Below, in pieces: positions 1 to 64,000 of a DNA stretch of 64,000 bases. Position 1 is the stretch's first letter. Each line of letters opens with the position of its first letter. This stretch comes from Octopus vulgaris (taxonomy: Eukaryota). The DNA lies in contig OX597821.1 in assembly GCA_951406725.2 (NCBI GenBank), positions 27,404,001-27,468,000 of the forward strand, written 5' to 3'. The notes beneath the pieces are model-generated. The model worked only from the letters and a program-made list of their open reading frames with translations. It had not been told where the DNA came from and made no database searches. Position numbers and translations under genes: made by a program.

Positions 1-627
1 TCGGTGGCTGGTGAGGAAAGCTGGACTTACTGTTATGATCCAGAGACAAAGAAAAAGAGTATCTCAGATCAACCAGAACCAAGAAAGTTAAACAATGCAT
101 GACCACCACAAATATTATGCTGATCTTCTATTCCGAGAGCAGCGACATCACATACAAACACTCGGCTTCTTCTGGCAAGACACTCAACAAAGATAAATTT
201 TTGCATGTTTTGAGTGTAATGTTTAACATATTTCGCTGCCAGAACCACAGTCCTTCCACCCGAATGGGTGGCACCTGCATCATGGCCATGCAATTCTCTT
301 CCATCCTGGTAACCAACTACTTGACGGAGATGGACAAGAACACTGTCACTCGCCTTCTCACAACTTCAAACTATGCACAATATTATAGGTTTATTCTTGA
401 AACTGGAGGAGAAAGCTCAGGGAAAGCCGTTTCAAAGACATTGAGAAGGTGATGGATGTTGTGACAAGTTTTCTGTCCATTCTCAGTTCCAGATAGCTGC
501 TGCGCTTCTATAAGTGCATTAAGTCAGAGGGTCTCACTTAAAAGGAGGTCAGAGTTTTGTGTTTCATTTAAATTAGGGAATCTCGCTTCCGAAGAATTTT
601 CAACATTTCTGGGATGCATCTTTTACA
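1..627 (+). mobile_element. Decayed mariner (Tc1/mariner) transposase, 3' part
   Basis: From nt 4 it reads VAGEESWTYCYDPETKKKS (mariner VTGDESWxYxYDPETKxQS motif). Later SILVTNYLTEMDKNTV resembles the region before the YSPDLAP motif. Frameshifted; ends at (AT)n. Confidence 0.8.
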
Positions 628-697
628 TATATATATATATATATATAGACATGCATTATATACATACAAAAATACCTATATAAAGGTAATATACAAT

Positions 698-957
698 TTA
701 AAGCCCGTTCATTGCATGTGGCTAACTGATATCATCAACAGGATAGATTGAAGCACCACTGGATTTACTTCAGCAATTTCTTCGTGCCCGTAGTGTTTAC
801 AGAATACGAGAGACAGAAAAAAAATGGAATTCACAAAACGATTTATTATTCAGTCTGATCATTACGACCCGTGGTCAATCGATGTTTAACGGGTGAAATA
901 AATAGCCTCGTGAAGTCCATTTTCGGTTTCTCTCTCTAAATTTATACATATATACGT

Positions 958-999
<42 letters not shown>

Positions 1000-1340
1000 C
1001 GAAAGAGCATGAAAATAGTTGAAAAGCCTAAATGTTAAATTGAATTACCAGTTACATATATAATGATATATGTTATATGCTGTTTTAAAGCCCGTTCACT
1101 GCATATGACTAACTGGTACCATCAGCAGGATAGATTTAAATGCCACTGGATATTTCGTCAGGAATTCCTTCGTGTCCGTAGGGTTTATAGAATATGAGAG
1201 AAAGAAAAAAAAATGGAATTCACGAGACCATTTATTATTCAGTATGATCATTACGACCCATCGTGAATCGGCGTTTAATGGGTGAAATAAATAGTCTCGC
1301 GAATTTCATTTTCGTTTTCTCCTTTTAAAATTTATACATA
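698..1340. repeat. Two diverged tandem copies (~698-950 and ~1085-1340) of a ~250-bp repeat, each with a ~105-bp internal hairpin
   Basis: Both copies begin aagcccgttca and end aaatttatacata. Inverted arms in copy 2: aaaatggaattcacgagaccatttatt / aataaatagtctcgcgaatttcatttt. Confidence 0.85.
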
Positions 1341-1394
1341 CATAACTACACATACATAAATATAGATACAACCCCCACACAAACACACACATAC

Positions 1395-1483
<89 letters not shown>

Positions 1484-2132
1484 CTAATATCCAAAGAGTA
1501 TAAAAATGGTTTAAAATTCTAAATGCCAACATGGATCCCCAGTTATGCTTTAATCGAGCTTTATAAATGTTGGGCGCCAGCGGTCTGCCTCGGCTGAAAA
1601 ATCATTAATACTTCAATGTTATATTCAAGCTGTCAGAGAAAATTCTGTGCTGGGAATGGAAGTTATTTAAAGTGTGAAACCATTGTTACTTTATAAATAT
1701 ATTTTCTTCTTACTGGTATATCGAGCGGGCTGCTGGCAAATATATTAAACTGGAGGAACCTAGAAATGCGTGTTGCTAAATTGCTATAGCTTAGTGAAAC
1801 TTTCTTCACAAATACAAGAACTGAATATTAAATTTCGAAATGAATTCGAATAGAAAGTCAAACGATAAGGCTTGCTGGTTGTAAAATATAATAATAGAAA
1901 TAAAAATTAAACGATATGGATAGTTGCATAGAAACATTTATATAAGTGCACACACACACACAAACACTGAATGCACACATAGATTGGTGCTGTCTCACCT
2001 GTATGTATGCGCGCGTATACTTACTGCGAGAAGTGAAAACGAAAATGGACAATTAAATTCATTGAGCTTAAACTTACTTTTAAATAGTCTGGCATATTAA
2101 TGTCCTGGAAGGACACAGAATTTCGTTATGCA

Positions 2133-2183
<51 letters not shown>

Positions 2184-2441
2184 CAAAATATTTTAAACAC
2201 TTTATGAGCCAATACTGTGCTCTAATTTTTTAGTAGTGTTATTATATCACGTGATAAGTTTATCTCTAGAGATTTTCTATAGATATTCTGTAGAAGTATC
2301 GTTAACACTCAGGCAATATATAGCAAAGGAAACGACTTTATATGAAGTTTAATATTAATTAATTTGCACGCATATGCACTAACAAGCAGACGTACATAAA
2401 CCCTTAAAGACAGGTATATATATTCTTTCATACCCAATGAC

Positions 2442-2527
<86 letters not shown>

Positions 2528-2538
2528 TATATATATAT

Positions 2539-2845
2539 GAGGCGCAAAGGCCCAGTGGTTAGGGCAGCGGACTCGCGGTCGGAGGAACGCGGTTTCGATT
2601 TCCGGACCGGGCGTTGTGTGTGTTCATTGAGCGAAAACACCTAAAAGCTCCACAAGGCTCCGGCAGGGGGTTGGGTGATCCCTGCTGTACTCTTTCACCA
2701 CTCTTTCTCTCACTCTTTCTTCTGTTGGCCTGCTCGCTTAGTCAGCGGTGTGGCGTCATTCGAAGGCTAAAACAATGCGAACGCATTGTTACCAGCGATG
2801 TGTAGCAACATCTGATGTTCTGGTCAGTCACATGATCACGTGATA
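2539..2845 (+). mobile_element. tRNA-derived SINE, family A
   Basis: Head ggcgcaaaggcccagtggttagggcagcggactcgcgg...ggtttcgattt has A/B-box-like motifs. A second copy lies at 36620-36893 on the minus strand. Confidence 0.85.
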
Positions 2846-2881
2846 TATGTGTATGTGTGTTTGTGTCTATGTATGTATATG

Positions 2882-3095
2882 TAGTTAATCCATGAAAACA
2901 CAAAGAGAAAACACAACAACGCACGGATGTGGGACATGTATCGTATTATTAAGGAAAGAAAGAAGGAGGATTCAACGTTTCGAGCGAAGCTCTTCGTCAG
3001 AAACATATAAAAAGGAAAGGTCTAAGGAAGGAGAAAGAATATCGTCAACGATACACACGCGGTCACATATTGAATGACCGGAGGGAATGGGTATA
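2882..3095 (-). mobile_element. PLE pLTR-like repeat with minimal hammerhead (HHR 2970-3004)
   Basis: Minus strand: gttt CTGACGA a gagc ttc gctc GAAAC GTT gaat. Homologous copies at ~11890, ~32150 and ~39165. The 3' end ggattaacta abuts a TA-rich tract. Confidence 0.75.
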
Positions 3096-3134
3096 CTGCC
3101 ATGCATGCATTAAATACATACAAAAATGCATATA

Positions 3135-3330
3135 TCAATTTCGTTTTGGGATTTGGTTTGCAAGATTCTTTAAATGAGTTCGTGTGTTGAAGCATATTCT
3201 GTTTTGTCTAGGGAGAGTCATTCTCTTTTAGTGCCGTATTATTTAATACACTCACCTTAGTCAAAACTATTGAAAAGTTTGAAATTCTACCGGTGAGTGT
3301 GTTAAATAATAAGGCATGACTCTCCCCAGA
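3135..3330 (-). mobile_element. Miniature PLE-like fold-back insertion
   Basis: Inverted arms ~3207-3256 and ~3292-3330, plus a ~70-bp unpaired tail sharing tgcaagatt...cgtgtgttgaa with the tail of the PLE at 3795. Confidence 0.6.
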
Positions 3331-3729
3331 TACATATATAAATTTATATGTAATATGCTGTTTAGATGCCGTCCTGTTTTGCCATCTGTGGTTTTATTTT
3401 TGATTTTCTATATAAATGAAGATATTTCCACCGACTGGCTGCTTTTTTCTCTACAAAAGGGAAAGGTTACATCGAGGAACATCCATTTTAACGAGATATA
3501 TTTATTTATTACTCGACGAGATACATCTGCACCACCAGATGCTCGTAAACTAGTTGTTGAGTGTCTCGCCCAAGAGGAATCGATGCTAGATGTGTCAAAA
3601 AAAAATTGTCGTGATTAACAATAAATTCTCATATATTCCATATTCAATCTTTCATTTGCTCTATATATATGTATATAGATACATATACCTATACATACAT
3701 ACATACAAACATACATACATACATATACA

Positions 3730-3794
<65 letters not shown>

Positions 3795-3796
<2 letters not shown>

Positions 3797-4344
3797 GTTT
3801 AAATATTTGTTGTGCAAGATTTTTTATGTGAAGTCGTGTGTTGAAACAGATATTGTTATATTTCGGAATGGTCATATTGCCAGTTTAGCCAATAAAAACA
3901 CACGCACTATATATTTGGTGTTATTTTGCTTCAGTGATATTTATTTTTTACATTAATCTTAATCTTATTTCGGCCAAAGTTCTTTCGTCACACTCCTGTG
4001 ACCGCATCAGTGGTCCTTTGTTTTCTTCTCACTTACTTGTGTCTCTCCTTACTAACCGTCAGCCATTTTGTATTTCTATTGTATGTCTTCATTTGCGCAT
4101 GCTTATATCTCTATGTGCGTCTATGTTTATTTAGTGTGTGTGTGGGGGGATGCCTGTAATACTTCTATCTTCTGTTTATATACATTCTTGTAATTTGTAT
4201 TTTGTTTTTGTTGTTGTTGCTTTTGTTCGAATTTTGTTCATGTGTTTACACCCACCCATTATTATCATTACATATGCTTGTATGTATGTATAACAACAAT
4301 ATTAGTAATAATAATAATAAATCTAATCGAAAAAAAACAAAAAA

Positions 4345-4385
<41 letters not shown>

Positions 4386-5379
4386 TACACACATATATAC
4401 ACATATACATATATATATATATACACACATACATATATATAGTTATTCATTTCTATTTCTTTAATTATCTGTGTATTTATTATGTTTGCAGGATCCACTA
4501 TCGTCATATGTTGTGGTGTGTGCTATTGCTCCATTCTAGTTTTCTATTCAGGCTAGGTTTATTTTCTATTATATGTGTAGCTTCTGTAATTTGTCTAATT
4601 GTTGCATCTGTTCTATGTGTGGACAATATCTTAATCTCTATGTTATTGATTGATCCCCCGTGTTCTTGTTCGGCGTGTTGGTACAGAATCGATGAGCTTT
4701 TACCTTCCTTGAGTTGTCTCCAATGTTCATTCACCCGCTCTCCAATGCTTCTTGCTGTTTCCCCTGCGTATGTTACTGTCTTGTTACTGCATCGTCCCTC
4801 TATACATCTTATACTATAGACCACATTTCTGGCTTTACAGTTTGTTTGTGGGCTAAATCTACATACAGTGCAATACTTATCCGTACAGAGAGTTCTACTA
4901 AAAGGATAGGTTCTACCAATTATAGATCTGATAGGGTTGCCTGGCTTTTCAACAACCTTAATTCTTAGTTTAAGTTTATCTAGGGTCCTTCTAAAGCGGT
5001 ACGCCAGTTCACCTCCAGGGGTGGTGTCAACGAACATGACACTCTGGTATTTATGGCTATCATACCAAGATAGAAATATTACAGGCATCCCCCCCACACA
5101 CACTAAATAAACATAGACGCACATAGAGATATAAGCATACGCAAATGAAGACATACAATAGAAATACAAAATGGCTGACGGTCAGTAAGGAGAGACACAA
5201 GTAAGTGAGAAAAAAACAAAGGACCACTGATGCGGTCACAGGAGTTTGACGAAAGAACTTTGGCCGAAATAAGATTAAGATTAATGTAAAAAATAAATAT
5301 CACTGAAGCAAAATAACACCAAATATATAGTGCGTGTGTTTTTATTGGCTAAACTGGCAATATGACCATTCCGAAATAT

Positions 5380-5383
<4 letters not shown>
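3795..5383 (-). mobile_element. 5'-truncated Penelope-like retroelement with inverted 5' pLTR
   Basis: Near-identical inverted repeats at 3854-4171 and 5067-5383 flank a GIY-YIG coding segment. There is a ~55-60 bp 3' tail extension (3795-3853) and (AT)n on both sides. Confidence 0.9.
4504..5066 (-). pseudogene. C-terminal Cys-rich linker and GIY-YIG endonuclease of a PLE ORF (uninterrupted, 5'-truncated)
   Basis: CTDKYCTVC...NCKARNVVYSIRC...TYAGETARSIGERVNEH...LYQH...RQITEATHI...LNRKLEW. The ORF-track N-terminus (5067-5169) is only the fused inverted pLTR. Confidence 0.9.
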
Positions 5384-5429
<46 letters not shown>

Positions 5430-6557
5430 TATGCACATTCATACACGGTATATCACCATGTACTTGTGTGTGTGTTAATACGTGAGCTGATGGATTTGCT
5501 GCCGATTTTGGTGCAAACTGTTCAGTCGCACTATTGAATGAGTTCTTTTTATAAGTTCAAAATCTAAAACCTTAATGTCTAAGCAGCCGAACATATAAAC
5601 GGGACTTTGATTTGAATACTATTAATAACTTGGTTCAGTGTGAGGTATGTTACAATGGATAGGTCTTTAAAATAAAGATGCATTTCGAAATGAAGAAGTG
5701 AGAGATGAAAATATCCGTTTATTTACCACATTAAACCAGCAGCACTATAATCAAAACCAAACAAGCTTTGTATCAATTCTAGTAAGCCGATATTTCCTTG
5801 GTTTTATAATCACTATTTCGTGTCAGCCAAGTTAACAGAAATGGTTGAAATATAATTATGTCATCAATTAAGAACGCTACATAATTTTTTTCAGACTAAA
5901 TGCTCCTTAATTTGTATATTGAATTAAATAAAAGACAATCTTTATATTCAACTTATCGTGGATGTATTACTAGAACACTGAATAGTGCGGTATTGATATT
6001 GTGAAGCATTCTCTTATTGATGAATGGCGCATAAAAGCATATCTTACTCATTTTTGTTTACATTAGGCGTCCCCGGATACAAAACGCGTTACAAACCAGT
6101 GCTGGCTGTAATTTCTATAGAAAATATGTAAAGATAACCTTAAGAAATGATTTAATAGCGATGCTCGCACACAGGAGAACACAGTATTGGCTTATAAAGC
6201 GTTTAATATACTGTGGGATATATAATGGTTGCACAACGAAATATGGTGTCCCTACAAGTTGTTAATATACGTCACTATTAAGAAGCGAGTTTCAGCTTTA
6301 TAAATAGAAATGAATAAGCATAATTCTGAAACTGTGTTGATTTTCGTTGGTGGCTGGTGTCTGGTCGCCGCATACGAGCCGAACCTCGCTGGCAAATGTA
6401 TATACAATAAAATTAAGTTTTTAATCACTGAAATCAAAAAATAACCAGCAAGCGTATTACAAAAGGGAGTGTTAAATAACGCAGTATTCAGAGTCCTAAC
6501 AATTTAACCTCGCCAAGTTGGATATACAGATTGCATTTTGATATCAATAATGCTTCT

Positions 6558-6850
6558 GCCGAGGCTGGCAGAACCGTTAGTACGCCGGGCGAAATGCGTA
6601 GCCGTATTTTGTCTGCCGTTACGTTCTGAGTTTAAATTCCGCCGAGGTCCACTTTGCCTTTCATCATTTCGGGGTCGATGAAATAAGTACCAGTTACGCA
6701 CTGTCGTCGATATAATCGACTTAATCCATGTGTCTGTCCTTGTTTGTCCTCTCTGTGTTTAGCCCTTTGTGGGTTGTAATCAAATAGGTATTTCGTCTCT
6801 CTTAATGTTTTGAATTCATATTTCGCCGAGGTCGACTTTACCTTTCATCA
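6558..6850 (+). mobile_element. tRNA-derived SINE, family C, plus partial downstream duplicate
   Basis: gctggcagaaccgttag...gagtttaaattccgccgagg head, then ctttgcctttcatcatttcggggtcgat. Homologous to 28355 and 36365. Confidence 0.85.
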
Positions 6851-7422
6851 AAATAACGTTGGTCGATTTTACGGCTCTCAAATGGCATCTGTCGGTGATT
6901 GGAGGATGATAATTTTTGTCAGCATTTGATGTTATTTTATTTCTTAAATCTTTAGGGCTAAGGGTATCATAACGTTAAGTAGTATCAATTGGAATGGGTT
7001 TGTTTGGCAGCGTGAAAGTGTGTGTATGTGCGTTTGTGCATATGTGTCATGCAAGAAAAAATGTAAGGTAATTTACGTTTATGCTCTCTTAATGGCATGA
7101 TGTCACCCACTGTGACAGATACAAATATATCCATGTGCAAAATCTAGGAAAGAAGAGAGAATAGAATATATCTCAAGCAGAATAGAGTAAAAATGGGATG
7201 CAGAATGAAGGTAAAAGTTTTAAATATGCGGACTACAATGATTATATCTTAAGAGCATTTTGTTAAAGTGAACTTAAATAACATTAAGTGAAACTATCAA
7301 TTTACATGCAATATTATCTATACACTAATATACACATCTATATGTAGGTATGCACACTTGTATGTGTGAGTGTATATACAAGTGAGTGTGTGTGTGAGTT
7401 TATGTATGAGTGTGTGAGTATA

Positions 7423-7486
<64 letters not shown>

Positions 7487-7489
<3 letters not shown>

Positions 7490-8256
7490 CAACAATTGAG
7501 GGTCAAATTAATTAATTATTAATCAATTTCACCAAGTATTCAGTATGTAAAGGGACCATTTAAGGCGAATTCAAATTATTACATTATATAAAAGGGCTTA
7601 GTAAAATAAATTACTTTGCCACATACTGAACTCATTAGAAATAGTAGCTAAAAAAACTTTTTTAGAACTATTTCTAATACTTAAAGAAAATCTCTCTCAA
7701 ATAGTGTTTGCTCAATTCAACTCACGAAAGTATGGGGGTAAAGACATTAAAAAATCAAATGCAAAGGTTATTTGAGAACGTACGTTTCAAGATTAGTCAA
7801 CTCGACATTTCTATCATCAGCTCAGAACTCCTTGGTTTGGATTTGAAAACACTGAAAGTGGGAGCATACCCTTTCAGCTTCTTATCGCTTCTGAAGATCT
7901 GCTCGAAACTAACAGTGCCAGCAAACCCAAAAAAATGCAAGCGACGAATTTCTGCTCTCCCCTTTCCACCAGCGTGGGTTAAAATCAGTAAACACTATGC
8001 TTTTTCGGTAAAATCCGAAGCATTTAAATAGAGAGAGATGAATTATAATTTCAACAATTGAGGGTAAAATTAATTAATTATTAATCAATTTCACCAAGTA
8101 TTCAGTATGTGAGTTGAATTGAGCAAACACTATTTGAGAGAGATTTTCTTTAAGTATTAGAAATAGTTCTAAAAAAGTTTTTTTTAGCTACTATTTCTAA
8201 TGAGTTCAGTATGTGGCAAAGTAATTTATTTTACTAAGCCCTTTTATATAATGTAA

Positions 8257-8261
<5 letters not shown>
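7487..8261 (-). mobile_element. Non-coding HHR element: 562-bp monomer, partial tandem copy and inverted arm
   Basis: 7487-7548 is repeated directly at 8049-8110. 8109-8261 is the reverse complement of ~7574-7725. HHR at 7773-7824; flanked by (AT)n. Confidence 0.85.
7773..7824 (-). ncRNA. Type I hammerhead ribozyme, minimal, palindromic stem III
   Basis: tgag CTGATGA tagaaatgtcgagttgactaatctt GAAAC gtac GTT ctca. Stem I tgag/ctca; stem III region AACGTACGTT is a perfect palindrome. Confidence 0.75.
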
Positions 8262-8293
<32 letters not shown>

Positions 8294-8367
8294 ATATGTG
8301 TGTATATTGTGTGTATATATATATATAAGGATATGTGTGTATATTGTATATATATATATATATAAGG

Positions 8368-8398
<31 letters not shown>

Positions 8399-8406
8399 AG
8401 GATATG

Positions 8407-8442
<36 letters not shown>

Positions 8443-8535
8443 ATATGTATATATATATATATATATATATAAGGATATATGTGTATATATATATGTATAT
8501 TTATATATGTATACGTATGTGTATATATACATATA
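8262..8535. repeat. Compound (AT)n minisatellite with recurring aaggatatg(tg)ta spacer
   Basis: About six aggatat units separated by variable (AT)n. Confidence 0.85.
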
Positions 8536-9051
8536 CCTATGTGTGTAGGTATTTATAAAGAAATAATTTTAAGTTAATATCATACCCATGTGTTTGTGCG
8601 TATATATGCATATATATTTATGTACACGTGTACATATAAGTGTGTGTACGCTTATATGTGTATATAATGTGTGCTTATACGTGTGGGTCTGGGTGTGCGC
8701 ATGTGCACCTGCATGTGATTTTTTTATGATATGACAGACCGTATAATTTTGTAGCTTGAAACGTCAAGTAAGGCGTTGGAGATTACACCTGTGCTATTGT
8801 GTGTGTTGTAACCACATACGTATATTTTAGTCATATTCCTATTTCTTTGGTGTCAGTCATAATAATTAACTGACTCCCCCTTTTATCATCACTTGCTTCA
8901 CTTCGTTACTATCTCTCACACGTTCCTTTCCCCACTCCCACTATAATTCCTGTGTTCCTCTCTTCCTGTTTTCTCTATCTCTGGGTTGTATTTATTAGTT
9001 GTAATCTTCATCATCATCATCATCATCATCGTCATCGTCGTCGTTGTCGTT

Positions 9052-9167
9052 GTCCCGGGTTCAGTCTCACTGCGTGGCCTTTTGGGCAAATGTTTTCTAC
9101 TATAGCTTCGGACCGACCAAAGCCTTGTGAGTTCATTTGGTAGACGGAAACTTGAAGAAGCCCGTCG

Positions 9168-9232
<65 letters not shown>

Positions 9233-9424
9233 GTATATGCATGTGTGTGCATATGTTTGTGTGTCTGTTTGCCCCACCCAACATCGCTTGACAACCGTTG
9301 TTGGTGTGTTTACGTCACCATAACTTAGCGATTCGGAAAAAGAGACCGATAATATATGTACTAGGATTACAAACAAAAAGTCCTGGGGTTGATATGCTCG
9401 ACTCAAGGCAGTGCTCCATCATGG
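9052..9424 (+). mobile_element. tRNA-derived SINE, family B (5'-truncated, internal microsatellite)
   Basis: Colinear with the full copy at 33724-34130. Confidence 0.85.
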
Positions 9425-10016
9425 AGTAAAATTAGCTTGGTAAAAGGGAAAAAAGGTTAACCACAACCAAGATGGGAACTTTATGGTAAAAAACGGTTCT
9501 TCTCTCTATCTTTAGGAATTGCAAAGGAGTAATTCATTTTGAATTATTCCCACCTAATGCAACAGTAAATGCTCAAAAATCTGTCGGCAATTAGTACGTT
9601 TGGACCAGACCTTTGAAGGAAAAAAGACACGCTTTAGTGAATTGAAAAGGAGTGCTGTTTCATGAGGACAATGCACGATCCCACACTGCAAAGATCACAT
9701 CACAGAAGATGGAAGAGCTTGGGTGGAAAAAAAATCAACATTCACCTTATTCTCCCAAACTTGTTCCTTCAGACAACCTTTTGTTTCGTAGTTTACAGAA
9801 ACATTGGCGGGACATAGTTTTCGCAAGCCAGGAGGAGTTCTTCACTTTGAAACCAAAAGAGTTTTATATTGATGTGATTAAAAAAGCTTGTAAATAATGG
9901 AAGAAAGTCATAGATAATCAGGGAAAGTTCATTGATGATTAAATTTCAAGGAAATATATTTGATCACTTGTTTTCTTTGTACTATATTCGGACAGAACTT
10001 ATGGGATGACCTGATA
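9425..10016 (+). mobile_element. Decayed mariner transposase, 3' half with right TIR
   Basis: KGVIHFELFPPNATVNA...FHEDNARSHTA...HSPYSPKLVPSDNLLFRSLQ (HDNARPH and YSPDLAPSD motifs). Ends ggacagaacttatgggatgacctga-TA. Confidence 0.9.
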
Positions 10017-10029
10017 TATGACTATGCAC

Positions 10030-10063
<34 letters not shown>

Positions 10064-11271
10064 CTCTTAAATATTATTACTTTATATTTGTACCACTGAG
10101 ATTATGTAAATGTGAAGAAACCCTGCCAAGAATGAAAAACAAACAAACAAACAAACAAAAAGAAGCGATTTAGTAGGAAAGTCTGTATTAGTGTTTAAGA
10201 TATTCCAATAAATAGACTCTGCAGACATTTTGATATAATCTAATTTTCATGGCAAATATCCATAAATTTTACGATCACTATTTACAACTCCAATACATCA
10301 AATTTCTCTCCTCTCCTCAGGCATTCTACCACTGTTGCTGAAGTTTTGTCTCATAAACGTCACATAGATCGTAGATAAATATCTTTGTAAATTCAGGACG
10401 GCTCTATGATTGACGGTAAATTATCTAATATTTTCTCGTGTTACATCTTATTAAGCTATAAATGAACGTTTTGTCTCTGGTGTTCCTAATACCTTTATGC
10501 AATCCCTGTAATTTGAAGTTTTCGGTATGTTTCATTCCTTGGAATATTTTTCAGTCGTACGTTCTCCACTGCAATGTCTACACGAAATTCTCGGAGCCAG
10601 AATACAAAATAATAATGGTTTGTAAACTATCAGCACCTGTAAAATTGCAGATGATATTAAACTATCGCAGCAGAGAACCTATTTATGTATGCGTTTCTTC
10701 TTGTGTCTGTTTACGGTAAGTGTGTGAGTGAGTACTCTATGTGTATATCCGTAGCGCGTCAGTATTACTTTCATGCTTTTGACTTAGCCATGTTGCCTCG
10801 TTAATTTTGCTGTTCTAAGACATGGTAATACATCTTCCTTAAGTATCATGTAGCATATTCAACTTCCAGCTGAAAATGATGTTCACGATCGGTAGCTAAC
10901 TGCTCCTATCTTCATCTATTTCACGACTGAGTTAAAGGTAAGGATCCCTCGTAAAATAGAATAAGGAATTCACGACATGAAATTCCTACCCTTGAATGCA
11001 GTTTATTAGCGTTATTATCTTCGACTTCAAAATCTGAATTTGCACATCTCGCCGAAGTCCGTAATATACACGTGAGGGATGTGTGCGTGCGTATGTATGT
11101 GTCTTTGTGTACATGCGAATGTGTGTTTGTATGCTTAGGTGTACCTAGGTATGTACTTGTATATATATATATATATGTATATTGATAAGAAAGTTGGTTT
11201 GTGAAAGCACGTGGTTGAAAATATAGAAAATAGTAAAAAGTGAAAAAACTACAGAAGGCTGTATATATATG

Positions 11272-11309
<38 letters not shown>

Positions 11310-11313
<4 letters not shown>

Positions 11314-11563
11314 TAAAAACGGTAAGATAACAAAAGAAAGAAAGGGACCTCAATATTATGTAAATAGAGGAAATTTATCTGTAAATTAATATTTGACAAT
11401 TATTCAATAGGCCAGATAAAACTCTGAGTTTCGGATGCCGAAGTGGAAATCCACAACACCATCTCTTCGGTTATCTGGTCATCTGAAAAACGCTAGCGTT
11501 TTCCAGCATCCGAAACTCAGAATTTCATCTTGGCTATTGAATAATTTTTACATATTAATTTAC
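11310..11563 (-). mobile_element. Miniature PLE-like fold-back insertion with HHR-like motif (11412-11478)
   Basis: Inverted arms ~11381-11438 / ~11506-11563 and a ~70-bp tail. Minus strand: ccagataa CCGAAGA ... GAAAC tcaga GTT ttatctgg, with an 8-bp stem I. Confidence 0.7.
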
Positions 11564-11889
11564 ATATATATATGTATATATATATATATATATACACACA
11601 TACATTGTATATTGTGATACAACTGTTTTTCCACAACAGAACCTGTGCAACTTCTGGAAAGGTGTTTCTGCCAGGTGGACGATTAAAAAGGCAGATCAAA
11701 AGAATTGATACTGTGTCACCTGTTCCCTTTCCTAGCCAGCTCATCTGTGCATAATGCAATAGAATATGCAAATCTTAGAATGGACTTAAGAGTTATAAAA
11801 GCAGCTCACATTGCATTATGAATGATTTATTACAATGATCCTTCCTTGCAATGGCTCTGCTGGTACATGAGGAAGCAAAGACTATATAT

Positions 11890-12060
11890 ATAGTTAATCC
11901 AAACAAGAAAACACAAAAATCACAACAACGCGAGGACGTGGAACAAATATAGTATTATTGGACGCTCATGAAAGAAGGAAAGGGGGGTTTAAAGTTTCGA
12001 GAGGAGCTCTTTGTCGGAAACATAGGAGAAGGAAAGATCCAGAGAAGGGAAGACAGAGTG
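11890..12060 (-). mobile_element. PLE pLTR-like repeat with decayed minimal HHR (11987-12021)
   Basis: gttt CCGACAA agagctcctctc GAAAC TTT aaac; homologous to 2882-3095. Confidence 0.7.
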
Positions 12061-12734
12061 ACATAAATTTAGAAACAAACTACAAAAAAATGGTAAAAGC
12101 GATGTAAGAAACGTATTAGACTGACATACATAGGTTACTCAGCTAGTGCAAAGCCTTACTCAGAGGGATACATTTGACATTCCATATAATAACATATGTA
12201 TTGCACGTTCGCCAGTTAGTATCTTTATACTACTACATAACACATGTCTCAAATTTTCGTAAACTATCTGAATCTAATAGAATTAGGTAGCTAATAGCAG
12301 CCAACAATATGGCGTTTATGCGATAAGTTGATATACGTCATATAAAAGGGAATACTAGAGAAAGTTTACACAATACTCTTAGCATCATTCAAATATTCTG
12401 GTCTTCGATGAAAAGTATCTGTGAGATAAAAAACAGAAAGAAGATAACAGCTCAAATGTGTTTAATAATAAATCCATTTAAACAAGGCTTATTTCGTGTC
12501 GACACCACCATGAAATCGTAAATCTTATATTCCACATAACAACCTGCCACTATAGGATTTACATTTTGGTAGAGAGGCAGCATGGCGGGGGAGGGGGTAA
12601 ATCGTCTATATCGACTCCCGTACATTGGTAGGTATTTATTTTATCGAACCCCAAAATGATGAAAGGCAAAATCGACACATTATATGTACTGCAAATCACG
12701 ACCCAATTATATTATCACAACTTTACTCATATTC

Positions 12735-13400
12735 TCACCTAATGCTTTTTGGCCACTCAATTTTAGAAGGATCGTCCCCACATACGTCTTCCATTGTGTC
12801 CTGTCAAACCCAACTTTCTCTAATTGATCTGGCTGACCGACGCGAGACCATGCGAACTCATGGATGTTATGCAACAATCTTGCAAGTGGTCTACTTTTGC
12901 CTGTAAGACGTGTCCAACGATTTATTACTCCGTGGTATTGCAGCTGCGATCTCTCAATTCGGAGAAGTTGCGGCTCTATCTGGAGCGTCTCTCTGGTCTC
13001 TGAGCTACGCACACTACCGAGTAACGTTATTCCAAAGACCCTTCGTTTTTAATCCATCTCAGCCATTTGTATTCAAGATTGGATTCTTTCGGTCATTCCC
13101 CAAGATTATAGCTACCCTTCATATAAGCAAGAATAGGCACGGACATCGGATTGAAGACAGCAAGTTTGGCTTTTTACAAGTATCTTCTTTCTTCTGATGA
13201 ATAAATATTGAAGCTAACTCATTAACGCACGAGCTCCACAAATATTTGCAATTAATGCAGCCTCCTGTCATTTTTACATCATTCATGCTTACACTCTCAA
13301 GGTACTGGAACTTCTCTTGCTTTAGTGTAAATCTTCTCAAAAGTAGAGTATGCTTCGCAGGCTTGCTTTTGAAGATGAACATCCCAGTTTTCCAAGCCTT
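12735..13400 (-). mobile_element. Old RTE-clade LINE, 3' fragment
   Basis: LKQEKFQYLES (RT xxFxYLG motif), LLRIERSQLQYHG and LTGKSRP...LHNIH; many stops and frameshifts. Confidence 0.65.
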
Positions 13401-13629
13401 CGTTTTCCTTAAACCCGAGAAGCACTGAAAATTATGCGGTGCACGTTCGTTGATCTGTGATCCACTAAAATAAGACATTGCAATCGGTATATATAAAACA
13501 AATAAAGGAAGCATATAACATAATGGAAGAAACAACAAAACGAAGTATGTAGTTTTGTGACAACAACATAAGATTCACACGCTGAAATATCATATGGACA
13601 TGTAGTTGTAGAGAACTTGCAGAGGACCG

Positions 13630-13715
13630 ATAATAATAATGATGATGATGATAATGATGATGATGATGATGATGGTGATAATAATATGAATAATAATAAT
13701 AATAATAGTAATAAA

Positions 13716-13797
<82 letters not shown>
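13630..13797. repeat. Compound (GAT)n/(AAT)n microsatellite
   Basis: Direct inspection. Confidence 0.95.
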
Positions 13798-14506
13798 GCC
13801 CTGATGCAGTACCAGGCAGTGGCTCTATGCCCCGATGCAGTACCAGGCAGTGGCTCTATGCCCTGATGCAGTACCAGACAGTGGATAAATGCCCTGATGT
13901 AGTACCAGGCAGTGAATAAATGCCCTGATGCAGCACCAGGCAGTGGCTCTATGCCCTGATGCAGTACCAGGCAGTGGCTCTCATGGCTTCTGATCTTAAC
14001 TGATTGGAACTGTTATCATGTACATTGTTTTGTCTTGGTATAAAAGATGGGCTACAGCAATTATTCTGCTCAATACCACAGATTTGCTTGTCAGTTGTTT
14101 GACCTTAACCAGTTGAGCATGTCCCTTAGTGGCTGACGATATGTGCATCTCTGATCACGAGCAGATGTAGTGGGGGAGCATCATAGCCATGTGTTGAGAG
14201 GGATTCTTTGGGGTTTGAATAATTCACCTCTGGAAACATGGGTGGTTCTTTCAACATCCTTAAACAACCCTTATTCAGGGACCTTTTGAGCGGGATGGGC
14301 TACTCAACCTGAAGAAAATTCTAACTGGGCCCCACCTGCAAGGTCATGTGCTGTTTATCTTGATATGAAATCACCATGTCGCGCACATATGGTTGTGATG
14401 CATGTGCCTGGTGTACCTTTATCAGACGGGTAGTCATGATGGGTATATTGGGCTTCGTATATTTTACCCTAGTGTCACTTTGATGGCATGCACTGCTCTC
14501 TCACTC
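13798..14506. mobile_element. ~550-bp non-coding element embedded in (TAA)n, with a terminal 31-bp unit expanded to six copies
   Basis: Colinear with 54453-54997. Units of gccctgatgcagtaccaggcagtggctctat start at 13798, 13829, 13860, 13891, 13922 and 13953. Confidence 0.85.
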
Positions 14507-14581
14507 AATAATAATAATAATAATAATAATATGTTTTAATGTAAGGCATCTAAGGAAACCGGAAGGTTTTTCCTATATGGA

Positions 14582-14646
<65 letters not shown>

Positions 14647-14884
14647 CTTGTCTCAGATGCCCCGCCACAGAAATACGTGCGTGGAAATGTAAACACATGG
14701 ACTGCATTATTTGTATACGAAAACTGCTGACCTGTAAGTCATATTTAAAATTAAAAATTTTAATTACATATGCATCTATATTTATACAAGATCTCTCTCT
14801 ATATGCACATTGCTGTTTCTTCTCGGTCTCCCGCATATTCATCAAGAATAACGGTAAATGCTTAGGAAATATTTGCTGGTGATG

Positions 14885-15790
14885 CCTGTTGTTCTCGTCC
14901 CGGCGTAGTCAGTAGTGGAGGCCGTAGGCGGCGCAGGCAGCCAAATGAGTCGTTACTCTCCTCCTGAAACAATGAGGCCTTTGCCTCCAGTCATGATATG
15001 TATCGCCGTCCTGTTCTGGAGACGGTTATGGTCCGGGATTTTTGTGTGTGTGTTTCGGATTTCATCTGGAGAAGTATATCGATGTCAACCCCTTCCAATT
15101 CCTCCCTGGCAGTTCTTGTCGCCTCTATAGGGACAATATCCGTCCCTTTTCCCGATTACGCATCTCAGAAACGACCAAATATCTAGTCCTGGGAGGATTC
15201 TAGGAATGCGGACACAGGATGTACGTTCCCCCATGTGGGAGGGGTACATGATGACTTTGCTGGTTTTGGAGGCGGTCATTGAATGCTTCACAGCGAGGGC
15301 TTCTGATTTCAACAGCACCGAAATGCTGCAGTGTTGTTTACCCCTCGATATGTATTCGATGCCATGTCTGATGCACCTCAGCACCGCATCAATATTTTCT
15401 TGGGCTATCAAAGCCGCTTTTATCGTGTCTGTTGCGATGCATCTGTAAAGCACGTTCTTCTCTCCACTGCTTCTATTGCCTCTGATCTGAACGTCAGATT
15501 TGCCCAACCCAATTGTTCTCTTGTATAATAAGTTTCCATTCCCCTGGGATCATCTGCTCCCTATTTGTAAGGTCTATGGTGTATCGGTGGTTGGTTTTGG
15601 CTGCTGCTGTTGCAATATTATTTTTGATATTTTCATTTCTATTATTTTCGTTGTTTTTGTAGTTGTCACTGCTGCAGCTGCTGCCGTTGTCGTTGGCAAT
15701 GGTTTTGTTGTTGCTGCTGTCGTCACACTTAGGGTCCGAAAATCGCCCATCTGGGGGCTACACAACTATATAAAACCAGTAATAGGGTCT
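14885..15790 (-). mobile_element. Probable decayed LINE ORF1 (L1/Tx1-like gag) fragment
   Basis: 140-aa ORF at 15085-15507 in GC-richer sequence. A downstream frame gives RPHCFRRRVTTHLAAC (degenerate CCHC knuckle). Family assignment is inference. Confidence 0.45.
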
Positions 15791-15920
15791 TGATTCTTCT
15801 ATTCACAACTTTGAATAACATAATTATTGTAAAAAGACAGGAAACCTGGTGTAAATAAATATTTTGAACTGAACTTACTTGGAGCGTTCGAAATCAGATC
15901 CGATGTGTTCCGCAGTAAAA

Positions 15921-15982
<62 letters not shown>

Positions 15983-16214
15983 TATATATCTATAAATAAA
16001 TTATATTATCATTTATATATTAAGATAGTCAACACTCAGCCATCGAAACCCAAAAAAGAACTGAATGGGACACAAAGCATAGTGAGATCGACTACATATC
16101 AATCACCGAATCTAAACAGTCGGTATGTATCGCCATGATTTATACAATTCTTCAACCGAAAAACTGATTTGAAGCCCAGAAATTTCGATGTAATAATAAT
16201 TCGATTACATCGAT

Positions 16215-16600
16215 TCAAGAGATCAACTAGTGGCTATTTTATCGACCCCTAAGAGGATGAAAACAATGATGGCCCCTGCGGAATTTGTATTGAAGACGAT
16301 AAAGCGGATGAAATGCACTTAAACATTTTGTCCGGCGTGCCAACGATTTGGCCAGTTTGCTGTCATACTTTAACCGAAATATTGGTTTCAAATTTTGGTA
16401 CAAAGCCAGCAATTTCAGGCAGAGGGAGAAAAATTGATTACATCCAACTCAGTTCTCAAATGGAACTTATTTTATGAACCCCAAAATGGATAAAATGCAA
16501 AGCCAGCCTCGGTTGAATTTGAACTCAGATCGTTAAGATGGACGAAATAGTGCTATGCATTGTGCCCGGAATGCTAACGATTCGGCCAACACACCACCTG
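16215..16600 (-). mobile_element. Two degenerate family C SINE copies in tandem
   Basis: Each shows ttttatcgacccc...ggatgaaa...gaatttg...aagatggacgaaat-like segments. Confidence 0.7.
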
Positions 16601-17220
16601 ATTGTAACCGAAATATTAAAAGCTATTAACATCAGAAAAGATAAATAGTGGTCAACGTTATTCGAAAATAAACAAAGAAATAACATGAAACAGCGAAAGA
16701 AATAGTCGCAACGAGCATGGATTTAACATAGACTTTGCTTCAACGTTAAATTCAAAACTGAGAAATTGAGGGACACAGTCTTTAAGATATTGCCAAAACA
16801 ATTTAAGAAATGAATTAAAATAATTTAACAATTGCAGCTTTTGGGAATTAACGAGTACAATATATCGGAACTGTAATACCGCACAAAAGTCGAGAAAGGT
16901 ATACCTTTATTAAGTAAATGCTTAAAGCAGAACAAGCTGTAATAAAAATGTAACAGTTACGCATGAAGAAAGTGTTCATGTACTACGTTAAAGTTACAAT
17001 GTTTTCAACTGTTGTCAACAAGGCGAATTATCAAAACCATACCGGAACAGAAAGAATGTTATTTGTGTATAGTCTAAGAGCGAAAATATCGTTATATTTC
17101 CCGTGAACATCTAGAAGTACAAGTTGAATTTTATAAGGAAATACTTAATACTGGCAACATAATAACAATAATGATGATGATGATGATGATGATGATAATA
17201 GTAACAACAACAACAACAGC

Positions 17221-17273
<53 letters not shown>

Positions 17274-17529
17274 TAATAATAAATTAATGCATATTACGAA
17301 AAACGTAATTGTAAAGTACACGAAAGCACAAAAAAAGTTCTGTCTCACAGATGACAACAAATAAAAATCAGAGACTAAGATCAAAGATAGAAATGAGATA
17401 CAACAACGTACATTATTTTTAAACAAATTAATTAAAACTGGTATTGTAAGTTATTGTGCCGACACGTTGGCAACCAAAACCGTACATGGCTAATAACTGA
17501 CAAAAATTGGCAAAGCGGAATGAGATAAA

Positions 17530-17755
17530 AAAAGAGAATTGTGTTTCACAAGCTATGGAGTCGAGAAACTACCAACACATATAACGAAAATATATATAAT
17601 ACAAAACGCGGTAGCAGAATATGTGGAGTGTGTGAAGAGACAATCAATCACATTATTTTTGGCTGTCCAGTTTTAGCCGAAACAAGATATATAAAAATAA
17701 TTGACAGAACGTGTTGTTTCATACACATGGAAATTTACCACATTATACAGAGGTA
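17530..17755 (+). mobile_element. R4/Dong-like non-LTR retrotransposon fragment (CCHC knuckle region)
   Basis: [32 protein letters not shown]...FIH matches CRxCxxxxETIxHIxxGCxxLAxxxYxxRHD. It lies downstream of the (AAT)n tract at 17160-17282. Confidence 0.7.
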
Positions 17756-17801
<46 letters not shown>

Positions 17802-17902
17802 TGCATCTATACATATATATGCGTGTATAGATATATGTATATATATATATATATTTAAATACACCCCTACATATATATGTATATTCGTATATATATATAT
17901 AT

Positions 17903-17941
<39 letters not shown>

Positions 17942-18046
17942 TGTGTATATATATATATATACACGCACACATATATATGTATGTATACACGCACACACGT
18001 ATATATGTATGTATTTACATGTATTTACATATAGGAATATGTATGT

Positions 18047-18098
<52 letters not shown>

Positions 18099-18789
18099 TT
18101 CTATATATATAAACACATACATGTACACGGAGAAAAGACAATATTCACAACTGAATGTGGAGTTTTATATTATGTAAATGTGGAAATGTACATATTGGAA
18201 GCTTTTATTTCCGAAGGCTGTTTGCTTTGTTCTTCGCTTCCGAACTGCGTACGATTAAGAGCAACCGTGGCTGTATAAAAATTACTAAAAGACAACTAGT
18301 TAGATGTTTGAATATGAATACAAATTTAAACTGTTTGTGTAACGCAAAATAAACAAGTATAAGTGATTCATATAGGTTAAGTGCCTAACAAAATTATTTC
18401 GTAGAGAAAAGGGCTTATAAAATAGCATAAAACATGTATTTAACGGGAAGTGAAAGTGATTTGGTTTAGAAGAAGGCACATGTACTCAGAGGAAAAAGGG
18501 TTTGCTGTGATATAGTAGCTAAAATGGTGTACAAATTCACAAATATATGTCAAAATAATAAACTGCTCCCTTAATAGATTTATATTGAATGCTCCTTGTA
18601 TGACCTAGTTATTGTACACAATGATTATATATTCAAAAATAAGATTCTCGTTTGAATTTTGGTGTAGTTAACTAGGTAAAAGAAAAGAAAAGTATTTCAG
18701 AATTAAACTATTCTTATCCCCAAATTTATTTCTCGACTAACGGAAAAGATGAAAAATTTGTTAAGTTTCATCTTCACCTAAAGGATCCT

Positions 18790-18861
18790 ATACATACATA
18801 CATACATACATACATACATACATACATACATACATACATACATACATACATACATACATAC
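18790..18861. repeat. (TACA)n microsatellite
   Basis: Direct inspection. Confidence 0.95.
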
Positions 18862-18869
18862 GTATATAC

Positions 18870-20830
18870 TTGCTAAAGTTCCAGTGAGAATAGTCAAAGC
18901 AATAGCTGACCAGACTCCATCGTGGACCAGCATCTTGAAATTAGGCATAAAAAAGTGATTGTATTGTCATCGATATAATACAGTATCGCAAAGGCATATT
19001 CCAAAGAGACAGCTTCTCTGTGATGTTTATACTTTCTGTAAACCCCTTGTCATACATGTTAAAGAAGCTTGAATGTCACCTCACTGGCTCACATGGAAAC
19101 ACAAATACCAAAATTACACAGTTTTTCTGTGGCTGACTTAAAACCTTATGCTAATATCATGTATGAGATGAAAAAGAGCCTTGGATTATTTACAATATTC
19201 TCAAAGGATATAAGGTCGGAGTTTGGACAGGATAATTGTTGTTTTATGGTTACAAAAAGAGGTGAAATTATAAAACTGTGTAGTAACATATCCATCAATG
19301 ATTTGACTGTTTCCCCTGTAACTCTGCATGAAAATATATCTTACAATGACACCTGTAACTAAACACGTGTTACTAAAGAATATTACAGCCGAATAAAGAA
19401 AATGTGATCCTCAGGACTCTCTGCATTCAATAAAACAGTGGCCAACAAGGTGTTTGCATTGGCAGTACTAATACCAACATTTGGGCTGCTTCATTGGACG
19501 CTTGATGAGATCCGAGCCATTGATGTGAAAACCCGAAAAATACTAACAAGCTCACACAGTTTCCACATAAGCAGTGACGTAGACCTAAAACGAAAACAGG
19601 GCGGCAGAAGCTATGCCTTTGAATGTCGCATCATATCCCTTCAGCAATATCTTTTAACCCCCAAGTGTCGGAGTTCATCCTTTCATTAATTTTGCATACA
19701 TAAGGTTGATAACATCATGAGATTTGGAAAGCAACCCCTTGAGCAACACTCTGTGTCTCATAACCTGGGAAACATGCCCAAAGACGTCGCATGACTCTAC
19801 TGCAAATTATCATCATAGGAGAGGATGCGCCTATATAAGCAGAAGACTATGAATATGTTAGTATAAAGCGCTGGGATGATTGTAACTTCGATCATCAAAT
19901 CAGTTTATCATGGACCAGTATTCAGATTACTTCCTCCCACTTTGAAAGGAATGCGTTTGCAATCCATGAACAGGAAATTTCAACCAAGTACCTGATGCAC
20001 AAAAGCGATAGAGATGAGGGAAAACCAGCAAAATATGACAATCGATGCAGAGTTTCTGGAGCTCACAGTGACGATATCACCCACATCATAAACAGTTGTC
20101 CGAAAATGTCATCACGGTGTTATTTACCGATGAGGCATGATGTTTTAAGTAAGACATTACATAAAGAAATCCGTCGGAACGATGATCCCGAGGACAAGGA
20201 AATAAAAACCCACAATATGGTACAATCCATAGCCACTCATAATATAAAGGAATACCAGCGGAATGTTCCAGTGATGATAGTAAAAAAGTATAAGCACAAC
20301 AGACCCCATATAATGAACTGGGAGAGAGAAGATAAACTGTGCACAGAGAAGAGAAATTGCGCACATTTGTGGAAATTAGCTGCCCAGTGGATGTTAACAG
20401 AAAGCTGAAGATCAGGGAAAAAGAGAAAACCTGTGCTGAACTATAGAGAAATCTGCATTTACTTTAACCAAACTGCACGTTTAGAATTATACGTGTAATT
20501 ATTGGGGCGCTGGGATATGTAATAGACTTCCTAAATGCCAATCTTGAGTAATTAGGCTTCTCAAAATCAGAAAGGTGAAAAATAATTCGAATACTACAGA
20601 TCCAATCCATCACTGGAGCTGTAAACTATATGTATACGAATATATACAGAAACCATACAAATCTGCATATAAATACATACATACATACATACCTATATAC
20701 ATACATGCATACATACATACAAGCAAAAATACCCTGTTAATGATGAAATTCCAATGAAGATTTGGATCTAGGTTAGAAACCGGTTCTTCCCCTATTGGTA
20801 AGAAATCTTGAAATAAACTAAATAATGACA
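18870..20830 (+). mobile_element. 5'-truncated R4/Dong-like (RLE-type) non-LTR retrotransposon, decayed
   Basis: YRKGIFQRDSFSVMFILSVNPLSY (RT QGD motif), HSFSVADLKPYA (FxDD motif), KQGGR, CRVSGAHSDDITHIINSC...YLPMRHD and KHNRPHIM...EISCPVD (PD-(D/E)xK-type endonuclease). TACA repeats at both ends. Confidence 0.88.
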
Positions 20831-20973
20831 TGCATATGTACATACATACATGGATAATAGATATATACAAGCATTCATACAGATATCTATGTATATACAA
20901 ACACGTACACTACTTTCATACTTACGTATATGCATGTCTCGCATGAGTAAATATGTGCATATGTACTATATAA

Positions 20974-21027
<54 letters not shown>

Positions 21028-22401
21028 AATAACCAGACATATATGTAGCTACACGGAATGATTACGAATGATGGCAATCAGGGAATAATTACGAAGCAAC
21101 ATAAAATATGAGGTTAATATACACTTTCATTGAAAATATTATCGCTGCCGTTAGCAATAAGACATACACGGCTCGAAATGATTTCTTTTTTATTCCTTGA
21201 GCAAAATTATTAGATTCTCTGCAAGAGAAAATCTTTTGGAATGGTGTTTCAACATTGCCGATTCGTTAATATTCTTTAGCCCCTAGTAAACTGTTTAATT
21301 CACCTAAATAAGAGAAAATCTGATAGTGGTAACTCTGAGAAAATAATGAGAGTGTGTTCGAGTTCCCCAAGATAATGTATTATTTCTTTTCTTTTGTTAT
21401 CCACGCTGGATGTGGAGTTGCAGGTTTAGGTTCCGACTTCCCTTCTCCATATAATTTATAAGCCTACTCTGCTAATATTACACAGTGGACATCTTGAATA
21501 TGTCTCCGATTTCTTCACCCTGGATTCTAGTCAATTGTAATTTTCAGTGAGTCTTTATTGAACATAGAATTTTCCCCTAATCGATACCAATTCAAAAAAT
21601 AGAAACCACCATTTTCGAATTTTTTTCATCCGTAATTTTCTATTACTCACACAATCAGGATATACAGTATGTATGCTGTTTCCCTTACATGCATTGCACT
21701 GTTGCTCTTACGGAATTCATAAAGCACGCAATGCTGAATATTAAGTTCATTAAATCCCTGAATATCATAGACTATCAAATACAACGTATACACATATGGC
21801 GCGTATCAACATTAACATTTGGACAATAAATTTAGGTTGATTAGTTAATTGCAAGCGCATCCTTTATCTCCTAGTAAACGATGTGTGCTATGATGTGTGA
21901 GTGTGTCCTTGAAACAAGGACATTAACCTTTGGTATACCTAATATATCCGAGATTTTATGTGTATCTCTGTCTGTCTTTATCTGTATATCTCTATATATG
22001 TCTCTCTCGCTATATATAAGGATATATGGGGAGAGAGAGAAACAGAGAAGGAAAGAGAGAAAGAGAAATAGTGAAGGAAAGAGAGAAAGAGAGAGGAAGA
22101 GAGAGCGAAAGAGGATTGACTGATATATTGATGAGTAATCGCTAGATAATGCAGTGAAAGCAAAAACACCCAAATACAGTATTTAAGAATGTAACGACCG
22201 CATAACCTGTTATATTAAGAAGACATGAATACTTCACTTTCTCATAATATGGAACTCGAAGTTGATAGCGTAAGATGTGAATAAGGAGCATTACGGAATG
22301 CAATTAAATAATGCAAGTTAGTTTGTTCTCCAGTTCATCTTTTCTACCATTCCACTGCTCTGCATACATTATATCACAATACGCCAGGTGTTACACACAT
22401 A

Positions 22402-22890
22402 TCTCCTCCTCGGCATCCGTCCGTCTCGAGAGACGATGTTGTAGCTCGGAAAAGGTGGTGGGTTTATCTGCACGTCCTGGTGTGGCTGTGCAGACCAATC
22501 AGCGAGTGGCAGTCTCTACCACATCTGGTGCAAGTGAAAGGGGATGAGAGGTGTGGTTGCTGCTGCTGCTCCTTTCGCCTGGTTCTCTTTAGTTTGGCAG
22601 TAGTGGTCCTCAGGTTCTCTGCTGTCGCAGCACCGTACTTGACTCTGTGTCGCCAGGCGCCTCTGTTGGCAGCGGCGGATTCCCATGTTTGGGTGTTGAT
22701 CTGGCATAGCTTTAGGTCCTTCTTGCAGATATCCTTGAAGCGCAGTTTGGGGCGTCCCATTGGTCTGGAGCCTTCAGCTAGCTGTCCGTACAGTAGGTCC
22801 TTTGGAATCCGTCCTACATCCATTCGGCTGACATGACCTAGCCACCGAAGACGCCTCTCAGAAAGTGATGTTTGCATGCTGTACATACTG
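22402..22890 (-). mobile_element. Young RTE (BovB-like) LINE 3' end
   Basis: Uninterrupted RRLRWLGHVSRMDVGRIPKDLLYGQLAEGSRPMGRPKLRFKD...CTRCGRDCHSLIGLHSH, short 3' UTR and (GAG)n tail. Much more GC-rich than its flanks. Confidence 0.92.
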
Positions 22891-23434
22891 TACATATATA
22901 AGGAACTAAATACAAATTATAAGACTATTATTAATGAACTGAAAGAAAATAATATGTGATTAAATCAACATTGGCAAAACTTCGACAGTCATGTCACTTG
23001 TGATATAATCAAAGTTTTTAAGTGACACGCAATGGGCTTTTTCCTTGTCATAAAAGTCTCGCTGTATTTGACACGTAATTTAAAAAAATGCAACCGTTAA
23101 TCTGAATTATTTGCTATTATCTAATGATGCAACACTTTCTATTACAACTTATTTCTTAGTTACAAGTAACTTTTTTTATTGACAAGTTAGCGAATTAACA
23201 ATTTATTGGCCGACTATGCAGGCTAACACGATTTGACAAGTGCACGATTCAGCTTCCCTCAGCAGAATAACAGAGGCATCGGTTTCTTAAAAATTCCCTC
23301 AAACAACCATAAAATTAAGTAGGTCAAAAGTTAGCTCATTGAAGTGTGATATTCTCTATAAGTGTAACAAAGCTCTTAGTATTTCGTGTGAAACGCTCAT
23401 TGTGAGTGGAACTTGCAACGCAAAAGAAGTATGT

Positions 23435-23650
23435 TTTACTTTTATCTTGTTTCAGTCATTTGATTACAGTCATGCTGGAGTGACATCCCGAAGGGCCTTA
23501 GTCGAAAAGCTCGACTACAGATTATATTTTTAAACCTCGCTCTTAATGTGTGGGTACTTTTTGCCGAACCACTAGGGTAGATGACGTAAACAAATTAACA
23601 TCATTTATTATGTGGTAGGGGACGCAAACTCACACAAAATGATAAGCACA
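23435..23650 (-). mobile_element. Family B SINE, degenerate 3' half
   Basis: ttgtttcagtcatttgattacagtcatgctggag matches the family B tail. Confidence 0.7.
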
Positions 23651-23672
23651 CACATATGTAATATATGTACAG

Positions 23673-23752
<80 letters not shown>

Positions 23753-23810
23753 TACATACATACACCCTCCACACAGATATGTACACACATATACACATAC
23801 ATACATACAT

Positions 23811-24006
23811 AGCTGGCAAAAATGAGTTGTACTTTATTTCAAAGGGTCAGCCTTGTCACTCTCTGTGTCACGCTGATTATCCCCGAGAACTACGTTAAGA
23901 GTACACGTGTCTGTGGAATGCTCAGCCATTTGCACGTTAATTTCACGAGCAAGCTGTTCCGGTGATCGTATCAGCTGGGACCCTCGTCGTCGTAACCGGC
24001 GGAGAC
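23811..24006 (+). mobile_element. Probable SINE 3' fragment of another family
   Basis: GC-richer island between microsatellites, no ORF, SINE-tail-like composition. Single copy in the window. Confidence 0.4.
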
Positions 24007-24073
24007 TTTTAAAGATATATATATATATATATATATATACATACATAAATATGTGTGTGTGTGTGTGTGTGTG

Positions 24074-24604
24074 TATAAGAGGGGGCAGAGAAGACGGACG
24101 TTTTTGCAAAGAACTCACAAAATTATTAATTATAGTTGCAACCAAATTTTATTGACATTAATGTGTTCGTATTGAATTAGCATTTCTCAAAATCAGGAGT
24201 GGAAAACAACATCTAGCATGTGGTGTCCGTTTTCGTTGATGCATTGTGAAAGGTGGTCTGACGTGTTCCGTACCGTTTGTACTACACACACCGGGCTCTC
24301 ATTTATTAGTATACCGCGTGTACAATGTGCATTCACCTAACTTACGATTGTGTTACGAGTGGGAACAGCTTGATTTCAGTGAACGTTGAAATGGCGCCGA
24401 AACTCACGCTGAACAGCTGTAACAGAAACATTAGTCTTCACGTAACTGTCGGAGAGAAACACGCGATACACTGTCGTCTACAGCGCTTGAAAATAAAATA
24501 AAAAGCTAAGACATCATAGCAGAATGGTATCTTTCAGATATATGTCCCTTACCCTGGGGCTGAGTGATAGCCATTTGAAAAAAGCCTTAGTCCTGTCTGC
24601 GCCA

Positions 24605-24609
<5 letters not shown>
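24074..24609 (-). mobile_element. Internally deleted Tc1/mariner-superfamily element (DUF4817-like N-terminus)
   Basis: Minus strand SYVKTNVSVTAVQREFRRHFNVH*NQAVPTRNTIVS*VNA, joined to a C-terminal-like LSQCINENGH. Degenerate TIRs gagggggcagagaagac / gtcctgtctgcgccacc flanked by TA. Confidence 0.7.
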
Positions 24610-24654
<45 letters not shown>

Positions 24655-25595
24655 GACCTGTTTCCACAGTCTCTGTCCACAAATCTCGCTCGAAAGTTGT
24701 TTTTTTTTATCGTCTTGAAGCTATAGTAAATGTCATTTAATGAATGGGGCCCTGCAGTGAGACTGATGAGGAAATCGTTATCTCCTTAATCACTCAACAA
24801 TATCGTGTCGGTAATAGGAAAGAATTGACTGCCCCCATAATGACCAGGAATACCAAGAGCCTAAACAGGATCAGCCTCGATCACAACACTTATTTAAATT
24901 CTAGTGCTTCACACATTATGGCTGATCATGGTAAATTAATCTGTTTGCTGTGTGTGCATAATTGGTAAAAGTACAAATTTTCATAAAACGTTGTGTATTA
25001 TAATTGGTGTGAATTATATAATAACAAGTAGTAATATAGTAATAATGAAAATTACGATAGTAAATTTAAACACGAATTCAAATTGGAAGGTATTTCAATT
25101 GTTAAGACTACTTCGTTTTAGTCTTGATTACATCACGTATATTATTTCATCTTCACGCCTAGCTTTCATTGCATTATGATTTTACGGATAGGATTTGAGA
25201 ATGTTAAGAAAATTTGGCATAAAAATATCCCGAAAAAAGCATTAGCAATTTTGTCAGTAATAAGTTTCAGGAAAATCAAATACACTTGCAAAGAAACGTT
25301 TTGGCTATGACAGTGGTGCCTCACACATGAAAAGTTCGGTTTGTAAATCAAATTAATGAAATTCATCGCTCGCTATTTTCTTTCCTATTGCGTTATATAT
25401 CAGGACATTATGCAAAATGATATTCAAAGATGAAAGCTATCTTCCTCATAGTTGCTAGTGTCTGTAGAAACTAAATGCAAGGTTACATCTATATTCATTT
25501 CAAACTTTTTTCGAGAGGTTTGCTTGAGTTTGTGAAGTGTTTGAAACGTGGTCAATTAGTTAATATACTTTATGAATGATTATATAAAATCAGTA

Positions 25596-25727
25596 CGTTT
25601 ATATATTTGTTGTGCAAGATTTTTTATGTGAAGTCGTGTGCTGAAACAAAATAACACCAAATATATAGTGCGTGTGTTTTTATTGGCTAAACTGACAAAA
25701 TGACCATTCCGGAATATAACAATATAT
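25596..25727 (-). mobile_element. Minimal insertion of the 3795 PLE family (tail plus inverted pLTR end only)
   Basis: 25596-25648 matches 3795-3848; 25649-25722 matches 5310-5383. Confidence 0.85.
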
Positions 25728-28354
25728 AAAATCAGGTTTTATTTAAATAAGAAAAGAATGAAGTTGCTTTCTCACAGCTAAATAAGTTCATAAGCTTCAA
25801 TAGAGCTGCAGTATTCTGGATAATGTATCGCTGTATCATTTAGATTGATCAAGAATATGTGGCTAAACTCAGCATATTTAAATGTTTCAACGTTTCAACT
25901 ATTTCTTGAGGGTGAAAAATATTTAAAGTAACCAACTCCAGTCTCATACACAGCATACTTTATACCAATTTTTTAAAAGATGTAACACAGTGAATACTTT
26001 TCTGCTAGATTTGAGCAATTAGGAAATTTAAAAGAAATAATAAAATTTTGTTGCAAAATTAAATGCGTTTGAGTGGTTGAATTTCAAAATATAGAAACGC
26101 AGTTAGTTGATTTCCAATCAAGTTCTATCTAGAAGCAAACATTGATTGAGTGCATATTTACCATGGCCCTGCGCGCGCACATGTCTGTAATGATGCCTAA
26201 ATATGGAGAGTGAACATACGAGTGTGGACTTGGAATCTGGAAAATTTTATTTCTCTTAAAATTCTTGCAACGACTACCCCCTTAGCATTTTCTCATTAAT
26301 GTATTCATGGGGAATATAGTTCGCAACACAAAATAATATCTGCAAATAAAACAGTATTGGTATTGACTTGTGTGATAGGCAGCACCTAATATGCTTATAT
26401 CCCTCTCACAAATCTAAATTCATACTTTAAAATGTTTTGTAAATATATTTTCCAAATTAAGTATAATTAAATTCCTAATTTTAGTAGCCATCTTATCTAT
26501 TAGCTTACATATAAAACTTCAATACATGTATATGTTTAGGTGCCACTTCATTACCAAAATTAACAAATTATAACTTCAACACACCGGCTTACCTGATTGG
26601 AATTCACCGACTGAACTACTCTACAGTTGTAGGAATAATTCGAATTATTTAGTAAACAAGCATCAGTTCTTTTGAAAATATTCATATCCCGCTAGATTTT
26701 CTTTCACTCTGTTCGTGAGGAGTGAATAATCAATACATTGACAGTTGTTTGATTACTGTGAAGGCTAGTTACAATTATTTAAATAAGATTTTCTTCGAAT
26801 ATCTCGCTAAAACTTCTTCAACGCCAAAAATATAAAGAAAAATCATTTGAGACAAATTTTTATTGTTTTGTATTAGAAATTGCCGAAAACCTCATGAGAA
26901 CACGTACTGAAAATAAGGAAATGAAAATGTCCCTCAACTCAATGAAAAATTATTTTTTATTGATGACAACCGCTGCTAAAAGATACCTATCAAAACATTC
27001 ATAATATTGATAGGTTTCAGCTGGAATTTTTACGTTTACACATCTATCCTTCCAGAGGAATAAACACACAGTTCCTGACATTATACAATCTTATACCATT
27101 CTCATATTATAAACTACAAATTTCAGATTATCGAACTCAAATGGGAAACCTATATTTATAGATTTTGGAAGATATCATGATTATTTAGTTCAGAATATAG
27201 GATGAGATAAACATGATAGTAAAAATGACAATGTTATGCATACTTTTCATATTGTAACAGTTCAAATGACTATGGATTTCAATATACATTTTAATTAGCT
27301 ACTAAAATATGATCTGATATGTAATTAATAGAAAGAGATTATTCAGTTTAAATACACTATATTTTTCTGAACTAAACCACAGAAACTAATTTAAAATTCA
27401 GAAAAGAAAACTTCGAAAAATAAATATAATAAGAATGGCGGGGGGTGGATTTGTGTTTTAGAAAATAACTGCGTTTATAATTTTAATAAGCATATAAGAT
27501 TTTAGGCGTTAAAGCATGCTGTTAATAAGAAAAGTAACAAAATCATGTAATGTTTCTGCTAAATAATTTTCATAAGTAAAGAGAAATAACAAAAGTGAAG
27601 TAATCTAATACAATAAACTTAATTATATAAAAGAAGCTTAAGAAACAAAATCACAATTAAGAAAAAAATCGAATCACAGTATTTAATAAAGTTAATTTGC
27701 CTTATATACTTGATCATGAAAATTAACGATACCTTTTAGTATTTCATACTTTTCCTTATTATCGTTTGTGTCACACACACACACACACACACACACATAT
27801 GCACACACTTGTTTTATTGATGATCGTATCAAACCTAAGAGAACTGTAAAACGCTTGCATCCGTTGAAGTTTATTTCATCTGTGTTCGAATGTATGTGTG
27901 TCTGCTTGTTTGAGCAAGATTCTGCGTTGTTTTATCAGCAAGTCTGTGTTGCTAGAATTATACGCATGCCTATGTATTTTGTATATACATTTGCTCTTGG
28001 CTTAACGGAGGAGAGAATATACTTCTGAAGTGAGTAGCAATTATTAATTACTACTGATGGAATAAAATAATGCAATTATTTAATTCTTCTGAAAGTGTAG
28101 AATAGCTACAAATGCCCAAAGTTCTTGAATATATCAAAGTGGGCAATTTTCAGGTTTCATTGTACTTTAAACGAAAGGTGGAGAGGAAATATTACTTACA
28201 GATCCCGGTACGTATAGAGAAAAGTAGTGAAATTTCACTCAAACACATATTTGCTGAAATAAGTACGCACACATTTAGACAAACAAATATTATTGTACCT
28301 GATTATGCATAGTAGATTGTAGCATATAAAGAAACAGACATTTACACATATATA

Positions 28355-28585
28355 TTTCTTTACTACCCACAAGGGGCTAAACATAGAGGGGACAAAGAAG
28401 GATAGACAGAGGGATTAAGTCAATTACATCGACCCCAGTGCGAAACTGGTACTTCATTTATCGACCCCGAAAGGATGAAAGGCAAATTCGACCTCGGCGG
28501 AATTTGAACTCAGAACGTAACGTCAGACGAAATACGGTTAAGCATATCGCCCGGCGCGCTAACGTTTCTGCCAGCTCGCCGCCTT
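28355..28585 (-). mobile_element. Family C SINE, full length
   Basis: Reverse complement begins aaggcggcgagctggcagaaacgttagcgcg...gagttcaaattcc (B box). Confidence 0.9.
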
Positions 28586-30879
28586 AACAGCAATGTACAC
28601 ATATATTTAATCAATCACAAATACTTATACCCAATACTTATACCTAAATACAGACGTACATATTCAACTACCACATACATCTATTTGCCAACAAATAATT
28701 GTATCTTGGTGTATCTAGTTCACTTCTCCTCACAATATTTACTTTCAGTTCATCTCTATAATTCATTTGTGATATTTATAGGTTGTGGATTTTAAGGATA
28801 GCATCCCAGCTTGAATAATAGACTTTTTGCAGCAAAGTCATTATATGTGTACTGTCAATCTGAATGGATTCTTAACTGCATGAATTCCTCTCGTTCTATA
28901 AAGATGACAAACAAATAATAGCATACATATATACTTGCAGGGAAACAAGTGTGCATTAACCTTCGGGCACTGGGTACTATTTAAACATTATTATGCCCCC
29001 TTACAAAAATAATTATAAGTATGCAACGTACAAGAGAAAAATGGAGAATAGAGAGAAAGGGAAGCTAAATAGAAATAGAAAAATGCAGAAGTTAGGAAAA
29101 ATGAAGAGGTTGGGAATATCGGATATTTAGTTCCCGATTTCGACATTTTAAAACTTAAAGCATAAAACTGAAAGCTTTTTGAAATCTTTTGCAAATAAAG
29201 AAAGTAATAGACGGAGAAATACTTGCACTGAAATGAAAACACACATAATGCACTTACTCAAACACGGATAAGTGTTTGCGTGTGTATATGCATGGACATA
29301 TACAAACATATATGTATAAATATGTGTATGTGTGTTTGTATGTGTTTGTGTGTTGTGTGTGTATGTTTGTGTATAGTCGATGGATATGTATATATTGTGG
29401 AAGAGAGATTTGCTTATCACGCGGTGTAAACGGATATTACTTGGCGTTGAAAAGCATGACAAAATGTGATTACGCGATGCAACAGTTTCTACGGACGTGT
29501 TTGACCTTTCTCTTTTGCTTTCAGTATATATATATTTTTTTTAGACTACTCTTCTACCAATACGAGAGACTTTCTGAGAGTAAATGCTATGGTATTACCA
29601 TGCTTCCAAATTACACACACATTAAATAGTATAGAGATTGCCCTACCGTAATAATACTATCTCGTCTACTAAAAGTGATATCTTTTTTCCCTTAAATATA
29701 TCATTTTTGCTAGCCGGGTGGATTGGAGCGACGTGAAATAAAGTGTGTTGCTCAAGTCCTCAAGGTGCTATCGGGAATTGTGAGCCGAATATACGAAGGT
29801 AAGTGACTTCACATGTATGTAAATATCAGAAGCTATTCGTTAATTAGGATAAAGTGAAAGATATTTAAAACACTTAAGACGATATCGACTTCAGTATCAT
29901 GTGCTACGATAGACATAAATCTACTATACACTTACGTAGCTCCTCTGGCCCAGTAGAGCCTATAATAAATTCCTATTAATTAATTAATTCCCACAATCTT
30001 CGCCATTTTAAATATATAGATTCATAATTTAGTATTGCTTAACATGAAAAATATACGCTACTGGCGCGCCAGTAATATATAAATCGAAGTAATCTCCAAT
30101 AATTTGCCATTTATGTACGTTGGTTTAAATGTTTGCATATATGAAATTAATAAAAGCTATAACAACAAAGATCGTTAGCTGCTTTACTGAAAGAATCGCA
30201 TTGTTCTCTAATCATTTTAACGCTATTTGTATCTCATCGAACCACCTCCTCTTCTGCCGTATTGTATGGGAATAACAACAGCTGGGTTGCCTGCCCTATG
30301 TACTTAATTATTTTTCAGCAATTTAGACACGAAATGCTGGATTATATATGTAGTTTTTTATTGCGTCTATATATCATAGAAGAGTTACAGGCAAAACAAA
30401 ATATATTTTGTTGGATAAATGATTATGCATTAGATATTTTATTCACTCTTAAACGTATTTTTGAATAGAGTATGTTAATCAAACAGACATAGCATCTTTA
30501 CAGCTTATTACTCAACTCCTGGAAAATCGTTATTACGGTAAGTGTTGGCGCATCAAACATTTCTTTAAATGAAGAGAGGCGGGAGATTGTATTATTAGTG
30601 TTAGCTATATACGTTTTAAAAATGATAGGCTGGTGGCAAGAATGTGTATGTACTAAAGTTCTTCATTTGCTATGTTTTTGTACATATGTTTAAATCAAGA
30701 AACAAGGAAGTGTCTCAGACGACAATTTTACTCAGTTCTATAGATACTGCGATTGTAACATTATTGTACTAAAAGTGTGATGTTTTTTTTTTTGTCCTAA
30801 ATATACCTTTTACGCATATACAACAAGAATGGGATATGTGTAATTCACCATCTCGGTGCAGTTATAATTGCTGGAGTAA

Positions 30880-31060
30880 AATTTCCATAACTGTTATAAA
30901 ATGTGCAGAAATATGCAACTCACTATGCCGTGGAGTATTGTAGAGAGATGTAGACCAAGGATCAATGAATCCACAAAGTCCAGACTCTGTATTACAGAAG
31001 GAAGACAACACCTTTATTTATTCGACGAAACGTACCACCTTTCCAAAATCGAATTCAGCA
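30880..31060 (+). mobile_element. Ancient PLE GIY-YIG C-terminal remnant
   Basis: WSIVERCRPRINESTKSRLCITEG resembles the WxIxxxxxPY...CxLCxxE motif; compare the element at 49170-49575. Confidence 0.45.
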
Positions 31061-31678
31061 TTTTACAAATATTATTCATCAGGTCAATATTTTAAGTTCG
31101 AAAAGGAATACAATCGATGCACAGGATTAAATACACTGATTTACGTACTTTTGAATTCGACCTCTCAAATACGGCACAAAGCATAATCAACCTAAGTGAT
31201 ATGTTCGTATAAAATATTTTGGATGCATTACATATATAACATTTCCTCTAAATTCTCTTCACTTTCTATTGTGAAATTTTCTTTTGCCCTTGATTTTTTT
31301 GATGGTTTACATATGAACTCGAATGATAGGCGGCCCATTCACGCAGTACTACAGAAACGACTCTCTATGATTAGATTATGGCAGCATGATGCTTAAAGTA
31401 TTTCAACTTGGACCCTTTCTTTCATTAAACGACTGACAAAGAGACAGATACACACACATACACGTACAAACATACATGCACGCACAAATACACACATATA
31501 CATATACATACACGCACAGACACGCAGGCACTCATTCATATTGATATTGATATTTCGGATAAGCATAGCGATACAAATAACTTGAAGTTAGAAGCATCTA
31601 TGAAGCTATAGAATGATACGAAACCCTTAAAATATGTGCACATTGCATCGTAAACAAGAATTAGCTATAAGCTAATGA

Positions 31679-32103
31679 GAGTGGATGTGTGGTAAGTAGC
31701 TTGCTTACCAACCACATGGTTCGCGGTTCAGTCCCACTGCCTGGCAACTTGGGAAAGTTTCCTCTATTATAACCTCGGGCCGACCGAAGCCTTGTGAGTG
31801 GATTTGGTAGACAAAAACTGAAAAGAATCCCGTTGTATATATGTATATGTATATATATATGTGTGTGTGTGTGTGCGTGCGTGTGTGTGTTTCTGTGTCT
31901 GTTTGTCCCATCAACATCACTTGACAACTGGTGCTGGTGTTTTTACGTCCCCGTAACTTAGCGGTTCGGCAAAAGAGACTGATAGAATAAGTACTAAGCT
32001 TACAAAGAATAAGTCTTGTGGACTATTTGTTCGATTAATGCGGTGCTCTAGCATGGCCGCAGTCAAATGACTGACACAAGTAAAAGAGGAAAAGAGGAAA
32101 AAG
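31679..32103 (+). mobile_element. Family B SINE
   Basis: Colinear with 33724-34130; aaaagag tail. Confidence 0.9.
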
Positions 32104-32149
32104 TATAACGGTCAATTGTTTTGTCATCCTAATTGCTTAGATATCTGCC

Positions 32150-32345
32150 ATATAACGTGGTTTTCTTGGACTATTCGTTTCATTATCTCTGGACCTTTCC
32201 GATTTCGTTTTTTCGATAAAGAACACTGCTCGAAACGTCAAACACTACTTTTTCCACCTTAAAATGAGAGGCAATCTAATACATTCACTGCGTACGCCCT
32301 CTTGACTAGTGCTGTTTTTGCTTTATGTTTTGTATTTATCTTTTA
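32150..32345 (+). mobile_element. Degenerate pLTR-like repeat with decayed HHR (32210-32243)
   Basis: tttcgataaagaacactgctcGAAACGTCaaac; homologous to the reverse complement of 2882-3095. Confidence 0.6.
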
Positions 32346-32500
32346 TTTGCCTAGGATAAAATCTGGTATTTGGTCCACAGTGGAAGGGACTCATGGGCGA
32401 GGAGGCCTGGTGTTGGAAGACTGGAAATCCTTGAGACCGCTGAAACATCATTGACGATGCATCCCGGATCTGAAGGTGAATTTTGAAACAAAATGATGCT

Positions 32501-32574
<74 letters not shown>

Positions 32575-32685
32575 GTATATCTGTCTATCTATCTATCTAT
32601 CGATCTATCTATTTATCTCTCTATCTATCTGTCTATCTATCCATCTATCTATCTATCTATCTGTATATCTATCTATCTATCAATC
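32501..32685. repeat. (ATCT)n microsatellite
   Basis: Direct inspection. Confidence 0.95.
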
Positions 32686-32820
32686 TAATCCACACATATA
32701 TACACACATACATATATGTATGTGTGTGTGTTCATATGTTTGTGTGTATGACTGAGTGTGTATGAGTGTGTGTGTGTGTGTGAGTGGTTAAACGTATATC
32801 GTATCCATACGAATGTGTCA

Positions 32821-32853
<33 letters not shown>

Positions 32854-32870
32854 GTCTGTATATATATAAA

Positions 32871-32925
<55 letters not shown>

Positions 32926-33078
32926 GGAGGTGAATACGCAACAACTGGATCGATACAGCACCAAGTCACTTTAATACGGCTGAATATTGTTCATAGCAAT
33001 GAAGCAAAGCTTTATTGTTTCTGTTCAACTGAATTATATATATTTATATATAGATATATGTGTGTGTGTGTCTATGTG

Positions 33079-33345
<267 letters not shown>

Positions 33346-33723
33346 ATATATTATATTAATATCTGTGTTGTTTGATGTGTTGAAGCAAGCTTAGGTGAAC
33401 AGGACAAAAGATCATGTCAGAACTTACTTGGTCTTCATATTTACAATGCATTCTATTAGTAATCACTTATTCGAGTGAGCTCAAAAGCAGCTGTTTGCTG
33501 GCAGTATAACTTCGGCGTCGGAAAAACCTATTTATCGCATTCCTTATATAAAGAGTTCAAACACCAGCAGGGTTAATTTCACCTGTTCTTATTCCGGACA
33601 GAAGAAAGAGCCAGTCACACGCTAGGTTAGTCCCTTACTCTGATTATTGCCAGCGAGAAGCGTCAATATTGCAAACAGACTATATTGCAAATATAGGCCA
33701 CTCCTGCGCCTATATTGCAAATA

Positions 33724-34130
33724 GGCGCAGGAGTGGCTGTGTGGTAAGTAGCTCGCTCACCAACCACAGGGTTCCGGGTTCAGTCCCACTGCGTGGCACC
33801 TTGGGCAGGTGTTTTCTACTATAGCCTCGGGCCGACCAAATCCTTGTGAGTAGATTTGGTAGACGGAAACTGAAAGAAGCCCGTCGTATATATATGTATG
33901 TGTGCGTGTATGTTTGTGTGTCTGTGTTTGTCCCTCTAGCATTGCTTGACAACCGATGCTGGTGTGTTTACGTCCCCGTCACCTAGCGTTTCAGCAAAAG
34001 AGAACGATATAGTAAGTACTGGGTTTACAAAGAATAAGTCCCGGGATCGAGTTGCTCGATTAAAGTTGGTGCCCCAGCATAGCCGCAGTCAAATGACTGA
34101 AACAAGTAAAAGAGTAAAAGAATAAAAGAG
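33724..34130 (+). mobile_element. Family B SINE, full length
   Basis: ggcgcaggagtggctgtgtggtaag (A box) ... gggttcagtccc (B box), internal (AT/GT)n, (gtaaaaga)n tail. Confidence 0.92.
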
Positions 34131-34439
34131 ACCTCTATAAGATTTCCTCTCACGCAAACATTGTAGAGGCCCAAGTAGGAAAAGGTTTATACCGAGTTCA
34201 ATTGCCAGTGGTGTTTAGCTTCTCGTTTCTTCATTCCGGGGAGAATAAATTGCCAGTCAGTTGCTAGGTCAATTGTAATGTTTAGACTTTTACTGTGATA
34301 ATTGCTGTAGAGAAACCGTCACTATTGCACTGAAACCTGTATAAACCTTCCCCCAGACGTAAACGTGTATAGAGGACCAAACAGGAAAGACATCATAAAC
34401 ATATGCGTACACATATAGACAGTTTTGCATATATTCTTT

Positions 34440-34479
<40 letters not shown>

Positions 34480-34535
34480 TAAATATGTACGTATATTTAT
34501 GCAGATATGCGCTCACACTCCCGCATACGTACACA

Positions 34536-34639
<104 letters not shown>

Positions 34640-35990
34640 CCAGCATGGCCACAGCTCGTGAGCTGAAACTAGAATCAATCAATCATATATATATATACTG
34701 CACATATGCATATCTGTATAAATGAAGGGGTCATGAAAGTCGCACATGCGCATCGGACACAGTCTTACACTCATATACATTTACATATGAACATATATAC
34801 ACATGGTGACACATATACATATAAAATATGTACATACATAGAAATATACACACACACACATACACACTTGCACAATTAAACAAGAAATGGAATTTAATTA
34901 AAATTAAAAGCATTCAATTAAAATTTACATTTCCTGTGGTCTAACGCGTAAAAAAATTTTAGTCAAAAAGACTATATATTAGTCGTACGATACAGTGCAT
35001 ATTTAAACACATAGAGAATCCACTTATAAGGATTCTACGAATTAGAAAGAACAGCTTAGTTCTATAACCACAAAAAATTCGGGATAAAATTCGTCAGGAA
35101 TAAATTTGGAAATGAAAAACATTCACCATCTTGTCTCCTGGACAAATTGGTTTCTCATCATCTTTTAGCGAGTCATGGAGAACTCACAAGGTTTGATATT
35201 CTTCAGCAGGTCCAACCTAGTCTTAAACATATCAACACGAGACAAACAAGGCTACCTGTCTCGTGTTTATACGAGCTAACATTTCAAATTTACATTTGTC
35301 TCTCCTGGTTTGTCCTTTCTCTCTTTAGCCCCTTGTGGGTACTAAAGAAATAGGTAATACCCACATAATATTTTAAAATGACAACAAAGGTCTTGAAACG
35401 CCACAAAAAACTGCAGACATATGCGCACCCAAGCATATGCAAATACAGATCGATATATATGTGCATATATAAGTGCATCAATATACGTAAGCGTGGATAT
35501 CTCTGTTTATGTGTATGTGTATGAGGAAGTGTCTTTGGGTATGCGTGCGCATGTGATAATACACCGTGTATGAGATCAGGTGTATATACATTTATATAGA
35601 TTCAACCTTTGAAGAAAACGCTATCTTTAAGTTCTCAACAATATTGACACACATTTAAAATTATCTATCACTTATTTATATACCATTTGTTGTGAGTTGT
35701 TTCTAGGAATGATATCATTACGTTTGTGTTTCCCTTCCCTTTCATCATTAACTTGCAGATAACAGGAAGTGTGAAGAGATATCGTATACTCGATACAACT
35801 ATAACAAATTCATACAAGTGGAAATTTGTGCGATGATAATAGAGAGAGGAAGCTTTATGGGAGAGAATTAAAAAAACAACTGCATTTTCTTATTCATAAT
35901 TGATATAGCGAAAATCATGTTCGAGAAAGAAAAAAAGCGTTGCTACATATAATCTAACGGAGAAAGAGAAAAAATATTAGAATACATACG

Positions 35991-36090
<100 letters not shown>

Positions 36091-36120
36091 GTATGTATAT
36101 ATATATATATGTATGTATAT

Positions 36121-36237
<117 letters not shown>

Positions 36238-36364
36238 ATATAATATATATATATATACATATAAATTTATACATTACATGCACATATACACACACATAAT
36301 ACATATTTACAAAGAAGTACTTGCTTGAATAAATGTGCCGGTATATATATATGTATACATATAT

Positions 36365-36593
36365 ATGTTTAGCCCTATAGCGGGCTAAACACAGAAGGGA
36401 CAAACAAGGACTGACAAACGGATTAAGTCGAAAATGTCGACCCCAGTGCGTAGCTGGTGCTTAATTTATCGACCCCGAAAGGATGAAAGGCAAAGTCGAC
36501 CTCGGCTGAATTTGAACTCAGAACGTAACGGCAGACGAAATACGGCTACGCATTTCGCCCGGCGTGCTAACGTTTCTGCCAGCTCGCCGCCTT
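36365..36593 (-). mobile_element. Family C SINE
   Basis: Highly similar to 28355-28585. Confidence 0.9.
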
Positions 36594-36619
36594 AATATGT
36601 ATGTATATATATTTATTTT

Positions 36620-36893
36620 TTTCCGACCAGGCTATCAGATGTCAGATCGCTGGTCAAAATGTGCTTCAATTTGTTTTAGCCTTCGAATGACGCCACCCCG
36701 CTGGCTAAGCGAGTAGGCCAGCAGATGAAAGAGTGAGAGAAAGAGTGGTGAAAGAGTACAGCAGGGATCACCAACCCCTGCCGGAGACTCGTGGAGCTTT
36801 TAGGTGTTTTCGCTCAATAAACACTCACAACGCTCGGTCTGGGAATCGAAACCACGATCCTACGACCGCGAGTCCGCTGCCCTAACCGCCTCC
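36620..36893 (-). mobile_element. Family A SINE
   Basis: Reverse complement of 2539-2845. Confidence 0.88.
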
Positions 36894-37799
36894 ATATATA
36901 TATAATATGTATTGTGCATATGAGACTTTCATAATAATATGTAGTATACATAAAATGTGTGTGTGTATGTGCTTCTGTGTGGTTGCATGTGTGTAGATAA
37001 AGAAATTATATTCAGTTAATTCGTAGACTTCCACTAATGATTAATTTGTCAGGTGGTCGTATTCTTCTACAAACGAATACATGACTTTATCTAAATTAAC
37101 GTCAGATAAGTGAACAGGGTTCGAATTGACAAATGAAAATCACAGTAAGTTGATTGTTACGAAAGTATAAAGTGTGACATAATTTTGCTGATTCTCATCT
37201 AGGTAGGTTTTGGTATTAGTAAATATTCAAATTTGCAATTGCTGATGTCTAAGGATGTATTACTTCGTTAGGGAAATTTATCAAATTCTCAGTAGATAAT
37301 TAAATGTGCCACTGTTTCAAGTTCGCTATGAAAAGCTTGTATTTCTTATTTGGTCTTTATCTCATGACTTCATTTCAAGAAAAGGTCATTGCTAACTTCA
37401 CCAATTTACCCCGTATAACTTGATTCGAAATCCCAAGATTTGACAGGATAATCTATATTTAACCGAGTATTCAAAAGAAAAGAACAGTACACATATAAAC
37501 AAATTTGAGTCACTCGTGTAAGTCATGATACAATATAACATTAGTTAAATATATTTGCTTCCTAAAAACACATCGAGTAGTAAGTGAAGAATACCTGTCA
37601 GCGTATCTCAGCGCAGTGAATTTGCGAAAATAGGCTTTCAGGGGTTAACAGCACATACAAACTATCCCTTGTACAATAAAGGATTTAGCAGTTACAATCT
37701 AACCAGCAATTTAAGTAAAAGTGTTTACTTATTATAAAGGAATTATCCGCTTAAGAAATATTACCTCATACGACAAAGATATGAAAGCGTAGTTTACTA

Positions 37800-38207
37800 T
37801 CTTATTTTACTATTTTTTACTTGTTTCAGTCATTTGACTGTGGCCATGCTGGAGCACCGCCTTTAGTCGAGCAAATCGACCCCGGGCTTATTCTTTGTAA
37901 GGCTAGTACTTATTCTATCCGTCTCTTTTGCCGAAACGCTAAGTTACTGGGACGTAATCACACCAGCATCGGTTGTCAAGCGATGTTGGGGGGACAAACA
38001 CAGACACACAAACACACACATATATATATACATATACATATATACGACGTGCTTCTTTCAGTTTCCGCCAACCAAATCCACTCACAAGGCTCTGGTCAGC
38101 CCAAGACTATAGTAGAAGACACTTGCCCAAGATGCCACGCAGTGGGACTGAACACAGAACAATGTGGTCGGTAAGCAAGCTACTTACCACACAGCCACAC
38201 CTGCGCC
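37800..38207 (-). mobile_element. Family B SINE, full length
   Basis: Reverse complement of 33724-34130. Confidence 0.92.
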
Positions 38208-38630
38208 TATAAAAATATACAAAATAACATTTGAATGCAGTGTTAAATTCAATATCAAGTCAAATTCACATGCCGCAACAAGCGCAATAACATTTCAAGA
38301 ATATGGTCTGTTTTGATCAGCGACAAAGGGAGGCCGAACTGACGTCTAAGAAAAAAGATTGTTTAAATATATACACTAATATAGTGTATATATATATATA
38401 TATATATAGTGTATATATAATAAAGTGAGTGAATTAATTTTGATGAGAATAGTAGTGGAAGTAATCGAGCTAAGAGGTACGATCGTAGGTTACAATGCAT
38501 TATATAGGTTGTAAATTTTCGCTTGTAATCAATATAGGCATAAACGTGTCAATTTGTTACTCATGTGCATGCATATACGCACACGCACACACACATATAT
38601 ATATATATATACATAGTGTCATAAGAGTCC

Positions 38631-38669
<39 letters not shown>

Positions 38670-38724
38670 CATACACACACATATATATATACACAAACAC
38701 ACACACACACATACACACAGACAC

Positions 38725-38758
<34 letters not shown>

Positions 38759-39164
38759 GCATCCATACTTGCACATACAATCCTATATTGATAGCATATC
38801 CATATTTAGGAACACGCACGCATAGCACATATACACATATGAAATAAAAACACACACATGATTTGGCATATGTAATATAAAAGAGATATGAAAGAAATGA
38901 TGCATGTTGACAGGAATGATCATTAGATGTTCTAATTACATTCATTTATGTGATATTGTTTCATGCTTAATTAAGATGAAAGAGAAAGACAAGCGAAATC
39001 AATTTGTATATTTTGCTGTTTTACTTATAGTAGTATTTTACTGATTTTTCTCCTCCTGTTACGCGAACAAATGACCTTGAATTAGACAAATATTCAAACG
39101 ATCACAGAACACACACACACACACACATATCCATATATATATATATATATTTATGTGTGTGTGT

Positions 39165-39390
39165 GTGTAATGAATCCAAATAAGAACAAGCATGAAAAAT
39201 CAAGAACGAGAGGACGTGGTACAAGTAATGTATTATCAGACTCTCAGGAAAGAAAGGAAGACGATTTTACGTTTCGAGCAAAGCTCTTCTTCAGAAATAG
39301 AGCTATGTTCAAAAGAAGGGAAGACGGAGAAAGAAAGTCGCTAGCGATTCACATGTGGTTACAATTTGAAATGACCGGAAGGGAATGGGT
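39165..39390 (-). mobile_element. PLE pLTR with intact minimal HHR core (39264-39298)
   Basis: attt CTGAAGA a gagc ttt gctc GAAAC GTA aaat. Confidence 0.78.
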
Positions 39391-39559
39391 GAGGAAAAAG
39401 TTCTTTCTAAGACAGGAGAGTGTGAGGGAAGAGGATATGCGCATGTATGTGTGTGTATGTGCGCTCGCGCAGGTCTGTGTGTGTGTGTAATAATAGCACG
39501 TGTGTGTGCGCACGTGTGTGTATGGTTCTGGCTTTTTATATGTGTATGTGTGAGTAAAC

Positions 39560-40100
39560 CGTGTGTCGCTTAATGTCGATTGAAAAATTTATAGGACAGG
39601 TTAGAAATTCTGATAAAATACCTTTAACTATGCTATTTAGCACGATTTTAGGATGACTAGACAGAAAGCTGATATATTGCAAAGACTCATTAGGCTTATC
39701 GTGAAGGAGATAGAAGCTAGTATCTAAGTCAAATACCACATGTAAAAAGTTGTCAACTTTAATATTATTTTCGAACGAAATTGGGAAATTATAGCGTTTA
39801 AAAATATATATGAGAACTTTTCCGAATACGCTCAATGGATAGGTTAGACATTCACGAGGCTATGAGAAGAACTACATTCTTATATAGACCGCTGAAAGCC
39901 TGGGGAAATAGTGAAAAAGACCGACAAGTTTGTAACTTGTGTTCAGTCTGAGGCGTCCATAGTGAGATCGAGAAGCTGTACGGTGGAATTTCAAGTACAA
40001 TATTTGTTATTAGAAACACGTATTGGTTGATATTACGATATTCGATCGAAAATCGTGAGTAAATTTCTTCGAGAAAATTAGCACCTAGTTAAATAAATAA
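39560..40100 (-). mobile_element. Decayed Penelope reverse transcriptase fragment
   Basis: IFKRYNFPISFENNIKVDNFLHVVFDLDTSFYLLHDKPNESLQYISFLSSHPKIVLNSIVKGI (PLE FLD...KPN...Y...SxHP motif). Upstream MDASD*TQVT resembles the MG motif. Confidence 0.8.
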
Positions 40101-40660
40101 CATTATCGTTACACATTATGCAAGTTCACTATAGATTTTTTTTTTCATCGTAGACAAAATCCTTGTTCTCGCCGTGATTGTATTATTACTACCTACTACT
40201 CCCGTTTCTTTGAAACTACCCCTAATCTTGCCCTCCCTCTATTGCCTCTGAATTTCCTAGTCGCTTTACTGTTGGATGTCAAATTACTTGTCCCTGCAAG
40301 AGAACTGACAACGAGTCCCTCCAGCCAGCTACTTATCTTCTAATATCTGATCGCTATCTAGCTGTTCTTTATCCTTCCTTCCCACCTAACTCTTGCCTCT
40401 CGCTAACTTTTTCCGCCTACCTCTCTGCTTGTCACTTCTGTTTAAAATTTTAACTTCCTAAACACTTCTAAAAGACAATTATTTCCTTTGCGGCTCTACT
40501 GTTGAAAAGTGAAGCCGGAGTTAATTAAATTCATTTAGATTTTACGAACATATCACCTTGAGAGATGCATAACAAACGGGAAACTTGATGGAAACTTAAC
40601 GGACAGGAAATTAAACAAAGGCATGATACAAGGAATATTAGCATACGTATGTTTGTGTAT

Positions 40661-40773
<113 letters not shown>

Positions 40774-41029
40774 TTAGGGAGTATATCCAAGAGTATGCCT
40801 AATAGTGGTTTTTATCTCTAAATTACTTTATATATATATGTATATATATATATATATATGCTGAATCGCAGTAAGCAATAGTAAATGATTTATACATGGT
40901 GAGTCAGATGTAGGCTATGGATCTCCAGCTCTATCCCTCGTTGTGAACTTGGGCTCCCTGTGTGTTGGACCACTGAAATCAACAAGTTTTGTTTCATTTA
41001 TTCAGCCTATTTCATTCTCTCTCGATTTA

Positions 41030-41452
41030 TTCTCTCTTATTCCTTTATGTTGAAGAGCGTAGGCAGGAAACGTAAAAGACGTTTTCTTTTATCGTGAGCG
41101 TTAAACTAATAGACTTGCTTCTTATTCATGCACCTGTCTTCGTCTTTTGTTTTTCTATAAATTTCAACTATACACACACGCGCACGCACGCCGGTACACA
41201 CAGACACACACATATATATGCATATGTATATATATATATGTAATATATATACATATAGATATGTATACATATGTATATATGTATACATATATAAGTATAT
41301 ATATATATATATTTTTTTTTATCTGTTGAAGAGCGTAGGCTCGAAACGTAAAAGACGTGTTTTATTTATATTTCTGAGCGCCATACTAATACGATTGTTT
41401 GTTTGTATTCCACCTGCCTTCGTCTTTTGTTTATTTTCATAAAGCTTTCCGT

Positions 41453-41455
<3 letters not shown>
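41030..41455 (+). mobile_element. Two tandem pLTR-like repeats with variant HHR core
   Basis: 41048 aTGTTGA agagcgtaggcag GAAAC GTA aaagac and 41323 CTGTTGA agagc gtag gctc GAAAC GTA aaagac. Shared downstream cacctg.cttcgtcttttgttt. Confidence 0.7.
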
Positions 41456-41486
<31 letters not shown>

Positions 41487-42885
41487 TGTATATATATATC
41501 TTTGTTTTATGTTCTGTAATTGTAGTCTCTATACATATGTCTCGAGCCTAATTGTGCTTATCTGCTCGATTTGGATTGCTCTTATAACCGATGCACACTG
41601 AGGTTAATTTTGTTTTTCTCTCCATTTCTCTCTTCTGTATATTAATCTTACTTGCAGCTACAGCAAGACGGCCCACCATTACACAACCGGCGCTACATTT
41701 CATTTACTTATCGTAACATGTTCATGCCATATCTCACCCACTCAGTCTCATACAATACACTCAGACAATACAGTTATCCAATGAACATATACTTAGATAA
41801 CACGTTACAACAGGGATACGACAATAATGGTTCTTTCAACATATGAATAGGATATCACCAAATTATCTTATTGTCATTACCAGTATCTGGTTAAAGACTT
41901 CACAATCGTTCTAGTCATTGGCTAAAAAATCGTGTAGGATCGGTTTGGGAGATATCATACCCTTAACAAATCTGGGGACGTCTTCTGACGACTAAGCTAT
42001 CTCATAAGTTACTTCCTTGCTTAATTATATTGTCAATGAGAAAGCTATACAAATGTTTGCGAGGGCTTCTTGCTTTCCAACTTGGATGAGTGTTGCTCTT
42101 CAGGTACAGATAATTTAAGTGAGTTCAAGAAGAGCGTGACTCATTTGGATGGAGTCATTCATAATCTTGTCGCATGTCCACGTGCTTGTTTGTATGATGG
42201 TGTGTTTGTACATTTGCACGTGTTTATGCATGTATCATCTTTCGTATAATGAGGCAATCTTCTATGTACCTGTGTTTATATATATATAGATTATATACAG
42301 ATAGATTGATAGGTAGGAAGGTAGATAGATACACACACACACACACACACATATATGTATATATATTATTATATATAGAGATATCTATATACTCACATGT
42401 ATATGCATGTGTATATATACATAAGTATATAATTATGCATGTATAAATATACATGTATACATTTATATTTATATTGCTTTTTCTCTCTTTTCGCCGATCT
42501 CTCTCTTTCTATATATATATATGCATTTATTGATGATGAGCCGCGTGTTGTAAATCCTACGTAATTATCTTTGCATCCGGTTCTTGAGATAGTTGGGTAG
42601 ACATTCTACTTCTAATCTTGTAAAAAAGAATATATTTTCAATATAAAAACAAGAAGCTGTGTACATGTTTAAGATTAGCTTTCTAATAAGAATCTATCTC
42701 CAGATTCGATGATTGCATCAACGCGGAACGGAATAGTTAAAAGGCCTACGCTGATCAATCCTTATTCATTTCGAACATAGCCTGGACAATTGCAACCTGC
42801 ACAAAAACTATTGTATTGTGTGTCTGTCTTTTGAATCCAGCTAACTACAAAGGGAATAAGAATGTAGGCAACATGTGTGTGTGAT

Positions 42886-42944
<59 letters not shown>

Positions 42945-43875
42945 GAGGCGTATGGGATGAATGTGCGTGAGCATGTGTAGGAGTGTTCGGGATGAGCGTG
43001 TTTGTATGCGTGTGTGTGTATTTACGTCTAAAGTCAAAAGTGCAAGGGGCGAACTGCGTTTAAAATTTGGTGACCTTTCACCTAACTCTAATCATTTAGA
43101 AATTTCTCTTCAGTTTTTCCCCTTTTCATCTCATTTTCATTATAACATCAATAAGAATGAAACATTTCACTCTCTTCTCACGAAGCAAATCTTATATATG
43201 CCAATTTCTCTTCGTATATATTTATTGTGGGTAAGTAATCACTGATGCTATGGATTTGCCTCCAGTTGGAGAGGTTTGGAAAGAACCTAACAAGTAAACT
43301 TGAAACCAGTGGCTCGAAAAGTAACCGTAAAGGGATTGCACTGGATATTAAACGTTAAATCTTGCAACGTCTTAAATGGGAACAACATGTGACAGCAGAG
43401 ATTAGCTCAAGAAGCCACTCCGTTTACTGTACGATAAAATATTGAAACTGATGAATTGCCGTGTCCCACTACTGCCCACACAGTTCTATAGCTTTCGTTT
43501 TCTTTTGATACGTCGAATGCCAGAATTATTCAAATTTCACTGGAACTTTGTTTGTATCATGTAATATGTAGGCAGTTGACAATGTTTAAATCGTTGGATT
43601 CCGTACAAAAATCTGCAATGCCTTACGTACAGACGTAATAAGGCAACAATGCATTTTCATTTCTGCCACGTGAATCTGAAAGAAGCGAAAGAAAGTCGCT
43701 TTAAATGGGAGTCATATAATGAAAATTATGTCCTCTGAAACACGTCTCGCACCCTGTATTTCAGATGTTGCCATTTGAACTCTATCACTCAATATTTTTG
43801 ACTTTCAACAACTACACACGCACACCCAAACGCGCACTCACAGACACGCACAAGCATATATATATATACATATAT

Positions 43876-44058
43876 AAATTATTACATTATATAAAAGGGC
43901 TTAGTAAAATAAAGTAATTTATTTGGCAAAGTAATTTATTTTACTAAGCCCTTTTATATAATGTAATAATTTGAATTCGCCTTAAATGGTCCCTTTGCAT
44001 ACTGAACACTTGGTGAAATTGATTAATAATTAATTAATTTTACCCTCAATTGTTGAAA
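43876..44058 (+). mobile_element. Minimal fold-back insertion of the 562-bp HHR family
   Basis: 43925-44058 is the reverse complement of ~7487-7620; 43876-43915 is the inverted arm. Same two termini as the 7487 copy. Confidence 0.88.
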
Positions 44059-44059
44059 T

Positions 44060-44114
<55 letters not shown>

Positions 44115-44277
44115 GTGTTACACACATGGTGATATGGTGGTGTTTTACCAGGATGTAATCAATCAAATGCAGCCGAAACAGCTTTTGAATCTTGTCTTCT
44201 TTATACGTACGCATTCTTTGTGCAACTTGATGCTATATGTGGGTTGCATCTATAGTTTATACACACACGCACGCACA

Positions 44278-44344
<67 letters not shown>

Positions 44345-44935
44345 ACACATATCATTAGTATTCATTATTCCCAACTGCTGTTGATGTGTTCGAAATTACT
44401 GCTCATTTTTTTTTGCTTTTAATCCACGTCTCTCTCACCACATATCCTTTGTATTGCTAACTTCAATAATCTTTCTTTAAATTCATTACATTTTCTAATT
44501 TAGAAATAAATACAATCTACATCTCCAACTCACCTTTACTAAATTTCTCTCCTCCCTCTCTGTCTCATTGTAACTTTTATTTGCTTTCTTATTCTTTAAT
44601 TTGATCGGGTCGCTTTAATTACTTTTCTCACTACATTTCACATCAGCTCTCTCTTTTTCTGTCTCTTTATATTTAATCTCCGCATACTTGTATTTCCGTT
44701 ATTTTTCCCTCAATAAATTTTAATTGCCTTAATCCATTTTCCTCATATATTTCTCGTTATATATATGTATATATATTTTCTTTTTTACTCCCATAATTAG
44801 TTTGCCTTTACTGTTAAGTTTGCTTGAATGTCGATTACTCTGCTTGTCACTTCTCGTCTAATGTCTTGTATAATATGTCTCTCTGTTATTCTCTCTTACA
44901 CACAAACCCATACACCCGCATAATCCTTCTCTCTC

Positions 44936-44975
<40 letters not shown>

Positions 44976-45173
44976 TCTTTCCATCTACCTATCCGATCTA
45001 TCTATATGTATGTATGCATGTAAGTATGTATGAATGTATGTATATATATGTATATATACATACATACATACACACATATATATACATATACATACATACA
45101 CACGCACACACACACATACATATGTATATATATATATATGTCATACAAACTTATATGCATATATACAAATAAT

Positions 45174-45204
<31 letters not shown>

Positions 45205-46287
45205 ATGTGTGTGTGCGTGTGAGCATCTATATAATTATGTGCGGTTGTATATATATATATGCATTACTTCTATCTACCTGAATCTCGTCCATTTCCCACC
45301 CCTCTCCAAGAATGTCATTTATTTCTATCTACCTTTCGTAGTAAATCTCAAAAATAAAATTCTTTGATGAAAATTTGGAGCTGTACCAATGTTAGGGAAC
45401 TTTAATACTACAGATGATTGACTGTGAATATCAAATTCCGCTCCATATTCAAATAACAACAATACCAACAAAAATAATAAAAAACAAAGCAATCAATAGC
45501 ATAAAAAACAATGCCACCATCACCACCACCAACATCAAATACGTTCATACCCGAAGTAGCATCAACAAAATCATGGACGACAACAGTAATGAATATAACA
45601 GATCAACAGCTTTTAATACATTCAATATGACGCAATCACATGTTCCCTGCCAGTAGTTACGTCCATGAATTATTATTATTGCATGCTTAAGGATCTTTAT
45701 AGATTTTCATTTATTTTTCAATGGTTTTATTTAATGCTATTATATATTTGTTTTTTTATTTTGTTTTCCATTTTATTTTTATATTATTCTAATTTAAAAT
45801 GATTTAAATTTCAATTATCGTCTGAAATTTATTTTTATTCTTTTTTCTGTTTATATATATTTTTTTCGTCTTTCAGATTCTAGTTTTAAATCTTGATTTT
45901 TTTCTTTGTTTTCGCTATGTTGTGTGTATGTTCGAATTAATGCGCACGCGTGTATGTATACATATGTGTGATTGCGAATGTTTGTGTATGTGTTTATATG
46001 TGTGTTTGTGCTCAATTCGATTAATTGGGAATAAGCAGAGCCGATTGTAGTGGCACAAAGATTATAAAAATTATTCAGAAGATGATAATGCTAACCAATA
46101 TCCGGCAAGATTACTGACGGATACTTCATCATCATCTTAAACGGCAATAATTTTACCGCTGCGGAGAAATTTGAATGAAGTCAGAACCGGCTTGAGATAA
46201 GACGAGCAACTTGAACATCAACAATATCAACAACAACATTCTTTCAAAGCAGTTCAATGCAGCAACATACAACAACGCCATGAAAGC

Positions 46288-46289
<2 letters not shown>

Positions 46290-46353
<64 letters not shown>

Positions 46354-46458
46354 CAACGATGATGATGATTATGATGATGATGATGATGATGACGATGTTA
46401 ATGATGACGATTATGATGATGATGACGATGATGATGATGATGATGATGATGATGACGA

Positions 46459-46500
<42 letters not shown>

Positions 46501-46530
46501 CGACGACGACGACGATGATGATGATGATGC
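46290..46530. repeat. (AAT)n-(GAT/GAC)n microsatellite
   Basis: Direct inspection. Confidence 0.95.
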
Positions 46531-46818
46531 GGCAACAAACAACAAAAAAGGAGAAATTTGAAAATACGCTTTTTAAAGAAATGAAAATGAATATAAATGA
46601 AGTAAAACGAAATCCCGATAGAATATGAAGAAAAAATCAATTTTAATTTTTGAAATGAGAATTTAAAGACCACCAATATTATTCTCTAGGCTGCTGTTTT
46701 TAAATTTCATAATTCTACAATACAAATATATAGTTCTTGTAGAGAGAAAAAAATGTCTGAACAAGATTTTTAAATGTGTTTATCACTATTTGAATTTTAC
46801 TGTTTCGAAATATTGTAA

Positions 46819-46855
<37 letters not shown>

Positions 46856-46973
46856 AATCAAGGAACGGCCATAATAGGCCATTCACCCACTAGAAATAAC
46901 AGCCAAAAGCTTTAACCGCAAAATAACATTAATACCGTAAACCAGGAGAAAATTGAAAAACTTTTACCCTGTA

Positions 46974-47080
46974 ATTTCTTAGACGATGCACCGTTTCATC
47001 TACCGTTTAATGGTAAACTAACCTGATTAAATTAAATCAAGCCAATCCACCATAGGCCCCTAGACTCATCAGTAAGAAAT
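46974..47080 (-). ncRNA. Type I hammerhead ribozyme, copy 1
   Basis: atttctta CTGATGA gtcta[long hairpin]tagat GAAAC ggtgcatc GTC taagaaat. Confidence 0.9.
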
Positions 47081-47458
47081 AGCCAAATCGGGACAGATAT
47101 TTTTCACGAGGCATTCCTCTTGCTGCCTCGGCAATATCTGACCTAAAATTTTCAAATCGTCGCACTCGCGCCAAATTTATCGGCAGCAAATGAACCACCG
47201 ATTCCGTTACGGAACTAACCAGAAAATTCATAATTAATCAATATAGGGTGGCAAAAAAAATTTTGTAGAATTCTTTTGCCACCAGCGGCCTAGTAGGAAA
47301 AAATTAAATAGTCATAAACCATTTTTACGTTCAACATCACAATCAAGGAACGGCCATAATAGGCCATTCACCCACTAGAAATAACAGCCAAAAGCTTTAA
47401 CCGCAAAATAACATTAATACCGTAAACCAGGAGAAAATTGAAAAACTTTTACCCTGTA

Positions 47459-47565
47459 ATTTCTTAGACGATGCACCGTTTCATCTACCGTTTAATGGTA
47501 AACTAACCTGATTAAATTAAATCAAGCCAATCCACCATAGGCCCTTAGACTCATCAGTAAGAAAT
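47459..47565 (-). ncRNA. Type I hammerhead ribozyme, copy 2
   Basis: Same motif, 485 bp from copy 1. Confidence 0.9.
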
Positions 47566-47873
47566 AGCCAAATCGGGACAGATATTTTTCACGAGGCATT
47601 CCTCTTGCTGCCTCGGCAATATCTGACCTGAATGGTTTATGACTATTTAATTTTTTCCTACTAGGCCGCTGGTGGCAAAAGAATTCTACAAAATTTTTTT
47701 TGCCACCCTATATTGATTAATTATGAATTTTCTGGTTAGTCCCGTAACGGAATCGGTGGTTCATTTGCTGCCGATAAATTTGGCGCGAGTGCGACGATTT
47801 GAAAATTTTAGGTCAGATATTGCCGAGGCAGCAAGAGGAATGCCTCGTGAAAAATATCTGTCCCGATTTGGCT

Positions 47874-47980
47874 ATTTCTTACTGATGAGTCTAAGGGCCT
47901 ATGGTGGATTGGCTTGATTTAATTTAATCAGGTTAGTTTACCATTAAACGGTAGATGAAACGGTGCATCGTCTAAGAAAT
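47874..47980 (+). ncRNA. Type I hammerhead ribozyme, copy 3
   Basis: Stem I atttctta/taagaaat (8 bp), CTGATGA 47882-47888, GAAAC 47957-47961, GTC 47970-47972 (predicted cleavage after 47972). Confidence 0.9.
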
Positions 47981-48239
47981 TACAGGGTAAAAGTTTTTCA
48001 ATTTTCTCCTGGTTTACGGTATTAATGTTATTTTGCGGTTAAAGCTTTTGGCTGTTATTTCTAGTGGGTGAATGGCCTATTATGGCCGTTCCTTGATTGT
48101 GATGTTGAACGTAAAAATGGTTTATGACTATTTAATTTTTTCCTACTAGGCCGCTGGTGGCAAAAGAATTCTACAAAATTTTTTTTGCCACCCTATATTG
48201 ATTAATTATATATATATATATATATGTATGTTTGTATTC

Positions 48240-48289
<50 letters not shown>

Positions 48290-48294
<5 letters not shown>

Positions 48295-49975
48295 ATGTAT
48301 CAGTCGGAGGAGTTTAATACCTCTATGGGATAATTACATCGGAAGTCGCCCCTGGTTATTACCAGGGAAGGTACAGTCTTTTGTAAAGTATATAGTAGCA
48401 GGCTATTCGGTTGGCGGACAGTAGTTTAGGTTATATACGAGTAGAAAACGGGTGTAAATAACAGGGGGAGACTCGTCGTTTTCGCTGGTATGACTTTAAT
48501 TTAATTAGATAACAAGGAAGAGGAAAGCAATGATGAAGGTAGCATTTAATATCGTTCCAATTTATTAGTTTTAGTAAATCTCTTCAGAATAAAAAAAAAT
48601 AGATTGATACATCGGTCAGGATGCGAAAATAATTGATACATATGTGATGGTAATAGAAGCAAAGTTAGTAAGTATTACATCAAATTTTGTTCTTGAGCTG
48701 GGAATTTAGATTCCGAGTTTGAATATGTACTTTTTTTCGAACGTGTGTATCAAATTAGTTGAAGCCTGCGGTTACTTTTAGACACCGCCGGTGTAAATGA
48801 AGGGGATAACGTGATCTTAGGGTGAAAATAGAGCTGACTCGTACCAGTTTTATTAGACTAGTTAGGATGGTTTAAAATTGTATTATGGCTAAAAATAATA
48901 TTATTACTAGAGTATAATATTATTACTAGAGTTTAGGAAGTTCTCAGTGCTACAAGGGGTCCTATGTAGGTGCAAAATAAATTATTATGGAATGTGGCGG
49001 GTGAGTGTGTTTGCAGGGTGAGCGTTTGTTTGTAAGTGTTTAAGGTGGTTCCCAGCTAATTATATAGATGACCATTGTAGTTTGGGATTTATAAAACGTC
49101 ATATTAATTTACGGTATTTTGAAAAGACATAAAGGTCTACTTGAAGAAAAAAATGTTATTCTAACGCTATTTTGAAAATACATAAAGACCCACATGAAGA
49201 CAAAAATAGTTGTTCACAAATTTCCTGTTCAGGTGGAGTTGTTTAGCCATAAGTATAGCTAGGCGTACTGATAGGCAAAGATCGCAGCGTTTATTCGGGG
49301 TGTTGTACGAAGTTGTTTGTTGTGAGTAGTCGCTAGTTTAATCCATAATCTATTTATTGTATCCTTAAGTTCCCAAATGTATGTACCGCGCCTTACTTGG
49401 TTTGGCCTCCTATTTCTGAATGTCAATTAGTGCGCGTTATATCTAAGAATCATTTGGTTCTTCGTGGCGCCTATATATGATTTTGTCTGGCTAATTGTGT
49501 GCACGTCACATTGGTAAACTACATTATTTGTCTTGCATCTATTTTAGAAAGGGCACTTTGTTCACAGCCGCACAAATAATTAGGTATATCTTAGTTCGTG
49601 TTGTGTGTGTTTGTGTGTATGTGGGGCTGTTATTATTCAGCTGTATATCTAAGTTAGCAGAAGGCGCTGCGTCGGTGGTGGGCTTAGTTCTATTAGTTGG
49701 TTGTTTTTTTTTATTTTTTATGGTTCACAAGCTTTCTAGTTTCATAGAATTTGTCTACTTTTAAAAATTATTTATTGAGACTATTGTAGTGGCTAAGTCT
49801 GGCTGTGCCCTATTCTAATTTTATTCCTAAATAATTATGCGTATTTCTCATTAACGGTTTGGTGTTTGCTTATGATATTTAGTAACGAGCGAAGTATGTT
49901 TCATTTGAGTTGCATGGTGTAGGGGATTACGAGCCAGATATTATCACTATTTTGTTTATTTTTTGTGTTGTTTTT
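48290..49975 (-). mobile_element. Decayed Penelope element 3' region: GIY-YIG (~49170-49575) and pLTR
   Basis: Minus strand KCPF*NRCKTNNVVYQCDVHTISQTKSYIGATKNQMILRYNAH*LTFRN...YIWELKD...KRCDLCLSVRLAIL...LNRK. Decayed HHR-like motif at 48544-48590. Confidence 0.82.
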
Positions 49976-50002
49976 CTAGTATTGAAAATATATATACATG
50001 TA

Positions 50003-50136
<134 letters not shown>

Positions 50137-50160
50137 ATATGTATGTATATATATATACTT

Positions 50161-50227
50161 GGCCTGAAGAGTAGCCCTGGATATTTACCTCTTCCGAAGT
50201 TCTTCTCAGTATGAAACATACGTAGTC
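50161..50227 (+). ncRNA. Possible minimal hammerhead motif
   Basis: ggc CTGAAGA gta...tat GAAAC atac GTA gtc; stems only 2-3 bp; sits between microsatellites. Confidence 0.4.
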
Positions 50228-50259
50228 TGCTTTTTATCTACTCCATTCCTTAGATACTA

Positions 50260-50319
<60 letters not shown>

Positions 50320-51719
50320 TGTATGTGTGTGTGTGTACATATATTACGTATATCACAGTTTGAATGCCACAAATGCATTACCCGATGTAAGATACGTAGC
50401 AAAAACTCGAATCCCATGTATTAAATTGATAAATTAGCTAATTTTAGTTAGGTAATTTAAAATTGCTTCGCAGTATCTTGCTTTTTTACTGCCTGAAGTA
50501 TTGCTTCGAGGTTTCAAGTTTTCCGAATTTTCCATGTAAAGACTCCCAACAAATATTTCCATTTACCGTCTATAATTTTATCATGTTTTAAAATGCACAT
50601 GCTACAGGACTTAGTCAGAACCTGTGATAAAATCTTGAGGAATATTTAAACGCAATTATTCAGAAGATTATTTTTACATTTATATACTTGATCCTAATCT
50701 TGTAAGGGAAGACCTTGACGGTATAAATTCTAATGGGCTGAAGAAACAACATACAATACTCAGTGAATTTGTATTGCCTTGCCGCAACAAAAATATTTTG
50801 GTCCAAAAGTAGCGGCAATCCTCTTCTCAAATACAGTCCGGAATTGGCGATTGATATAGGGAATGATGCATCGTTTTATTTTCATATCACCAACATGAAA
50901 GAAATGTAAATGCGAATGACCTGATGGACTCTGAGAAGTTACAGAAGAAGGAACCAGGAAACAATGCTGGTCTTTATAGAAATTTTATCATCAGCAATTG
51001 GGACTACTGTTTTCAAATATGGTCAATCCACAATCACTATGTTTAAAAGCATAGCGGAACTCGAGAGAGTGCAGTGGGGATACACCTACAAAGTTGTATG
51101 TATGAACCACTTAACCTACTGGGAGATCTTAAAAAATTCGACTTTCTTCCGGGAGCAATGACATGATAGATATGTTTTACAATACATAAAGAAAATTTTC
51201 GAGGACCTGGCATCAAGCTTTAACATCGCGAGTTATAGCAGGCTTCGAAAAACATTGCCACTGTTCTAAAGTTTCCGTCATTATCAGATTATTTGGCATG
51301 TTAAATCGTTGACTCGGCTTTATCTTTTCTTTTTCAGTATCAAGATAGCACACTTAGTGATATAATTTCCATTACTGAAAATTGTTCCTTCATAGTAGAT
51401 GGTAAACCACTCACACTTCCTTTTCCAAATCATATGCTGCTCTCACATCTCAGAAAAGCGTCGTCAAACGTATTAATATCAGTACAAACAAGAGGTGTTG
51501 AGAGATATATTCCTTTTCTGTTGTTCATTATGCCCAATCATATTTCCAAATATCGCCATACAATTCCCATTCCAGTCGTAAGGTGCCATATCACAGTCCT
51601 TTTTGTAATCTATTCATACCATTGCTGGGATCATTAACTTACTTTTGCAGTTACTTCGTATCAGTTTGTATATTAACAGTTCATCCTGAACTGCGTTTAT
51701 AACTCACCTGCAGTCATTT

Positions 51720-51860
51720 GGCTAAACATCCTTGAAAGTTTCATCCGGATCTATCCAGCAGTTCTTGAGATACCTTGTCCACGGACAAAGAAACAAAGAA
51801 ACAAACAAACAAACAAACACAACTGAAAACAATACCCCCGCCTTCGCTGCTGGCTACAGT
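51720..51860 (+). mobile_element. Probable non-autonomous Helitron/Helentron-type repeat end
   Basis: aaagtttcatccggatctatccagcagttcttgagat...(caaa)n...gaaaacaatacccccgcc; pattern recalled from DINE/HINE-like elements (inference). Confidence 0.4.
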
Positions 51861-52049
51861 TTTCACATAATTCGTAAACATGTTCTTGCTCGATAGTGTG
51901 ACACTATTACACTTTGTCCCAATACTCAACAATAATATTCTTTACCCATGTGTCATACACAATGGTTACACCACCACTATTCAGAAGTCCTTGAAATTGG
52001 CTTGAAATTCTAAAATGGCATGGAAATACCGTAATACAATATCCCTTCA

Positions 52050-53060
52050 ATACCTCGGGGCCTAGTGATTTCAAATGTTTCATATTCCCTATATCTTTCT
52101 CCGTTGCTTTCGAGGATATTGTGATATTTTATTGCCTATTTTTACTTCTCAACTTCTCTTCAAATATACCCTCAATTTCAAATTTATGCACGAGCAGGCG
52201 ATCGCACATCTCACCCTAGAACGATACAAACACATCCCTATTCGATATGACTCCATTATTTTAAATCTTTTTCTCTAACCTTTCGAATATTTTTTCTTCT
52301 TCGTTTGGAACATCATGTTCTGTATAAAAATTGTGTCCATCAAATATTTCTAGCATTCCTCGTTTTGAAATAATTGTTTATCAACCGATCCCTTCTGTAA
52401 CCACATCAATTCCGTTTCTACATACGTTGTACTTTCTTTCCAAATGATCATTAATTCCACTATTTTGCAGTTCGTATCTTCAACTGTATAACCTGCTCAT
52501 ATCTTTTCGCATTTGTGCAAAATCCTCAGTTTTCCGTTTACCCACGATGGTTCTTCGTTGCGTTCTCTTGTCTGACATTTTATTTCCAAGATGCTTAGCA
52601 GTTATACATGCAGCTTCTTTGAACACTTCATTCGTTTCAGTGATGCCAGCAGTTTGTCTTTATCCAAAGACTTTCTTGACTTGACTCGGTTTTTCTCACA
52701 GATTCTAGTAATATACGTTCTTCAAATTTGATGGCCCTTCCTTCAATATATGTTCCATTATTTCTTCTGATCCTTTGATTTCTTCATCTTCCTCAATTCT
52801 TCTGCTTTGGAACTTCTAATGCTTCCTCTCTATATATTCTGTATCACGGTGTTATGTCCATCATTGTTTTCGGCTTCAGCAAGATATTCATATCTTTGCT
52901 TTTCATCCATTCGATTATCTAATTGTTCTTCACTCGGTTCACGTCACTCAAACTCCATTGTATTGTCTCTTTTATCTCACAGAACTCTACATATGAAAGG
53001 GACGTATTTGTTCAAATGTGTTGATTCTGGTCGGCAAGTCTTTATCTATTAGTTTCAAAG
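52050..53060 (-). mobile_element. Possible ancient LINE remnant
   Basis: Strong T/C strand skew typical of an antisense A-rich LINE ORF; no clear motif recovered. Confidence 0.25.
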
Positions 53061-53146
53061 ACCCCGATTTCCATCAATGTGGCTATCCTTTGCTTTCTGT
53101 ATCCTCTTCAGCTGTGATTCTTGCTGTTGTTGTTGTTGTTGTTGTC

Positions 53147-53217
<71 letters not shown>

Positions 53218-53455
53218 GCTATTGCACGCTAATTTAGTTATCACGTAATTTATCTTGATGTTTAGTGACAAAAAGTCTCCTCAAATCTCAAGTATCTTAC
53301 AGAATATAGGATGGTGCTTTTCTACAGGCTGACAATTCAAGTTTCACTTTAAATCTCATTCAGTATGTATGGTAGCACTTTGGTTGTTGTGTCAGGGGCA
53401 CCAATTACCGCAGGGACCACTGTGTTATCATGAACATGATCATGATCATCGTCAT

Positions 53456-53835
53456 CATGCGGGAGCACCGTCTTTAGTCGAGAACATTGACCCCAGGACT
53501 TATTCTTTGGAAGCCTAGTACTTATTCTATCGGCCTCTTTTACCGAACCGCTAAGTTACGGGGACGTAAACACACCAGCATTGGTTGTCAATCGATGTTG
53601 GGAAGGGGTAAGCACAGATACACAAACACAGACACACAAACATATACACACATACATGTATATACATATATACGATGGGCTTCTTTCGGTTTCCGTCTAT
53701 CAAATCCACTTACAAGTCTTTGGTCGGCCCGAGGTTATAGTAGAAGACACTTGCCCAAGGTGCCACGCACTGGGAAACAACATGGAACCATGCGGCTGAT
53801 GGCAAGCTACTTACCACGCAGCTACTCCTGCGCCT
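53456..53835 (-). mobile_element. Family B SINE
   Basis: Reverse complement of 33724-34080. Confidence 0.9.
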
Positions 53836-54244
53836 AACTTATTGACTTCTTTTACTTCTATTCCTATCAAATACACAGGGCACTTCTACGTAGGAAGTCT
53901 TCTCAAACACCAAGATACTTCGTCTTTACATTTAATCTCCATCTTTGTTACAGTCACTTGCCGAGACACTCCTAGCGTATTCAGTAGTCGTATTTTTATC
54001 ACGTTCTCTAACTGCATTTACCGGGTGCAGCTCTGTGTGCCTTAAGTATATACTGTGGTTTGTTGTGAGGCTCTTATTTTTCCTGTATTGAAAGCGTTTT
54101 AGGTAGGATGTGTGCGGTAAAAAGAAACCACTTACAATATGGTAAAATATAAGAGCATCTCAAAGAACCAGAGCGAACACCCAAGGCACACAGAGCTGCA
54201 CTCGGTAGTGCAGTGAAAGCACGTGATGAAAATAAGACTAATGG

Positions 54245-54299
<55 letters not shown>

Positions 54300-54391
54300 T
54301 GATGATGATGATGATGAGGATGATGATGATGATGATGATGAGGATGATGATGATGAGGATGAGGATGAGGATGATGATGATGATGATGATG

Positions 54392-54426
<35 letters not shown>

Positions 54427-54452
54427 TAATAATAATAATAATAATAATTAAC

Positions 54453-54997
54453 GTCCTGATGCAGTACCAGGCACTGGCTCTCATGGCTTCTGATATTAGC
54501 TGATTCGGAAATGTTATCATGTACATTGTTTTGTCTTGGTATAAAAGATAGGCTACAGCAAATAATCTGCTCAATACCACAGATTTGCTTCACCATAACC
54601 GATTGAGCATATCCATTTGTGGCTGACGATATATGCATCTCTGATCATGAGTAGAATTAGTAGGAAAGCGTCAGAGTCACGTGTCGAGAAGAATTATTTG
54701 GGCTTTGAATAATTGACATCTGGAAACATAGGTGTTTTGTCCTTCATCCTTAAACAAACCATTCTCAGGTATCTTTTGAACGGGATGGGCTACTCATCCC
54801 GAAGGAAATTGTAACTAGGCACCACCTGCAAGGTGATGTGCTTTATATCTTGACATGAGAACATTATGTCGCGCACATATGGTTGTGATGCATGTGCCTG
54901 GTGTACGCTTATCAGACATGTAGTCATGGTGGGTATACTGGGCGTCGTATATTTTACGCCAATGTCACTTTGATGTTAGCATGCGTTGCTCTCTCAC
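54453..54997. mobile_element. Second copy of the ~550-bp (TAA)n-embedded element
   Basis: Colinear with 13953-14506; flanked by (AAT)/(GAT) tracts at 54245-54450 and 54999-55186. Confidence 0.88.
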
Positions 54998-55186
<189 letters not shown>

Positions 55187-56689
55187 GCACTCAGAGAAAT
55201 ATACTTCATTCATTCTTCATTTGTAATTATTTACATTGTTATCTTTTTTCTAGTTTAGAAATGTAGAGAGTGTACCTAGACCAAATTCTTATATGAAAAA
55301 GAATACCTCCCTTTCAGTATACTTCTTTGTTAACCAAACATGTAATTTGAAGAACACTCAATCCATTAAATTATTAATAACTATTCTGAAAATGTTTGGG
55401 TTTTAATTTCCTGAAATAGTAAATCTTAATGCAATTTTCAATCTTCATTCCAGAAAAAATATGTATTTTAATTGAACATTCTTCGTACATGCTTTCATAT
55501 ACTAATTACGCTTTTCAGCAATTATTATTGTTCGGCAAACAGTAGCATTCTCTCTACAGGTATATGTAGGTTAGTAGAGAAAATAATGTTACTATCGAAA
55601 TGCTCAAGGAATTTTCATTATGCTGTAAATATTTACAAGTATGTATTTATGCTCTTTGGAAATTAGGTTCCCTTTCCCCTATTTCATAGGGAAATGCTAC
55701 TCCACAAAACAGCCAGTAGTATTAAACAGTTACAGACGTTTCTTTTCTTTCCCCCAAAATGAACTTGTATATTTAAAATCAAACAGAGAGAAGAAATTTT
55801 GTAGTATATGAGTACAGAAATAATTAGCAGTATTATATCATTTCTCATTTAATAAACTACAAAAACTTTCTAAACTTGTATCTAACAAAACCTAAAAGAT
55901 ACTAATTTCTACGCAACAACTTGGTGCAGAAATAATTTCATTTCGTCTCTCAGAGATACATTTTTCAATTAGGAATTGACACGAAAAATAATGACTTTTC
56001 GTATTTTGGTTGAAGTAAGCTAAGGACAGATATAAAGCAAATGATGTCGCAGACTAATATTTACTATTTTAACATAAAAAGATGGCCGGCCAAATATACT
56101 AAAATAGACACCAAAACAACGCTTTAGTGTTATAGTTGACAATGTCTTTCATTCTTGTGGTTCTAAGCATTTATTTGGTCACAAAATACCGTCTCTGACC
56201 GGGAAAATCAACTGAGACATGGCATTCTCCATTGCAGAGGATAATTATCTACTCCTCGTTGCTTTGTTGCCGTAGCTGTGCTCCTTTCTATGTGTCCACC
56301 TATCTTCTACAGTATCTCTCAGCCCTCTAGCAATTTTGTGCAGCTTCACAGAATCTCATTTTCATTCGGTCATCTGCAAGGCTCTCTCTTCCAGCATATC
56401 ATGTTGATACTGAGCGCTTTCGTAGGGAATCTAAAGCAAAAATGTTTGAAGCGTATATGAAGATGACTAATGTGTCTGTTCTTAGAAATTCTGCATATAC
56501 GACATCCCTCGTAATGTAGCTATTGTACATACGATGAACGTGGACCAACCATAGAAGACATCACTGTCGTAGGTGAGTAACCATTCTGGAAAGTCCAAGG
56601 TCAACATCCGTGCATTGTACCCTTCGTCTTACTTGGATATTTTCAGTCAACAGCATGTATTTTCAAGGGTAAAGTGATTGTCATTTGTG

Positions 56690-56745
56690 CCAGTGTCAAT
56701 TAGTATAAACTCATGGTCGACATCGATTATGATAGCCAGTAATAC
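56690..56745 (-). mobile_element. Possible PIF/Harbinger transposase remnant
   Basis: Minus strand VLLAIIIDVDHEFILIDTGTND resembles VLxAxxDxxYxFxxxDxGxxG; short match only. Confidence 0.3.
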
Positions 56746-57169
56746 TTCTGTAATCTGTACTAGAACTCTCATTTCCTTCGGACTGACAGTTGGCATTGCA
56801 AGCGTTAGAGGTATCATCCCTCAGTAACTTGTGCTCCTGCTGTGCAAGGGTATCGAGCGCTGCCTTTTCAGTGAAAAGCATACCTCTGATGCGTGTAGCA
56901 TATATTTCTGCCTGCGATTTGTAGTAAGGTAAGCTGCAGAAACTACTGCCTGACCCGACCTAAAACGCAAATAATCTACCCTCCTTTCCTTTACGGAGAC
57001 GTAACTTATTTACAGATAAATGAAGAACTCGAAGAGTGTGGGAGACCTGAGCGGCCTAGTTTGACGCTGCAGCGCAAAGCATGACAAACGCATTACAAAT
57101 TCCTACTTCCAAAACAATACCCAGCATGCAATTTCGCAATGAAATACGTACTTAGGTAATGGGAACCAT

Positions 57170-57269
57170 NNNNNNNNNNNNNNNNNNNNNNNNNNNNNNN
57201 NNNNNNNNNNNNNNNNNNNNNNNNNNNNNNNNNNNNNNNNNNNNNNNNNNNNNNNNNNNNNNNNNNNNN
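57170..57269. other. Assembly gap (100 N)
   Basis: Run of N. Confidence 1.
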
Positions 57270-60124
57270 AACCATGTTGATATCCTGCCATTTAAGACGT
57301 TCTGTCAATGCACACTCTGATAACAAAGTGCCTCGAAAAATCGTTATGTTGACAGATTAATCTGCAGTGTAAACGTTTTAATTCCTCTAAGCGGGAAGAT
57401 AAATCATCCTATTATTATAAGACAAACTTCGCGAAATGCTCCCTTACAGAAGCATTATACCATAATCCAGGAGCAGTACTGTAGCAAATGTGGAAATCGT
57501 ATGGAACAACATGAATTGCACAGACGTGCCTAAAGTTTTACTCCAGCTGACTGGCTCTTGAATGTACATTGTTCCTAGATAACTGAGGGGATTTCTTTTC
57601 CTTAGCCTCGAAAGACTACTGTCCCATCTTCATGAAGCATATGAAAGGAAGTGCGTTATTCAATGACAAACAGTGTTTATCTGATGGCTTATCAAATTCA
57701 CAAGTTTACAATCATGGACAAAATATCCTGTGTATCAGACCACATTATTTTGTAAAAATTTAACCAGTGTTGAATGGTAACTGTGAGCTGTTAAACTGAG
57801 AAACCGACCTATTATTTATCGGTGTTCAAGCATTTCTAATATCCATGGGAAACGCATGACTATCACAAGCTCAATTTATTCGATGCTTAAATCAAATATC
57901 ATAAACCGTACGAGAAATCGTACCCTTGTACATCATGTCTATAAGTTGGTTTTATGAGACAGAGCCAGCAACAAAAAAAAGCGTTACTTGTTAAATATTT
58001 CTTCTGATATAAGCTTTAAAAAGAAATGGAAAGTTTTTGAAAGAACATCCAAGTTTTCCGTTAGTTATTAGAAGTAAAATATAGAAAGGCAAACTGAATA
58101 TCCAAGCATATAATTTGTGGACCGTAAACTGGCTGTCGATAACTAACCTGCGTTTTTGTGGATTTAATAATCCAATCAAGGCCTTTGAACTTTGAGAGTA
58201 TAGGTCCACGATATTAATATTCCTGCAATAGAATATTGATTTCTTATGTTGGAACAACGACTTCGATTAATAGGGAGGCATATAGCAGTGTGTGAGATTC
58301 GTGTCGTTCTCAACAGTATTAATACCTGGAAGAAATGAAACGTGTATTTGAATAAGAAATAGGGGGAAAAGAACGTCTTAATGACATGTTTGAAAAGATA
58401 CGTTCACTTCATAAATAACTGCCAAAATATATTCGTAATAATTTCAATGAACAGAGATAATTAATGATCAAGGAATGTAATATCTCTCGTTGGAAGTATA
58501 AAGCATGAGGAAGTTCTTTTATTGTCTCAAAAATGTAGAGAGTGCAGAATGGAACATCCATATTCTGTCAGATCAACTTTAAAGGGTTACACAGCATTAT
58601 AGTTCTAATTATTAATTTAGAATAACGGACATTTCTTGTAATGAATATAAAGATTGTGCCTGCATAACTTTAATAATTTTAGTCCATGGTAATGCATTCA
58701 AATGAGAAATATGTTTCCACTTTTCAATATCCGGTTAAAATGAGATCGTTTTAGTTCTCCGCACTACTAATATTATTCACAAAGCAACGGTATTCTCTTA
58801 ATCTTAATAAACACTGACAGTTTAAATTATCTGTTTCATAAGGATTACAAAAGTAATTTTAATCATGATGTTAATATTCTGCTGTAAGTTTGCCATATCT
58901 CTATATTTGTATTTGTCACAAATTCGTTTCTTTTATAATACTTATGCTATTGTTGGAATAAATTTAATTAGGTCCATCCTTGTCCATTTTAAACTATAGA
59001 TGATTTACTGTTTTCAGAACAGGAAACGATATTATTTTTTTCCTGATTCAACCATTGGAGTGCAACGATTCATTTGGATTCGAGAATTGTAGGAATTTAC
59101 CCGAAAGAATCGGCCACAAGCCAGAGTTTTCGACGCCAGTGTTTTATAAAAATACCTTCTTCTAAAGATTTTGTGATAGCCAGCTCCCCTGCAGAAAAGG
59201 TCAGTTATAATGCAGCTATCATGCACAAAGTACCAGATTGTAGATCCCGTTTTCTGATTAGGTAAAACTGATTAAGATCTAAAAATGTTGCTGTCACAAT
59301 ATGTGACAGCAACAGGGAAGACCTCACTGAAGTAAAGATACACAGAGTTATAGGGCTTGAAACACAAACACACATATATTTCCAAACGTAAACACAATTA
59401 ATCACGAGTTTAAAAGGGTGCATATTACATATATGTAAGTATGTATATGTATGTATGTACTATGTGAGTGCGTTTGTATGTGTGAATGTGTGAGCATTTC
59501 TCAGCAGAAAAGCCACTTACCAACACTCTCCTTAAAGCTACTGTTCTGTGTTTGTGCGTGTGCTTTGTATCTATGTATTTACGAAAGCATGTATGTAGCG
59601 TCGCGTATATATGACAGCTGTATTAACGTTAATATTTCATTTCCACCGCTGTTCTCACCTTCACTGACATAAGTCACTCTCTTACTACCTTTCCCTCAGA
59701 CTAATACATTTTGCATATAATTCGCCCAGCGTCCCTAGCGTAAACATTATAGATTTTTATTGAAATCCAAGTTGTCTATTATTGACCTGGATATAAGTGT
59801 AACATGTAGGCAACGATTCGTGAATATTGGTTCCCTGGTTGAGGAACTAAGATGGTAACAGTCAGACACAGCGAGAAATTGCCATTTATATATTAGATAT
59901 GCGTATATATATATGTATATATATATATATACCCTACATTCTAAGATATATTGGCATTTGCGTATGCTTGTATATCAACACATTAATCTACACACACGCA
60001 CACATACAGGCATATATATTTGTCTATATTTATACAAGGTATGATGTGTACATTGTAGCCATTTTATGTTTTAATTTCGCGTATGCGCTCGTTTTGTTTC
60101 TGTATTTTGTCGACTACACAGTAT

Positions 60125-60815
60125 AGTATGATCAGTGAGAAAGACATCTCCATGACGCAATTCACTCTGCCAGAAATTTGGACACGACATGATTTCATGC
60201 ATGGTAATCACACGGAAAGAACTAATACCAACAGATAGTGAACATATAACAACCGTTGACTTGCCATTTCCTCAAAGCATGTACAGCAAGTAATAAATAA
60301 TCAAACAACCAGTCAACATCATGGTGTTTGGAGTGATCTCTATTGATGGCGACGTTATGCCTCCATTTAACTTTCCACATAGCCTCAGACACAACACGGA
60401 GGCCTATATCAATTACCTGGGCGAGATATGACAATACTGGATCAAGAGGGTGGCTACTGGAAGACCATGTGTTTGGCAACATGACTCTGCACCATGCGAC
60501 AAAAGCAGGAATACACAATCATGGCTGTCAAACAATTTCTACGACCACATCACCCATAATATCTGGTCACCTAACTCCCCAGACTGAAAGTCCCTTGATT
60601 ATTATTGGGTGCAGTTGACCGAGAAACCAACAACACTCCTTAAAACACGAAGGATTTATTGCAACCAAGGATTATGGCAGCATTCCCCAACTTAATCAAG
60701 GGGTTCGTCCAGAAGAATTGCAGGAGATTCTGAAGTCATTTGGAGATTGTGCTTGAAGCCAATGGTGATGTTATTGAATAAATGCTTCCCTTTAATATTT
60801 CAAGATTTTTTATTC
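60125..60815 (+). mobile_element. Decayed DD37D (maT-like) Tc1/mariner transposase
   Basis: KQPVNIMVFGVISIDGDVMPPF...WIKRVATGRPCVWQHDSAPC...TQSWLSNNFYDHITHNIWSPNSPD*KSLDY (QDSAPxH and WPPxSPDxNPLDY motifs). Confidence 0.85.
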
Positions 60816-60829
60816 AATAAAGTTATATA

Positions 60830-60876
<47 letters not shown>

Positions 60877-60883
<7 letters not shown>

Positions 60884-60903
60884 TCCTCCGGGCCCCCTCA
60901 TCT

Positions 60904-60961
<58 letters not shown>

Positions 60962-60995
60962 TCCTCCAGGCCCCCTCATCTAAAATTATATATAT
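60877..60995. repeat. Tandem duplication of a ~33-bp unit separated by (AT)n
   Basis: tacacattcctcc(g/a)ggccccctcatctaaaatta occurs twice. Confidence 0.9.
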
Positions 60996-62714
60996 ATATT
61001 ATGTCTATTCATGTAAACTATATAATAGTAGTACACTTTATTGAGAACGGTTACGCATTGTATTCAATTACTGGATTACCAGCACTCATAACGCATATTA
61101 TTAGGAATGTTTATTCCTTATTGAATATTTCATCCAGGGTTGAACTTGAGATAAGGTATGATAAGTGAGATATATCACAAATGTATGGCAATTCATTGTC
61201 TTTGCATATAATAACATGGCACCACTTTGTTTCACTGTTTCTTATCGCACAAATATTTGCTGCAGATGGTTTCGAATTCCGGCTTAGTGCTGCATACTTC
61301 CCTAAAGTGTTTCAGTATCAATAGATCAGTTCCCCCAGTTATGCATTATGATAGATTGAGCTTACTTTTAAAGTTAGATGGGTTTTAAAGAAAAGAGTTG
61401 TTATATAAAAATAACGAGAATTGTTTAATATTGCATATTAAATATATTTTGATGATGAAATTGAAAAGGTGAACGAAGATCGGCTTCAGTAATTATTCCT
61501 AATGCAGATTTTCATACCATGAAGTCATCATTTGAATCTTAAAGGGCGTTTCGCAAACATATATGAAATTTGCATAATCTGCAGTTTGATTACGGGAAGT
61601 TTTACTACAGGTTTGCTCATACTACATAAGCTACATGCCAGCAGCATGTGTGTTTCTGAAGACTTGCATGATAATTACAAATAGGCTATGAATTCTGCAC
61701 CACCTAACTACCAACAATTTGTTCTATCTGTTGGTGGATCTATAAATACTTATATAGATTAGCGTCTACTTATTTTATATACACTATGCAATGTGTAGCC
61801 ATTGTTAGTAGTGTTTTGCTATCATATTGTAAAAAATAGCAAATTCTTGTAACCACTTCATGTAAATATACAATTTAAAAGTGCTTTTTTACTTCATTGT
61901 AATAGACTTTTGAAATATATTTGCTATATAGAGGATATAAATTGGTAGAATCTAGGAAAGTTTAATGTTGGTAATAGAGGTTGTTTGATTTTATTATATT
62001 GATACGAAGATGCAAAATTAACTCGGTATTAATATAAACGGTAAAAAAGTGAAAGGAATATACACCAGAGTAAGATATTCATTACCAAAGGATATTTAGT
62101 GAAATGAAAATGCTAGAAAAGTTAGCATGATGAACATTGCACTTATAAGTAATCTTGAGAATTTTTTTTTATCTATAAACACCTGTATCCGTATTCGGAG
62201 TTTTAGGAAGATCCATCACTATTTCATAATGTGAATTCATGGGGTTGGCCGGATTATTATTTAAGAAATAACCTCCAAATATATAATTTCCTTATATATC
62301 TATGTTTCCTATATTTACTGATTCCTGTTGATGTGTTCTTTCTTTTGTCACTAAGCTTAAATATGAAAATCAAAATGATAAAGTAAAAAGGGCAACATAA
62401 GAAAGAGAAGGGAAAATATTTTGCAAGCATTCAACAATATATCTATTCTGAATACTTAATCAGAGGATCATTTATCATGGAGAGAATTGCAGATTTCTAT
62501 AGCATACGACATCTTGAAGAAACAAAAAAGTATCTAAAGTGAAAATGAAAATTGTAACAGAAACCACAAACAAAAGACATGTGTCAGAGTATAATAATAG
62601 AAAATAATACGAAATACATTTGTCAGATTGGCGGTATCATTTGATTTTACATTAGAAAAACATATAGCTCTTGTTATGGTATATTTATGTCCAAGTGACT
62701 ATATGTATGTATTT

Positions 62715-62766
<52 letters not shown>

Positions 62767-64000
62767 ATATATACACAGAGTGAGAGTAAGAGGTATAGAT
62801 AAATACATACATACATGCATATATATATATATAAATACAATCACGCACTCGCAGGAATATACTTTCATTCATATATACATAAACATATGCATACAAGATA
62901 CACGCATACATACGTTATATGTGTCTGTATTTGCGTAGCACTGTAAGTGTAATTTTAAGAAGAAAAGGATGCATATAGATGTAAACAGAAAAATAAACGT
63001 GTGAAGATGTTGACGAACATATCTATATATTTTGCTAAATGTATCATTAATTTTGATAATAAAATATCCTACAATATAAAAAGAGTGTATGGATGACAGT
63101 TTAGACACATTTGTTTTTACAAGGAGATGGAATTTCGATTAGTGCATGTTTATTTCACAACAGAATATTGTAAATTATTATTTAATGGCGTGTACTTTAT
63201 AGATGATTTTATTATTTATAAGGCGGTATAAGAACACAGGACGTCACATATCTGTTGAGTAGAGAAACAAAGGAACATACTTTCACATCATTTATTTCTA
63301 CTCACGCAACTGACATATCCGGCCCCACTGAAAGAAGTCAAAACCACAGATAGGAATTCATTGATTTGCATATACATTTAATTCACTCGCATATAGGGAT
63401 TATCATGTATAAATAGACAATAACACTCGAGTGTGTCCACCTTAACGGATATGAACATTCATTTACCCTCACCAATATATCCATATGTATCTATTCTTTA
63501 TACTGAACCTGTCTTCATCTATACGTGTCCATATATGTGCATTTCATTTCTGCGTAGTATTGAGTAGATGTGAAAGAGGTAAAGTAGGTGAGTGAGACAA
63601 AACTATTGAAATTCTTAACCGTTTGTACCAATGCATGTCAGACGTTTCGGGGTGAATTGAATTTTAACATAATATTTTCGTTGCACGAATCTACTTTGAT
63701 TTCTCATATACAACTGGAGTAATAATACTAATTCCACTTTACAAAAACACAAATATCATAATAGACGTCTCTCTTTAAATAGAATCATGTGTTGTATAGG
63801 CGGCTAGAGTCGATGTCTTCTGGAGATAAACAACAGTAACATTCATCCCAAAATGGGACTGCCACATTAGGTTGCCAATAATCGTTACTTTAAAGTGTTT
63901 CTACCGAACATCTCTCGTTGGGAGATTTAGAAACAGCAATGTTTCTATTTTATTAAATACGTGACTGACTCACTTAGAAAATTATATATGTGCCCGAGCA

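What the first reader, a model, noticed from the sequence alone, without database searches (positions are those of the whole stretch)
7487..8261. Second, divergent HHR monomer family (562 nt) with the same tandem plus inversion architecture
Seen: a 562-bp period with partial re-entry (8049-8110), then an inverted arm. It has one hammerhead with a perfect AACGTACGTT stem III palindrome (7773-7824, minus) and no sense-strand ORF in the track. It shares a short motif with the 485-nt family near the inverted-arm terminus (tagaaatagtagctaaaa at ~7636 versus tagaaataacagccaaaa at 46891) and ttgattaat in the tail. Inference: these are two members of a diversified non-autonomous class that uses a common PLE helper and common cis-signals.
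Basis: partly seen in the sequence, partly recalled or inferred. Interest (0 to 1): 0.75.

Follow-up and report, generated by a model that had tools for sequence, protein, structure and literature searches.

The report
Variant-ribozyme retrozyme sharing snRNA-linked motif
This is one of hundreds of copies of a small protein-free jumping repeat with an unusual, predicted self-cutting RNA motif, likely pasted in by Penelope-type enzymes; the short motif it shares with a second such repeat also clusters around the host's U1 and U2 small-RNA genes, so it is likely a host DNA signal rather than a tag for the helper enzyme.

Summary
In detail: 562-nt unit (7487-8048), re-entry 8049-8110, inverted arm 8109-8261, hammerhead on the minus strand. 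It is one copy of a large non-coding family (667 exact ribozyme-core matches). Of 46 consecutive insertions, 35 are two-armed, 33 of those pair one long and one short fixed 3' end, 77 of 81 ends sit in (TA)n, and none runs into a coding frame, as in a young coding Penelope-like family here. The hammerhead is a variant: GUU site and an A.A/U.U mismatch in place of G10.1-C11.1, with covarying helices; distant relatives keep GUA/GUC. The shared 17-mer is real (older copies match the 485-nt family 17/18; 0-4 of 1000 shuffles) but is absent from sampled coding 3' ends. It lies near 55 of 60 U1/U2 loci versus 13 of 60 random tiles and is the core of an old dispersed repeat. 'ttgattaat' is within chance. 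No helper was identified; cleavage and circles are untested. Verdict: non-LTR retrozyme-like non-autonomous Penelope-type element, a known kind that this scan found before in other families of this genome.

The parts
7419..7487 (.). (TA)n target, left flank
7487..8048 (-). Full 562-nt non-coding monomer (RNA sense is minus); long 3' end at 7487; 33.5% GC; predicted highly self-paired (z -7.3)
7487..7579 (-). About 93-nt 'tail' between the short (monomer position about 469) and long (562) 3' ends; well conserved in older subfamilies
7636..7652 (-). Shared 17-mer (derived variant in this copy), 3' arm of a predicted hairpin 7634-7678; about 73 nt upstream of the short end
7773..7824 (-). Type I hammerhead variant: 4-bp helix I, U.U at 10.1/11.1, helix II with invariant AAU/UAA internal loop, palindromic helix III, predicted cut after GUU between 7777 and 7776
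8049..8110 (-). Partial upstream unit (monomer positions 501-562); 5'-truncated end of the left arm
8109..8261 (+). Inverted arm (monomer positions 324-475) ending at the short 3' end; carries a second copy of the 17-mer at 8183-8199
8261..8535 (.). TA-rich microsatellite, right flank
43876..44058 (.). Second, heavily truncated two-armed insertion of the same family (long and short end, TA flanks, no ribozyme)
46851..48209 (.). 485-nt family compared with: two-armed, ends at monomer 379 and 485 (106-nt tail), GUC hammerhead with long helix II, 17-mer at 46891-46907
3796..5383 (-). Truncated young coding Penelope-like element (Neptune-like Zn-finger plus GIY-YIG) with the same two-end, (TA)n anatomy; helper candidate only, shares no sequence with the finding

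Best explanation
The stretch is one insertion of a young, protein-free 562-nt repeat family carrying a variant hammerhead, and it was likely copied into a TA microsatellite by a Penelope-type reverse transcriptase/endonuclease supplied by another element. Shown: two back-to-back arms that end at two fixed points 93 nt apart, random 5' truncations, arms that read across the unit junction, (TA)n targets, no coding frame. Inferred mechanism: tandem units are transcribed; the hammerhead, whose 2-nt helix III loop cannot close in one copy, would cut mainly as a dimer of neighbouring units and probably slowly (GUU site, mismatch at the base of helix II); the resulting unit (likely a circle, or an uncut multimer) is reverse-transcribed from both ends of a cut in (TA)n, one end starting at the long point and the other at the short point, and the two partial cDNAs are joined head to head. 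The 17-mer shared with the 485-nt family is likely a host DNA-binding site that helps these units get transcribed, picked up from an abundant host element, and not a recognition tag of the helper.
For: Family size: 1707 first-look candidates, 285 matches from 40 scored; 667 exact ribozyme-core and 1365 exact 3' 27-mer matches, reversed controls 0. In all 46 distinct insertions among the first 100 listed hits: 35 two-armed, 33 of them long+short; 3' ends at 560-562 (42) or 458-480 (38), one at 443; 77 of 81 followed by (TA)n; 29 of 46 wrap into another unit. Arrays reach 13 full units. Full units differ by 2.7 substitutions within and 9.8 between loci (42 units, 9 loci), and locus-specific variants are shared by both arms. 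A coding family with 1310-1312-aa frames and 96-100% identical copies shows the same two ends (24 long, 15 short of 39 listed, some loci overlapping). Ribozyme: 13 lineage representatives keep CUGANGA and GAAAC; 5 of 16 pairs show two-sided changes, 94% of cells paired, slid controls 26-42%; the helix III palindrome duplex is predicted at 0.96-1.0 between neighbouring units. Motif: 5869 exact 18-mer matches, control 0; near 28 of 30 U1 and 27 of 30 U2 loci, in the majority of loci of all 8 promoter lineages, 91 hits in 381 kb against 15 in 400 kb of random sequence; 19 of 20 shuffled motifs give 0-3 hits there, one gives 19, against 82. Literature: PMC7229834 (passages, sections 14, 17), bioRxiv 10.64898/2026.07.22.740005 (parts 1-3 of 5), 10.1101/2021.04.23.441226 (passages), PMC4209133 (parts 1-2 of 4).
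Against: No helper found: neither the Neptune-like family, a Poseidon-like fragment nor 30 GIY-YIG loci share a 3' sequence with the unit; only a few coding families were sampled. No genomic trace of cutting: 1 of 81 5' breakpoints lies within 5 nt of the predicted site, about 1.6 expected. 58 of 60 sampled ribozymes lack a pair at 10.1/11.1 and all 60 have U17, whereas PMC4209133 calls G10.1-C11.1 highly conserved; the dimer model also pairs A14 with U17 at 0.85 and does not form helix I. Some variants are shared by subsets of units inside one array (L088, L089), which a single monomeric circle does not explain without later exchange. No U1/U2-type proximal element on the sense strand (best score -5.8; real promoters 6.8-24.1) and the motif has no fixed distance to snRNA genes (about -1300 to +1600, both strands), so its role in transcription is inferred only from enrichment. 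48 of 91 snRNA-flank hits look like the old dispersed repeat.
Confidence: 0.7

Rival explanations
1. One reading: it is an RNA-level signal near the short 3' end that a common Penelope-type helper recognises in both families.
For: Same strand and similar place in both families (57 and 73 nt upstream of the short end); it is the best-kept block across a superfamily down to about 65-75% identity, including members found without using it; in the 562-nt superfamily it is the 3' arm of a hairpin.
Against: Absent from all coding 3' regions sampled; present on both strands up- and downstream of U1/U2 genes and roughly once per 27 kb of random sequence counted on both strands; the hairpin context differs in the 485-nt family.
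Confidence: 0.2
2. The shared motif is a passive relic: both families captured a piece of an abundant old dispersed repeat, and the snRNA enrichment reflects where that repeat sits.
For: The 32 nt downstream of the motif in the 485-nt family resemble the old repeat (p about 0.001-0.002); the repeat is common (314 exact 29-mer matches; most of 15 random hits); 48 of 91 snRNA-flank hits are repeat-like.
Against: In the 562-nt superfamily the flanks do not resemble the repeat (p 0.13-0.42 downstream) while the motif itself stays nearly invariant; 43 of 91 snRNA-flank hits have unrelated flanks, some U1 loci carrying three different copies.
Confidence: 0.3
3. The ribozyme of the young subfamilies is dead or nearly so, and insertions are copied from uncut multimeric transcripts of genomic arrays, not from circles.
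For: U17 and a 10.1/11.1 mismatch in 58 of 60 copies; no breakpoint excess at the cut site; active monomer fold has probability about 1e-5; variants shared by subsets of units; 8 of 9 predicted Xenopus dimers did not cleave in the 2026 preprint.
Against: Core letters invariant and helices covary across 13 lineage representatives; two separate mismatch states (A.A and U.U) both spread to hundreds of copies; 13-unit arrays with near-identical units are simpler from a circle.
Confidence: 0.25
4. The unit is the pseudo-LTR of a coding Penelope-like element.
For: Same anatomy as coding elements; retrozymes are related to pseudo-LTRs in Xenopus.
Against: 29 of 46 insertions wrap straight into another unit and none continues into an ORF; the PLE protein hits in 3 of those 46 loci are separated from the unit by about 290-990 nt and TA repeats; no homology to sampled coding ends.
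Confidence: 0.04

Closest known systems
Metazoan non-LTR retrozymes (Cervera and de la Pena 2020, PMC7229834; Li, Clavereau and Pollet 2026, bioRxiv 10.64898/2026.07.22.740005)
   Same: Non-coding, low-GC tandem units each with a type I hammerhead, strongly self-paired; Penelope-like elements already proposed as helpers.
   Different: 562 nt is above the 150-450 bp of the 2020 paper (inside the 51-972 bp of the 2026 preprint); the passages read do not describe two fixed ends, inverted arms or (TA)n targeting; the ribozyme lacks G10.1-C11.1 and uses GUU; expression and circles untested here. Supplements of these papers were not read.
EN+ Penelope-like element insertions and non-autonomous Chlamys derivatives (Craig et al. 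2021, 10.1101/2021.04.23.441226, passages)
   Same: [quoted passage not shown]
   Different: No ORF; tail about 93 nt, not 30-40; no 3' similarity to any coding family sampled, whereas non-autonomous Chlamys generally share 3' ends with their helpers.
Hammerheads of Penelope pseudo-LTRs (PMC4209133, parts 1-2 of 4)
   Same: Short helix I, palindromic helix III, likely dimer-dependent and slow.
   Different: That paper lists G10.1-C11.1 as highly conserved; here the position is A.A, U.U or C.A in 11 of 13 representatives.
Newt satellite 2 with an snRNA-type promoter (seen only as a passage and reference title in PMC2220036; the original paper was not held)
   Same: Hammerhead tandem repeat linked to snRNA-gene signals.
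   Different: No proximal sequence element found in this unit; the link is a distal, position-free motif, and its function is untested.

Membership tests
Metazoan non-LTR retrozymes | Type I hammerhead in each tandem unit | tested here: met
   variant core, see below
Metazoan non-LTR retrozymes | No protein-coding frame; low GC | tested here: met
Metazoan non-LTR retrozymes | Monomer of a few hundred nt in dispersed tandem arrays | tested here: inconclusive
   562 nt, arrays up to 13 full units: above the 2020 range, inside the 2026 range
Metazoan non-LTR retrozymes | Highly self-paired monomer | tested here: met
   z -7.3 linear, -8.0 circular with 40 shuffles; prediction only
Metazoan non-LTR retrozymes | Self-cleavage and circular RNA in vivo | not testable with these tools
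   Only contigs of runs not on record as RNA were available
Canonical type I hammerhead | CUGANGA / GAAA core, three helices, NUH site | tested here: met
   site is GUU
Canonical type I hammerhead | G10.1-C11.1 (or any pair) closing helix II | tested here: not met
   mismatch in 58 of 60 sampled copies and 11 of 13 representatives
Canonical type I hammerhead | Match to an Rfam hammerhead model | tested here: not met
EN+ Penelope-like insertion type | Partial tandem, inverted 5' copy, tail on one end only | tested here: met
   33 of 35 two-armed insertions long+short
EN+ Penelope-like insertion type | Microsatellite target | tested here: met
   77 of 81 ends in (TA)n
Autonomous Penelope-like element | RT plus GIY-YIG frame | tested here: not met
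Non-autonomous derivative of a named Penelope family | 3' similarity to an autonomous family | tested here: inconclusive
   none among the few coding families sampled
snRNA-type promoter repeat | Proximal sequence element about 57-60 nt upstream of a start | tested here: not met
   no sense-strand match in 7 members of the 562-nt superfamily or the window 485-nt unit; 5.7 in one older 485-nt copy, within the null range

The most novel reading that the evidence does not exclude
Unrelated retrozyme families independently captured the same host enhancer-like DNA site that marks U1 and U2 snRNA genes, which drives their transcription, while this lineage tuned its hammerhead down from GUC/GUA with a paired helix II base to a dimer-only GUU form with an open 10.1/11.1 position that still cuts, so that circles survive long enough to be copied from both ends of a Penelope cut.
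Probability: 0.25. Interest if true: 0.68.

Novelty: new variant of a known kind. Interest (0 to 1): 0.45.

Why it matters
The class and the Penelope-helper idea are in print, so the family alone is a modest addition. Three details are testable. (1) A natural series of hammerheads, from GUC/GUA to GUU and from a paired to an A.A or U.U helix II base, each amplified to many copies, tests how far the core can bend. (2) Two fixed ends with exactly one of each per insertion bear on the unexplained Penelope 'tail'. (3) How animal retrozymes get transcribed is largely open; a 17-mer shared by two families and enriched about six-fold near U1/U2 genes gives a concrete site to mutate. Searches for the motif letters in the paper library found nothing, nor did two searches on GUU or 10.1/11.1 variants; the library lacks most subscription papers.

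Tried and rejected
Rfam scans: no hammerhead hit, only low-scoring chance matches. A hammerhead-like string on the plus strand at 7891-7908 was rejected: G at position 17, no helix I or II, not kept in older copies. The 99-aa antisense ORF was rejected: no Pfam hit, kept in 2 of 42 older arms. 'ttgattaat' rejected. RNA evidence: no RNA holder listed; contigs of four runs (three organism labels) cover 29-30 of 30 bins, which cannot show strand, ends, level or circles. A pattern from a loose contig end found 0 matches in the genome. Helper search: own-genome protein search, Pfam GIY-YIG search and a Poseidon-like fragment gave no shared 3' sequence; motif hits in those loci were separate insertions of the two non-coding families or the old repeat. 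Pfam and PDB searches did not name the 1312-aa protein; it is called Neptune-like from RT, DKG-type, Zn-finger and GIY-YIG motifs (motif names partly from Craig et al., partly recalled) and weak BLAST to Pfam-positive GIY-YIG elements. A promoter matrix from 16 U1/U2 promoters found no sense-strand site; an antisense site near 7984 (7.0; null 90th percentile 5.9) is not conserved. My first background for the motif (7 in 563 kb of element-rich loci) was too low and was replaced by random regions. No target-site duplication can be read inside (TA)n. The newt promoter paper was not held. A resemblance of the motif to MEF2 sites is recalled only and was not tested.

Full report
Observation. The window holds a 562-nt unit at 7487-8048, its first 62 nt again at 8049-8110, and an arm at 8109-8261 that is the reverse complement of 7574-7725; both ends run into (TA)n. 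The hammerhead is on the minus strand, so the insertion is two sense arms joined at their 5' ends with both 3' ends pointing outward: one ends at monomer position 562 (long end), the other at about 469-475 (short end). A second, short copy at 43876-44058 has the same two ends. There is no sense ORF, and the antisense 99-aa frame is not conserved. The host is a 2.8-Gb animal genome; earlier notes call it a cephalopod, which I did not check.

Family. A DNA search gave 1707 candidates, of which 40 were scored. Exact patterns give 667 ribozyme cores and 1365 3' 27-mers, with reversed controls at 0. I took every distinct insertion among the first 100 listed hits (46 insertions on one contig). 35 are two-armed and 33 of these have one long and one short end; either end can be on the longer arm; 77 of 81 ends are followed by (TA)n; 29 of 46 wrap into a further unit; 5' breakpoints are spread along the unit, 1 of 81 within 5 nt of the predicted cut. 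Inversion junctions have overlaps or gaps of -7 to +62 nt. None of the 46 continues into a coding frame; Penelope-like protein hits in three loci are separate neighbours. Subfamilies run from 98% down to 73-75% identity, and more distant relatives share the 3' part and the same two-end anatomy.

Comparison inside the genome. The 485-nt family has ends at 379 and 485 in (TA)n. A coding element in the window (3796-5383) belongs to a young family with 1310-1312-aa frames (150 scored of 9272 candidates), RT, Zn-finger and GIY-YIG motifs, and two 3' ends about 56 nt apart in (TA)n. This matches the published anatomy of Penelope-like insertions and is the basis for inferring a Penelope-type helper. 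No coding family sampled shares sequence with the unit, so the helper is not identified.

Ribozyme. Rfam does not recognise it. In 13 lineage representatives CUGANGA and GAAAC are invariant apart from N7, 94% of cells pair, and 5 of 16 pairs show two-sided changes; slid controls pair 26-42% (shuffle counts are not probabilities because the sequences are related). Two departures are the family's normal state: U17 in 60 of 60 sampled copies, and 10.1/11.1 as U.U (27), A.A (31) or U-A (2) (the pattern used counts only copies with an intact core). PMC4209133 lists G10.1-C11.1 as highly conserved. Distant relatives have GUA with an A-U pair (L114), GUC (L126) or GUC with a long helix II and G-C pair (L112), so the variant looks derived. 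The palindrome is kept in young copies but helix III loops vary in older ones. Folding predicts an 8-bp inter-unit helix III, but also an A14-U17 pair, and a very rare active monomer fold. Slow, dimer-dependent cutting is my inference; that U17 lowers rates is recalled, not checked.

Template. Full units differ by 2.7 substitutions within a locus and 9.8 between loci, and both arms share locus-specific variants (42 units), which fits one RNA per insertion. Arms read through the cut site and the unit junction, which needs a circle or an uncut multimer. Variants shared by subsets of units in L088 and L089 do not fit a single monomeric circle cleanly. The monomer folds far better than shuffles (z -7.3).

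Shared motif. As quoted it is not above chance. In five older copies the best alignment to the 485-nt unit is this motif (17 of 18 letters), reached by 0-4 of 1000 shuffles; it is identical in 93 of 93 matched 485-nt copies (overlapping loci counted more than once). It is the only similarity a superfamily profile finds in the 485-nt unit. The 18-mer occurs 5869 times exactly, control 0; of the first 30, 22 are 562-superfamily, 5 are 485-family and 3 are neither. It is the core of an old dispersed repeat. Earlier notes on snRNA-type promoters in other retrozyme families led me to test U1 and U2 genes: with up to 3 mismatches it lies within 1.5 kb of 28 of 30 U1 and 27 of 30 U2 loci (30 of 42 and 30 of 48 matches were fetched), in 24 flank contexts and all 8 promoter lineages, against 13 of 60 random tiles. 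Many of these loci are paralogues, so the 8 lineages are the fairer count. Distance and strand vary, no proximal promoter element is present in the unit, and about half the snRNA hits are repeat-like. A host DNA-binding site is the most likely reading; passive capture and a helper signal remain open.

Comparison with print. Non-LTR retrozymes and Penelope helpers are described in PMC7229834 (passages, sections 14 and 17) and bioRxiv 10.64898/2026.07.22.740005 (parts 1-3 of 5); tails, inversions and non-autonomous derivatives in 10.1101/2021.04.23.441226 (passages). Supplements were not read and may hold comparable ribozyme variants. The scan already reported the two-end anatomy for other families in this genome; a sequence look-up found no note on this family.

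Verdict. Real feature; works like a non-LTR retrozyme mobilised by Penelope-type enzymes; membership is met on sequence features, untested for cleavage and circles; not a canonical hammerhead. New variant of a known kind, interest 0.45.

Noticed in passing
window 3796-5383: Young coding Neptune-like element fragment with its own two ends and a hammerhead-like motif reading CUGAUGCG with a CUU site; thousands of candidate copies, several with 1310-1312-aa frames.
   Followed up: partly
L174-L188 and random regions L319-L336: Old dispersed repeat of about 70-230 nt, no tRNA head found, whose core is the shared 17-mer; about one hit per 27 kb counted on both strands. Not identified.
   Followed up: partly
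L278, L279, L286 (200-620 nt downstream of U1) and L276 (700-950 nt upstream): Three to four copies of the 17-mer per U1 locus, with different flanks downstream and as an 84-nt tandem upstream; extended form TGCTA-N4-TAGCA is an inverted repeat.
   Followed up: partly
L257-L316, about -61 to -56 from the start: Conserved ATCAGT-type proximal element in U1 and U2 promoters; L292 and L299 have an identical different upstream sequence without it, as expected for an element inserted at the U2 start (noted earlier by the scan).
   Followed up: no
L111:5414-6100, L112:4113-5747: Distant relatives of the 562-nt family with long helix II; L112 has a canonical GUC hammerhead, L111 a CUGAAGG core variant.
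   Followed up: partly
window 2978-3000 and 39272-39294 (minus): Two minimal hammerhead-like motifs of another repeat family; a decayed RT-like frame lies at 39536-39859.
   Followed up: no
L150, L155, L162 and related loci: Another young coding family (781-aa frames) with C-terminal GIY-YIG, (TA)n targets and two 3' ends about 37 nt apart.
   Followed up: partly
L088:2407-9127, L089: Variants shared by non-adjacent units in long arrays, some at every third or second unit.
   Followed up: partly
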